Below, one piece after another: positions 1 to 64,000 of a DNA stretch of 64,000 nucleotides. Position numbers and translations under genes: made by a program. Numbering within the stretch: the first letter of the stretch is position 1; every line of letters starts with the position of its first letter. Source of the stretch: Amoeboaphelidium protococcarum X5 (Eukaryota; Fungi; Aphelidiomycota); NCBI GenBank assembly GCA_023515725.1, contig JALDTO010000146.1:682001-746000 (forward strand). Direction: 5' to 3'. The notes under the pieces were generated by a model. That model was not told where the DNA came from. It saw only the letters and a program-made list of their open reading frames with translations, and ran no database searches.

Positions 1-371
1 CCATCCATCAATGTATAAACCTCGAGAAAAAAATACATTTTACCACAACATCATGAATAGCGATATTTTGTTAGGATAAAGAGGAGGTTTCATATTCAAT
101 ATAATAGCCGTGGCGATTTCTAACGTATGCTCTTGCCAGCCAGTAGCGAACTCTCAAAATGTAGTTTACAACTTTATCACCGCTTGTCTACAAACTGTAC
201 TTCATCCTTCGCAACTCCATACAGTAATACTCTTGACACAAAAGACACTGGAGTTTGACGCGCTAGATCACCCCGGCACCATCCCAAAAGATTCCTTGCG
301 TGAAAAGTCGGTTATCCCCTTATACGCAACAGCGTTGAAATAAGCATCCATAATTCATTGAAACCATCTAA

Positions 372-1433
372 ATGATCGATAAAATTAAGTTTGCCAAGTT
401 GTAAAAGAAGTTTCTATTAATACAGTGGCCTGACTGTGATGTGCAATAAAATTTAAAGTTGTTCATTAGAGGTCGCGACGGAGATGAAGCTGTCGTTTGC
501 ACTCACAATGAGACATTTAAAGTTGCAGAGTAGCAGTCCTCCAATACCATGTTGGTGGTACAAGGTGATCGGGTCATTGAAAGTGTTGCCTCTCACTTGG
601 AATTAACCAGAATTAAGCCGAGCATGGAGAGAGTGTAGGATTTAATCAAGATGCACGTTTATCAGGGACAGTTGCGACAAGGACTTGGAATAAGTGCACA
701 AGAGTTATTGTAACAGGTTCAATGTTCACATTAAGAGCTTCTGGAAGAGTTATCTCCATCGAAATACATTTGTCTTCATGGATTATATATGGTATTGTCC
801 TTGCAATACACTGCAGAGGTTGTAGAGAATCTGATTGCTGAAATGAATGCCAATGGATTTGATATGTTTCATTTCGATTTACAGTTGATTTTGCAGGCGT
901 ACCAAGTAGATGACAGCTCCACTCCTATTGATGACTAGTAGGGCGATTATCCAGCTCCTGTTGTATAATACGCGTTACTTTCTATATGTGATTGCAATTC
1001 TGAAGGATTCTATGCCATAAGTAGAATTAAAATCGCAAAGCTGCTGTGTCAAGTTATTCTCAGTGATTGCAGACAGATGGAGCTATCAGTATTCTTGTAA
1101 AAGATGTAGTTTGCCATGGACACTATACTAGGTGCTGATACTGAGCCATTTGACATGGATGCTGTAAGAGATTGCGTAATTGTAAATCAGTATGGGGATA
1201 ACTAGCGTGTTATCGTTGAACTGTTCCCGTTGTCAGAACTTTCGGGCACAGCAATGGTGAGATTTAGAGATCTATTCGATCGCAAAGCTTCTTGGTTGCA
1301 TGAAGAACTGCTGCCATTCATAAAAGACTTGGCTTCAACTGAAAAGGATTTAAATAATCTATTACTCAAATTTACAAAATCATACACGGATCCATCGATG
1401 CCATTAAAGAAATTTTACAAGTCACGACGTTGA
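372..1433 (+). CDS. DCC1: Sister chromatid cohesion protein Dcc1 (Ctf18-RFC subunit)
   Basis: With TAR=Gln, ATG372-TGA1433 is a 353-aa ORF. N-terminal 'LFIRGRDGDEAVVCTHNETFKVAEQQSSNTMLVV' matches the Dcc1 signature IRGxxxDEAVLCTxxxTYxxxxxxxSNxLLL. Confidence 0.8.
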
Positions 1434-2345
1434 TTCGCGGCCACTGGACTTAAAGTCTGATTTAGTCAGAGCTGTGATTGTGAAATACTAGTTGCAAGGT
1501 GTAACATTATTGTCATTTATAATATCCCCCTTGTTTCCATTCTAATTACATACAACAACATTCTTATTTACTTTCTCCGCGAGTCGAGCCCATCGAAGCA
1601 ATTGTCTAAACGTGGACGGCTCATGTCCAACAGAGTGAACGATGGAAGACGCGTGGTAGAGGAGAGGATCATCAGGATATAATGTTAGGTGAGATCCAGT
1701 CTTTAATCCAGACCCAAAATATGCATTCTAAATTTCTCTGCGGATATAGTCCAAAGTTTAACTATAATTATATATCATGCAATTATTAGTCTCTATCGAT
1801 ACACTGGACGGTTAATTCATGTTCTACTCCATCCTAAGTTTTGGAATCTGCTTATTATTCTGTACAGCATCGTGTTTACTCATCCATTAATTCAGTATTG
1901 ACTCTGACAATAGTTTCAAATTACACTTGAGCTGCTGATTTTAGACAATATTATCAGCATTGATTAACTTGGACACATCGTTCATATCCATTAAGGGAAT
2001 CTCAATATCGGCAAGTTGCATACTTTACATTGCGGACTCAACGCTGTCAACAGTACCAACGAATGATTTATCCGCATGACTTTTCGAATGTTGCCTTTAG
2101 TTATACAAGATTATTTATTGATTACAGATCGCCATTATAATCCTATTCAAAGACTAATCAGACGCTCCATCTAGCTATTAACCATGAACAAGAGACTCGC
2201 AGCTAGATGACTACTTTGCATCAATAATCTCCATAGGAAGTGCATTAGTACCTGATTCAGTGCATAATCTACCCGCACACGATCCATAGACGCGTCTTTT
2301 CTCCCGCAGATCTTTAATCTCGTCCAAATCCCACGTCAGATTCAT
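1422..2345 (-). CDS. SEN34: tRNA-splicing endonuclease subunit Sen34
   Basis: 307-aa ORF (TAR=Gln). N-terminal 'LTWDLDEIKDLREKRRVYG'; catalytic region 'YFGSGLKTGSHLTLYPDDPLLYHAS...RLAEKVNK' with the Tyr/His/Lys triad. Confidence 0.8.
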
Positions 2346-2511
2346 GCGCTAAATCTATCTTTGATCTCAGCAATGCTCTACGATGAACGTGACGCGTATA
2401 CGAAAAAGCGCGTTCTGTTTCAGATTCATCTGGCAGTTGATTTCCCTTTAGTATAGTAATAGCAGAATAATAGTACACTTGGTCACGTACAGTATAAACT
2501 AACTTCATAGT

Positions 2512-3839
2512 ATGGTTCTACTTAAGATTTAATCGGCTTCTCTGTAACGTAGGCTTATAATTAAGAAATTATCATATTGAATATTCAGATTCTTTTCAAT
2601 AGTGTAGTCTTAAACTAGTGTCTTGTTCAGTTGTACAAAGTGAATCAGGATGTTGCATTGGAGTTTGCGAATGGTGGGATGAAGCTGAGTGTCATAAACA
2701 GCTCCAAGTCGTGTTTTGCATTGATTGAAATATAAAGGATATGGTTCCAAGATTATCAGCCGCAATCTTCAAAGTCTGGTGGTAGTCTAAAGATTTAGCT
2801 GCCTATAAAATCTCTTTTGCATGTTACAAAGTCGCACGATTAACTGGATCATGTTGAATGGTCTCTGTGTCATCATTCATTGGCTAATGAAAGAGTTTTG
2901 TAAAAAATTGGGAATGCTCATTCTTCTAATATTGATAATGATGACTACTTGCACATCACGTTCAGGTATAAAGAAGGCATTACACGAAAGCACATGCTTC
3001 ATTATTAGGAATTGGATGAAATTTTACATGCCAAATACGATGTGTAAATGTACTCTGCTGAGGGAAATTAGTGGTGTATAGGTCCCAATTGTCTGCTCGG
3101 ATGGGTAGGTTATTTTGGTAATGGACTGGAGGAGGTGTCTATGAGGATGAAGAATGAAACTATTTACTTTGTGTCCTTCATCGAGACTGCCCCTCTAGAG
3201 CTGGATAATTAGTCGGATGCTGGCGGTGGTAGAATGCTTCATCATCGTAAGAACAGACGTGCACTTAATACTGAACTGTCCATGGACTTGAAAGATTTTA
3301 CAGATGTTAAATCTAATTGTAATCAGGTGATTACATTCAGTTTGAAAGAGTTTAAGGCGGCTCTATCTCTCTGTGATGCTCTTCATGGACAATTTTTATG
3401 CAGGTATCACAGTCCTGGTCTTCCTGTGGTATTCAAGTTTCAAGTTGCTCAATTCCTTCATTGTGAGTTTGTTATGGCGACTTACTCAGAGGAGGATGAT
3501 GATGAAGATATTGAAAATTAAGATGGCAATATGTGTAATGGAATACCTGGAAATGATGATTCAGTCTCCTATGTGAACGATATTTCCGTACTGGAAGATC
3601 CGCCATTTCTACAATAGCAATAATAGCATTAGAATCGATCAAGTATATCCATAGTTAATAAGCGTGATTTGGATGAGATGCTAGGTGGCTTAGATGTAGA
3701 ATAACTGACGCAAATTGAAGAATACGGCGACACTGATATTGATCTGGATAGTGCTGATGATGCGAAAGAATTGGAACTTCCTGCCACTCCCACCAAGACT
3801 GTCTACTCTTCAATATTTGATCAGTCACAGATGTAATGA
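2512..3839 (+). CDS. RAD9: 9-1-1 checkpoint clamp subunit Rad9/Ddc1 (intron ~2549-2607)
   Basis: 'LYKVNQDVALEFANGGMKLSVINSSKSCFALIE', 'ITFSLKEFKAALSLCD', 'PGLPVVF...EFVMAT', acidic tail. A GT-AG intron restores the frame. Confidence 0.85.
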
Positions 3840-4236
3840 ATATACTCTTTAATACCTGTTTATTTATGTTCACTGCGTAGGAAGTTGGCACTAAAGAATG
3901 ACCGCGCTCTGCACCACAGTAACGCAAGAATCCTGCTTTAATCCATGGCCTTACGGGTGAATGTTTCTGAATGAATAATTTACTACCAGGTAAGTATTTC
4001 ATTTAAAAAGAATAGTTGAATTTAATCAGCCACTGCTCTTCAGCGTTTACGAGCATAAAGTTCCCACGGTTTTCTCATTTAAGTCTGGCTGAGACGGTCA
4101 GCGCTGCTTTTTATTTCTCCGTAGCTCTTCACTCCGCGCCGATCACATCATCAAATTGAGTTAGATATTATCATTGATCGGCTCGCATTTATAAACACCT
4201 TGCACCTAATTTTCTATATTCTAAAGTAGATAAGTT

Positions 4237-5895
4237 ATGGTCAGTCAAGTGAAGCCTGTCCCGTTGTTGAAGGATTATGGAATCAGCGAGGTGACTGGGT
4301 TTATGCCTGAGAAGGAGCCACTACGTCGACTTCCGGGTGCATTCGAGGCGTTGGAGGAAATTGTGGATGATATCGGTCCGCTGCTTATTGCTCTTAAATT
4401 GCGCCATCGAGTGGAAGTTCTGCCATAGCTGGATGTGTCTCCCCTCATGGATGATGAATAGAGGCTGTAGCGGGCATTCCTTGTCCTCTGCCTCATCTGC
4501 CATGCTTATGTCTGGGGTAGTAAAGGACAAGAGGTTGCATCCGTTCTACCCGTGAATGTCGCCAGGCCATGGATTTTGATATCGGAGAAGCTGGGCCTGC
4601 GTCCGATCAGTTGTCACTCTGCTCTGGTCTATTACAATTTCAAGAAGTTGGATCATGGGAAAGAGTTGACGTTAGATAATCTCGCCACTCTACACACAAT
4701 ATCTGGGGGATTCGATGAGTCGTGGTTCTATTTAGTTACGATGGCTATAGAAGGTGCTGGTGCCAAAGCACTGCCTCATATCACCTCTGTGTTATAATAG
4801 ATATCGAGTGATCATGTTGATTATGTCCAGGTGAGTAGATCGCTTCTAGTCGTAGCTTCCACCATCCAGGAGATGAGTGTATTGTTAATGAGAATGGCCG
4901 AGCAGTGTGACCCGTACATATTCTATCACAGAGTTAGAATCTACTTTAATGGGTGGAGTAATAGCAAGAGTCTTCCCAATGGTGTGCGCTATGATGGAGA
5001 CGCGGGAGAGATTGAGGCCATGTTCAAGCGGGAAGGTATTGAGGAAGTGCCATTCTCTCCCACCGATGGTAAAAAGTATCCTGGTGGAAGTGCTGCTTAG
5101 AGTGCGCTCATACACGCATTAGACATATTTTTGGGTGTAGAACATTATCCTACGAAAGGATCTGGTAATAATAGCAATTTTCTGCTGGACATGAGACTGC
5201 ATATGCCAGCTAAATATCGCGCTTACTTGAGAGCTTTGGAATAGGCGCCCTCTCTGAAGCAGTTTGTGCATACCATGTCTAGTGTTGGATCTATGGCTTA
5301 GAATACTGACATGCAGCAGTGTATCAGTGCTTATAATTAATGTGTCTTGAATATGAAGACATTCAGGGATAAGCACATATAGATTGTCACTAGGTATGTG
5401 ATCATTTAAGCTCAGAGAGCAGCGCAAACCGGATAGATTCCATCAGCGGCATCTAAAGAGGGATACGGTGGTCTTGGCCGAGATGGACAACACGTATACA
5501 AGTTGGATTAGATCACTGCAGGCAACGGGACTATTGCTCCTATCAATACTTCCGCCGTTAGTGGTGCACCAATGCCGCCATAATCTACTAGCTTTAAGCT
5601 GAGCGGTAAGGTGAGCCCGTCCCATGTCGGAATGGAAGAACTAAAGACTATGAATGTGTAAGCTGATGGTCTTGAACCGCCGCTGCAAGATGGGAGCAAT
5701 CGCCCGAATGGCGGTGATACTGTTGAAGTCAAGATTACGGGTGAAGTCGTGAAAGAAGTTGGTGCTGGTAGTAGAGGAACTGGCGGCACGGAGATCATTC
5801 CATTTTTGAAGCAGGCTCGTGATGAAACCAAAGCGGTATTGATGCCTATCGTCTCTCCGTTTGGCGTTGATGAAAAGCAGAAAAATTAAAACTGA
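4237..5895 (+). CDS. BNA2: Indoleamine 2,3-dioxygenase
   Basis: 552-aa ORF (TAR=Gln) with 'ESWFYLV', 'FYHRVRIYFNGW', 'GGSAAQSAL' (Q=TAG), 'FRDKHIQIVTRY' and 'RGTGGT..IPFLKQARDET'. Confidence 0.93.
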
Positions 5896-5934
5896 ATTTT
5901 GAGCATAAATATCAAGTGCTAGTGAAAGTTCCAG

Positions 5935-6882
5935 ATGATTAATATACTCACTTAAAGAAGATTTCTTCCAAGACCTTCAAAGTAAATTTACTATTTATAA
6001 TTCCTTTATAAGTGATACTTACGAACTGTCGTATTGAACGCGTGCTTATATCTCTAGTGTAGTTCTAAATCATGGAAACATCGACAACTTACAGATTATT
6101 ATGTGAAATAGGCGCATGAATAGAATTACAGGTCACGATCTGCATTTAAACTGCTGCAGGCTTTATAAAAGTACTAATTTATTCGTCCGGGTATGCTTGT
6201 GTTGGATTGCGGAAGTTCGCCAGGTGGATTTTCACAGGTTGCTGCTCAGTGCTGTGATGCTTCGTTGGATATCGCTTCTGAATTGTAACGCCATCTACAA
6301 CCATCTTCTCACATCGCTGTTTAAACAACTTACAAGAATGGTGCTGTTGATAGTGACAGTAATGATAGTGTCGCTCCATCGCGCTCCTCATAAAATTAAT
6401 CGAAAGCTGGTGACACCTTTGAGTCTATTAATGCGTCAGATTTGAATAATCGCAATCAAGGCGCGGTGGTGGCTATTGATCTTTTGCCAATGGAACATAT
6501 TCCTGGAGTCTGCGCGCTATATCCATGGGATTTTATACATTCTCATACAGTATCGCGGCTGCGGCAAGCTCTGGGGAAGCGGCGATTTGATGTCATTTTA
6601 TCAGACATGTCTCCTAATCTTACGGGTCAGCTCGACGTGGATCACGATAGATCTGTAGAGCTGTGTAGATATGTTATAAGAGCTGCACAGACATTACCGC
6701 TCCGTCCCGGTGGCGCGCTATTCTTCAAATCTATCCAGGGTGGTTAGACAATGTCACTGCGTAAAGAGTTGGAGCAAATGTTCAATTTTGTCAAGATCAT
6801 TAAACCAGAAGCATCGCGTAAAGAATCTCGTGAAGTTTATATTCTATGCCAGGAGTACAATAGCACTAAGCATATTAAATGA
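5935..6882 (+). CDS. MRM2: FtsJ/RrmJ-family mitochondrial rRNA 2'-O-methyltransferase (probable 5' intron ~5982-6062)
   Basis: 'WKHRQLTDYYVKQAHEQNYRSRSAFKLLQ', 'LDCGSSPGGFSQV', 'DVILSDMSPN', 'KPEASRKESREVY'. Start codon and intron are tentative. Confidence 0.85.
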
Positions 6883-6930
6883 TGCAGCTATTTATGCTAT
6901 AAATGTATATATGAGTTTATATTTAAATGA

Positions 6931-9900
6931 TTAAAACGTGCACTCGCAATGATCAATAAAGTTTTTACATGTTGCACAGCGAGCCTGCTAGTCGTGAACG
7001 TCTCCAATGGCTTCCACTGTAGGAGTTTTACTTCTGATTTCATCCAGTAGTTGATCTCTAAAAGATAGCCGACTATTATTTCTACTAACGCTGTCTTTGT
7101 TAGGAGATTTAGGATTACCACTAGGCGATTGTCTTTATCGTTCAGCGGCTTAACGTTGCCTCAACTCTGAACTCCATCCCAGTCGCAGATTCTAAAAGAA
7201 TGTATAAAATATCTCAAATGTTCTTTCAGGTCGAGATTCTTATAGTGATTTATATTCTTCCCCAAAATACTCGTACATCCTCTAAACATCCGTCCTCATA
7301 TTTGAAACCTGTTATCCAGCCTGCTTCAAAATGTCCAAACAATCACTAGATGCCACATACATATGTTATTCTCGGTAAGAATCGAGATCAGCGTTTGACA
7401 TGTTATGTACTTACAAAGGTTAATAGTTTTACAGCGATTATAACTGCACTTTTACCGTATTAACTTGATTGACAATCTCAGTACTATCCAAATGTCTCAT
7501 CTAATCCAATGACGTGTAAGAATCCAAAAATATCTCAAATTCCAAATTTTAATCCAACAGCATGATGACAAGAAACTGCATTAGAGTGGTCTTGTTATCC
7601 TTGGCCTTGACATCGTTCAGCTTTAAAAGGGAGTCAAGTTTAAATCCCACAGCTCTCTATTACTAACTTCCCGCTGAATATTCATGATTGATCAAGTTAC
7701 CCACCTTGAGTATCACAGCCATGATCTACTGTATTCTCTAATCTTGGACCAATTACTAGCATGTAGACGAGATTAAACTTAATTTCTAAATGGCAGAGTC
7801 AAGTTCATTCTTAAAAGTCAGCCTAAATCGCATCAGCTATAGGGCAAAGTCAAGCAGAGGTTACTAACACACTTCAAGAAGAAACTAATCAGCCAAATCC
7901 AACTGCTAAACTTCAGGAGATTTGCCATTCTTCTATGCTTTCATAGAAGCCAAACCATCCTTAATTTCAGATTCAGAAGGCAGAATGCTTCTCAAAGACT
8001 GAACCTCATCTATAGAGAGTGCTTAGATATTTTAATCAATCACATTGGCAAATAGTTCAACCATCTAAAACTTCTTCAACAACTTTGATAAAACAATGCC
8101 TATGAGTCTGGCTCTATTGATATCAAGAATTCTCATTTGCTTTTACTTTGGCTTTGATATAGAGCTGCAACTCGGTTTAGATTGAGTATCCACCAAGAAT
8201 AGCTGTTCAAACTTTTCAATATCAATGTCATAATAATTTGTGTCCTGCAACTTTTGACTAACTTGAGTCCATAAATTACTATTACTACTGCTGGAACTTC
8301 CATCCTATAAGCTAACTAGCTACTACGGCTTAATCTCATCCCAAAAGAACTTATGCTTTACTTTCTTGGATGGCGACAAGCGATTGGCTGGAGCATTCAT
8401 TGGTGGTGGAGGAGGAGGTGGTGGTGGCGGCACAGACTAATTGCCAAGACTTAAAGAAGGTTACAGACTTTAATCAGGAGTGATATCTTGGCTCTCCAAA
8501 AATTGAGGCTTAATTTATGATTCAACGTCTTATAACTCCTACTATTCTGCATTCTTAGAAGACGAGACATCTTACGATAAGGCGGATTACTCGTCCACAT
8601 CTTGAGACAATTCAAAACTGGAGTCAGAGGTTGACTGCTTCTACCGCAGTGATTACTACAAACTATTAGAATTTTATAACTACCGCAAATTATCTGCAGA
8701 TTGCGCCAAATCCTTAGTGGATCTACTTTAGTTAACTTGCTTTGACTACACCTTAATACTAAACCTTTTTCCATTAAAAAACTACTATAATTTAATGGCA
8801 TACTCGTGAGCCTCATGCATTTAGTTACAGCATCTTTAAAGGGAAAATCTCGCCACTGAAGAATCAAACCTTTAAACCAGCAAGTGCTACAACAATTAAG
8901 AATCCCTTCGAACATAATGATGATCACTCAAAACTGATAGTAAATGAGAATATGGACTCTTTGCAATAGCAGTCTCAAACGATACAGTGTTATTATACTT
9001 AATATCAGTACTCTTCAGGCCAGTCGAAGAGAATATAAAGTCCACAAACCATTAATCATCTTTAGAGTCACCAATAACATCAAAACTGCGATGCACATTG
9101 AACTCCTTACCATCAATCCGTATGAGACCATATCCCATAAATGCAGTATTAAAATAGAACGACGATACAGTAGACTATCCATTAATTATACGAATCTCGA
9201 CATCTCCGCTAAGCATGACATCCACCGGCACCTTAAACATTGTATTAAATTCATCCCGAACTATATTCAAACCATCTTCGTATTTCTCAGAGTCATATAC
9301 TATTTTAAGTGTGTTACCATTATTATTCCATAACTATACTTTAAATCCTCGAGATTTCTGCAACTTCAAAAGTCCATTAAATATAAATCCATGCAGCTTG
9401 AGGCAATTGAGATTAGGCAGCTTCCCTTTCAATGTGACAATATCATCAAAATAATGTAAAAGACGCCTAGTAGATGGAGAAACTAAATTAATGAATAAAT
9501 CTGCACATTATGGCGACTGCATTACAAAGGAGTCTACACTACCACTACGACCACCAGAACTACTATCTTAATTAATGGACAATTTCAAGTGCATAAACTC
9601 ATACGCCTCTCGTACATTATCTAATAGTCCAGCATAACGCAGATAGCATGAACCAACCACCAAGAGAGCGTGCAGACTATTTGAAAACACAACAGCAACA
9701 ACACCTCCACTCTTACCATCTTCATTCGTCTTGAGCCACATCCACATAGATTACATTATATCACAGATCAACTTTAAATCGTAGATGGAAGACGACTTGA
9801 ATCGAACAACCTGATGATTAAAAATTTCCGTCTGATATTACGGAGATTAAGTACCAACCGCAGACGAATTATCATTCTAGATACATATATCAAATAAGAG

Positions 9901-10110
9901 ATATCTATTCTTAAATTTACTATTAAGATATTGGCCAAGTTCATTTACATTATTCCGCCGTGACCCCTTCTCAGTCCTCCTCTTCCATGGCTGACCACAG
10001 ACATACAAACGATCGACAATCTTGGTGAAATCCAGCTTGTGATCATCACCACCAGTCTATAGAGTAGACAGAGATCCTGAATTGAATATACTTTTAAGAA
10101 GTTAAGACAT
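6931..10110 (-). CDS. Formin with N-terminal PTEN-like (pseudophosphatase + C2) region, short FH1, FH2 and a C-terminal WH2-like/Cys motif; 3' end uncertain (TAA 6931-6933 or first TGA 6754-6756)
   Basis: Both ends lie in the frame of ATG10110. PTEN-like 'LDFTKIVDRLYVCGQPW...RNNVNELGQYLNSKFKNRYLLFDIC' and 'PSTRRLLHYF'; P10 tract at ~8401-8430; FH2 'KHKFFWDEI', 'LDINRARLIGIVL', 'YFGEE...PERTFEIFYTF'. Confidence 0.85.
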
Positions 10111-10357
10111 CTCTCCTCAGTACTCGAACAGTGTAGTAATAGTCGATATATATAAAGCAATTCAAGTAGAACTGGACACGACTGAAACTGCAAACGATTT
10201 TCAGAAAGCGTCAAACGAAAGAAAAGGAGAAAACGTCTTTACACACGGCAGACTAAACGCGAAAGAGAGCGAGAGAGTCGCGCTTTTGTCCTTTTCATCT
10301 GCTTCAAGTTTTATAAATCCATTCATTAAATATACAACGCATAGTGTCTGTTTAATA

Positions 10358-10933
10358 ATGACCAATTCTGTCGCTCCTTCCGATATTGAAGGCTCATAGC
10401 CATAGCTATCTCAAAACTAGTAATAATAAGCGGAACAATCATAGCCTGGATCCTCGCCGTAATCCACGTCAAAGAAGAGCCGTAAATAGTAGCAGTAGCA
10501 GTAATTGTCTAAAATTAATTTGGATCCGAATGAATAAACGGTCACTCTACCGCTGGCTAGAATTAAGAAGATTATGAATGAAGAGGCTGTGGGAAATGGT
10601 ACTAGGGTGTAAGGTGAGGCTATTGTAGCTGCTGCCGCTTGTACTGAAGTGTGGTTAGATTATTTTATACAGCACATTTATTAGTATACTAAACGCGACG
10701 GTCGCAAGGGAATAAGTTATAAGGATGTTGCGCTGGCTGTGCGTGAAGTTGATTAGTTTGAATTCTTGGATGATATTGTTCCCATGAAAGTGCCGACATA
10801 ATAAGCTGTAGATGAGCGTAATGCCACCATTCCTCAGTCGCGTTTATAAAAGCACTAGTAGCAGCTGCAGCAGTAGGTTACTCTCGGTGTTGAAGGTGTT
10901 GAGAACGCAGATACTGAAATGAACTAAGAATGA
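10358..10933 (+). CDS. Histone-fold protein, Dpb3/POLE4/CHRAC-like
   Basis: 191 aa; 'LPLARIKKIM...YKDVALAVREVDQFEFLDDIVP'. Gln tracts are written with mixed TAA/TAG/CAG. Confidence 0.8.
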
Positions 10934-10974
10934 ATTTGTTTATTTGTTATAACGATATTTTTATATTATCGCTG

Positions 10975-12951
10975 TCAATTACCAATGTCTTGAATTAGTT
11001 TTACCATGTTCCGCTTATTATCATCATTACGGCTGTGGAATCTTAAATCGCGTAGCTTCAACACTTGCTCAATCCCGCCCTGATCTGCATAGACTGATGC
11101 CAAAATATCTTGAACGATATCCAATATCCGTTCTGCATACACTGATAAAGCGGTATCATTTAGAGATTGAATGCACATATCTGTCACTTTTTAGAGTACT
11201 GATATATCCACAACAGATGAATTGACTTGCAAAAGATGCTATTAGAAAGCATTCAGTATCAGTGTTTGAACCGGACCACGCGTTGAATCACAATGGATAA
11301 ACACGTCGATCAGCGTGTCGATCATTCCAGAATAACCCATTTTCACATACTTTAGAGCATTAACCATGAATGACAACATAGATGTAGCATCTGTTGAAGA
11401 TTGGGATTAAGATGATACTCTGAGACGATTCAGGCATTAGTCAAAGATTTAGGATATCATCTAGCTTTACACAGGCGACAAATCTAATACACTCAATACC
11501 GATAGTAAGCTTCCTGGCATAATGTTAAATGATCTCAATAATTAACCAGTCTTTTGACACAGTTGATATACATGCAACTAGATAATACTCGTTATTTAAT
11601 CAATATCTCTGCAGACGAGAGCCACTAACACCTTATGCATAGATAAGTCGAGCCGATCATCTGTCAATATTTTACTAATCAGTCGTCGCAATAAGTGCAT
11701 CTCTGTTGAATCATGTACAGTATCATCAGATTATTCAAACATTTTCAAAATTGTAGATGCGTTCTGTGATGTTATAATCTGGATAGCGAGCACGTTCAGA
11801 GCTTCACTTGGAGTCTCGAGCAATAAGTTAACGACAACTCTACATGACTAGACACTAATTTAATCACTAACACTGTATTGAACGGCTAGCTGAAGTACAT
11901 GAGCATATGTATCAATCTCTGACGTGAATGAAGATAAGGCTAGGAAGTTCTTTTAACCGCCACAGATATACTTGCAAAGATCTTAATCTTTAGATGTTAC
12001 AATGCGATATAAGCATCCTATCAAACCTTTACGCGTTCTGCTCGACTAAGACTTACTTAATAAATTTATACAGGTTTATGATAGCTTCTTAAGGTCATTT
12101 CTATGTTTGTCGATATCATGATCTGATAGTTATAATGAGGTATACGCAATAAGCAGGAACTGCAGAATGCTTTCATTGGCGTTAAAATCCATAGCGCACG
12201 CATCCACGATTCTCACTATAATAGGAATCCAATGCATCTCAAGCAACGCATTTTGATCATCATTTAGTCTGGTGGAAATCATTATACAATTATAACCGAC
12301 TCTCAATCTCAGCTTGACCAGTTCATACTCGGTTTAGTCAAGAGAGATAGAGGACCAAAATTGAGCAATGTCAAACACGATTTAAGATAGATTAGACGCG
12401 TTGTATTAAGCCAAACTCTACCTGCCACCATAGCGTTAAAGTACAGCGAACAACGCTGTCAGATGGAACATTACATTCAAGTTTGATATTGTGCTATTTT
12501 CAGTTAGCAATCTAAATACGATATTCATCAGCGTAGCTACACTAAGTATTATCAACATGAGCAGAAATCGATGCACAATTCGACGTAACAAGAGCATACC
12601 GTCTTTGAGAATAATCTATAGATTAGCGGCGGACTCTATGCATAGTTTCAATAAACATCTGAGCGACTCTACTTTGGCACTGTCATCGTCATAAAGAGCG
12701 TCGCGATACTCTGCAATACCAGCTAAACTGCAAGTCACATTATCAAGTGGTTCCAAAGTAAAAGAGTCTTTCTATTAATTCTTGATCTAATCGGTAACCT
12801 TAGGTATATTTCTACTCGCGAATACTTTTTAACATCAGATAATCCACCACTGTTTTGACTAATCAATAACTCACCTTGATGAAACTGACCATTATGGATC
12901 AATTACTGAATTCTTTTGATATCTTGATGTTGGCCGTCTAATAAATTCCAT
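10975..12951 (-). CDS. Hypothetical Leu-rich, helical (ARM/HEAT-like) protein; probable intron near 5' end (~12813-12875)
   Basis: Long minus-strand frame when TAR=Gln, ending at TGA 10975-10977; GTGAGT donor after a short first exon. No family recognised. Confidence 0.55.
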
Positions 12952-12961
12952 TTTAACGTGC

Positions 12962-12963
<2 letters not shown>

Positions 12964-12992
<29 letters not shown>
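12964..12992. repeat. (AT)n microsatellite
   Basis: About 14 perfect AT units in an intergenic region. Confidence 0.95.
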
Positions 12993-12994
<2 letters not shown>

Positions 12995-13133
12995 ATAAAT
13001 AAGAAATAATCTAAAGCTTAAATATAAAAGAGTAAAAGTTCCAATTAAATTAGCCATAGTAATACCATAGTTACAGTCACCGAGATCGTTCAATCAAAAT
13101 AGCCACCCAAAACGCATTATAGAGCAAGCTTAA

Positions 13134-15215
13134 TCAAATCAAAGACATTGTGTCAATGTTCTTGCTCTTATCGGTGAATGAATAGTCAAACTTTGAGTCA
13201 ACATTAAGCTTGTCAGTCAGCTCTGGATCATTCTAAGGAGACTCTGCAGATAGCGAAATCTACTCAACATCATCAAGATTGCTGGCAATAAACTGATCCA
13301 GATCGACGAGACTTTTATTGATATGCTACTTGAAGGACGCGACCTGATTAGCAATATTTTTCAATTCATTCTCCATCTACATCTGCTATTAAGAGTACTA
13401 TCTCTCCAAGGATTCGTATTGCATGGACATTTCTCGAGCATTCTTTTACAGTTCAAACAATTGACGCGACTCTTCCAGACGAGATCTCTTCAATTCTCTT
13501 TCCACATTGTACTTGCTGGCCTGCAGCGCTTCCACTTCTGCCAACTTATTCTTGTGCATACTTTAGGCTTACTGGCGCATATCATTAATTTGAGATTGAA
13601 TTTCATCAATTTGCACTTATAAATCATCCTGGCGCGTACGATAATCTTGAATATCATTCTTCAGCTTAACATTAATGTCTTTAGTCAAGCCGCACTGAGT
13701 CTTCAACTTGGCCTGATGGCTAAGAAGCATTGAGCGAGTCTTGAATCCCATATCCATATTTACCATATCAGCTGATTATTTTGCATTTACATTTAGCTTT
13801 AACAATTGTTGTTGATCTAATGAATCCCGCTGTTGAATTAAATTCAACTATAGCATAAACTAGTTGAATTCCAACACACTCTTCTCACACTACACAATAA
13901 AAGTTCAAATTTAAAAGTTATTTAGCATTAGAATCTATATCGAAAATACCTGTTCCATCTTCTTTTAGAATTGAACCTCAGAATTCCAAACAGAGGCACT
14001 CAACTTTTCACATTTACCATTCAGAGTGTCCAAATTCTTTTGCAAACTTCTGCGCTCACTATTCATGTTGGCAATATCTTCTGGTGATAGTTCCTGATTT
14101 TAAACTTGAGTTTCCAAGTTGCTCTTCTCATTCAGGCGATCCTGCAGATCATAATTCTTGTCAGACAATTCCTACTTCAACTCTTTCATCTTGGATTCTA
14201 GTTAGGAATTTTATCTCTCCTACTTCTTCATCTACTCAATAGCTGATTGCAGTTGATTCTCATATTGTGCCTTGTCATTCTGAGCTTTAACGACAGGATC
14301 TTCTTCATCAAGAAGCATTTAAATCTCCTGTTCCAATTAAGCATTCAGAGCCTCAATATTGTGCAGTTCTTGAACAGTGTTGGCATCCTTCTCCTGATAA
14401 TACGCCTCTAGATCCTCATTCAAACTCAGATTGTCAGTGCCTCCATTGATAAAGTCTTGATAAGCTTTGCACACATACTCGTAGAAGAAATGCTCACTTC
14501 TATCAATGTCGAGTTCAGTGTACACCTACTCCGTGGCGATAATCAACTCAACAATCCAGATGAGTGCGGCAAGAAATAGAGGCCAAGAATTGACACTACC
14601 CACGGCAAAAAGAGCAGACTTGGAAATCTAATCCACAAACGGATACTTAATTCCACGCAATACCAGAGGCACATCATCTTCAAATTTTTTAGGATTCCAA
14701 GGATAGTGAGGATCTAGCCTGGAGTACAAAAACTTGAAAATCATCTAGAAATCCTTACCACTAGGTGATGCCAACACTTTAGGACTCAAATCTTTCTCAT
14801 ATCCACACTCATACAGGAAACTAATCAAATTCAGGACGGCTGAATTCTACCACTCTTTATCTCTGATGCTCCTGGGATCCTTCATAGCATGCTGCGGAGT
14901 GGCAAGTCCAATACCAGAGGGACGACCAGCGTACACACTTTAACGTCTGACAGCAGAGTTGGGGACTACGCCTCTGAAGCCAATGCTCTAACGATTCTCA
15001 TTCTGATGAAATTGTTAATTGTGCCCAATGTCCATATTGCTCATTTACTTGGATAAGCCAGTGGTGACTTGTTTTGTAACGATTCTCTGAGCAGGTCCCA
15101 TGCTAATTCTTGAGGCCTTCTACGATGTGGATGGAACTCCATAATCAGCTTCAGAGGCAAACTACTCATTCAACCTACTATCAGCTAATCCCAAAGTCTT
15201 TCTCTTCACTGACAT
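13134..15215 (-). CDS. NDC80: Kinetochore protein Ndc80/HEC1
   Basis: 693 aa; 'KDPRSIRDKEWQ', 'PSGKDFQMIFKFLY', 'YPFVDQISKSALFAVGSVNSWPLFLAALIW', followed by a long coiled coil. Confidence 0.93.
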
Positions 15216-15470
15216 GATCACTTCGAGAATATATTTAACTAATAATAGCAGAGTTATACTATAGACTATGCTTTGAGTTGAACCAAGACGAGAAATATAA
15301 GTGAAACCAAAAGTGGAGATATTCGACGCGTTCTGAAACAGTTCGACTGAAACAAGATTGAGGGACATTATGGAGTATACGAGTGATTGCAATTATAACA
15401 TTTGACATTCGTAAGGTCACTTTTTAAAAGTATTTTCTACTATACTGTAAATGAATTATATATTGGGGAA

Positions 15471-17316
15471 TCATCGCCGGTAATTTCGATCATAATTGTC
15501 GTATTTGTTTTATCGACTGCCACTTTAGCCACCACGGTCGTGATCACGAGAACGTGCCGGCCTATCGTAACGAGATGCAGTATCCCGCTTGTCCCAGGTA
15601 CGTACTTCTTCTTCACTGGGTGGTTCATACCTACGCTTTCTTCCGCCCTGGAGATCTTCTGGATAGTAGCCACCGACTTCGCCACTTTGCTGGCTTTAAT
15701 TACGGCGATCATCGTTACGCAGAGGAGGCGGTGGACGAGACCTTTCATATTATTCATTTTACTGTCGATGATGATAACCTTCCCTACTTCTGCCTTGAAA
15801 CGCTTCCCTTTCAGAACGTTATTATCTACTATCTTGCAGGTACAGTCTTTCTCTTTCCATTTCCATGGCATGTCTGCGGCGTCGCTCTTCATCCTCCCGC
15901 TATTACTATTCTTGAATACGACGTCTGCGCTCAGTTCCCTCACGTTCCCTTTATCTTTACGCTTCAAGACGTTACTATCGCTCCATAGCCTCTCGCCGCC
16001 GCCTCTCTTTTTACTCCTCGGTCAGTCTGAGTTGCCTCTACCTCTCCCGCTCTTTCTAAGCCTTGGCCTCTTCCTCTTGCTTCAACTGCAATAGTCTGGC
16101 GCGTTCTCTTTTAGCATGACTTACTTCAATGTACGTGTTCTTGAAAGAAGATACTTCCTGCTCAATAGACTCTGATTACAACTATAAGGCTGACTAAGAG
16201 TCTACATACGGACTAGCAGGGGTAACAGGCGTCTAGTAATCATATGCACATGCAGGCGAGAAGCTGATGGAGTGAACGTGAGCATGCGTCCAAGTGTTAG
16301 TGATAATTGAGAGGATATGATGCAGACACTCTTCAAGCAAATCCTCAGGCGCGTCGAATGCAAAAGCGATCATACATAGCAGAGATTTATGTTCCATTCC
16401 AGGCAACTTTGATCTAAACAGGGTCGTAATATTATCACAATCTTGACTAAATTGTGGCAATCGAAGTGATATGAATATGTTGGCTAGCGCTATCAGGTGC
16501 ACAGGATAGAATAGACAGACATCACACACGCCAGCGACTTCATCTAGCAATCGCCAACAATACAATGCAAAATCATGCGATACTACACAACAATGATGAT
16601 AATAAAACAGCGTATGACAAGGAGAATGTCAATACAGAACTTACAGCTCATCTTCTTGATCATTCTGACCATGACAACTTGAGGATGTTAATACTCGAAT
16701 AGATAATGAACAGTCTCCAACACGTCAACTTCCACAGTGAGGATACGATTTCGCAAATCTTGCATCAACTACAAAAATTCAAGTCCATTCTTGATGTTGT
16801 GCATTACTCCCAACTCCATCTTCATGATCCTCAGCTATCATACATTGCGCCTGATTATACTGCAGATCCAATAGAATAGAAGAGCATGTTTATCGTATAT
16901 ACAAGCGCAAGCCTGTATGATAGCTGGGAGGGAAGAAGAAGATAGGATGCACAACATACACAGAATATTTCGAATAAGTTATGTATATATGTCATTTACA
17001 AATAAATAATATATTACACTTGAATCCACGTCGATATCCTCATATCCAGACTGCTGCTTATATAAAACACCCCATGCACACCTCAAAAAGTCTCTACTCT
17101 TTTTAACAGTCTCCTCAGCCTTTGCTGCAATAAATAGACACGTAAGTCCAATGTCCTACACTTTATCAGTCGCATAATCAATATGGTCAATACCATTCGG
17201 CAACTACGCTTACTTTTGAGAGAGTTTATGAAGTTTGCGCATTCTAAGTCAACTTGTTCACAATGTATCGGTGATATAGAGCATGAGCTGACATTATTGT
17301 TATCCACGGACTACAT
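15471..17316 (-). CDS. Transcription-type cyclin (cyclin L/K/Ctk2-like) with Arg/Asp/Ser-rich C-terminal tail; several introns
   Basis: Cyclin box 'LRNRILTVEVDVLETVHYLFEYQHPQ...CWRLLDEV...VCLFYPVHLIALANIFISL'; R/D-rich tail ending 'YDRNYRR' TGA at 15471. Exon boundaries not resolved. Confidence 0.65.
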
Positions 17317-17621
17317 GAATACAATATTACAATGAATGCACTATAATACTTATAACAAAGCTTACAAACTTAATCTGTGGCCAACACTTTTAATCAACCT
17401 GCTATTGGATACTTTGGCTCTCCTAATATCAACAACAGCCTCTTGTGATAATTTACTCAGTTACTCTTAAAGTTCATCGTAATTAAAATATCGCTACGGT
17501 ACGTGTTATCGACTCATTTGATATATTTTGTCTCTATTTTCTAGATGTGCTTTTCAAGTAATAGGTGGAAAGAAAAGATTCAAAGTTCTCATCTAATAGC
17601 GCGAAATTGATACCGAAAGCT

Positions 17622-18110
17622 ATGAGTGATGATAATAAGGAATAATTGTCGGATGATATTTGGAACAGTGGCACAGATAATGTCGAACCTTCGTAAGAAA
17701 ATGACCTGTATCCTGATAGAGTGAGAGATTTGCAGAAACACTCCTCAGAATTGTATAAAATTGGATTCAGAGATGGTGTCGATGATGGAGAGAAAGACAC
17801 GCTTTAACAGGGATTCAATGATGGCTTCTCAGTTGGTCGCGATATTGGAGTAGTACTTGGAGAATTAAAAGCTACTTTGGAGTATATGTCATATACATCG
17901 GTTGACATTACAGATCTTCGGCATCGGCTGTAATCACTGCTAAATGACAGAGTAAAATCGTTCGATGTCATCCAGTAGATGGCCGCATAGAACGCGCAAA
18001 TAGAATCTGTCGACCATGTGCAATTATTAGGCGAGAAAACCACGACGATTATCCAAGCGCTGAAACGTGATTTGACGAGCTTACTTTGTGATGCCAAAAA
18101 TAGACTTTGA
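17622..18110 (+). CDS. YAE1: Yae1-family protein (Fe-S targeting adaptor)
   Basis: 162 aa with the GX3 repeat 'GFRDGVDDGEKDTLQQGFNDGFSVGRDIG'. Confidence 0.75.
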
Positions 18111-18252
18111 GCCATTACGTAATGGCAGCGATTGATCGATTGGATCCCAGTTTGAATTGCCGCCCTCTTATCTGCACATCTTCTTTGTCACGTAACAATT
18201 ATTGCATCATCCAGTAAAATTAATATCAACTTTTAAATTAACAGCTTACAAT

Positions 18253-19389
18253 ATGAGTCCTTACAGTCCGCAAGCTAGAGACGTGGTTGTAGATGATCCG
18301 ATAGGCAAGTTATCTGAGCTATTTTCGTGTATCTTGGTTACTGGTGGCGCGGGGTTCATTGGCTCGCACACCTCAATTCGGTTGCTGCAAGAAGGGTGCC
18401 GAGTAGTCGTTATCGATGAACTGAATGATTATTATGACGTCAGTATCAAGCATGAAAATCTGGGTCTTATCAGGTAGACAGCCACACTGATGGGCTCTCT
18501 GCCTGATGGATAGAAGAGATTCTAATTTTACAAGGCTGATATTTGCGATAAGAATCTTTTGATGCAAATCATTCAAAATCACAATGTGGATTGTATAGTG
18601 CACTTGGCTGCGCGTGCTGGAGTCAGAAATTCCATTGATAGACCTGAACTGTATGTCCACTCCAATATTTTGGGATCTACTGCGATATTTGATGCTGTCA
18701 GGATATTGAAAGCTGGTGGGCGCGATATGAAACACGTCGTTTACGCATCCTCCTCCTCTGTTTACGGCGGCAATACCAAAGTACCCTTCTCTGAGAGTGA
18801 CATGCTGTTGAATGTTGTGTCTCCATACGCGGCTACTAAGTTAGGTACCGAGGCTTTGGCAATGTCTTACTCGTCTCTGTCCAAGGTGAAAATGACTGGT
18901 CTCAGATTCTTCACAGTTTATGGCCCTCGTGGCCGACCTGATATGGCTCCGTTCAAGTTTGTCGATAGAATATGTCGCGGCATCCCCATCGATCAGTATG
19001 GTGATGGATCTTCCTCTCGTGATTACACGTACATTGATGATATTGTAGATGGTATTTGTGGCTCTTTGCTGCGTCCATACGTCATTGATGGCATTGAGCA
19101 GTTGCACACAGTTTACAACTTGGGTAACTCGTCGCCAGTGACTTTAAACGAGTTCATCTCCACTGTGGAGATGGTATGTCACACCAAGGCCAAGATTAAA
19201 TTACTACCAATGCAGCCTGGTGATGTTGACAGAACGTTTGCTGATATCTCCAAAGCTTAGCGCGACTTTGGTTATAGTCCGTAGATTAGTTTGAAGCAAG
19301 GTTTATCTCATCTCGCGGCATGGTGGCAGAGAAAGTATGGCACTGAAGACGATCAGTCTGATAGCGCTTTCAGTGATGAGTCATTATGA
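18253..19389 (+). CDS. UDP-glucuronate 4-epimerase-like extended SDR
   Basis: 'TGGAGFIG', '[11 protein letters not shown]', 'YASSSSVYG', 'SPYAATK', '[16 protein letters not shown]', 'PMQPGDV'. Confidence 0.88.
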
Positions 19390-19664
19390 ATTAAGTTAAC
19401 ACACACTCTAGTATTTAATCTAATTCTTTCTTTCTCTTTGTTAATTTTGATATTGCTTGTAAGATACAAACATAAGCGAACATCACTTGAACAGTATATC
19501 AAAAGCTCGGCAAGTCAATCGTCGCCCGATCGTTTGTTCGTTCTTCATTTCTCTCTTCAGTCTCTTTCGCCTTTCTCGCTCGTCTTTGTTGAGCGAATCT
19601 CTTTCTGTTGTGTGTTTATCAAGCAATTAAGACCTAATTTCTGCAATTTTAAGATATTAGTTAA

Positions 19665-20504
19665 ATGGCCGAATCTAACGGGACTACCCCATAGCTGACT
19701 GGAAGAGTTGGCTCTCTAACTGAGTAATAAAGTCAAGTTCTGGAGTAATTTAAAGCTGAGTTGACATAGAAGAGTCTATTGAATGCCGAGAGACATGATG
19801 ACCATTTATTACTGCGATTTCTGAGAGCTAGAAAGTTTGATTTACCTAGAGCCGTCGAAATGTTCACCAATTGCGAGTAATGGAGAAAGGATAAGGATGT
19901 GGAGGGTATTTTCTAAAATTTCAAGTTTGAAGAGTGGAAGGAGGTGAATAAGATCTATCCTCGCTTCTACCACAAGACTGACAAGTTGGGCAGACCAATC
20001 TACATTGAAGTCTTGGGTGGACTGAATCTTGAGCAGTTGTTCCAGGCTACATCTAGAGAGCGTCTGGAGAAACAGTTTATTCTGGAATATGAGAAGTTGA
20101 TCAGAGTGCGTCTACCAGCTTGTAGCAAGGCTTCCGGACAGCACATTGAGACCAGTTGCACCATTCTGGACTTGAAGAACTGCTCCGTGATGCAAGCGTT
20201 GAAGATTAGAGATCTGTTGAAATTGATCACGGACATTGGCCAGAATTACTACCCAGAGACGATGGGCGTGTGCTTCATCATCAATGCTCCGTGGATCTTT
20301 GACACTGTGTGGTCCGTGGTCAAGATCTGGATGGACGAGGTGACGGTGAAGAAGTTTCAGATTTTCAAATCGGGCAAAGATCACAGCGCGGCGCTGTTTC
20401 AAGTGGCTGATCCGGCCAACATTCCGTTCATTGTCGGCGGTGCGTGCAAATGTCCAGAGGGATGCGATCAGAGCGACGCCGGCCCGTGGAATCCAAAGAA
20501 CTGA
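19665..20504 (+). CDS. SEC14: Sec14 phosphatidylinositol/phosphatidylcholine transfer protein
   Basis: '[15 protein letters not shown]', '[18 protein letters not shown]', 'QNYYPETMG', 'SDAGPW'. Confidence 0.93.
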
Positions 20505-20822
20505 TCGTATTTGAAGTTGATTGATTAATTGATTGATTGACTGACTATGGTTGTGGTTGGTGGGGCGAGTAAATTTGAATAGAAGCTGCAGCTCTCTCTC
20601 TTTTCTATTACGAATTTTCTTCATCGTGCATCAGTGCCGGAAGGTATTTATGTTTTCGTTATAATAACTCGTGCAACGGGGAATCGATTCAGCCAATCAC
20701 TAACAAAATCGACTTTCTCGATCATCAATTGGCTCTCACCTTTGCTTCCCTTTACTGATATCTTTTAGATAGAAATTGTATTTGTTTAAGACAAAGAGAC
20801 ACTATTTAATCATTAAATAGAG

Positions 20823-22163
20823 ATGACAGCTTATAATACGGCAGCGTCAATATTGTTGTGGTCATTTCTACCATAATTTCTGAGTACTGTTGTACTGCGC
20901 GTTTTTTACGCCACTATCGGTCCTTTGTTTGTCAAGAGATACAATGCTAGTCCTGATGGTAAGAGTAATCAGGCATTGTAGTATCAGATTCATTGGAGAT
21001 ACACGCTTTTGATATTGCTTTCTCTATACCTAGGTGCATCTATTGTCGAGCCGCTGTATGGTAAGATTAATATTGGAAATGTCAATACCACCGTTGTCAG
21101 GTAAAAGATTCACTAGAATCCGCTGATTACTGAATTTTAGATCACTCCAGAGAATTTCACAACTCGTGCTTTAAAATCTGCTTTCAAGAAGAAGTCGCTG
21201 GCTTATCATCCAGACAAGATCTAGAATTAAGACGCTGCGGCTGGTGATGCTGAGTAGTCATTTCTGCGCATTAGAGCACTTTATGAAATTCTGAACAATC
21301 CTCTGACGCGTTCGATGTTTGTTGTGTTTGGTCCAGATGCTGAGCAGTGTTCCACCATATCCTCCAGTATTGATGCCAGTCTAGTTAAAGCGAATGAACA
21401 GTTTAAATGCAAGACTCTAGGAGACTTTTATTGGAACTAGATGATGAAAGTGTTGGGATTCTATGGTGGTCTAGTCAGTGTTGTGTACTTTATTGAGTTG
21501 ATTAGCGGCGCCCTTAACAAGACGTAGAATTAATCACCGAGTGTGCTTCACAATGGAAATTAAGGTGTGTGGTAGTCTTTTGGGATTGGCATGAAATCTG
21601 TGAGGTATCTCATCTTCCTACTAGCATTTGCAATTGAGATGGATCTTATCCACGGTGCCTTTTCACAGAGTGCATTCATAGCGTCTAAAGATCATTAGAA
21701 TGCAATGTCTTCAGACGCGAATTAAATTCCCTCCACATCTAATACTCTGTACTATTTCCGACTTCGTGCTATCTGGCAATTTCTTAATCAGTTCGCTGGC
21801 TGGAGATCTTGCACCATTTCTGATTAGATTTAGATTTTGCGATCATGGGCTCTGGCCATAGTCATGTTTATGTAGTAAACTCTACCAGTCATTCGGGACT
21901 TATTAACACTCTGGGAAACTCGAAGATTGCAGCGTAATTCCCAGGCAAATTCTGGACCTTAAAGTGGATATGTGGACCTGAAGCAATACATGACAGATTA
22001 GAGCTTACTTATCAATGCTCTTGAATATTCATAGAGCCAAGTGCTGCATCTGTTGGCATTACCCAGTGATCTGTCAAGCGATACTGATGGTATACCTCAG
22101 ACTTATATGGATGGAATTCAAACAGCTGTATCTGATTAAGACGAAGAATAGGGTGAACGGTGA
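20823..22163 (+). CDS. Membrane-associated DnaJ-domain protein
   Basis: 446 aa; hydrophobic N-terminal segments, J-domain 'LKSAFKKKSLAYHPDK...FLRIRALYEILNNP', further hydrophobic segments. Confidence 0.75.
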
Positions 22164-22252
22164 GATTGATAAATTACACTGTCCTCATGGGGGTATGTTT
22201 ACCTTAATCTTTTTAAACGTCAATATATAAATTCATTTCAAAAATCAATTAA

Positions 22253-23030
22253 TCAGTCTTATTCTTCATCGTCTTCCTGTACAGTATTAGAACCACCTGT
22301 AGACAGAGCATAAGATGGATTCTACAGAAGAGACGCACAATCAACATTCTTGGCCAAATCTCTCGGATACTAGCCTCTGACATTCTTCACTCTGGTCAGT
22401 TGAATGCCATCAGGGTGTTGCAGAATCAGCTTGACGGCCTCAGGATAACCTCCCCACGCGGCTCCATGCAAAGCAGTATCTCCAAGAACATTCTATGTGT
22501 CAATGACTGGATTACCAGCTAGAAGAATCTTGACACAATCTAAATGACCAAAGCGACATGCCCAGTAGAATGCAGTGTTATTCGCACTATCCAATGTATT
22601 GATAGAAGCACCTGCCTTCATCAAGTCTTTAATAAACTCCACATTGCCTCGTTTCGCTGCTTCATGTAATGGATGATCAATCTCGGAGGACTCTGCCAGA
22701 ATGTCTGCCGGAACATATCCCTCCTTGTTATTAACTCTGCATTTGACTCGATGTCCCAGGGAATTACCACCTCCTCCACTCTTATATCCACTCTCAATAA
22801 TACATACAATATCTCCCTCATCAACACTAAGTTCATCTGGCTTCTAAGCTACAATATCAAAGCACTTTATAGTTAACTCATTATTGTGATGAACAATCAG
22901 AAAAAGACATAATACCTTTGTACTCTTTGGAAACTTTGACAACACTAACCTGTGTCAATCCTCTTCGTCGCGGGACAGCTGGCGGAACTCCCGCTGGAAC
23001 AAGACCACTCTACTAAGTAGTCACTGGCAT
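22253..23030 (-). CDS. OSTF1: Pro-rich/SH3/ankyrin-repeat protein, osteoclast-stimulating factor 1-like (with intron)
   Basis: 'AQKPDELSVDEGDIV' (SH3), 'PLHEAAKRGN', 'NNTAFYWACRFGH', 'GDTALHGAAWGGY', acidic C-terminus. Confidence 0.75.
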
Positions 23031-23316
23031 TATTAATGTATTCTTTTCAACTTTTAATAGTTCAAAAATTGACAATCAACGTTGATCACTTTCCTGTGGA
23101 AACGTTGTTGTGTCAAGTCGGGAAGAAAAACGGGCGTTTCAGATCGTTGTTGCGAAGGACACAATCACACACAACTGGATGACTGAGTTATACCTTGAAA
23201 GATGACGATCAATGCGAATCCGTGATATTAATCTATAGATCTTAAGATGAAGCCGTGTGATGATGTCTTTACAGCACTGAATGTTAAAATATAAAAACAG
23301 TAAACTTTAACTTCAT

Positions 23317-24153
23317 TCATCGTCTGAGAATCATCAGTAGTAAACCGCAGAGAGAATACCATGTGACGATATACTCGAGATGTTTGTTACGAACATTTAG
23401 AGACGCGGTGTTTACAATCGGATCACTGCCGTTGAATTTATTAGGATCAAGCAGATGTTGATTTGCAATAACGTCATGCACAGAGTCACCTGCAAAAACT
23501 TCCTCTATAAACACATTCTAAGAGAAACTGTTCTTCTCATCACTACCCACAATCTATCGGCAATACTCAGCTTTGTCTTTCATCTCAAGCCAGAGCCATC
23601 GAGGGAAGTGATCATTGTTTGGAGTTTAATCGCGCGCGTTCGGATTGATGCCGCACCAATGAAGCAGTCTGGCCATTGAGGATTGGTATGGACGCGGATC
23701 TCGGACTATTCCTTCAATTTGGATATTCTGTTCAGTCTCGCTCTTGCTCACAAATTTACCAACATCATTCACAGGTACCCAGCCTCTATTAACGAGAATA
23801 TACCGCGGACCACCATTGTGACGTAATCGTTAATACTCAAGAGGCTAATAAATCTAATATCCAGTATTTTCAGCACCATGCTTCGTTCGCGGTCCTACTA
23901 GCATAATTTAATCTCTTCTCACGCTTCCTTGTACTTTAACGCGTTAATGTAATAGACTATCTATATCCTGATCATTCGTTAAATTGTTCATATCAATTGG
24001 ATCACCTTAAAGTTTCGTCTCCATATCCTGGAGAAGCGTCAACTTGCGCTAATAGCGATACACTTGCCACGTTCCCAATCCAAAGCACAGAGCAGGAAAT
24101 GTGTAAAACCATCTTGGATATCTTTTCTTTATCAACCTCGATCTATCCATCAT
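23317..24153 (-). CDS. SHY1: SURF1/Shy1 cytochrome c oxidase assembly protein
   Basis: 'FGLGTWQVYR', 'ILVNRGWVP', 'RNKHLEYIVTWYSL'. Confidence 0.92.
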
Positions 24154-24354
24154 TTGAAAATAGCAATTGAATAATGCAAAGAAAAATGAAAAGTTCTCCT
24201 ACTTGAACTCTATCGCTTTCTCGCTCAGAATTTTTCGTCGTCGTCGTCGCTTGTTGTTGAAGAGAATCTGCGATCTTGTACTTTCTCTCTCTCTCTCTCT
24301 CTTTCTCTGGTAAAGACAAAGGAAACGAATTATTTAGCGTAATTACTTTCGAGT

Positions 24355-24723
24355 ATGGCTTCGACTGCAGTGTAATGGGTGAAGGAGAGAATGCCTAAAA
24401 TCTACCTCATAAATACTAATGAGTATCCAAAGTTTGAGTATCCAAGAAACTCGGGAGTGATGCATGAGTACCCGCACTATGTAGTTGCTGGTAAGCGTGT
24501 ACCTACTGGACACATGGCGTTCGCTGGCATCTTTGGTGTGTTCGTTCTCTACAAGACCATATCGACTCTGCGCTCTTTGGGTTCATCATCATCATCGTCT
24601 GGTAAATCTCATAATCACGAGACTGTCGCTGATGTTCACTTTCCTGCTGTGAAGAGAGACTGGGAGGGTGAGAAGAAGGAGTTTGTGGAGAGTTATATTT
24701 AGACTCACATGAAGAAGCATTGA
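24355..24723 (+). CDS. ATP19: Mitochondrial ATP synthase subunit k-like protein
   Basis: 122 aa; 'HYVVAGKRVPTGHMAFAGIFG' transmembrane segment and C-terminal 'EKKEFVESYIQTH' resemble fungal Atp19. Confidence 0.55.
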
Positions 24724-24948
24724 TTGATTGATTGATGCATTCATGCTGTGGTCACTGTTTGCAGAAGCATTACAGGAACCATGAACGATCATCTTTACTG
24801 AATTTATAAATAACTTTCTACCAGGCTTTGATCTTTTCTATACTCATATTCCTTCATAGTAATAATACGATTGTTATATCGTAGATTCTTTGATTTATAG
24901 TGCATTGAACTTATATTGACGGATTTTAAAGTACAATATTGGGACAGT

Positions 24949-27495
24949 ATGATGATTAACACTGGAAAGAAGCAGTCGTAAGACAATGTTAAAAACTCTA
25001 AACTGCAGTTAGGTGTGACCACGTAGCAGCAGCAACTTCCTAAATAATTCACTACAAATGCAGCCGTGGATGTATCGATACTAAAGTCTAACACCATGCG
25101 TGATGATATCAAGTCTGAAGGTATTGGCGGCGTTAAAGATCGCAAAGGGAGATCAACAGATTCGCTGAATTAACAAGATCAGCAGTAATCAGCGGAAGCA
25201 CGAGGTGATATAGACAAGCAACTTTAGCAGTAATCTGTGATTTAAAAGTTTATCAGTCGTGTATCTAATCCATTTAAGCCTAAATTCTCTGCTCTGCTGT
25301 CAAAGTCTGAAGGAGCGCTGAGTCTATTTACCGCTGTGGATGAAACTTCCGATGCTCCGATTCACTAGACTGAGGTTATAAAGGCCCCTACTGTTATACC
25401 AGCTAATATTAAGCAAGACGTTGCTGATAAGAATGAGCCAATTATAGTTGCACCTATTAGCAAAGATGCGGAAGAAACTAGTGAGCAAGGTGAGTTGGAT
25501 GATATGGTTGGTGAAATATCTCAAGTGCAGCCATTGCCAGGGTACTTAAAGCATATCCTTCCTCTGACTGGCGAAAACTTATGCTTAAAGTTGCAAGATA
25601 ATCTATCTGATGCGTGTAAGCTGCTAATCCTAGACTTTCGCCCCTTTGCCGCGTTCAATAATTGTAGAATTGTGGACTCCGTGAACATTCATTTGCCGTC
25701 GCTGTTGATGAAGAGATTTCGACGTGGCTCGGTGTAGCATTTATCGGTGGAAACTCTCATTTGCAGTGATGATGGTAAGCGTCGCTGGAGAGAGTTGTAA
25801 AGTGCGGCGGATGAATTCCGTATTGTAATTTTGGATGACGAATTGCCTTTGAACTAAAGCGGGTGGTTGTAATTGTCAAACTCTGCCATTTCCGTAGTGA
25901 TGGCTTTAGTGGACAAGGAGCTTAACCAAGTTACCAAGTGTCGCCCGTTTTATCTGGCTGGAGGCTTTTAGGAATTTCTTGAATACAGTTAGAAATCCAG
26001 TCTTGTTCTTGGAGATTCCACATTGTCAAATGAACGCTGGATCGTGTATGGAAGTGGTGAAGACTCGGTAAAGTTGACCCTTCCTGAGAGCAAAGTTTAT
26101 GGCGGCAATAGCAATCAAGTCGCTCCACAATCGCCGTTAAAATCTGCTTCAATTCAATCAAAGAAGTTTGGTCGTAATAGTATGAGGCTGTCTATTGCTA
26201 CCCCAACTTTGCCTGTATTTGGGCTCAATTTAGGCGGTATAAGCAATTTAAGTTCCCCTTCTACCGAGTCGCCGCGTATTTAAACTCAAGTGTCCAGATC
26301 ATTTAACAGCACGAATGAGAGCTTGCAGAGCCCACTTAAGTCTGCCATGTCTTCGAATAGAAAATCGGCGCGTCTATCTCTGCTGGGACATTTGTCGTTG
26401 TACAAGTAGCACAATAGTCATCTTGCTCCCAGAAGGTCTCTCGCAATAGTTCAGGACGACAGTGAGCGTGTTCAGTCAGCTTGTGGAGGCTCTTTGGCGG
26501 ACATGTCGGAGGAATATGAAGACATGATGATGCTGGGTGAATCTAATGGACTAAGTAGCAGTCAGAAAGCATCCCCGATTGACCGCGAGACTCATCTTGA
26601 TTGTTCCAAAATTCTGGACTGGCTCTACTTAGGTGCTGATCCGACTGTATACAAAAACTCCAACTCTGGAAGTCGTCCATGTAGTCCAGTGGCCATCAAT
26701 CGACATTCCAACTGTAATTTAAATGAAGTTTGGATTTCAGTGCCGTCACCATCAATGTCCCGTCCGACATCTTTAGCTCCTAGAAGTGCTGCAATCGTCA
26801 CTGAAATGTATCAGTCATCCGATTCCGAGAGTTAACCATCATTGAAGTCGCCTCTATCCAATCCAACTGCATCCAAACGCGTCTCCTCAGTTACCACCTA
26901 GGATGAGGACCGCGTCTTTTCTTTTAATCTGCCCCTTGCGGATACCTATAAGACTCCAGAATCTGAAGTTGACTAGTCTGTGTTAATGCGTGATATTCTT
27001 CCACCTCAGAACCAGACAAGACACGGCCACATAGTTGATATTGAGGCGACAACTCTAAAGTTGAGAAATTATGGAATTTAGGCCATTGTAAATATGGCTC
27101 TTGAATGTCCTGACCTTGGACCGCATCTTACGAAAGCTGAAAATAATGGTGCTGATGGTAAAACTGCTATTCAGTACGAAAAGCTTGGTATGTGGGACAA
27201 CACGGAGGAAGACGCAGAGTAAAATGTTATTTAAGCGGCTCAGGTAATTGAGAACATTCATCTCACCGACACTCAGAAACTGATCTATGTACATTGTAAA
27301 GCTGGCAAGTCACGATCTGCAACTGTTGTTATCTTTCTATTGATGAAACTGAATGGATGGTCGGTTTCTGAAGCTTACGATTACGTGAAGATGCGGCGCC
27401 CTTGTGTCAGTCCTAATCTGGGCTTCATGAGTGTTCTCAATAAGTTAGAGCTTCGTCTTAAAGAAGACAATAGTAAACATGAGTAGGATGTATGA
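24949..27495 (+). CDS. MAP kinase phosphatase-type dual-specificity phosphatase with rhodanese-like (CH2) domain
   Basis: 848 aa; 'LILDFRPFAAFNNCRIVDSVNI', 'SKILDWLYLGA', catalytic 'VHCKAGKSRS', 'SPNLGFM'. Confidence 0.88.
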
Positions 27496-27636
27496 ACGAA
27501 CACGCAATATAGATAGTTTTTATGATCTTCTTTATGATTAGTTTTTTACCAGAGAGCTGTTAATCGCTTACTTGAATGTTCAGCTCAATCTACAATCTTA
27601 TTCTCGCCGTCTAAAATTAAGCCTGATCACATAACA

Positions 27637-29180
27637 ATGAAGTCTTTTGTATAATATAGCAACGATTCCGATTTCCCGATTTAGAACATCCCTTTTGGTG
27701 TTATTAGCACTAAAGGATCTGTAAGCGGTTACGTTAAGGCATCAGTGATTTTATATTGATAATGTTAAAGTTCGTAGGCTGACGATAAGCGCCCTGCAAG
27801 TCGCATCGGAGATTTCGCTGTTGATCTACGCGCATTGGCCAAAGCTAATATCTTTAATGGACCTTTACTGAAGCAACATGCTGTCCGTGTATTTAGCGAG
27901 GTATACTTGAGCTCTTCTAACTTTAGCATTTACTTTAATTGTCTGATCTGAGGATGATGATCCATGTTTGTAGAGCTGTTTGAATGAGTTTATGGCTCTG
28001 GGAAAGGGGGCGTGGAGAGAGGCTCGTGCCACCCTATAGAAGTTGCTGAGTGTGGACGATTAGACTCTGCAAGGTGATGAAGAGTTGAAGCGCAAAGTTT
28101 TGATTCCAATGTCTGATGTAATTGTGCATCTTCCGGCTGACATTGGAGATTACACCGACTTTTATGCGTCCAAGGAGCATGCTACCAATGTTGGCATCAT
28201 GTTTCGCGGTAAAGAGAATGCTCTGATGCCTAATTGGACACATTTGCCTGTTGGATACCATGGTCGTGCGTCTTCCATTGTTGTCTCTGGTAAGGACTTG
28301 CACCGTCCATGCGGTCAGAGAAATACTGCGCCTAAAGGTGAGCAGCCTAAAACAACTTTCGGTCCATCTTAGCGTCTGGACATTGAACTGGAGATGGCCT
28401 TCTTCATTGGAAGTGGCAATAAGCTGGGCGAATCTATCTCTGTTGACAATGCTCTGGATCACGTATTCGGCGCTGTATTGATGAACGACTGGAGTGCCCG
28501 TGATATTCAGGCTTGGGAGGTAACTTAGATTTGCATTTTTTATAAGTTCAAGACTTGACACGATCATATTATCTTATAAGAGTGTAGTATGTTCCGTTAG
28601 GACCTTTTTTGGGCAAGAACTTTGGTACCTCAATTTCACCTTGGATTGTCACAATGGACGCTTTGGAAGAGTTTAGAGTCGCTGCGCCTAAACAAGATCC
28701 TGTGCCACTGGAGTATTTGCTCCAATCTAAGGGCGGTGACAAGACGGCCTATGATATCAAACTTGGTGTCCACTTGAAAGGTAATGCCTCGTATTGTTCA
28801 ATAATCACTCATAATGCATGTAAACTTACTATGTAGCGAGTGAAAGCTAAAAGCATTCCGTAATCAGTTAGTCTAATCTGAAGCATATGTACTGGTCGGT
28901 GAGTTAGTTTGTGGCACACCACACGGTCAATGGTTGTAACTTGCGCCCCGGTGACTTGATCGCCACCGGAACTATCAGTGGACCGACTGAGGACTCTTTC
29001 GGCTCCCTTCTGGAGCTATCTTGGAGTGGAAGCAAGAAGATTGAATTAGAGGGGGGAGTGTCGCGTACATTCTTACAGGACGGCGATGAGGTCAAGCTGA
29101 CTGGATATGCTCAAGGCGAAGGCTACAGAATTGGATTTGGCGAGTGCACTGGTAAGATTCTACCTGCCAAGTTGAAATGA
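27637..29180 (+). CDS. FAH: Fumarylacetoacetase (introns ~27721-27777, 27901-27973, 28520-28587, 28781-28836)
   Basis: 'SDFPIQNIPFG', '[18 protein letters not shown]', '[11 protein letters not shown]', '[12 protein letters not shown]|YVPLGPF', 'GTISGP'. Four GT-AG introns restore the frame. Confidence 0.95.
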
Positions 29181-29345
29181 TTTCGGTTGGATAAGTGATA
29201 AGTTATCTACTGGCTGATAAGGAATGAGAACTCTAAATATACGGAAACTAATCATTATGAGAAGATGAAATGTATTCGCACTAGTCACCACATCGGTAAT
29301 ATTTTTAGATGCACCATACGCTGCAATTAAAGATACTCTCTCAAC

Positions 29346-30062
29346 TCACAAATCTTCATCTTCCTCAGGCAGAGGCTGTTGAGCAGCAGCTTCCAACTCC
29401 TTCTTGTACTGCTCCATCAGTGCAGGATCGACAGACACCTCAGGTGGAGCCAGAGCAGGACTGGCAGCAAACTCCAGATTAGGGCTGCCAGTCAACTTAC
29501 GCGCCAACCACAAGAACGGCTTCTCAAAGTTGTAGTTGGACTTGGCAGAGATATCGTAATACTGCAGATTCTTCTTGCGGTGGAACGTGATAGACTTGGC
29601 CTTCACCTTACGCTCTTTAATATCCACTTTGTTACCACACAGCACAATAGGAATGTTCTCACAGACGCGGACCAAGTCACGATGCCAGTTTGGTACATTC
29701 TTATACGTGATACGTGAGGTGACATCGAACATGATAATTGCACACTTTCCATTAATACTACACAATTAATGAAGACAGAATTCAATAAGAAATAAGAAAT
29801 TAATATAAGACACACTAGAAATATAATCTTACTAATAACCGTCGCGAAGACCACCAAACTTTTCCTATCCAGCAGTGTCCCAAGTGTCAAATCTGATCGG
29901 TCCAAAGTTGGTGGTGAAATTCAAAGGATGCACCTCGACACCGAGAGTGGCCACATATTTCTTTTCAAACTCACCAGTCAAGTGACGCTTTACAAAAGTA
30001 GTCTTTCCCGTACCACCGTCTCCCACTAGAACTAATTTAAAAGTAGGTGTATTGTCAGCCAT
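29346..30062 (-). CDS. GSP1: Ran GTPase (intron ~29758-29832)
   Basis: 'GDGGTGKT', 'WDTAGQEKFG' (catalytic Q encoded by TAG at 29865-29867), 'NKVD', acidic 'EEDEDL' end. Confidence 0.97.
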
Positions 30063-30581
30063 TTTCACTATAATAACTATCTACTGAATAGAATAATATA
30101 TAAGAAGACTCGTTCTCCTCGCTTCAGCACAGAACAAGGATGCGAATGACACGCTGCTGAAAGACGCGAGAACTGTTGAGAACTTCGTCTGCGTCTCTGA
30201 GGGGTACAAATTATTGAGCCTGCATACGCGCGTTTCTCTTTTTCAGATGAGTCCCGCTCGGTTTCACTCTTTTCACTGGTTTGTCGTTGTAGATGAATCG
30301 CCTCTGCGCAAGGAAAGATTGAATGGCTTTGATCGAATTGGAAATTTCGGTTTGGGTCATCTTTGAATGATTGGATAAAACGCTCAACCCAGATTGCTGG
30401 TCCACTCGTTTCACTTTCATCTTTCTATTCAATAATCAATTCTTTTATTAAAGTACTGTATTCTAAACGGATATTCATATGGGGAAAGTGACGTGTATTT
30501 CTTTAAATTTAAAATAACAGTTAAGAATGCTAGTTATCAGAAAAGATACAACTACACTATATAATATATAAAAAGTCTAAT

Positions 30582-31490
30582 TCAAAACATTCCAGTAACC
30601 TTAGTCACGATAATGACAATGACGATTAGCATTAGGAGACAGAACATGATAAAGCACATCTTTTTACGTGATTTTTTCTGCATCTTCACAGCCTTCTTCA
30701 TCTCTTCTACACCTTTATTCGTATGCTCTGCAGCACTAGCGACGTACGTTTCAATCTGATTGATCATTTCACCTTGTGCGTCCACCAGAACGGCCATATC
30801 CAAGAACATTTAATGCAGCTCTAACACAGACTTTTCAATTTTCATAATATCCTAATGTCTCTCTTGAATATCATATAGTGCCTTCTTTGCCTCTGCATGC
30901 TACGCGCCCATAAGAACTTACTGCGCAAACATTTGACCTCCATCAGCTCCCTCCTCAATCGCCCGCTCAATCTCATCAGTGGTCGCATTTGGCTTCACAA
31001 TTTTATACTGACGTTCCAGTCTATCCTTGTACTTGTTCTTATACTTATTTTGCATTTGCTAGTACTCAGTCACAACTTCAATAAACTTCTTAGTCACATT
31101 AGTGTGCTGCGACAATCTAATTCTTTGCTCTGAGGTCAAGTTTTGTTTCTGTGGATCAGCGCCAGCCTTCTTGTTTTAACTTTCCATCACTTTGATTCTG
31201 TTACGAGCGTTCTAGATTGAGACATTAGCCTCATCCATCAGTGCATCTAGTTTAGATTAATGATCCTTCTAATCGGAGATGGCAGTAAGTGCTTTGGAAT
31301 GAAACTATTCTATATCTTGCACCTTGTGTTTGATTGCATTAACAGCAATTTTAATCTCATCAACCTCTGTGAAAAACTCTTGAAGATTAGCCATCTCGCC
31401 ACCGGAAGGCTGGTCGATGTCAATTGTTGTATCAGCAGTCTTGCTAACACCATCAGGCCCTTTAATATCTAAAAGTCTATCACGAGGCAT
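30582..31490 (-). CDS. SSO1: Plasma-membrane syntaxin (Sso1/2-like Qa-SNARE)
   Basis: 'MPRDRL', Habc region, '[38 protein letters not shown]', C-terminal transmembrane segment. Confidence 0.9.
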
Positions 31491-31713
31491 ATTCCCTGGT
31501 GTGATTATTATAATTGTTTCAGTTTACTTGAGCGAGTATGTTTCAGCGGGATGAAATCAATTGGTTGCCATGCGCCCATTGAGTTTGGAACCGAGTTCAT
31601 CCAATCGTCGTCAAGGGAAGTATGAACATTACAATTTTCGAAGTTGTGACTGCGAAGTAAGTCATGTTAAAAACTGGAAAGTAAAGCTTACACTATTTAT
31701 AATCAGTAAACGT

Positions 31714-34542
31714 TCATTCAAAAGCGCCCTTGATCACGGCAGCCTGCTCCTTCTTATATACAGTGGAAATTCCAGTGGCACAGGCGGCGTAAGGCTTTCT
31801 ACCAACATATTTCACCTGCTTACCATGCAGAGCTTTCACTAAGCGCGGACCCACAAAATCAAAAGCCCCCATATTACGCGGCTCTTCTTGGCAATAGATA
31901 AACTGATTCGCATTCGGATATTGTGATACAACTTTCTGTATGTGCTCTGCAGGAAATGGGCATAGTTCCTCTATTCTGACGAGAGAGACCTTTTCATCAA
32001 GAGATCTAGACGCACGCTCCTTTACCAAATCGTAGTACAGTTTTCCAGAGACAAATACAACTCTCTCGATTCTTTCAAAACTTCCATCTGCACGATCATT
32101 AAGCACGGGCTACCACGAAGTTTACGGTGCCATATCGCTGAGATTTGATACAGCTTAAGGAGATTTGAGCAGAGTTTTCGGACCAATGACAACCAATGGC
32201 TTTCTAAATGGGCGAACGATCTGGCGTCTCAAAGCATGGAAATACTGAGCCGGAGTAGTTGGGTTAATCACGTGCCAGTTTATGTTGCCCGGATGCTGAT
32301 CTGAATCATGCAGATATTGATCATCAGAGCATTGAAGAAATCTCTCCATTCTACAAGTAGAGTGTTCTGGGCCAGCACCATCGTAACCATGAGGCAGCAA
32401 TACAACCAATCCACTCTATCTCAACCACTTTTATTCACCGCTGCTGATATATGTATCAAAAATGACTTGAGCACCGTTAAAAAAATCGCCAAATTACGCT
32501 TCCCAGATGTTCAAATTCTTTGGGCTCTCCAAACTATACCCATATTCAAAGCCAAGCACCGCAAACTCACTAAGACTCGAATTGGCCACTTCCAACTTGG
32601 CTTTTAATCCCTCAATTTCATTCAAAGGTATAATTGTCTTCTCAGTGTTCTAGTCTACCAACATTGCATGGCGTTAACTAAAAGTCCCACGACCCACATC
32701 TTGACCAGATATTCTAACATTGATACCTTGTTTTAGTAAAGAGCCAAACGCAAGAGCCTCCGCAGTGGCCCAATCAACACCACTACCACTTTCAATGCTC
32801 TTCAATCTGCTATTAACATGAAACTTTTCTAATCTTGGGTGAATTGTCATACCAGCTGGCACCTTCACACTTGCCTCACCGACAGACTTTAGTTCATCCA
32901 AATCAACACCAGAATCAATGACACTTATAGTCTCAACTGGATGTTACATTCCATCCCATCGCCCTTTCAAGTGTTCAGATTTAGGCTGGTAAGTATTCGC
33001 AGCCTCCAGGTGCTTATCCAACTTGTCAAAATACTAATCACGGAACGCCTTAACATCGGTGTCTTTAACGACTTCCTCTTTGATCAATCTCTGCTCATAC
33101 GTCTCAGGTACACTTTAGCGACCTCTGATTTTTTAATACATAAGAGGCTGGGTAAATGCAGGCTCATCCAATTCATTATGCCCCCATCTTCTGTAAGTGA
33201 TCACGTCTAGAATGACATCACGCCTAAACTTCATTCTGTATTCAAGCGCCAGTGAGGCAGCATAAGCAACCTCTTCTGCATGATCCCCATTAACATGTAT
33301 AACAGGAGCATTGATCATCTTTCCAACGTCAGAAGCATAAATAGAGCTTCTACTATTAATAGCTGGAGTAGTATACCCAATTTGATTATTAACCACCACA
33401 TGAATAGAGCCACCAATAGAGAAATGAGGTAGATTAGACAATCCAAGAGTTTCCATCACAACACCTTGTCCAGTGAAGGCAGAATCACCATGCAATTGAA
33501 TACACATCACTCGATCGCCCAGAGTACATTCCAAACCTTCAGAGTTGGTGTCGAGCATGTACATTTATTTAGCTCTCGCTTTGCCCATAGCCACCGGATT
33601 AACAGCTTCAAGATGAGAAGGATTCGGGAGCATCGTGACTTTCAATTTACGCGTATCGCTCTATCCGTACTGTAATTAAACAGATTTGAACAAATGGCTG
33701 AGAACATCTCCAGACACTTTAAGCTCTTCAGGAAACTCGCTGTGACCTTTAATCTTATGAAATATGGCAGTAGGATCGTACTGGAATAAGTCAGTCAGCA
33801 GATTCAAACGTCCTCGATGTGGCATACATACCACAACTTCTTTCACACTATTCTGCGATGAAGATTTAAACAGATTATCCAGGGCAATCATCATACTTTC
33901 AGCTCCCTCGAGTCCATATCTCTTCACCTGCGGGAACTTTTTGGTCATAAACTGATCAAAAATTTCGCTCTTGATGAGCAACTCCAGGATTCTACGCTTC
34001 TCATTGCTTGTGAAGCGGCGCTTATCAAAAGATTCAATCATGTTTGCAAACCATCTTCTCTCAGCAATATTAGGGATGTGCCTGAACTCATACGCAATCT
34101 TACCACAGTACGTCTTGTCGAGATGCTTTACAATTTACTCAATTGAGGCGCGCTCCTTTGGTAATGACGGATCATCCTTCTTTCCAATGTGAACAATACC
34201 GCTAAGATTATAAGTGACACCAGGCTTGTCCAAGCCATACCTAGCAGGATCCAGCTCCGGAACTCTGCTCTACTTCTGAATACCAAGTGGATCCAAGTCT
34301 GCAGCCAAATGTCCATAAGATCTGTAGGCATAAACCAGTCGAAAGAGATTAGCATTATTGTTTCTGTTCAACTGCTCTTCCATACTGTAATCCGGCATGC
34401 GAAAATCTCTGGAAACTCTGTACCCGTAAATGTCTTTCTCATACTGGGTATCAGTAGTTTTCTTGATGGACATTAGTCTAGAATGGTTGAGGAATTAAAT
34501 TGCATCACCCCATAAGCTCTATTTAGCTCTAGCCAGAAGCAT
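31714..34542 (-). CDS. DHTKD1: 2-oxoadipate/2-oxoglutarate dehydrogenase E1, DHTKD1-like
   Basis: 942 aa; '[10 protein letters not shown]', '[10 protein letters not shown]', '[10 protein letters not shown]', '[12 protein letters not shown]', '[11 protein letters not shown]', '[13 protein letters not shown]'. Confidence 0.85.
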
Positions 34543-34947
34543 ACTTGTGTCTTTATGCTCTAGGTAAGAAAATATTAAAGTAAAGAGGAAGCAGTATACA
34601 CTGTAGTGGTAGGTTCGATTAAAACTATCAATTGTAGTGCATTTTGAGGAAGAAAGAATTTAGGCGACCTGAAACAAAAGCGCTGTGAGAGAAATGTCGC
34701 CGAGCTGAGCGAAACGGTTAGCCTTGTGATCGTCGCGTAAAGTCACTGATCGTCAGGAGTGCTGGATGGAATTGTATGGCTAAATTGTACCTTATGTAGC
34801 CTATGTGGCTTTGTCTACAGCAATATAACACGTTCCCTGATGTAAACGGCGCATAAAAAAACCATGAGCATTATAGAGATAATTTTATCATTAAAGGTAT
34901 TTTGTCATCCTTCATAAGCAGTATCATCATTACAGTAACGGATGGTA

Positions 34948-36228
34948 TCAATTTTATTGAATAAGGCCAACATGGGCTGCAGCATTGTGTTCAACATTGA
35001 TCCGACCTGCAATGCTTTGTGTGGACAATCCACGCTTCTTAAGACCTCCGCCAGATTTAGAGCCTTTACTTGGTTTAGCGCCTCCGCTTGGTTTGGGGCC
35101 ACCAGTAGACACGCTAGATGGTTTACTTACTTGAGGCTTAGCGCCTGCAGTAGCGGCTGGTTTTATTGAAGCTTTAGATGCGGCACCTGCACCACCAACA
35201 GAAGATTGACTTGGACCGGCGGTAGAGGGCTTAGTAAGCGAGCTTTTAGCACCGGTTGCAGCTTATGCTACACTTTGGGCAGCAGTGTTAAACTTATTAG
35301 TAGCGGTATCTTTCACTTGACTTGCAACATTGAGAGGGTTGAACGATGCACCTCCTGAATTTGCTTCTTTGCTAGCTGAGAATGGGCCAAAAGACGCTGA
35401 AGGGCCAGACGTGCCACTAGGTCCATTAGCTGCAGCTGGTTATGGCTGACCAAAAGATAATCCACCTCCGAAAGGTGAGGATATTTGTCCAAATGGGCCG
35501 CCTGCCCCTACACCGCCACTGACAGATCCCCAAGGACTTGAGACGGATCCTCCGGCTCCATTTGCTCCAGCACCACCGGTAACTGTACCGAGTCCGCCAG
35601 GCGCGCTTAAAGTGCCCCCGGTACTTGATGCATCAGTAGCACCTTAAGCACCAGCATCACCTGAAGATATCGAACCGAATGGTCCGGAGAGAGAACCTTG
35701 TAACCCGCCAGGAGTTACACTGCCTGAAAGACCGCCTAAACCACCAGGGGCTTACAGTGAACCAGAAACTCCTTCTGGTGTAGCTGCACCTTCAGCTGAG
35801 GCACCAGCACCACCCAAACTGCCAGATACTCCACCAGGGGAAGCACTGCCAGAAGCAAAATTTGCGGGTCTGCTTTCAATACCTGGAGCGCTATCCTCCG
35901 AAACACCAGCTTACTGAGGCTGACCAGACGGTTAAGAAACTAGGCCGAATGTACCATCAGGTCCATTGGCTTCACCGAAAACTCGTCCATCAGTAGTGGC
36001 TGCACCGGAGACTTCGCCAGTACCAGGGACACCTTGAGCAAAACCTTAGACGCCTGCATTCGGATCAACAGATCCTCCAATAGACGCGCCAGTGAAGGGA
36101 TCACTGAGTCCTCCAGACAAACCATTAGAGAAGAGATTTTACAATTAGTTAAAGAAATTAAATTAGCCGTAAACAGATGAGGATATCAGCAGAGTCTGAG
36201 CAATAACAACGGAATGTGAGAATTTCAT
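34948..36228 (-). CDS. Secreted Gly/Ser/Ala/Pro-rich low-complexity protein
   Basis: 426-aa ORF; signal-peptide-like 'MKFSHSVVIAQTLLISSSVYG'; imperfect GSxxxP(G/F/W)G repeats. Confidence 0.8.
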
Positions 36229-36757
36229 TTTAAGATTAGGTATACAATTTAAAACCTTTAAATCAGGAGTGGGATACTAAGATGATAGTAGACAGAAGAG
36301 AAGTGATGATGGTGTAGTCTGTATTGCTTGATAAATCGGTTGTGTTTAAAATGTGACATTACCGCCCAATGGTGAACGATGCAACGTTGCGTCGCCAATC
36401 AGTGTGATTGAGTCTGTGTCACACTCCCAAACAGCGCACAATTTAGTAGAACTCTTCAGCTAATATGAATGATTTCTGAAGCATGTATCATACGAGACAG
36501 TAGTCGGACTAGACTAGTTACACATTGCGCAAAATAGAATCACCAAACTCGATAAACCGCTTTAAGCATAGCTTCTACATCTTACATAGCAATCGTAATA
36601 GTGTAAGTGAACAATAAGGTATTTAACATTCACCACTATAAAATTAAATTTTAAATATCATATCAATGCGTCATGACAATTTAAAAAATGCAGTGCTTGT
36701 CAACTGATGCAATAAAAGAAGTAAGCTCCATTACTCAACTGTTATCACATGTACTTT

Positions 36758-37876
36758 TCACCTTAATCCATCTATATCACACCTTGAGACACTTCTACAA
36801 ATAAGCTATTGATTGCCCGAGTGCTACCTTAGAAGAATGCCAGCCTCAGCAAGTAGAGCCCTCGACTAATCATCCATAGCGTACTCAAGTCGGTATACTA
36901 CTTCTCTCACGCCAGACTACACAATCTTCTTGGCACAGCTCAAACACGGGCAGGTATTACAGTACAATATGGTGCCATGGTGCGATGCAGATTCCCTATG
37001 ATGATATGAAATGTCGATTCTATCCCTACCCGCCTCTAACAGAGCATTCTCCTCCGCATGTAAACACAGGCACTCTTCCAAACCGAATCCTCTGTTTGAC
37101 GTAATATACTTATTGTCGCTATTAGCATCAGTGCTTGAACCATCATTACAACGTTTGCAACCACCCTCATTGCAATTCCTCACTCCACGCGGTGTGCCAT
37201 TATACCCAGTTGCGATTACACGGTTGTTACGAACCAAAATGCAACCGACGCGTCTCTTCATGCAGTTTGAGCGATGGGCGGCGAGATCAGCAAGCATCAT
37301 AAAATAGTCGTCCCAATGAGGTCTGAGAATAGTGGATAGTGACAATTTATTAGGAAATTGACGCGCCAGACTCTTGTGTAGCTCTGGGATACTTTCATAG
37401 TCATTCTATATAACAAGGTCTGCCGTATACATCAATTAAGACTGCTTAAACGATCGTTCAGCATTAGCATCCCTTTGTACGAAATCTTGCAGCGGACCTT
37501 TGTGACTTTAACTACAGTGCCTCTTAAATCGCACATCAATACAAGAATCGACAAGGACTTTCATAAAAAATGGACGTCTTTCCAACCTATACAGAATTTA
37601 CAAAAGCATTTAATTTAAATCACTGTCCACATGTCGAGGTAGTAACACAATTATATCCTTTTTCCAAACACCTCCTCGCATTAAAAACGTATCGAGAACG
37701 GTTACTGGTAATTGACTCTCCCTTGATGAACCAGCTGCTCCATCATACAATTCAGACTATTTTTGAGGCCTAGATTAAATTAGATTCACAATTTCATCAA
37801 ACTACAGTTAATCTCTCAACCATGTTGCAACAGTGCGTTTACCACTTTACTATAGACCGAATATGAAAAGTAGCAT
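36758..37876 (-). CDS. DCD1: dCMP deaminase with fungal-type N-terminal P-loop-like domain
   Basis: 'RPHWDDYFM..ADLAAHRSNCMKRRVG', 'TGYNGTP', 'CLHAEENAL', 'PCLSC'. Confidence 0.93.
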
Positions 37877-38014
37877 CTTTATTTGACTATACGGTACTCT
37901 AATTCACCACGTTCTTTATTTCAATCAGAGTGAAAGAGAAGGCTTAAAATACAAAAATGGGTGGTAGTGTATCTACAAAATAAAATCAGAAATGAGTAAA
38001 AAGCTTATAATTAA

Positions 38015-38776
38015 TCATTTATTCTTCTTGGTATCACTTTTGACACCATTAGCGGTGGCAGCGGATTACTTGGACTTGCCCAGGGTGCGAAAGATGTAAA
38101 ATATCGCCACAGTTAGAACGGCAACGAGTAGAACAAACACCAGAGCCTCCACACCGACATTGACACCTCCTTTGACATTCAACATGGACACTGAGTACGC
38201 GCTAATATTCTTCACAAACAGGTGCAAATTTCCCAGCAGATAGCCGCACCATCCAACAGTCTTGCCCACCAATGAGAATGGACTCCATATATATGCTGGA
38301 GACCATGGCGCAATCTTCTCCCACTGCTTGTCCACAATGAATTGATATAACACTTTAGCATCCCTGCCACTGGATCCACTCTACTTGCCCTTTTGCACAA
38401 AGTAAGAATCTCTAAAATCGACCGATCTCACAGTTCTATTGTGTATGTGATACAGAGACGGGAGGTAGGATACATAGAAGCGAGAGGCGACACCCGGGTT
38501 CTAATCGATATCAACCTGGCCAATTTTGATAAAATTCTACTTATTCTCAGTAAGACGATCATCCAATTCATAATATTAAGTCTTGAATTATCTACAATAT
38601 CCACACCAGTTGGCATATAATAGTATCAGCCATTCTGAACTCGCATTGGTACCACTTTGAACCTCACCAGGCGAACCAACAACCAAATCTTCAAAGTTGG
38701 AATCTGTAATTTCCACCACAGTCCCACAGACACAGTAGATTAAATAAATAAATAGAAGAATTATTCTGTAGAGCAT
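38015..38776 (-). CDS. Thioredoxin-related transmembrane ER protein (TMX-like)
   Basis: Signal peptide, 'YANWCGYC', C-terminal transmembrane segment and KKxx-type ending 'KKNK' TGA. Confidence 0.82.
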
Positions 38777-38987
38777 AATGTATTAACTATTTGAATGAAT
38801 AAATTCTTATCAAGAGGAAGACGGAACAGTTGGGGATGTTTAACGTTATACTGTAGGAGAAATGAAAGAACGCGCCTCGCTTAGAATAACTTTCGATCTC
38901 GCAGTTAAAACAATATTAATACATTGGAACGTGCATTTAAGGTGAATAATAATAATCATTGCCGGAATATATCTGAATAAGTATATT

Positions 38988-40313
38988 TCAGTATTAAAAT
39001 TTGCATGTGGGGAGATAGTAAGCGCCGAGAGTGTAATACGGACGCTTGATTTTGGATTGATCCTTATCTGACAGATCCACCTTCTATAACGCAACTTCCA
39101 TACCAACCTCATTCGCGTCCATCTCAGTGATGGTGCGATAGACATCAGCAAAAAACTCATTGGTACACCCGAATCCATTGAACCACGAGAATACGGAATG
39201 CGGCTCACTCTTGAGAAACGGCAGCACTATATCATCTCTAAATTCCATAAACTGCTGGTAATTCTCCCCGAAGGTGTCAAAGAAGACTGAATCCAGTAGG
39301 ACGCCATTTTCAGCGAGACAGTCGACCGCTTATTAGTGAGTCTTTTCAATGACACGCAACTCTAAATTAGTAGACTACTACCATGGACTAGAATTAATCC
39401 AGTGGGTCTCTTACATTCTAAACAGAACATCTGGATGAGCTTCGATAATATAATGAATGAACCGAGTATGAGGAAACTTGGCAGATAATGCCAACAGATA
39501 CGCGTGTATAAACGTATCAATTATACCCAATCCAAAGCCAACGTTGAGAACTACAAATTGATCCACTTGCGTAAAGTCAAAATCTGTCTCTATGGTCTAT
39601 TCAATTGTACTAATCTTGTCTCTAAGCACAGATAAATCAACAACTTCACCTGATGATAATAGATTCAAACAAATTTCATCTATAGCAATAGCAGAGGGAG
39701 ATTCACCTACAATGTGACAAAGTTGTTAAGCGTGTTTCTTCATCAGCGGCAATTCCCAGTCCATCATTACGCCGTTACCATCATGATCAAAGAGTAATCC
39801 ACTGCGACTCTTATATTCTGCTGGATGCTAAAGGTAATCGCTAGTCTCTTCATTCTAATTGGTGACGTGCATAGAATTCAGAATAAGCTCAGAAGTGATG
39901 CATTTCAATTTCAAATACTGGTACATCTTCTCTCCCACATTGTTATCAACACCGCCTGCATGATATAGACGCGCCACTTCTGCGGCAGTATAACAGTTTT
40001 CGGTCAAAGCATTCACAGGATGAGCGAATTCATCAACCAGGATCTGTACCAGCTCTAGATTGCCGACTTTACACGCGGCATGCAAGGGAGTAAGATGGCC
40101 TCCTACCAGTCGATCGATAGCCGTGATATTGTCATTATCATTAGCGTCTCCACTCTCTGTATTAGAAAGTGAAGCAGTCTAAACCCATTGATGATCACTC
40201 AAAGCACCTATTTGAAGCAATCGTCGAATATTGCTATGATCAGTAGTATCTGGTGTATACAGATCAATTAATTTATGCAAAACAAACGCGTGCTCAAGAT
40301 TACTACTAGCCAT
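38988..40313 (-). CDS. RMT2: Protein arginine N-methyltransferase 2 (ankyrin + methyltransferase)
   Basis: Ankyrin 'TPLHAACKVGN'; 'VMMDWELPLMKKHA', 'VLNVGFGLGIIDT', 'IIEAHPDV', 'FFDTFGENY', 'YYLPTCKF'. Confidence 0.9.
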
Positions 40314-40561
40314 ATTTAAGTTATCTGGTATTAGATGGTGACTTCTTCCTTCTTATATCATAGAGCGAGAGAAACTGGAAATTTTTAGAACAATTCGATC
40401 GAGCGAGCGCGTCTTTGACAAAGCTTTACAAAACTCTCTTCGATCAGAGCAATGAGAGGAACAGCTTACGTTGGGAAATTAGAGCGAGTCTGAGATAAAA
40501 TTAATACTAGGAGAATTCACGATAATATTCAACTTTAATATCAATGTTCATATCAAAGATT

Positions 40562-40962
40562 TCAATTATTCTAAGCCTTGTTATAAGCCCCTACATTCTT
40601 AAAGTTGAAAAGTCATAAAACGTCTATATCAAAACTGCGTGATTATATACTTACAGTAACCAGGAATACCAAATCCAAGAATTAGTGCAGCAGTCATAGC
40701 AGTGCTCATAGAAATAGGCATTGGCTACATGCAATATAAAATAATTAAAATTATAGAGTTTAATAGACATATATATAAAAAGCAATTAATTATCAGGGAA
40801 TACCTTAAAGTCTTTTCCAATGTACGGAACGGCGTGCAAGTACTCACGCTCACGCCACTGCTGCCATGGATTGTTGTTGTGTTGGCCCAGTCCATATCCC
40901 TCAGAGCGATAAAAACTCTTGCCCTTCACAGATTATAAAGCTCTAGATCCAACACGATTCAT
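40562..40962 (-). CDS. Small single-TM mitochondrial protein, possibly cytochrome c oxidase subunit VIIc/Cox8-like (2 introns)
   Basis: Presequence-like start; GT-AG introns join '...HAVPYIGKDFK|PMPISMSTAMTAALILGFGIPGY|WAYNKAQNN'. Family call is tentative. Confidence 0.5.
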
Positions 40963-41222
40963 TTTTAATATTTATTTATCTTTTAATAAAATTATTCCGA
41001 TAGACAAGTATAAATTGTAATTCTTAAATTCGCAAGGAATAACAAAGAGTGAGGGAAGCGGAAAGAGAAACTTTGCCGAGAAATCGTTCACTCAATCAAG
41101 TCACCATATCAAGAGCTTACAATAGAAGCTATAAAGGGAGACAAAGAGTAGATAAAAATCTTTGCACAAAATAATTTTAAATACAACATTGAGATTTTAA
41201 AATATTTTCTATAACTTCAATT

Positions 41223-43613
41223 TCATTTTAATTTTGATAGTTCTTGATGTAGAATCTAATTTTTGGAATTACGCTGCAGTGCTTTATTAATTAGAGCGCG
41301 CGCCTTCATCATACTGCCAGTTTGGCGTTCAAATTTGACATACCTGAGCCATAAATCAATACTTAAAGGGCATTTAGACGTGGCTGAAGCGTATAACTAT
41401 CGAAGCTATTTCGTATCTCCAGACTGCTCGAGTGAATCAGCCTTCATCAGAAGTAAATCTACAGACTTGGGATACTTTTCAAGAGCCAAGTCAAGTTGTG
41501 ATTAGAATTACTTCAAGTCACCGTAATCCTTCATTTACGACAGAAACTGAGCTTGTAATCTATCAGACTCGATGTAATTCAAAGCATCAGATATTATCTG
41601 TTAGGCCTTGATCTTCTCACCCAACGATGTCGTGATATTGATGTAATGTAGCCAAAAATCTTCGCATTTAGGCCACTTTCGAGTACATTAGTCCAATAGA
41701 TTAAATAATTTTTCGTGATGGCCATTGTCAAACAAATAATCTGCCACTTTGAGCAGGCTTTTGACATCATAAAGCTCTTCAGAGTCGATTGCAAGTTTAA
41801 TAAGATGATCAAAGTATTCAGTCTATCCACATTCCAAAGCAAGATTGACAGCTCGGGAGAACCAACCAGTTTTTCCATTAGGATATTTACGCACAAGAGC
41901 TATAAGAAGGATCAATAGACATTCCGATTATGAGTGTGAGAAACTTTCATCCACAATAGATTGCCACTTTTAGACGGTATACAAGTCAGATCGGTATTGT
42001 AATACAAATTCATCGATTACTGCAGATGCAGTCACCTTGTGCCCAGATTCGATACAGTTCTGAGCATGATTTAGAATCTATGGTGCATCCAATGATTAGC
42101 TCTACATCGCCTTTTATAAACCTTTTTAAAGCACTTTTAGAATAGAACTTTGACCGCTTTACAAATCCTCCAACCTCTTGGCACATGATATAGTAATCAG
42201 CAATAGGTCAACATCACCACATTACTGCAAAGCCATAGAGAAACTCTTATCAATCTCTTACTAGGATTCAAGTGATAGAAGCTTTTACCAAAGCAGTGGA
42301 TCTGAATTTGCCATTTATACAGCCTGGTGAAGAGTAGATAATCTCTCGCTGTCATCTTTAGCATGATCCACCCGCAACAACCAGAACGATGTGGAAGTGG
42401 GAAGTTGTCTCAGAGCTTCATCTATAATCTTGACTTTACTTACGAGATTAGATTCCATTTCAATAGCCTTGATCCATAACAATTCACTCTATCTAAGATG
42501 CGATAACGCGTTACCAAGCACAAGCTTTATACTTTCTGGACGCGCCATTCTAACAGCATTAAGCCACAAATCTTCATTTTTAGGACACTTTATGCAACCT
42601 TATTCGAGCAATTTACGCGCCTTGTCAAACTGACCATCTTATTCTTCAAGATAAGCCGCAGCCAACCAACTCTAAGGATTATAAGGCTCAGACTCAATGA
42701 CCGCAGTGAGGAGTTATCTAGTTGTTTAAATGTCAGTGATCGATCTCAGCTATTGCTACTCCTTCGATTGTCCGTAAGACTATAATCCATTAGTCGCAGA
42801 AGATTGCTGAGTTAATTGTGAAAGATACAAATCAGTGCGTTAATTGTCAGACTATTATCCAGTGAGAGTACTTTTGGCCACTCTATCCAATTTAGATCTA
42901 ATCAGTTCATCTTTAATGTTAATAGCGCTCTTCTATTGCTCATCACTAATCAATGGATCCACTTCATCCATATTCATGCCATAGGTAGAAGCTTATTACT
43001 ATTATTCAAAATCTACAACCTAAAATTCCCTCTTCAAATTATTTCTGGCTGAATCGAGTATAAAGTCCTTAGTTGGACCAAAGAACTGCTTCTCCAACAG
43101 ACGTTCCCTGGCGCGTTTAGACTTTCGCCCAGCAGCCACCAGATCGACTGCATCCGGGATATTGGCCCATTCTTCGGCACTGATAGATTGCAGTTACTAT
43201 TTTAAATCATTATCCACTTGTAAAGGCGCCTATTTCGCTTACTCTTATCCACTCTCCTATGTCTATGATAACTACTACTTCCTCTTGCGTCTATTCTACA
43301 GCCGCTACTCTACTTGCGCGTATACTCTATCAGCTTCTTCATCCTCCTTGTCCACCACCATCAAAACATCCAAGTCTTTTGAATCACTACTATTCAGCTG
43401 TCCACCACTTCTATCTGCAATCTAAAACATTCGTCTAGCCTCCTCAGCCGCGGCTTTTATATCAACAGACTCGCCATGCTTTGGCTTCTCGATCACTCGA
43501 TTAGGACCATAATCGGCACTGGTGGTGAATCCATGAGCACCTCTTCCCAGACCAGCCACATATCCAATAGGTGCAGCCTTTCCCAAAAAATCTTTATTAT
43601 TACTTTAAGACAT
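41223..43613 (-). CDS. PRP6: Pre-mRNA splicing factor Prp6 (HAT repeats)
   Basis: '[23 protein letters not shown]', '[11 protein letters not shown]', '[12 protein letters not shown]', HAT/TPR repeats; 796 aa. Confidence 0.9.
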
Positions 43614-43853
43614 TTATTAATTAAATATAAACAACTTTCGATAAAATGCTTAGCAAATATAAACAACCAGGATAAAAGAAATGATAGAAAAGAAAATGGC
43701 GATCTCATAAAGGTAAATTCAATCGCGAAGTTAAAACGTGTTAGTTATTGTTATATCCACTACGAAATCAACAATAATCAACAATAAAAACAAAAAGTGA
43801 GAAGTAAAGAAACTGATTTTATTATGTTCTCACTAAACCTCTTACTTTCACAC

Positions 43854-45303
<1,450 letters not shown>

Positions 45304-45673
45304 TTTCGACACGAATACTTTAAAGTTGTTAAATACAGGTTCAAGATGAGGGTGAGTGAACTAACTACGAACTACGCTGTAATAAAGTAAAGAAGCTGCA
45401 ACGGAGACGAAAAGAGAATCGACTAAGAATGAACGAACGAACGAACGATCGAGTGGAGTCGCGTCTTCAGTCGGCAGAAAGGAAGGAGGCGCGTCGCGTT
45501 TCACTTTACCGTTTCACATTTCATTTGATAAGAGAATTGAATACGTTTACTGTACTGTGCTGTACTGTCTCGATTGAATTTAGTTATGATCAAGATAAAT
45601 ATTTAACCTTTTAATTAAAATCAATTCAATAGGTGATTACCACTCATAATTTTACTTGTTTTGCTTATAGGCG

Positions 45674-45847
45674 TCATTCTTTTTCCAAGTTTTGAGATCG
45701 CACAGGCTCTGCATCACTGAGAGTCCGTTTTCTAGATTTCACAAATGGTTCAATGATTTTAGCAATTGCACCTTTTATATATTGATTATTATCAACATTC
45801 TGTTACTTTGTCTTTTTACTATTAGCTTTAGTACTAGAATCTCTTTG

Positions 45848-45880
<33 letters not shown>

Positions 45881-46150
45881 AATTTTACTGGTCGTAATCT
45901 TGTCAAAATGAAGTATCCACGGCTGGAGAGGCAGATCAGTGAGATGACGCGACACAACAGCGGCCACATTAACATCGTCAAATTCCACAAAGCAAAAATT
46001 ACGTTCTGCGTTACTCACTGGATCTATGCAACCTTTAATATATTTAATTGGGCCGCATTTTCGAAGCATTTGTTCTATAATGTCCTTTTATACATTGGAT
46101 GGATATTTTACATATGCTAGACACGGTGTTTGTTCATTTTAGTCCGACAT
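45674..46150 (-). CDS. Small RRM protein resembling the RBM25/Snu71 N-terminal RRM, with poly-Gln
   Basis: 158 aa; 'IEQMLRKCGPIKYIKGCIDPVSNAERNFCFVEFDD' (RNP1-like) followed by (TAG)11 CAA. Confidence 0.6.
45848..45880 (-). repeat. (TAG)11 in-frame trinucleotide repeat encoding poly-Gln
   Basis: Eleven perfect CTA units on the + strand, in frame within the RRM gene and followed by CAA. Confidence 0.9.
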
Positions 46151-46442
46151 TTTAAGGTTTCGATGTTCTGCAAGTAAATACTGAAGTGCGGTGAGAACTG
46201 CGGAGAAGAAAAAGCGCCGAGGTTGATGTATAGTTGCTGTCACAAGTATCTAATCATTGTCCTAACTATTCAATACCATGGCCGAGGAGTTAATAATTGT
46301 GATAAGTCATTGCTAAGACGATTAGCTAAGGAATGCAGTTGTCAAGACTGTTGCTGAGCGGCTGGTGTTAGATCAAACAATCCAGGTAAACTTGGTGGAA
46401 CATCATTAGAAAATAAGTTTTACAATTATTGAGTGATACATT

Positions 46443-48233
46443 ATGAAAAACTAGCTGGTTCTATTTCTAATCGCTGTGATTCTCAAGTCCACTTAGTCTC
46501 AGTCTTTATAGAGATGGCCGCTGTAGAATGGTGTCCAAGTTTCTGCACTGTACGGACACCGGTAGAACGTGATTTAGATTACCGGCGATTCCTCTTCAAG
46601 CCTTTTAGTTGCTTTAACATCGGGTGGCTGGCCATGGACCTCAATTCAATTCGATAACAGCTCATACCTGACATTTCAGTATTTCAATGTGATTGATCAT
46701 GCTTGGAGTTAACGAGCTTGGGGCAGTTAGAACAATGTTGATGATCTCATTGCGCTGCGACAAAGGCATTTTCACGCTGCGGCCTCATCATCGGACGGCT
46801 CCGAGTTGATTGTGTATGGTGGTATTCGTGGAAACCAAGCGCTTGGGGATCTGCTTATTTTGGACTCTGCGTCTCTCACTTGGCAGGTATCGGGCAATTT
46901 GTCGTACTACTGTTCCTCTTCACCACTGGAAGATATTCTGTCGCCAGACTAACTATCAAGTGACGGTTGTGGAGATGCTACTGAAATGCAAGCAGCTTAT
47001 GGTCACTCTATGGACCTCTTACTTGATAGCGATGAAATGTCTATCTATGCAGTGGTTGGTGGATTGGGCTTGAATACCACTCATGCAGATGTCCACCTGT
47101 TGATCAATGATCGTATTCAAGGTGTTAGATACTGGGTTAGAGTTTTGGCTGAGGGCGCACCAACATTTAGAGGCTTTCATTCATCTGCTGTAGATTAGGT
47201 TCAAGGTATTTTATACCTGTTTGGTGGAACATAGGACCAAACTAGTCCTTTGTATGACCCTTACATTTACAAGTATCATTTAGTGGAAAATGCTTGGACC
47301 AAATTTGATGTATCTTCTATTGTGGGACCTCCGTAAGACAATGGAGGTATTATAACTGAATCTGTCGTATTGACTGGTGGTGTTTTTGGCCATAATATGA
47401 AGTATATTAGCTCTAGTTAGTCTTTACTCATCTGGAATGGAATGTCTACCGGTGGTTTAAATAATGGCACTTTTATGTACAATGTTAAAGACTAGTAAAG
47501 CATGCAGATATAGTCTGATCAGGACAGTGCATGTGTTTATGCGTCGGTGATTGATCTGTCTACATCCGAATACTTTCAATATGGTGGCAAGAACAGTATC
47601 GACAATATAGTCAAATATTCGGCTGTATCTCAGTTAAGTGGTACTTATGTACGTCAATTGGACTTGAGTATTAGATCAATCACTGTATCAATTAGTGCTC
47701 AATCTGATGCCATAGTAGTGTATACTATGTTAGGTTGGGGGTTTGTGTCTGACTCTGATATGGCTAAATATTTTCAGTCTGTCGTTGTATCCGATCGTAA
47801 CGGTAAAAGTGAATGTATTATTCAATCCACACGATGGAATCAAATTAAATGTATCAGTACGTTCAAGATGACTGGCGACTTTAATGTCTCGGTCTATTTA
47901 AATGACATTAAGACAATGAAAAGCGTGAGTATGAATGTATACCAAGGACATGGCTGTTTTAACCCTCAGAATCAGTTTGTACAAGATCAGTGTGTGGTTC
48001 CAGAGTCCGGTCCAGGCGCTCGCGATTAGCAGGCCACCAAGTCTGATAAGAATAAGCTCATTATTTACGTATCAGTTCCCCTTGGTATAAGTTTGGTTAC
48101 TATCGCTATCATAGTCGTGGTATACTATAGAAATAGAAGAAATACTGCTGCGGCACTAAAAGAGAAAATCAAATCTATGGAAGCTTCTTGTGATTCGATA
48201 GTAAAAAGTAGCAAGACTTTAAATGCAGTGTGA
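46443..48233 (+). CDS. Type I membrane protein with extracellular Kelch repeats and a possible IPT/Ig-like domain
   Basis: 596 aa; signal peptide 'MKNQLVLFLIAVILKS', Kelch motifs ('RHFHAA...LIVYGG', 'RGFHSS...LYLFGG'), transmembrane 'LIIYVSVPLGISLVTIAIIVVVY' followed by 'RNRR'. Confidence 0.75.
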
Positions 48234-48358
48234 AAATAGATGTCACTTTTAGAGTAAATTGCCATTTATATAGTTATAAAACCCAATCTCATAATAACCA
48301 AATGGTCGAATGTATACGCACAGAATCCTCTCAAACTTGTAAACAAATCTAATTAGGC

Positions 48359-50539
48359 TCAGACTTTCTCTATATCGCAGAATGGAGGTTGTTCTTGCGA
48401 TTGAAGCAACGTTTGTTACTGCTCTTCGCTTACAAATTGACGACACTCTTACCTTCCTTTAGATACGTCCAGGACACCAACCAATAATAAAACGGATATC
48501 AAAAGCATGGCGATAACGTAAACGAATCCATAACGTACCTCCCCCGATGAAGCATTGGCGATAGCTCCAACTATGAGCGGCCCGAGCCATGAACTGCCGC
48601 GGTCCCCAATCTCATAAAGGGCAAAGAACTCAGCCTCATGATTTCGTGGCACCAAGTCAGAAAATCATACACGACCAAAACTTTAAATGGCACCAAGTAA
48701 GCTTCCCATCAACACTACGCCAACATACATTTCCATTGGACTTCTCAGTCCAAACGATAAAGTCAGTGGCGGCTACGAGTCAATCAGCACCACATACGCG
48801 TCCGACGGAATGAACCCAAGCAATCCGTATGAAGGAAGCAGCATGGCAACACACAGCACTGTTACCAGCGAACGCTTAGTGCTCCATTAGAAACGGCGAC
48901 TAATGCCCAGCCAGATATACGACCCGAATAATGCAGCGATAGCCGCCAGAATTATCGCCACGGCAATCTATTCTGATGTCATTTTAATAACATCGCTAGC
49001 AAACAGAATAGCAATCTGACCAAGTGTGGCAAATGAATCTGCAAATAAGAGATAACACACAAGATAAAGGAATGTATTGGGCAACTTCTTGTAATGCTTG
49101 ACAGCAGTTAACGTCTACTTCCAGCTGAACCATATTAGATTCCTGGCAGAAGTTGGCAAAGGCTTACCTGGCCTCGTTCTCAGGTTTAGCCACGTAATAT
49201 TGGACCACAAAAACCACCATATACCACATAAAGCAACACAAATCCGCATCGGCTAAGCAGAACTATCGTAAGCTGACATTGCCTTGAGCACACCAACTGA
49301 AACTAAAATCATAGTGAGACTTGCCACTTGTCCCGATGCTAAACCATGTGTCGATAAAATATTACAAAGTCTATCTGATAATCTGGACTCAGTATCAATC
49401 TTTCTCGCACTGACATTCTCCATACTCTGAGAATTTGCATCAAGATTTATTTCAACCCCGATAGGTAGAGTTAAGGTCTCCTTATCATCAACGCGTCGAA
49501 TGTTGTATTGAATATCAGAGCGCTACTTTATCGGTAAAGTGAGAATACCAAATTCACGCTCTCTCTAATGGTATTCAATCCCATCATCTTAATGCACATC
49601 GCCATCTCTAGAACTTACACAATCAGCATCTACGACAGTATTAGGTGAAAACCCCGAACATCTAACAGACTAACGCCACCTGGTGAACGAAAAAAGACGA
49701 AGCGCCAAATTAGACCAACTCTGCTCAATCTTCGATCGTAATTTATGGACATTTCGACGGATACCAAAGAGAGTGAGATGCTAATCAAAATGATCCATGT
49801 CAACCAAGTCTTCAACTCTACCGCGTATGAAAGGATGATTATGAACCAAAACTGATAGATAAACATTACAAAACACTACAGTACATCCATACATCACATT
49901 TCCAATGATATAAAATGCGACAATTCATCCGTACTGATGCTCATTCATGACGGCAGGATACGCGAGACATATCATGGAACCTACAATGCTACAAGAAGCA
50001 AATAATAATTTTCTCAGTCTTCCATAATCTGCTAATGTACCGATCGAGAGAAACGTCAACATCTGCAGTATAGTGGTTATTGAGTTGATATAAAGAACCA
50101 AGGACACTGAAGGAATCCAAGCGCCAAAGAATTCGACTTCACACGCTGTTCCATCAGCTGGGTTATCAGTATATCCAGTGGCATTGACTTGATTCCAGGT
50201 ATTCGCCGTGTTTAGAGACAAATCACTAGTCATCCAGCTATTCGTGGTATTAACAAAACCAGAATCATTACAAGGTGTGTTCTCAGTGCCCACAACTCTA
50301 CCAGCAGCGCGTGACATCTATACAAGAATCAGAGGAAACAGCACCTATGATACAACATTCGGGTATACAGCTGATGCGAAATCGTAACATATCCAACCGA
50401 TCAGTTCACTCTTAGACGTGGAAGGCATCTCATCAGGCCGTGCGGGGCGATTATGGAGGAGATCGCTGAGTTGACGCAACCATAGTCTAAACCATCCATG
50501 TCCAGTCGCTTTATCATGCGCAATCTACGCGTCCGACAT
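48359..50539 (-). CDS. ATG22: Atg22-family (UMF1) MFS vacuolar amino-acid efflux transporter
   Basis: 726 aa; 'ELIGWICYDFAS', 'GTLADYG', 'VPRNHEAEFFALYEIGDRGSSWLGP'. Confidence 0.88.
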
Positions 50540-51235
50540 CACACGCAGAGCACTGGAAGCCTCCCTTATCTCAAACGGACTCGCCCCAGCTAACTTTCGT
50601 TAACAAATTGATATAGTACTGTCTCACGCCAGATCTAAGAGCGCGGATGTCTATACCTGAGGTTTATCCTAGGTGCTTAGTCCACCCCTTTAAGTAGGTG
50701 CTAAATGCACAGATTGTCGATACATAAAGCGAAGGCCATACCAATCGTATACCGATTGACACGAGGAGTTCCAATCCCCTATGCGAAGAGGTGACTATCA
50801 CTTACCAACCGTCATTCGATTGGACCATGCCTCTCTCGCGCACTCACTTCTAGTATTAAAGTACATAGCGACAAACTAGCAACATTGGAGGGGACCAAAA
50901 GGACCAGAGCTGAGAATAACTTGCACTGTAAATTCATCTACACGTAAGGTATATTAATGCATCTGCTTCTGCGTAAAAAGTATATCACCGTTTGTAAGAT
51001 AAGTCTCCATCCATTCTTTCACAGCAATATGTCCAATAAAGACTTGTCAAATGTCAGCCTTCGCATCAATATTAAGGAAAAAGAACTGCTGTTACTGCGG
51101 TTGAATATTCAATGCATCAGAATGAACGCAACCACGTCATCGCGTCGTTATTGCACATTTTGACACAACCGTTCTCTGTAAGGATATGGCTTAATGCTTT
51201 AACTGTCGGTTACAGTTAAGCTTCAATTAGTTAAA

Positions 51236-51610
51236 ATGCCTAAGTCAGCAAAGCAAACTAAGAAGTAACGACAGAACGCTGCCAAGGCCAAGATTAAGAA
51301 GACTTTGTAAAAGAGCCATGCACCACGCTCTTTGATTCCGCCCCCGGAGCCTCTGCTGGAGTCTGTGGGTTTATGTATGGAGAACTTTGGCCCAACAGAC
51401 GATCGAGCTGCTGAGGACCTGGCGACTCTGTTGGTCGGTGAGGTCCCTAGGTCATAGTATGGAAATGCAGATTTCGTAGGGAAGGTGATTGAGGACTTAG
51501 GCCTTATTGAGTCATTCCAGACCAATAAACCCCCTTTGGATATACCCCCAGAGAATTCAAAGTTCTTTGTCGTCGAATCTAGTTCAATGACTCTGCGTAA
51601 AAAGAAGTGA
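51236..51610 (+). CDS. Hypothetical 124-aa ORF with basic N-terminus, possibly a transposon-derived fragment
   Basis: ATG..TGA ORF under TAR=Gln starting 'MPKSAKQTKKQRQNAAKAKIKK'; no family recognised. Confidence 0.3.
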
Positions 51611-51830
51611 CTGGCGTGTTGGTGTATCGTAGAGATGTGAATTGCAGGCCTGTGGATTTAGTCTTGCGTAACACCGTCTAAATAAGTGAAAATAGCAGTG
51701 ATGAAATATATTGCTCTCGGCTTCATATACTGTATTACTGTATTGTCTTGCGATTTGATCTTTTACTTGGATTGTAACTGCACCGATTTGTAACATATAT
51801 GCACGATACTTGATCCCATTTGACTCCTTG

Positions 51831-52447
51831 TCACCAGAAACTTCGCATCTTCGTGTTATAATTATTAAAGATTGTCTTAGATGGCCCCCTCTCAAACAAG
51901 CGCTAAGTATGAGGATCCGCCATCTCTAGCCTTCTTGCCACATTGTCAAGCTTCTTTCCTTGTAATGTTGTTCGCCTTTACAGCAATGATTTCATCTCGC
52001 AAAAGTTGGTTTTAGTGACGAATAAGCGACGAACATCATTGTCATACTTTCTCATTTTGTCGAGCTCTTCAACAAGAATACTATCCAAGTCATCAGCATC
52101 TGATTTTACAAGTCTTCTGGTGAAAGCCTTGATTTTGACTGGAAATACATCGATCAGCTCTAGTGCCAGACTTCCTATGAAATCGCCAACAGTGGTGGAT
52201 ATATGCTCTTTTAGCTGCTAGTATTCTTGCAAGGTAATGCTCTTCTCATTTGCGTAAGTATGCACCTGCTCTCTCACTATCGTTGACAAGGAGTCGTCAC
52301 CCTAGTCTCTTCTCGTGTTTATCCATTGTCGCATTGAGCGACTTATGTCCTCTCCTTGTTAGATCGGCTACAAATAGATTGTATGGTCACTGTAATTTAA
52401 GGATATATAGTACATACCTCATTGTTCTATTCTGCATTGTCTGACAT
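51831..52447 (-). CDS. Hypothetical helical protein (one predicted intron ~52368-52417)
   Basis: 'MSDNAEQNNE' joined through a GTATGT..TTGTAG intron to a ~180-codon open frame ending 'MRSFW' TGA. Confidence 0.4.
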
Positions 52448-52724
52448 TATTCTCAATTGTATATTGTTTGATTTGCGCTGGGCATTCGACTGCTTTGAAT
52501 TACTCGCTGTCCATTCCATAATGCATCATAATGCCTTACCAGTCGCATCGCACTAATAAGTCACTGTCATAGGTGAAGAATGTGGACGTCAACGCGTTTG
52601 TCCTATACTGATGGCATGAAATGACTACTCAAACTGGTGTGTATAATAACATAGCTAGAATGGAGTAAAAATTTGTCCTTAAGTCTTTAAAAAATCATAA
52701 CGCTTGGTTCGGTAGTAGGGGGTA

Positions 52725-52884
52725 TGTTGGGTTTTATGTTCTGTCGCTAACCTAACCGTCGTCTCGGATAAGGAGAAATTTGCTGCGCCACTTTGTTTCT
52801 TGATCTCTGATCAATAGAGCTCAGCCACACGGCACGTATACTATTTAATTGACTTTTGTCTATTCTATTTTGCTTATTCTAACA
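52725..52884 (+). repeat. 5' LTR (160 bp)
   Basis: TGTTGGG...TCTAACA; matches 57741-57901 with 4 substitutions and 1 indel by eye. Confidence 0.95.
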
Positions 52885-52895
52885 TCTATTGATCA
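52885..52895 (+). promoter_or_regulatory. Putative self-priming primer-binding site TCTATTGATCA
   Basis: Abuts the 5' LTR, lacks the TGG of a tRNA PBS, and is the exact reverse complement of LTR positions 52808-52818. Confidence 0.7.
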
Positions 52896-52898
52896 ACA

Positions 52899-53906
52899 AT
52901 GAAATCTGGTATATCATCTGTGGGGGTTCTGTTTGACGGTTCCAATCGCCGTCGCTGGAAGAACGCGTTATACGCGCAACTACAATCAGCTGGGTTGGAG
53001 TATGTCATTGATGTCGAGTTCCAGGATACGCTGTAACGTATCCCTGATCGTCATACCCTTCGCGATAGGAAAATGGATCTCCTTGCTAAAAAGAAAGTGG
53101 AAGATTCTGATTTTGAGGCACTGGCAGACAAAACATCCTTTATGCCTTGTAGTGAACACGATCAGCAAGCTGCGCTAATTACTTTTCAAGAGGAGCAGCA
53201 TCAGGCTAACTCGATGGTTTTGGGGCTGATTAAAGGGTCCGTGATCCCTGAAGTGCTTAGTAGTATTGGAACTCAATCGTCTGCGTAGGAAGCTCTTGAG
53301 GCTGTCGAAGAGTATTTCAATCTAAAGGCTCCTAGTAACGCAAGTAACATTGATGCTAAAATCAGAAATGAGCTGTGTGATGACAAGTATCACTCTGCCA
53401 TGCAGTTTGTTGTCCAGCTGGAAGAGTGGTTTGATGACTTGACTGACTGTGGCTTCGGAGCCATGGATGAGAATCAGTTTGTTCAACTTGTGGCTTTGAA
53501 GCTGCCCTTGCCTAAGTACAATGAAGTTCGCAAGATTGTGATGAATCTAAACATCAACGTTACTAATAAATCTGAAGAGCTTGTTGAAAAGTTAAGTCTC
53601 ATTGGATTAAAGAAATCAATTCTGCACACTGACAATATGGCATTGTTAGAGTAATAGTGTAATCGTCCGTATGCATCCTCCCCGGTGTCCAGTGACAAGG
53701 CGCGTCAAGTTGAAGCTGCTGTTCAAAATGTTACAGGTGTGAAAAGACCTTTTGCCTAACGTCAAGGGGGGCGTATCATTTGCGATAATTGCGGCAAGTT
53801 TGGTCACAGCAAGAGTGATTGCTTTGCTGAAGGTGGTGGGAAGGAGAATCCAGACTCTCCGCAGTATAAGCGATTCAAAAATGCTGGCTGGATTAAGAAG
53901 AAATGA
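52899..53906 (+). CDS. gag: Copia Gag with CCHC zinc knuckle
   Basis: ATG52899, 335 codons, 'CDNCGKFGHSKSDC', ends 'WIKKK' TGA 53904-53906. Confidence 0.88.
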
Positions 53907-56900
53907 CGCCGAACTGAGTCGAGTGATATGAACTAAGAGAAGGAATTTTCACCCGATTTATCTTTTCTGGATCGCATTTCTACTGTCTTGGCTTAGAGCA
54001 GCGATGATATTGACTGGACATCATCTTGGCTATATGACCCTGGATCGACTGATTTCATCACTTGTCGATAAGATTGGCTTTTGAATGAGTCTAGCTGTTA
54101 AGTTAACAGTTTTGGACTAGTGCAAGGTCCTGGCACCAAAGTCTCTTCTATTGGCACTATAGTAGTTTCTTTAAATGATGGTGAAGGTGATTGTCGTGTT
54201 GCTCAGTTTCATGATATCTGCTACTCACCGTAATATAGGTTTAATCTGGTTCCAGGTGGTAAGCTAGCCCAGCAAGGTTTTCGATCAGTATTAGATGACA
54301 AAGGACTAGAAGTTTTCAAAGACGGAAAGAAAATTCTGTCTGGTTAACTGTTGCGTAATGGATTAGTACTGCTGAATATAACAGTGCTGTCTCCAGACGT
54401 GTGTGATCTGGATTCGCTTACGAACTCGATAATTAGTGCTGTTAACGTTCAGGGATCTCAGCCTCTCTCGTAAATGGATTTTCATGTTGTCTTGGGCCAT
54501 GTCAACTTCTCGTGTGTCCGATCTATGTTTAAAATGAACTACTTCGAGAACTGGAACATAGACGAAGACTCCATGGCCGTTAAACTGAACCAGTAGGACT
54601 GTGATGTCTGTGTACAATCAAAATTTGTTAAAGCTTCGTATTAGGCTGATGATGCCAAGTCCTTACGATCATCTCAGTCGTTGGAGCTCCTGCATGTTGA
54701 TCTAATTGGTCCAATCCAAGTTCTGTCTCTTAATAGGTAAAACTATGTCCTTGTTGTACAAGATGATTATTCTGGGTATACCTCAGTGCGTTTGTTGAAA
54801 GCTAAAAGCGACGCGTCTGTTGAGCTTCGTCGTTTGTGTGCCAAATAGTGCGATCTGCTAGAGAAGTCAGTAAAGACCATTCGGTGCGACCGTGGTAGTG
54901 AGTTTCTGAATGCTGTTATCTCGGACTGGTGTGCAGACTTAGGTATCGTGTTGGATCTGACCCCCGGCTATACTCCAGAGAGAAATGGTGTTGTAGAGCG
55001 CTGCATTCGTACTCTCGTGGAGCGCACTAGGTCTTTCCTGCTTGATAGTCAAAGTCCTAATTTTCTGTGGGGTTTTGCTATGGAATCTGCGGCGTATCTG
55101 CAGAATCGGCTGCTGACTAGTGGGCGCAATCGTGCTGGATAATTGAAGTGTACGCCCTTTGAAGTATTTTTTGGAAATAAGCCTAAGTTATCACATGTCA
55201 TCCCATGGGGAAGTATGGTTCATTACTTTGTACCGAAAGAGAAGCGTGTTGGTAAATTCAAATTCTCGTCCACGTCTGCCTTAGGTCGTTTAGTTGGATA
55301 CAGTGAGTCCGATAAAGATTTTATTGTCCTACCGCAGCATTCGCGCTCAGTAATACCTGTCAGCTACTAATCTGCTGTAGCTGCTATGTAGTCCAATATT
55401 ACTGATGCTGCTGGATTGGAAGATTATAACTTCTTGACAACTGCTATAGATGAGCAGTCAGTATCTGATGGTTCAGACTGCATGTAATTTGATGTAATGC
55501 CCAGCCAGGGTGCTGCGGGACATACCAGCTAAAGCGCTGAGAGGCATGTTGCAAGGGGTGACTAGAGTGTCACCTATATGTCAAGGGACTTATTGACCAG
55601 CTAAAGTGCTGAAAGGGATCTCAACGATAGTAATGAGATTGCCGCTACTGAATACAGCTAGAGTGGAGTAAAAGTAGTAGAGCAATAATCCACTAGTTGC
55701 AGTGATGATGAAGAGCTCATCCGCATAAGTGAACCTAAGCCATATGCTGTCGAGCCTAAAGCGGCTTCGAGTGCTGATTTAGATGACCAGACCGTTAGGC
55801 AGCTTAGCATATCTGAAAGAGATGTTGCAATCAGTGACCCTGAAGGGTTGTCTGTGACTGAGAGCATGCCTGGAGATTATGATGATTGGCCAATTCCTAC
55901 TTTCCCCAATGGTTCTATCTCTGATGTTAATCCTTCTAAGTAACACCTTGCTCATTTGATGAAAGTTAACGATAGCGCTGTTGTGCTTAGTCATCTATCA
56001 TCTTGGCTTCATGCAGTAGATGACCACCATTGGTTTGATTGGGACGAAATTGTAAGTCTGTCAACGCTACTAAGTCCAGATTCGCGTCATATTCCTCAAA
56101 CGTACAGAGAGGCTATGACTTTGCCCGATAGCGGCTTCTGGTAGGAGGCTGTAGACTCAGAGTGGGGTAGTATGCTCAAGAATGAAACACTTGAACGGTG
56201 CGTGCTTCCACCAGGTAGAAAGGCACTACCGTGTCGTTGGGTTTTTAAAATCAAGATCAAGTCTGATGGTACTATAGAGCGTTACAAGGCGCGTCTTGTC
56301 ATCAAAGGTTTTAAACAGGTTTATGGTCTAGATTTCTTTGATACATTTGCTCCGACTCCAAAGAATAGCACCGTCAGGTTAGTTCTATCGGTGGCTGCCC
56401 ACATGGATATGGAACTACATCATGCTGATGTGTCCACGGCTTTCCTCAATGGAGATCTCGAAGAGGAGATATATGTAATTGCTCCAGATGGTACTCCCCC
56501 TGCAGGCGAGGTCCTGAGACTGAGGAAGAGTGTATATGGCTTAAAGCAAGCCCCTCGTCAGTGGAATAAGAAACTGCACGAAACTCTTGTTGGACTTGGC
56601 TTTAAACGTTGTCATTCTGATAATTGCCTATATACTCGCACTCATCAAAACAGATTGTTCCTGCTACTGATTTATGTTGATGATTTAGTTCTTGCTTGTA
56701 AGTCAATTGCTCAGATTTAAGAAGTGAAGTAGTAACTGAAGAAGTCTTTTGACATTCATGATCTCTAGGAGCTTGAGTACTTGACTGGCATCCGTGTTAA
56801 CAGAGATCGCAGTAAAAGGTAGATTGTGCTGGATTAAGAAACCTACTGTAAGAAGATTCTATAGCGCTTCAAGTTTGAAGACTGTGCACCTGCTCCTACG

Positions 56901-57716
56901 CCTATGTCAAAGCGCATGTTAGTGGACAACAACAAGTTTTCTGATATCTAGCAGTATCGTGCAGTAATTGGTAGCATCATGTACTTGATGGTCGGCACAC
57001 GTCCTGATCTGACGTATGCAGTTAGTGAACTTTCCAGGTATTGTTCATCTCCTGGCCTCAGTCATTGGAGTGCGCTTAAACGGCTCCTACGCTATATTGC
57101 TGGTACTAGTGATTATTCGTTGGTTATCGATGGTTCCTCTTATGACGCTCTGATACCAAGGGTATATGTAGACTCAGATCATGCTGGTGACCTGCAAACG
57201 CGTCGTTCTGTGTGTGGTTATGATGTGAAGCTTTGTAACTGCGCTATAATTTGGAAATCAAAGCTGCAGCCTTAAACTGCCTTAAGTTCCACAGAGGCGG
57301 AATATTACGCTGCATTTTTTGCGGGTCAAGAGATAGTCTGGCTCAAAGAACTGATGAAGGAAGCTGGCATCAGGCGATTACTATCTGAGGTTTCTATTAA
57401 GAGTTCTGATCTATTCTGTTAGAATGTTCAAAAGCACCCGTTTGACTCAACGGTTGTTTTCGAAGACAATGAAGCTTGCATCAAGATTGCTAAGAATCCA
57501 GAGAAGTTCTAGCGCACGAAACACATAGAGGTTCGATATCACATACTACGCGAATGGGTTGAGAAGAACATAATTCATTTTGAACATATTGGTTCTAATC
57601 TTTAGATTGCTGATCTGCGGACAAAGCCTGTTTGTAGAACGATATTATATAGACATCTGGCGTCACTTGGCATTGTATCTAGTTAGTCTCTTTACTCTGA
57701 AAGGTCCGAGGGATGA
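53907..57716 (+). CDS. pol: Copia Pol (protease, integrase, reverse transcriptase, RNase H), same frame as gag
   Basis: PR 'WLYDPGST'; IN 'HVVLGH..CDVC', 'LHVDLIGP', 'RCDRGSEF', 'NGVVER'; RT 'YKARLV', 'DVSTAFLNG', 'YGLKQAPR', 'YVDD'; RNase H 'YVDSDHAG', 'SSTEAEY', 'EDNEAC', 'IADLRTK'. Confidence 0.95.
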
Positions 57717-57740
57717 GGAGATGCTCAGAACACGGGAGCG

Positions 57741-57901
57741 TTTTGGGTCTTATGTTCTGTCGCTAACCTTAACCGTCGTCTCGGATAAGGAGAAATTTGC
57801 TTCGCCACTTTGTTTCTTGATCTCTGATCAATAGAGCTCAGCCACACGGCACGTATACTATTTAATTGACTTTTATCTATTCTATTTTGCTTATTCTAAC
57901 A
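57741..57901 (+). repeat. 3' LTR (161 bp; begins TT instead of TG)
   Basis: Direct repeat of the 5' LTR, preceded by a short purine-rich GGGAGCG (weak polypurine tract). Confidence 0.95.
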
Positions 57902-58320
57902 GGGTACATAGATAACTACCTACCTACATTGTAGCTATATAGTTAAAATTGAAAAAACTAGGTAGGTACCTACATTGTAAATAGGTATATTATATGAGTA
58001 GGGTTTGGGCAGATCTCTGGTTCGTGGGGCTCTAAAAATGTTTTTAAATTTTTCTTTTTGGTTCATTGGATGATGTGCAGCTTGTTTCATTAGTATTTTC
58101 ATATGATATTTATCGCTATAAATGGTTCCCATTGAAACTGATCTTAAATCAAAATAATCTCTCTGAACCTGTGTCTTTCCTTTAACTGATAAGTCACCTT
58201 AATTGATTTTACGCTTGCTGAATATCACCATTGAAGTCGCACCAATTGATGAATTGTCGCGTCACTTAATTGTCACTGGCATTGCTCGGATTCTAAATCA
58301 GTAGCACTAATTGTATGATC

Positions 58321-59210
58321 ATGAATCCAAGTATAGAACGTGAGCTATACGTTCCTGCCAAGTAAAGATTCTAGACTAGATGATATTTCCGAATGCTATC
58401 CGTATGTGACGAGTTAATCAGTAATTCGGATATCAAGATATACAGTATGACGTATGGTGATGTGTCTTGATACGATGGTGTTAGAGATTGAATCATTCTT
58501 GTTAAAATGATGCAAGTTGACATGTTACTTCTCTTCTTGATAAGAAATTGCAAGAATTGTGATATTATTGAATGATAGAAAGTTGCATCTACTTTACGTC
58601 TTGGGTTCGCCTCTAATGAAACTGTTGCAGTCTTGGCGGTAGTCATTTCATAGATTATCGGGATAATGTCAGAGCTTGCATTGTTATGTCACGGAGTTAT
58701 TCGATGGAGAAGTAACTTTGGTTGCAGTTGAGTTGACCTAGCGCAGTGGACTTTTTGCAGGAAATACTTGATGTCTATGTGCATATCTTGCTGCAATACT
58801 ATCGAGCCGTAATTTATGTTTGGTCGCTATATCAATAAGAATTTCGTTTGATAGTCATTGTTGTTGCATCATACTGTGATTATCTTTGCGTCTGGGTAAA
58901 TTGGTACACGTGTTAAGTACTGCTACGGAGGCGTTCATTGGTGCTGCAGATGTTGAAGGGCTTATGCAATGAGTTTAAGCAAGATGTCATGCTAAATTGG
59001 TCAAGGTTAAGGCGATGGTGTCCAGGGTAAGCCAGGTTGAGTTTTTGGGCTTTGTTACGTTGTTGGGACAATTCGAAGATTACAGTTGCTACTACGGGGA
59101 TATGTGGGTACCCCGATGAAAAGATCGCCGGAGCTTTTTCTAAAGTGCACGAGTGATCGCTGAACCCACATGACATGTATTGGAGCGGCGATCTGCCACA
59201 ATGACTACAC
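58321..59210 (+). pseudogene. Possible degenerate DNA-transposase (hAT-like) remnant
   Basis: Stop-interrupted frame with 'QTR*YFRML' (cf. TRWxSxxxML) and 'AGAFSK' (cf. ERxFS); short direct and inverted repeats upstream. Weak. Confidence 0.25.
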
Positions 59211-59409
59211 CACTACATGACTCAAACTGTGTCGCATCTGCTGTAAATATGACACTGCATTAAATTATTTTTCAATTACCGGTTAGTTGCGATATATGAC
59301 AACGCGTACTTTTGTATAATAAATGAAAATAAGATGCATGTGTTATCTTTGTATATTTTCTTTCCAGCAGGGCCAAAATGCTCCGACTGATTCATTCACT
59401 AACAAACAA

Positions 59410-61689
59410 TCACGTCTGAGGACTCTTCACAGCGACTGACATATGCTCATAAAGAGCCTTGTACACTAGAGCATCACCTCCCAGGCGTTTAAAGCGTACA
59501 CCGTGTAGATTCAGGAGCCAAATTTTGCAAACTTCAATCTCAAACACCACCTCACCAGAGTAATGTTAGTGGCGCACAAAGAACGTGAATCTGCCACGTT
59601 TCTCATACTTCTCGTTCGCCTTAGTCAATATGCGTTCTAGTCTAATCAACAGCTCAGCAGGCTCTTTGATATTCGACACGGTAGTGATATTCATCTGGTA
59701 TCTGACAGAGCGAATATCTTCATTATACGCAGCGTCGTTGTTTGCAATACTTAGACGACGATCATTCCCACCGTGTGCCGTCGATACGGTCAGCGTTGCA
59801 CTACCTTCACCAGATCCCACACGATGAGGCTTTCCACCCTGAACCTTGTTCTGACTTGTAGTCTTTCTGGAAGGAGAGACGGCGGCAGCAGCAGTTGTCA
59901 TTGGCATACTTCCGGTAATATCTTCTTCGTTTATCAACTCCATGCTAGGAGCTTAACTACGCTCTTTTATCATTGAGATTGCCAGCAGAGGTTTCTTTAC
60001 GGTCACCTGTTATTCTCCAGATCCTTCAGTGCTTGATCTTCTTATTGGAGACTACGCATTCTATGATCCCTTCAACACGGCAGAGTCGTCACTAGCTTGA
60101 CGCTTATCTCCAGCTAATAGAACTCCTGTAGTTTGGCTTTGATCAGCTTTATTTTGCGGTATATCCTAAGACACAGAATGGCGACGCTAATTCTGCCTTC
60201 CCGACGAATTTATCTCAGCAGATCCAGAAGGAGACTGATTACTATCAATTTTGGTTTGAACCGTATTGTAAAATGGAGATCCTGGCTAGACAGATTTCGA
60301 TCTAACACGCTAAGCGGAAGACTACTAAGGACTACCTGGTTCTCCAGATTGCCTATTAGATTAGGTATTGTTACGACTTTGCTAGAACGGATTCAAACGC
60401 GATAATGCACTAGTTAATGATGATCTGCGCCCGGCATTCTGTTTAACGCCATTGACACTAGATACGGCGCTACCAGAAGAAGGGCTCTACAAAGAGGGAA
60501 TCATATCTTCCATAGTACGCGATGGAGTTAGAGCAGAATCTGGGGTAGATGGAGACTTTAAATTTTCATCACTGTCCGAAAACTTGATAGTTAGTGCACC
60601 AGGCCTGTTAAAATTATACACTGAAAATCCTTCAAGCTCTTCGATGTTGCTTACCAACTTACCAATCTCATCATCATTATTCTCAGCGTCATTAACATCT
60701 GCTGCCACAGGTATTAATGGCATAACACGGAGAGGAGGCTCGGCTTCATCCTTGTTAATCCATGGATCAGCGCGCAGCTAGTCCATAGTGGCGCGTTTGG
60801 ATGGATCTTTAACAAGCAGTTTTTGGAGTAACTTTTGCAAGTCCTCTGAGAAATGTCCTGGGCAAGCATACTTTACAGACTTGATCTGGGCGTACAATTC
60901 TGCAATGGAATCACACTTAAATGGCGGCTTACCAGCGATCATAATATACAACACAATGCCCAAAGACCAGATATCAGCAGACGGTCCAATGTACTTTATA
61001 CCACTAACCAACTCGGGACCAGCATACAGTGGTGTACCACAGAAGGTGTTCAAGTACTGATTGAAACCATCGATACTACGCCCAAGACCGAAATCACTCA
61101 GCAAAAGATCTTTCGAGTCTGACAGGAGCATATTCTCCAACTTGAGATCACGATGCACCACGCCAGCCAGGTGACAATGATCAATTGCTGACACCAGCTG
61201 TCTGAAAAATTTGCGCCCTTCCTTCTCGCTCAAATTACCTTTAGCTGCAATGTAGTCAATCAACTCACCCCCACTGGCATAATCCATGATGATATACAAT
61301 TCCCCCTCCGTGTCAATAACCTGGTGCAGCTTGATGATGTTTGGATGGTCCAAGCGCATCAACAGCTTCACCTCCTTGCTGAGCTTGTTCAACACCACAG
61401 CAGCCTTTCCATTCGCGGACAGTTTCAGCGACTTTGCCTTGATCGCCTCCTGCTGCTTTCTCTCCTCCTCATCCTTTTTAATGATTTTGATGGCAACCTA
61501 CACTAATAATAATGATATATTATAAGATATAATATTGTATGATAATATGTTAGAGATATACAGCTTTATACTAAAAATTACCTTTTAATTGGTCTGCTTG
61601 TGAGTTGCAATCTTCACCTTGGAGAAGGCGCCCTCTCCCACCGTGCGACCAATCTTGTACTCCCCCAAAAGTTTCTTTTTGGCTAACAT
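59410..61689 (-). CDS. MARK/Kin1/Par-1-family Ser/Thr kinase with C-terminal KA1 domain (intron 61498-61581)
   Basis: 'GEGAFSKV', 'VAIK', 'HRDLKLEN', 'DFG', 'CGTPLYAGPE'; KA1 'VFEIEVCKIWLLNLHGVRFKRLGGDALVYK'. Confidence 0.92.
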
Positions 61690-62346
61690 TTACACGCACT
61701 CTTATATCTTTCTGGTGGTTAATAGACTTTACTAAAAGATATAGATATATATACTATTGCAAGACTAAATGGGTGAGTTGGCAGTTGGATAATAAAGAGT
61801 AAAAATCCAAGAGTCTATTTTTAAGCTGCTGGTTTCAGCATTGTGAGGTCATTAATGATCAAGTTGCAAATGTACTAACTATAGTATTCAGGTTTACAAG
61901 ATTATAGAAGTTGCTTATATATCAAAGTATTTATTTTCTTTACTAATTACTTTCTTATAGGTGTGTATCAAATTGGTTTAGAATGCAGACATAGTTAATG
62001 CTGAATGAACATCCGATTTAGTGCGCTGAATCAACGTCAAACGCGTCGTTAACCATTAACAGTTACTGTTACTTCTAGCGACTAATACTTAGGACTTCTA
62101 CTATCAGTTTGCTTAGTATGTTTAATCTTTTGGTAATAACTGTAAGCGAAATTTAAAGTAAGAAATAACCAAGTAATCGCTATGCTCCAAAATCAGTCAG
62201 TGATCATGGTACCTTCATACAGCAAATGATCAGGGGTACACTTACTTCTTATAACGTTAGTCACCCACTTTTCTACTTATATATACATTTAAGATTGCTA
62301 TTGAAAAGGCTTAATATTCAGCAGAATTTATATCGCGTCAAATATT

Positions 62347-64000
62347 ATGACTATTGCAGAGACTGATCAAAATAATAAAGATGCTTCCATTTAAGGCGAT
62401 TTGAGCCAAGATGATTGTAATCAAGAGGACATTGTTTATGCTCAGTTCACATTTAATGCGGAAGATGACGATGAGATTACAATTAAAGCGGGCGATCCTG
62501 TGGTTGTGATATGCAGAGATGAAGGATATGATGATGGTTGGTGGTAAGGGCGTAATATTGATGGTGAAGTTGGTCTATTCCCATCCAATTTTGTAATGTC
62601 TACGCCGCCTCAATTTTCAGTTTCTGTGCGAGATAGTAATGCTAATACCGCCGCTAACGTACCTCCTAGTCCACAATCAATTTCAGCTGAGAGTCCGGAA
62701 CTACCTGTAAATTCTGCTTCAGATTCACCCATTGATAATCATTAAATTTAATCTCAAGATGATCCATCTAAATGGTCGGTAGATCAGGTTTGCCAGTGGC
62801 TGAAGCGTAAAGGATTTCATCGATTTCAGGACGCGTTCAGAGAGCAAAATATTGATGGAAGTGTGCTACTATCATCGCGTATTGATATGACCGCCCTCAA
62901 GTAATTAGGTCTCGGTACTTTGGATAAAAGATTGCGCCTATTAAATTATATCAGTCAACTAAGAAAGAATGCTGCATAATACGCGTCTTTAGATTTGAAT
63001 GGATCGTCTCCGGCCATGTCACTCAACAATTTCAAATCCTCCATGATCACAGAGTCCTCCAATGATATCCGACCACTCAGTTTTGAGTCTTTGAAATCTC
63101 TGGATAAAAGCAGTTAGAGTTCTATGGATCTGTTCAAGCGCTTGTCTAAAGAGAACTCTATGAGTGGTGATGGTTATTAGTCCTCACAGGTTGTTGCGCC
63201 GGTGAAGCCAAAGAAGAAGAAACGGAAGACTGTAAAGCTTTCGGTGGATGTCCGCGGCGATGTTTAAACTTTGGCTGATGTGTTGCGTCTTCCAAGATAG
63301 AGCGATTATATTGCAACACTTGGAACTCCGAAGCTTTCCGGCAATGAGGCGCCATCTCCGCTTGCTTGCCTATCCGCCTCTGTTGACTTTTGTGGATATT
63401 TATGGAAGCGAGGTGGTCGGAATCATTGGTCGTGGAAGAGACGATACTTTGTGATTAAAGATATGATTTTATGGTACTTTAAATGCGATAATGGAGATTC
63501 AAAGGCGCTCGGTCTGATCCCACTTCCTTCTTATGTCATTGTTCCGTCTAAAGACAATGATATCACAAGACGGAATTATACATTTGAGGCAAGACATCCA
63601 GATGCGAGAACATACTATTTCAAGGCTAACAGTTTGGTGGAGATGTAATCCTGGATGAACGCGTTAACTTAATCAGCGCTTGGTATTGAATTGAACTCTT
63701 AGCAATAAATAGTATAAAATCCAATTGTTAATCATTAAGATGATAGTAAAAGCTAATATTCTGACATCAAGCATAATACATCCTTGTTGGGCAATAATTA
63801 GATTGAGTAAGATATGGTGAATGAGAATGTTCCGACTGATTAAGAATTGGTTCGAGATTAATCAAGTGACCAAGACCATAAGTAGAATATTCTGAACAAA
63901 ATAAAGCGGATGGGGATTAATCCGTTGGAGCGACTGCCGCTCAAGTTGGATCAGCTATTACAAGAGAAAGCTGGTGAGCAGACCAATGTTGAAAAACCTG
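62347..64000 (+). CDS. Boi1/Boi2/Pob1-like SH3-SAM-PH polarity protein (runs off window)
   Basis: SH3 'AEDDDEITIKAGD...DGWWQG...GLFPSNFV', SAM 'WSVDQVCQWL...FREQNIDG', PH 'GYLWKRGG...WKRRYFVIK'. Confidence 0.85.

Follow-up and report, generated by a model that had tools for sequence, protein, structure and literature searches.

The window, i.e. the whole stretch of 64,000 nt from the algal parasite Amoeboaphelidium protococcarum on which the analysis was carried out, contains an intact LTR retrotransposon of the Ty1/copia type, 5,182 bp (about 5.2 kb) in length. Its features are reported in Table 1, together with the primer words of its sister families and the tRNA-Ile sites discussed below. 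Pfam, run on pieces free of stops, assigned zf-CCHC to the gag piece 53760-53903, rve to 54849-55139 and SH3_retrovirus to 55143-55367, the latter two both lying upstream of RVT_2 (56145-56717, E = 6e-50); YVDD and DSDHAGD motifs are found in the table-6 translation. The order of the domains, gag - protease - integrase - RT - RNase H, establishes the element as a member of Ty1/copia. The pair of LTRs with TG..CA ends, flanked by a 5-bp duplication, leads to the same assignment, the TT of the 3' LTR being a single change.

Table 1. Features of the window element, primer words of the self-type families and tRNA-Ile sites. Positions refer to the window, unless a contig (C) is named.
Feature	Position	Strand	Remarks
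Target-site duplication, 5' copy	52720..52724	+	GGGTA, matches the 5 bases after the 3' LTR
5' LTR	52725..52884	+	160 nt, TG..CA; direct repeat with 57741-57901, 98% identical
Predicted self-primer	52808..52818	+	TGATCAATAGA, 11 nt; perfect reverse complement of the PBS
Predicted remainder of R, and U5	52819..52884	+	66-nt loop under the primer:PBS helix, from the fold
Predicted primer binding site (PBS)	52885..52895	+	TCTATTGATCA; adjoins the 5' LTR, offset 0
gag ORF	52899..53906	+	335 aa, CCHC zinc knuckle; table-6 translation; TGA at 53904
pol ORF	53907..57716	+	1269 aa, PR-INT-RT-RNase H; table-6 translation; frame shared with gag
Polypurine-rich tract, putative function	57734..57740	+	GGGAGCG, short; adjoins the 3' LTR
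3' LTR	57741..57901	+	161 nt, TT start; 11-mer inside at 57825-57835
Target-site duplication, 3' copy	57902..57906	+	GGGTA
F6 (window family)			LTR word TGATCAATAGA; post-LTR TCTATTGATCA; complement 11 nt; loop 66 nt
F3			LTR word TGAAGTAGAAA; post-LTR TTTCTACTTCA; complement 11 nt; loop 48 nt
F1			LTR word TGAGGATAAAA; post-LTR TTTTATCCTCA; complement 11 nt; loop 41 nt
F4			LTR word TGAGGATAAAA; post-LTR TTTTATCCTC; complement 10 nt; loop 49 nt
F2			LTR word TGAGAATAAA; post-LTR TTTATTCTCA; complement 10 nt; loop 49 nt
L076 (second strain, GCA_023515745.1, F2-like)			LTR word GAGAATAAA; post-LTR TTTATTCTC; complement 9 nt; loop 40 nt
tRNA-Ile(AAT) genes	C146:144860-144932; C150:3085-3157; C207:655101-655173; C212:403762-403834		
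F7/F11 PBS sites	C264:97275-97287; C235:124106-124118; 9 others		

The two LTRs of the element differ at 3 positions. The 3' LTR starts with TT (57741-57742), where the 5' LTR has TG, and carries one additional T within an AACC(T)TAACC run. About 12 further LTR copies of the window family (F6) are present in the genome, mostly as solo LTRs, and there is a single full-length copy. G-rich words similar to GGGAGCG are also found 5' of the 3' LTRs of other copia families.

When read by the standard code, the interior of the element is interrupted by many stops. The same holds genome-wide for the 30 RVT_2 matches, in which the in-frame "stops" are all TAA or TAG, except for one TGA in total; the gag-pol frame of the window element, 1605 codons long, contains 42 TAA or TAG codons and is otherwise open. 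The host code therefore reads both TAA and TAG as Gln and has TGA as its sole stop, and this is why the element looks broken. Elements of hosts with reassigned codes may easily be taken for dead copies during annotation. Under the host code, gag and pol share one frame and are separated by a single TGA (53904-53906), followed by a C (AAA TGA CGC). The shared frame and the lone TGA imply stop-codon readthrough at the only stop codon of the host. Readthrough of this kind is a known strategy, used by Candida Tca2 and by MLV.

The initial annotation had pointed out that the 11 nt directly following the 5' LTR do not look like a tRNA-type PBS and are, instead, the reverse complement of a word contained within the LTR. 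All of this was confirmed. The words at 52885-52895 and 52808-52818 are complementary and inverted at 11 positions out of 11, with 66 nt between the two arms; the match is exactly 11 nt long, with the LTR end as its anchor, and the flanking C (52807) and A (52896) are unpaired. The same 11-mer is retained at the equivalent place of the 3' LTR, and the downstream site shows neither a TGG start nor a half-tRNA-iMet motif. The gag ORF starts 14 nt past the end of the LTR, which leaves no space for a separate PBS upstream of it. In a survey of plant elements, a self-primer was defined as complementarity over at least 10 bp between the 5' LTR and a region starting 0-5 bp past it (PMC6317226); the window element falls within this definition, with 11 pairs out of 11 and an offset of 0.

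The probability of such an arrangement occurring by chance was evaluated by comparing this LTR with 20,000 random flanks, of which 4 gave an anchored complement of at least 10 nt and one gave 11 nt, corresponding to p-values of about 2e-4 and 5e-5, respectively. A fortuitous inverted repeat could be favoured by the TGATCA palindrome, which by itself provides 6 of the 11 pairs at any place in the LTR where it occurs, and the 11-mer is about fourfold over-represented in the genome (62 sites, about 14 of them due to LTRs of the window family, compared to 15 for the reversed control). Random flanks, nevertheless, reach an anchored complement of at least 10 nt in only about 2 cases out of 10,000. 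Furthermore, three additional sites found by a pattern search for an LTR end followed by TGATCA are unrelated, with neither an LTR nor a complement, and four other families show non-palindromic equivalents of the pairing, as described below. By the null test and the covariation, coincidence is effectively refuted.

The initial annotation had looked to covariation among related copia families as a check on its reading, and compensatory changes were indeed found, in families F1-F4 and F6 of the same genome and in an F2-like element, L076, of a second strain (Table 1). The LTR words of all of them start with TGA; this shared start, together with the ending of the complement after 10-11 nt, lends indirect support to the prediction that the word is the 5' end of the RNA. 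Between sequence classes, 4-5 positions are altered on both sides with the pairing retained, so that LTR words score 10-11 out of 11 when paired with the PBS of their own family, and 5-7 out of 11 when paired with that of another. Since the LTRs of F1, F2 and F4 are related, these comparisons amount to about 3-4 independent sequence classes, not 6. The 10-nt complement of F4 is intact in the 3' LTR; in the 5' LTR, which is old, it carries a single G>A substitution. The LTR ends were fixed by the 5-bp duplications for F2 (ATGCA), F3 (ATTCG) and F4 (CTATG). No target duplication is present in F1 because its 5' LTR is truncated; the start of its 3' LTR was placed by the TG dinucleotide and by likeness to the LTRs of F2 and F4. 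LTRs are very short throughout, ranging between 120 and 217 nt. Four copies of F2 and three of F3 are 100% identical over the 5' LTR and PBS, which indicates that elements with this geometry have been active recently.

For families F5, F8, F10 and F12 a 5' LTR was not found. The F5 copy lacks one, and its distant LTR relatives, on contigs C98 and C250, belong to a larger repeat; the F8 copy is rearranged, and contig C32 is too short to include a 5' LTR. A protein homology search with P0037 yielded no additional proteins from the second aphelid strain.

Upstream of the LTR word, a weak motif similar to GAGAAAT(T) or to GTGAAAAAT is found at a distance of 20-36 nt in most families, and of 68 nt in F1. 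Speculatively, it may represent a TATA-like element.

Binding of a host tRNA, or of a tRNA fragment, at the site following the LTR was considered next to these results. Half-tRNA priming is common in copia elements and also occurs in this genome, and the host tRNAs compared were the best 63 of 1171 candidates. The 62 genomic copies of the 11-mer all lie outside these 63; judged on this set, the window element does not appear to be primed by a tRNA or half-tRNA, as the initial annotation had anticipated. The PBS, as mentioned, does not start with TGG. The four distinct PBS sequences are each matched to their own LTR, and the families which are truly tRNA-primed behave differently, with one PBS maintained across divergent LTRs. 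An overlooked tRNA primer thus seems very improbable.

Three families of the same genome illustrate this second pattern. The PBS of F9 is complementary to a host tRNA-Met(CAT) gene over positions 27-40 of the latter; ARAGORN confirmed the tRNA, and the 14-mer is found at two tRNA loci as well as in four copies of the element. Families F7 and F11 share an identical 16-nt PBS, despite having quite different LTRs. The complement of this PBS is found at 11 genomic sites with a G, which are TE sites, and at 4 sites with an A; all of the latter fall within scored tRNA-Ile(AAT) genes, at the anticodon AAT (Table 1). As the PBS carries a C opposite position 34, it would pair with the inosine of the mature tRNA-Ile, a kind of pairing already reported in plants, for the Bianca lineage (PMC6317226). 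Family F8 clusters with F7 and F11 in the RT tree. In F9, F7 and F11, the anchored complement to the LTR does not exceed 4 nt. The tRNA-primed pattern is therefore that of one PBS combined with differing LTRs, whereas F1-F4 and F6 have differing PBSs, each matching its own LTR. The PBS of a further family, F13, resembles a half tRNA-Lys; the assignment is based on likeness to the FunCo1 PBS quoted in PMC5445492, and ARAGORN identified no tRNA at the sole matching genomic site.

The ability of the predicted leader RNAs to fold was also analyzed. For positions 52808-52898 of the window, both the MFE and the centroid structures are closed by the 11-bp helix, with an energy of -18.9 kcal/mol (z = -3.8), and none of 200 shuffled sequences was equally stable. 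For each of the five families (F1-F4 and F6), the MFE fold of the predicted leader has its loop closed by the primer:PBS helix.

Given the anchored complementarity, its covariation in the sister families and the lack of a tRNA match among the best 63 of 1171 candidates, the best explanation is, quite probably, self-priming by the RNA of the element itself, in the manner of Tf1. That the pairing between LTR and PBS has been under selection appears more probable still. Transcription would start at or close to 52808, inside the 5' LTR, and the first 11 nt of the RNA would fold back on the 11-nt PBS adjoining U5, leaving an R-U5 loop of 66 nt. The RNase H of the element would then cut the RNA after nucleotide 11 (52818/52819). 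At its 3' end the 11-mer has an A, which pairs with base 1 of the PBS; the released 3'-OH, at 52818, would therefore be located exactly at the LTR/PBS border, and its extension would run directly into U5 and on into R. The later steps of reverse transcription, strand transfer included, would follow as usual. The initial annotation had proposed a tRNA-independent, self-priming copia lineage, and the core of this proposal is strongly supported by the covariation across families and by comparison with the tRNA-primed ones; its views on how widely self-priming is described and on the hairpin sites of fungal elements did not stand, as detailed below.

The same complementarity could also be used in trans, the primer being the 5' end of a co-packaged partner RNA or a separate short transcript derived from the LTR. 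Covariation fits the cis and trans arrangements alike, and the palindromic core of F6 (TGATCA/TTGATCAA) could aid contacts in an RNA-RNA dimer. This palindrome, however, is specific to F6, the primers of F1-F4 being non-palindromic, and the MFE fold of each of the five families has a loop of 41-66 nt closed by the helix. Tf1, which provides the experimental precedent, acts in cis (PMC7175516). Priming in trans is accordingly considered unlikely.

A slightly lower probability is given to the pairing serving some other step, such as a packaging fold, dimerisation or control of gag translation, with another host RNA as the real primer. The short distance between the LTR and the gag start is compatible with a helix that also regulates translation, and self-priming is a prediction from sequence. 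On the other hand, an alternative PBS is absent, and the tRNA-primed families of the same genome do not have this complement. The duplex always ends exactly at the border between the LTR and the internal region, a position which is relevant only to the 3' end of a primer, and the PBS differs among families, which excludes a shared host primer.

Two genomic fragments bear on the cut that self-priming would require. The first one, L016 (C205:82915-82987, minus strand), is an isolated fragment of 73-75 nt corresponding to window positions 52820/22-52894. It comprises R past the 11-mer, U5 and 10 nt of the PBS with one mismatch, within unrelated, GC-rich surroundings, and has the appearance of a minus-strand strong-stop DNA that was captured. 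The second one is the F1 copy on contig C233 (L058 668-709; C233:289267-289308), of whose 5' LTR only the terminal 42 nt remain; the homology to the 3' LTR starts exactly at nucleotide 11/12 of the predicted RNA. Both footprints start 0-3 nt past the 11-mer and would fit a processed RNA 5' end, though they are single cases which could be coincidences. Strong-stop-like fragments were not seen in F2 and F3.

Self-priming is a known mechanism, of which the window element would be a further example, and the novelty of the case does not lie in the mechanism. To our knowledge, experimental proof of it is limited to Tf1 and Tf2. In Tf1, the 11 bases at the start of the RNA anneal to the PBS, and RNase H cleaves between nucleotides 11 and 12 (PMC7175516). 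In Tf1 and Tf2 of Schizosaccharomyces pombe, as in the window element, the PBS adjoins the 5' LTR and is complementary to 11 nt of RNA derived from the LTR of the same element; in the window element and its sisters the complement is 10-11 nt long, and closure of an R-U5 loop is predicted from sequence. The elements themselves are not of the same kind. Tf1/sushi elements are Ty3/gypsy chromoviruses, with the order RT - RNase H - integrase and, usually, a chromodomain; in the window element the integrase precedes the RT, which is RVT_2 and not RVT_1, and nine pieces of pol and gag scanned with Pfam yielded no chromodomain. Tf1 has, furthermore, an extended U5-IR structure, for which no counterpart was established in the window element. 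The window element is thus separate from Tf1/sushi.

The initial annotation regarded self-priming as described for gypsy-type elements only. This view is out of date, since self-priming has also been predicted in plant copia elements: the families Houba and Osr-1 have been proposed as self-primers, and of 203 elements of the TAR lineage 89% are predicted to be so (PMC6317226). The TAR lineage, which includes Houba and Osr-1, has in common with the window element the copia type and the same sequence definition of a self-primer. TAR elements differ in that their hosts are plants, the window element being hosted by an aphelid, a fungus relative, and in their mean size of 6.3 kb, compared to 5.2 kb, with LTRs of 120-217 nt, in the present case.

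The initial annotation also mentioned that some fungal GalEa copia elements carry a hairpin site centred on TGATCA in place of a PBS, which is accurate (PMC5445492). Such elements, in which the Conserved Hairpin Site was described by Donnart et al. in 2017 (PMC5445492), resemble the window element in being copia without a tRNA-type PBS, and in that the 5' LTR is directly followed by a short, conserved sequence built around a core of TGATCA or TAATTA. The suggested link between their hairpin sites and self-priming is, however, unsupported. In GalEa, CHSeq1 is a palindrome taking in the last A of the LTR, and its partner, CHSeq2, is located 12-41 bp downstream, with a fixed A/A mismatch; the authors searched for a complement in the LTR and found none (PMC5445492). 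The partner of the window-element PBS lies 66 nt upstream, within the LTR, and a downstream pairing partner, as expected for GalEa, was not found. Protein motifs differ as well, the window element showing KARLVI, YVDD and TRPDL, compared to KSRLVI and QTDD in the RT and CQPEA in the RNase H of fungal GalEa (PMC5445492).

The copia elements primed by half-tRNAs, such as Drosophila copia, Ty5, Osser and Bianca, share with the window element the superfamily and the overall layout, and the same kind of primer is used by the sister lineages F9 (tRNA-Met) and F7/F11 (tRNA-Ile, inosine-34). The window PBS, unlike theirs, co-varies with its own LTR and has no match in the best 63 of 1171 tRNA candidates.

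Relatives outside this genome were identified by a HMMER search with the RT piece; besides aphelid proteins, the closest ones with readable junctions were read, and contigs L081 and L082, which are 5'-truncated, were left out of this reading. Metagenomic relatives L077, L078 and L080 have half-tRNA-iMet PBSs. The best plant match, L079 from Arabidopsis, has a classical tRNA-Met PBS, TGGTATCAGAGC, which weakly argues against a close affinity to TAR. As the closest non-aphelid relatives are primed by half-tRNA-iMet, an origin independent of TAR, with which the comparison was made by published description, is likely.

In the RT tree of the families of this genome, F1-F4 and F6 are grouped on short branches, and the tRNA-Ile and tRNA-Met/Lys lineages form separate, well-supported clades. 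The tree does not strictly separate the self-type families from the tRNA-Ile lineage as one clade. The likeliest course of events would be that half-tRNA priming gave way to self-priming among the copia elements of aphelids. A wider proposal is about evenly poised between acceptance and rejection: that self-priming arose independently in an opisthokont copia clade from half-tRNA-iMet ancestors, that it coexists with three tRNA-primed copia lineages in one 23.6-Mb genome, and that the captured strong-stop DNA and the truncated LTR mark the RNase H cut to within 0-3 nt. If true, Tf1 would have a natural counterpart among copia elements, which would lend itself to studying the way in which retroelements exchange their primer.

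The families described here are apparently the first candidate copia self-primers outside plants. Self-priming of copia elements has so far been a bioinformatic prediction for one plant lineage, to which a compact second case, outside plants, may now be added. Several recently active sister families, with differing primer/PBS pairs, reside beside tRNA-primed copia elements in one cell, and would constitute a natural experiment, in which one could ask by what route and for what reason LTR elements replace their primer, and whether the RNase H of a copia element is able to cleave an RNA duplex in the way of the Tf1 enzyme. In annotation work, a copia element reported with "no PBS found" should prompt a check for LTR complementarity.

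A few related loci show rearranged or partial forms. The metagenome scaffold of L077 (ENA, 10,809 bp) consists of a head-to-tail repeat with a period of 5,353 bp and an identity of 99.96%, and represents either a tandem or circular form of an LTR element or an assembly artefact. L021 (C233:318165-321921) includes, at locus positions of about 1380-1470, a gag-bearing relative with 79% identity and the PBS TCAATTGATCA. In its LTR, the segment equivalent to window positions 52814-52852 is inverted; the inversion puts the palindrome TCAATTGA at the place of the 11-mer, so that a pairing of 8-9 bp is retained. L023 (C264:2481538-2481745) and L024 (C154:380802-381007) show 78% identity to the start of the window gag. 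They have no recognisable upstream LTR, carry an intron-like insertion after about 20 codons and a TTGATCA before the ATG, and may be domesticated or decayed gag genes.
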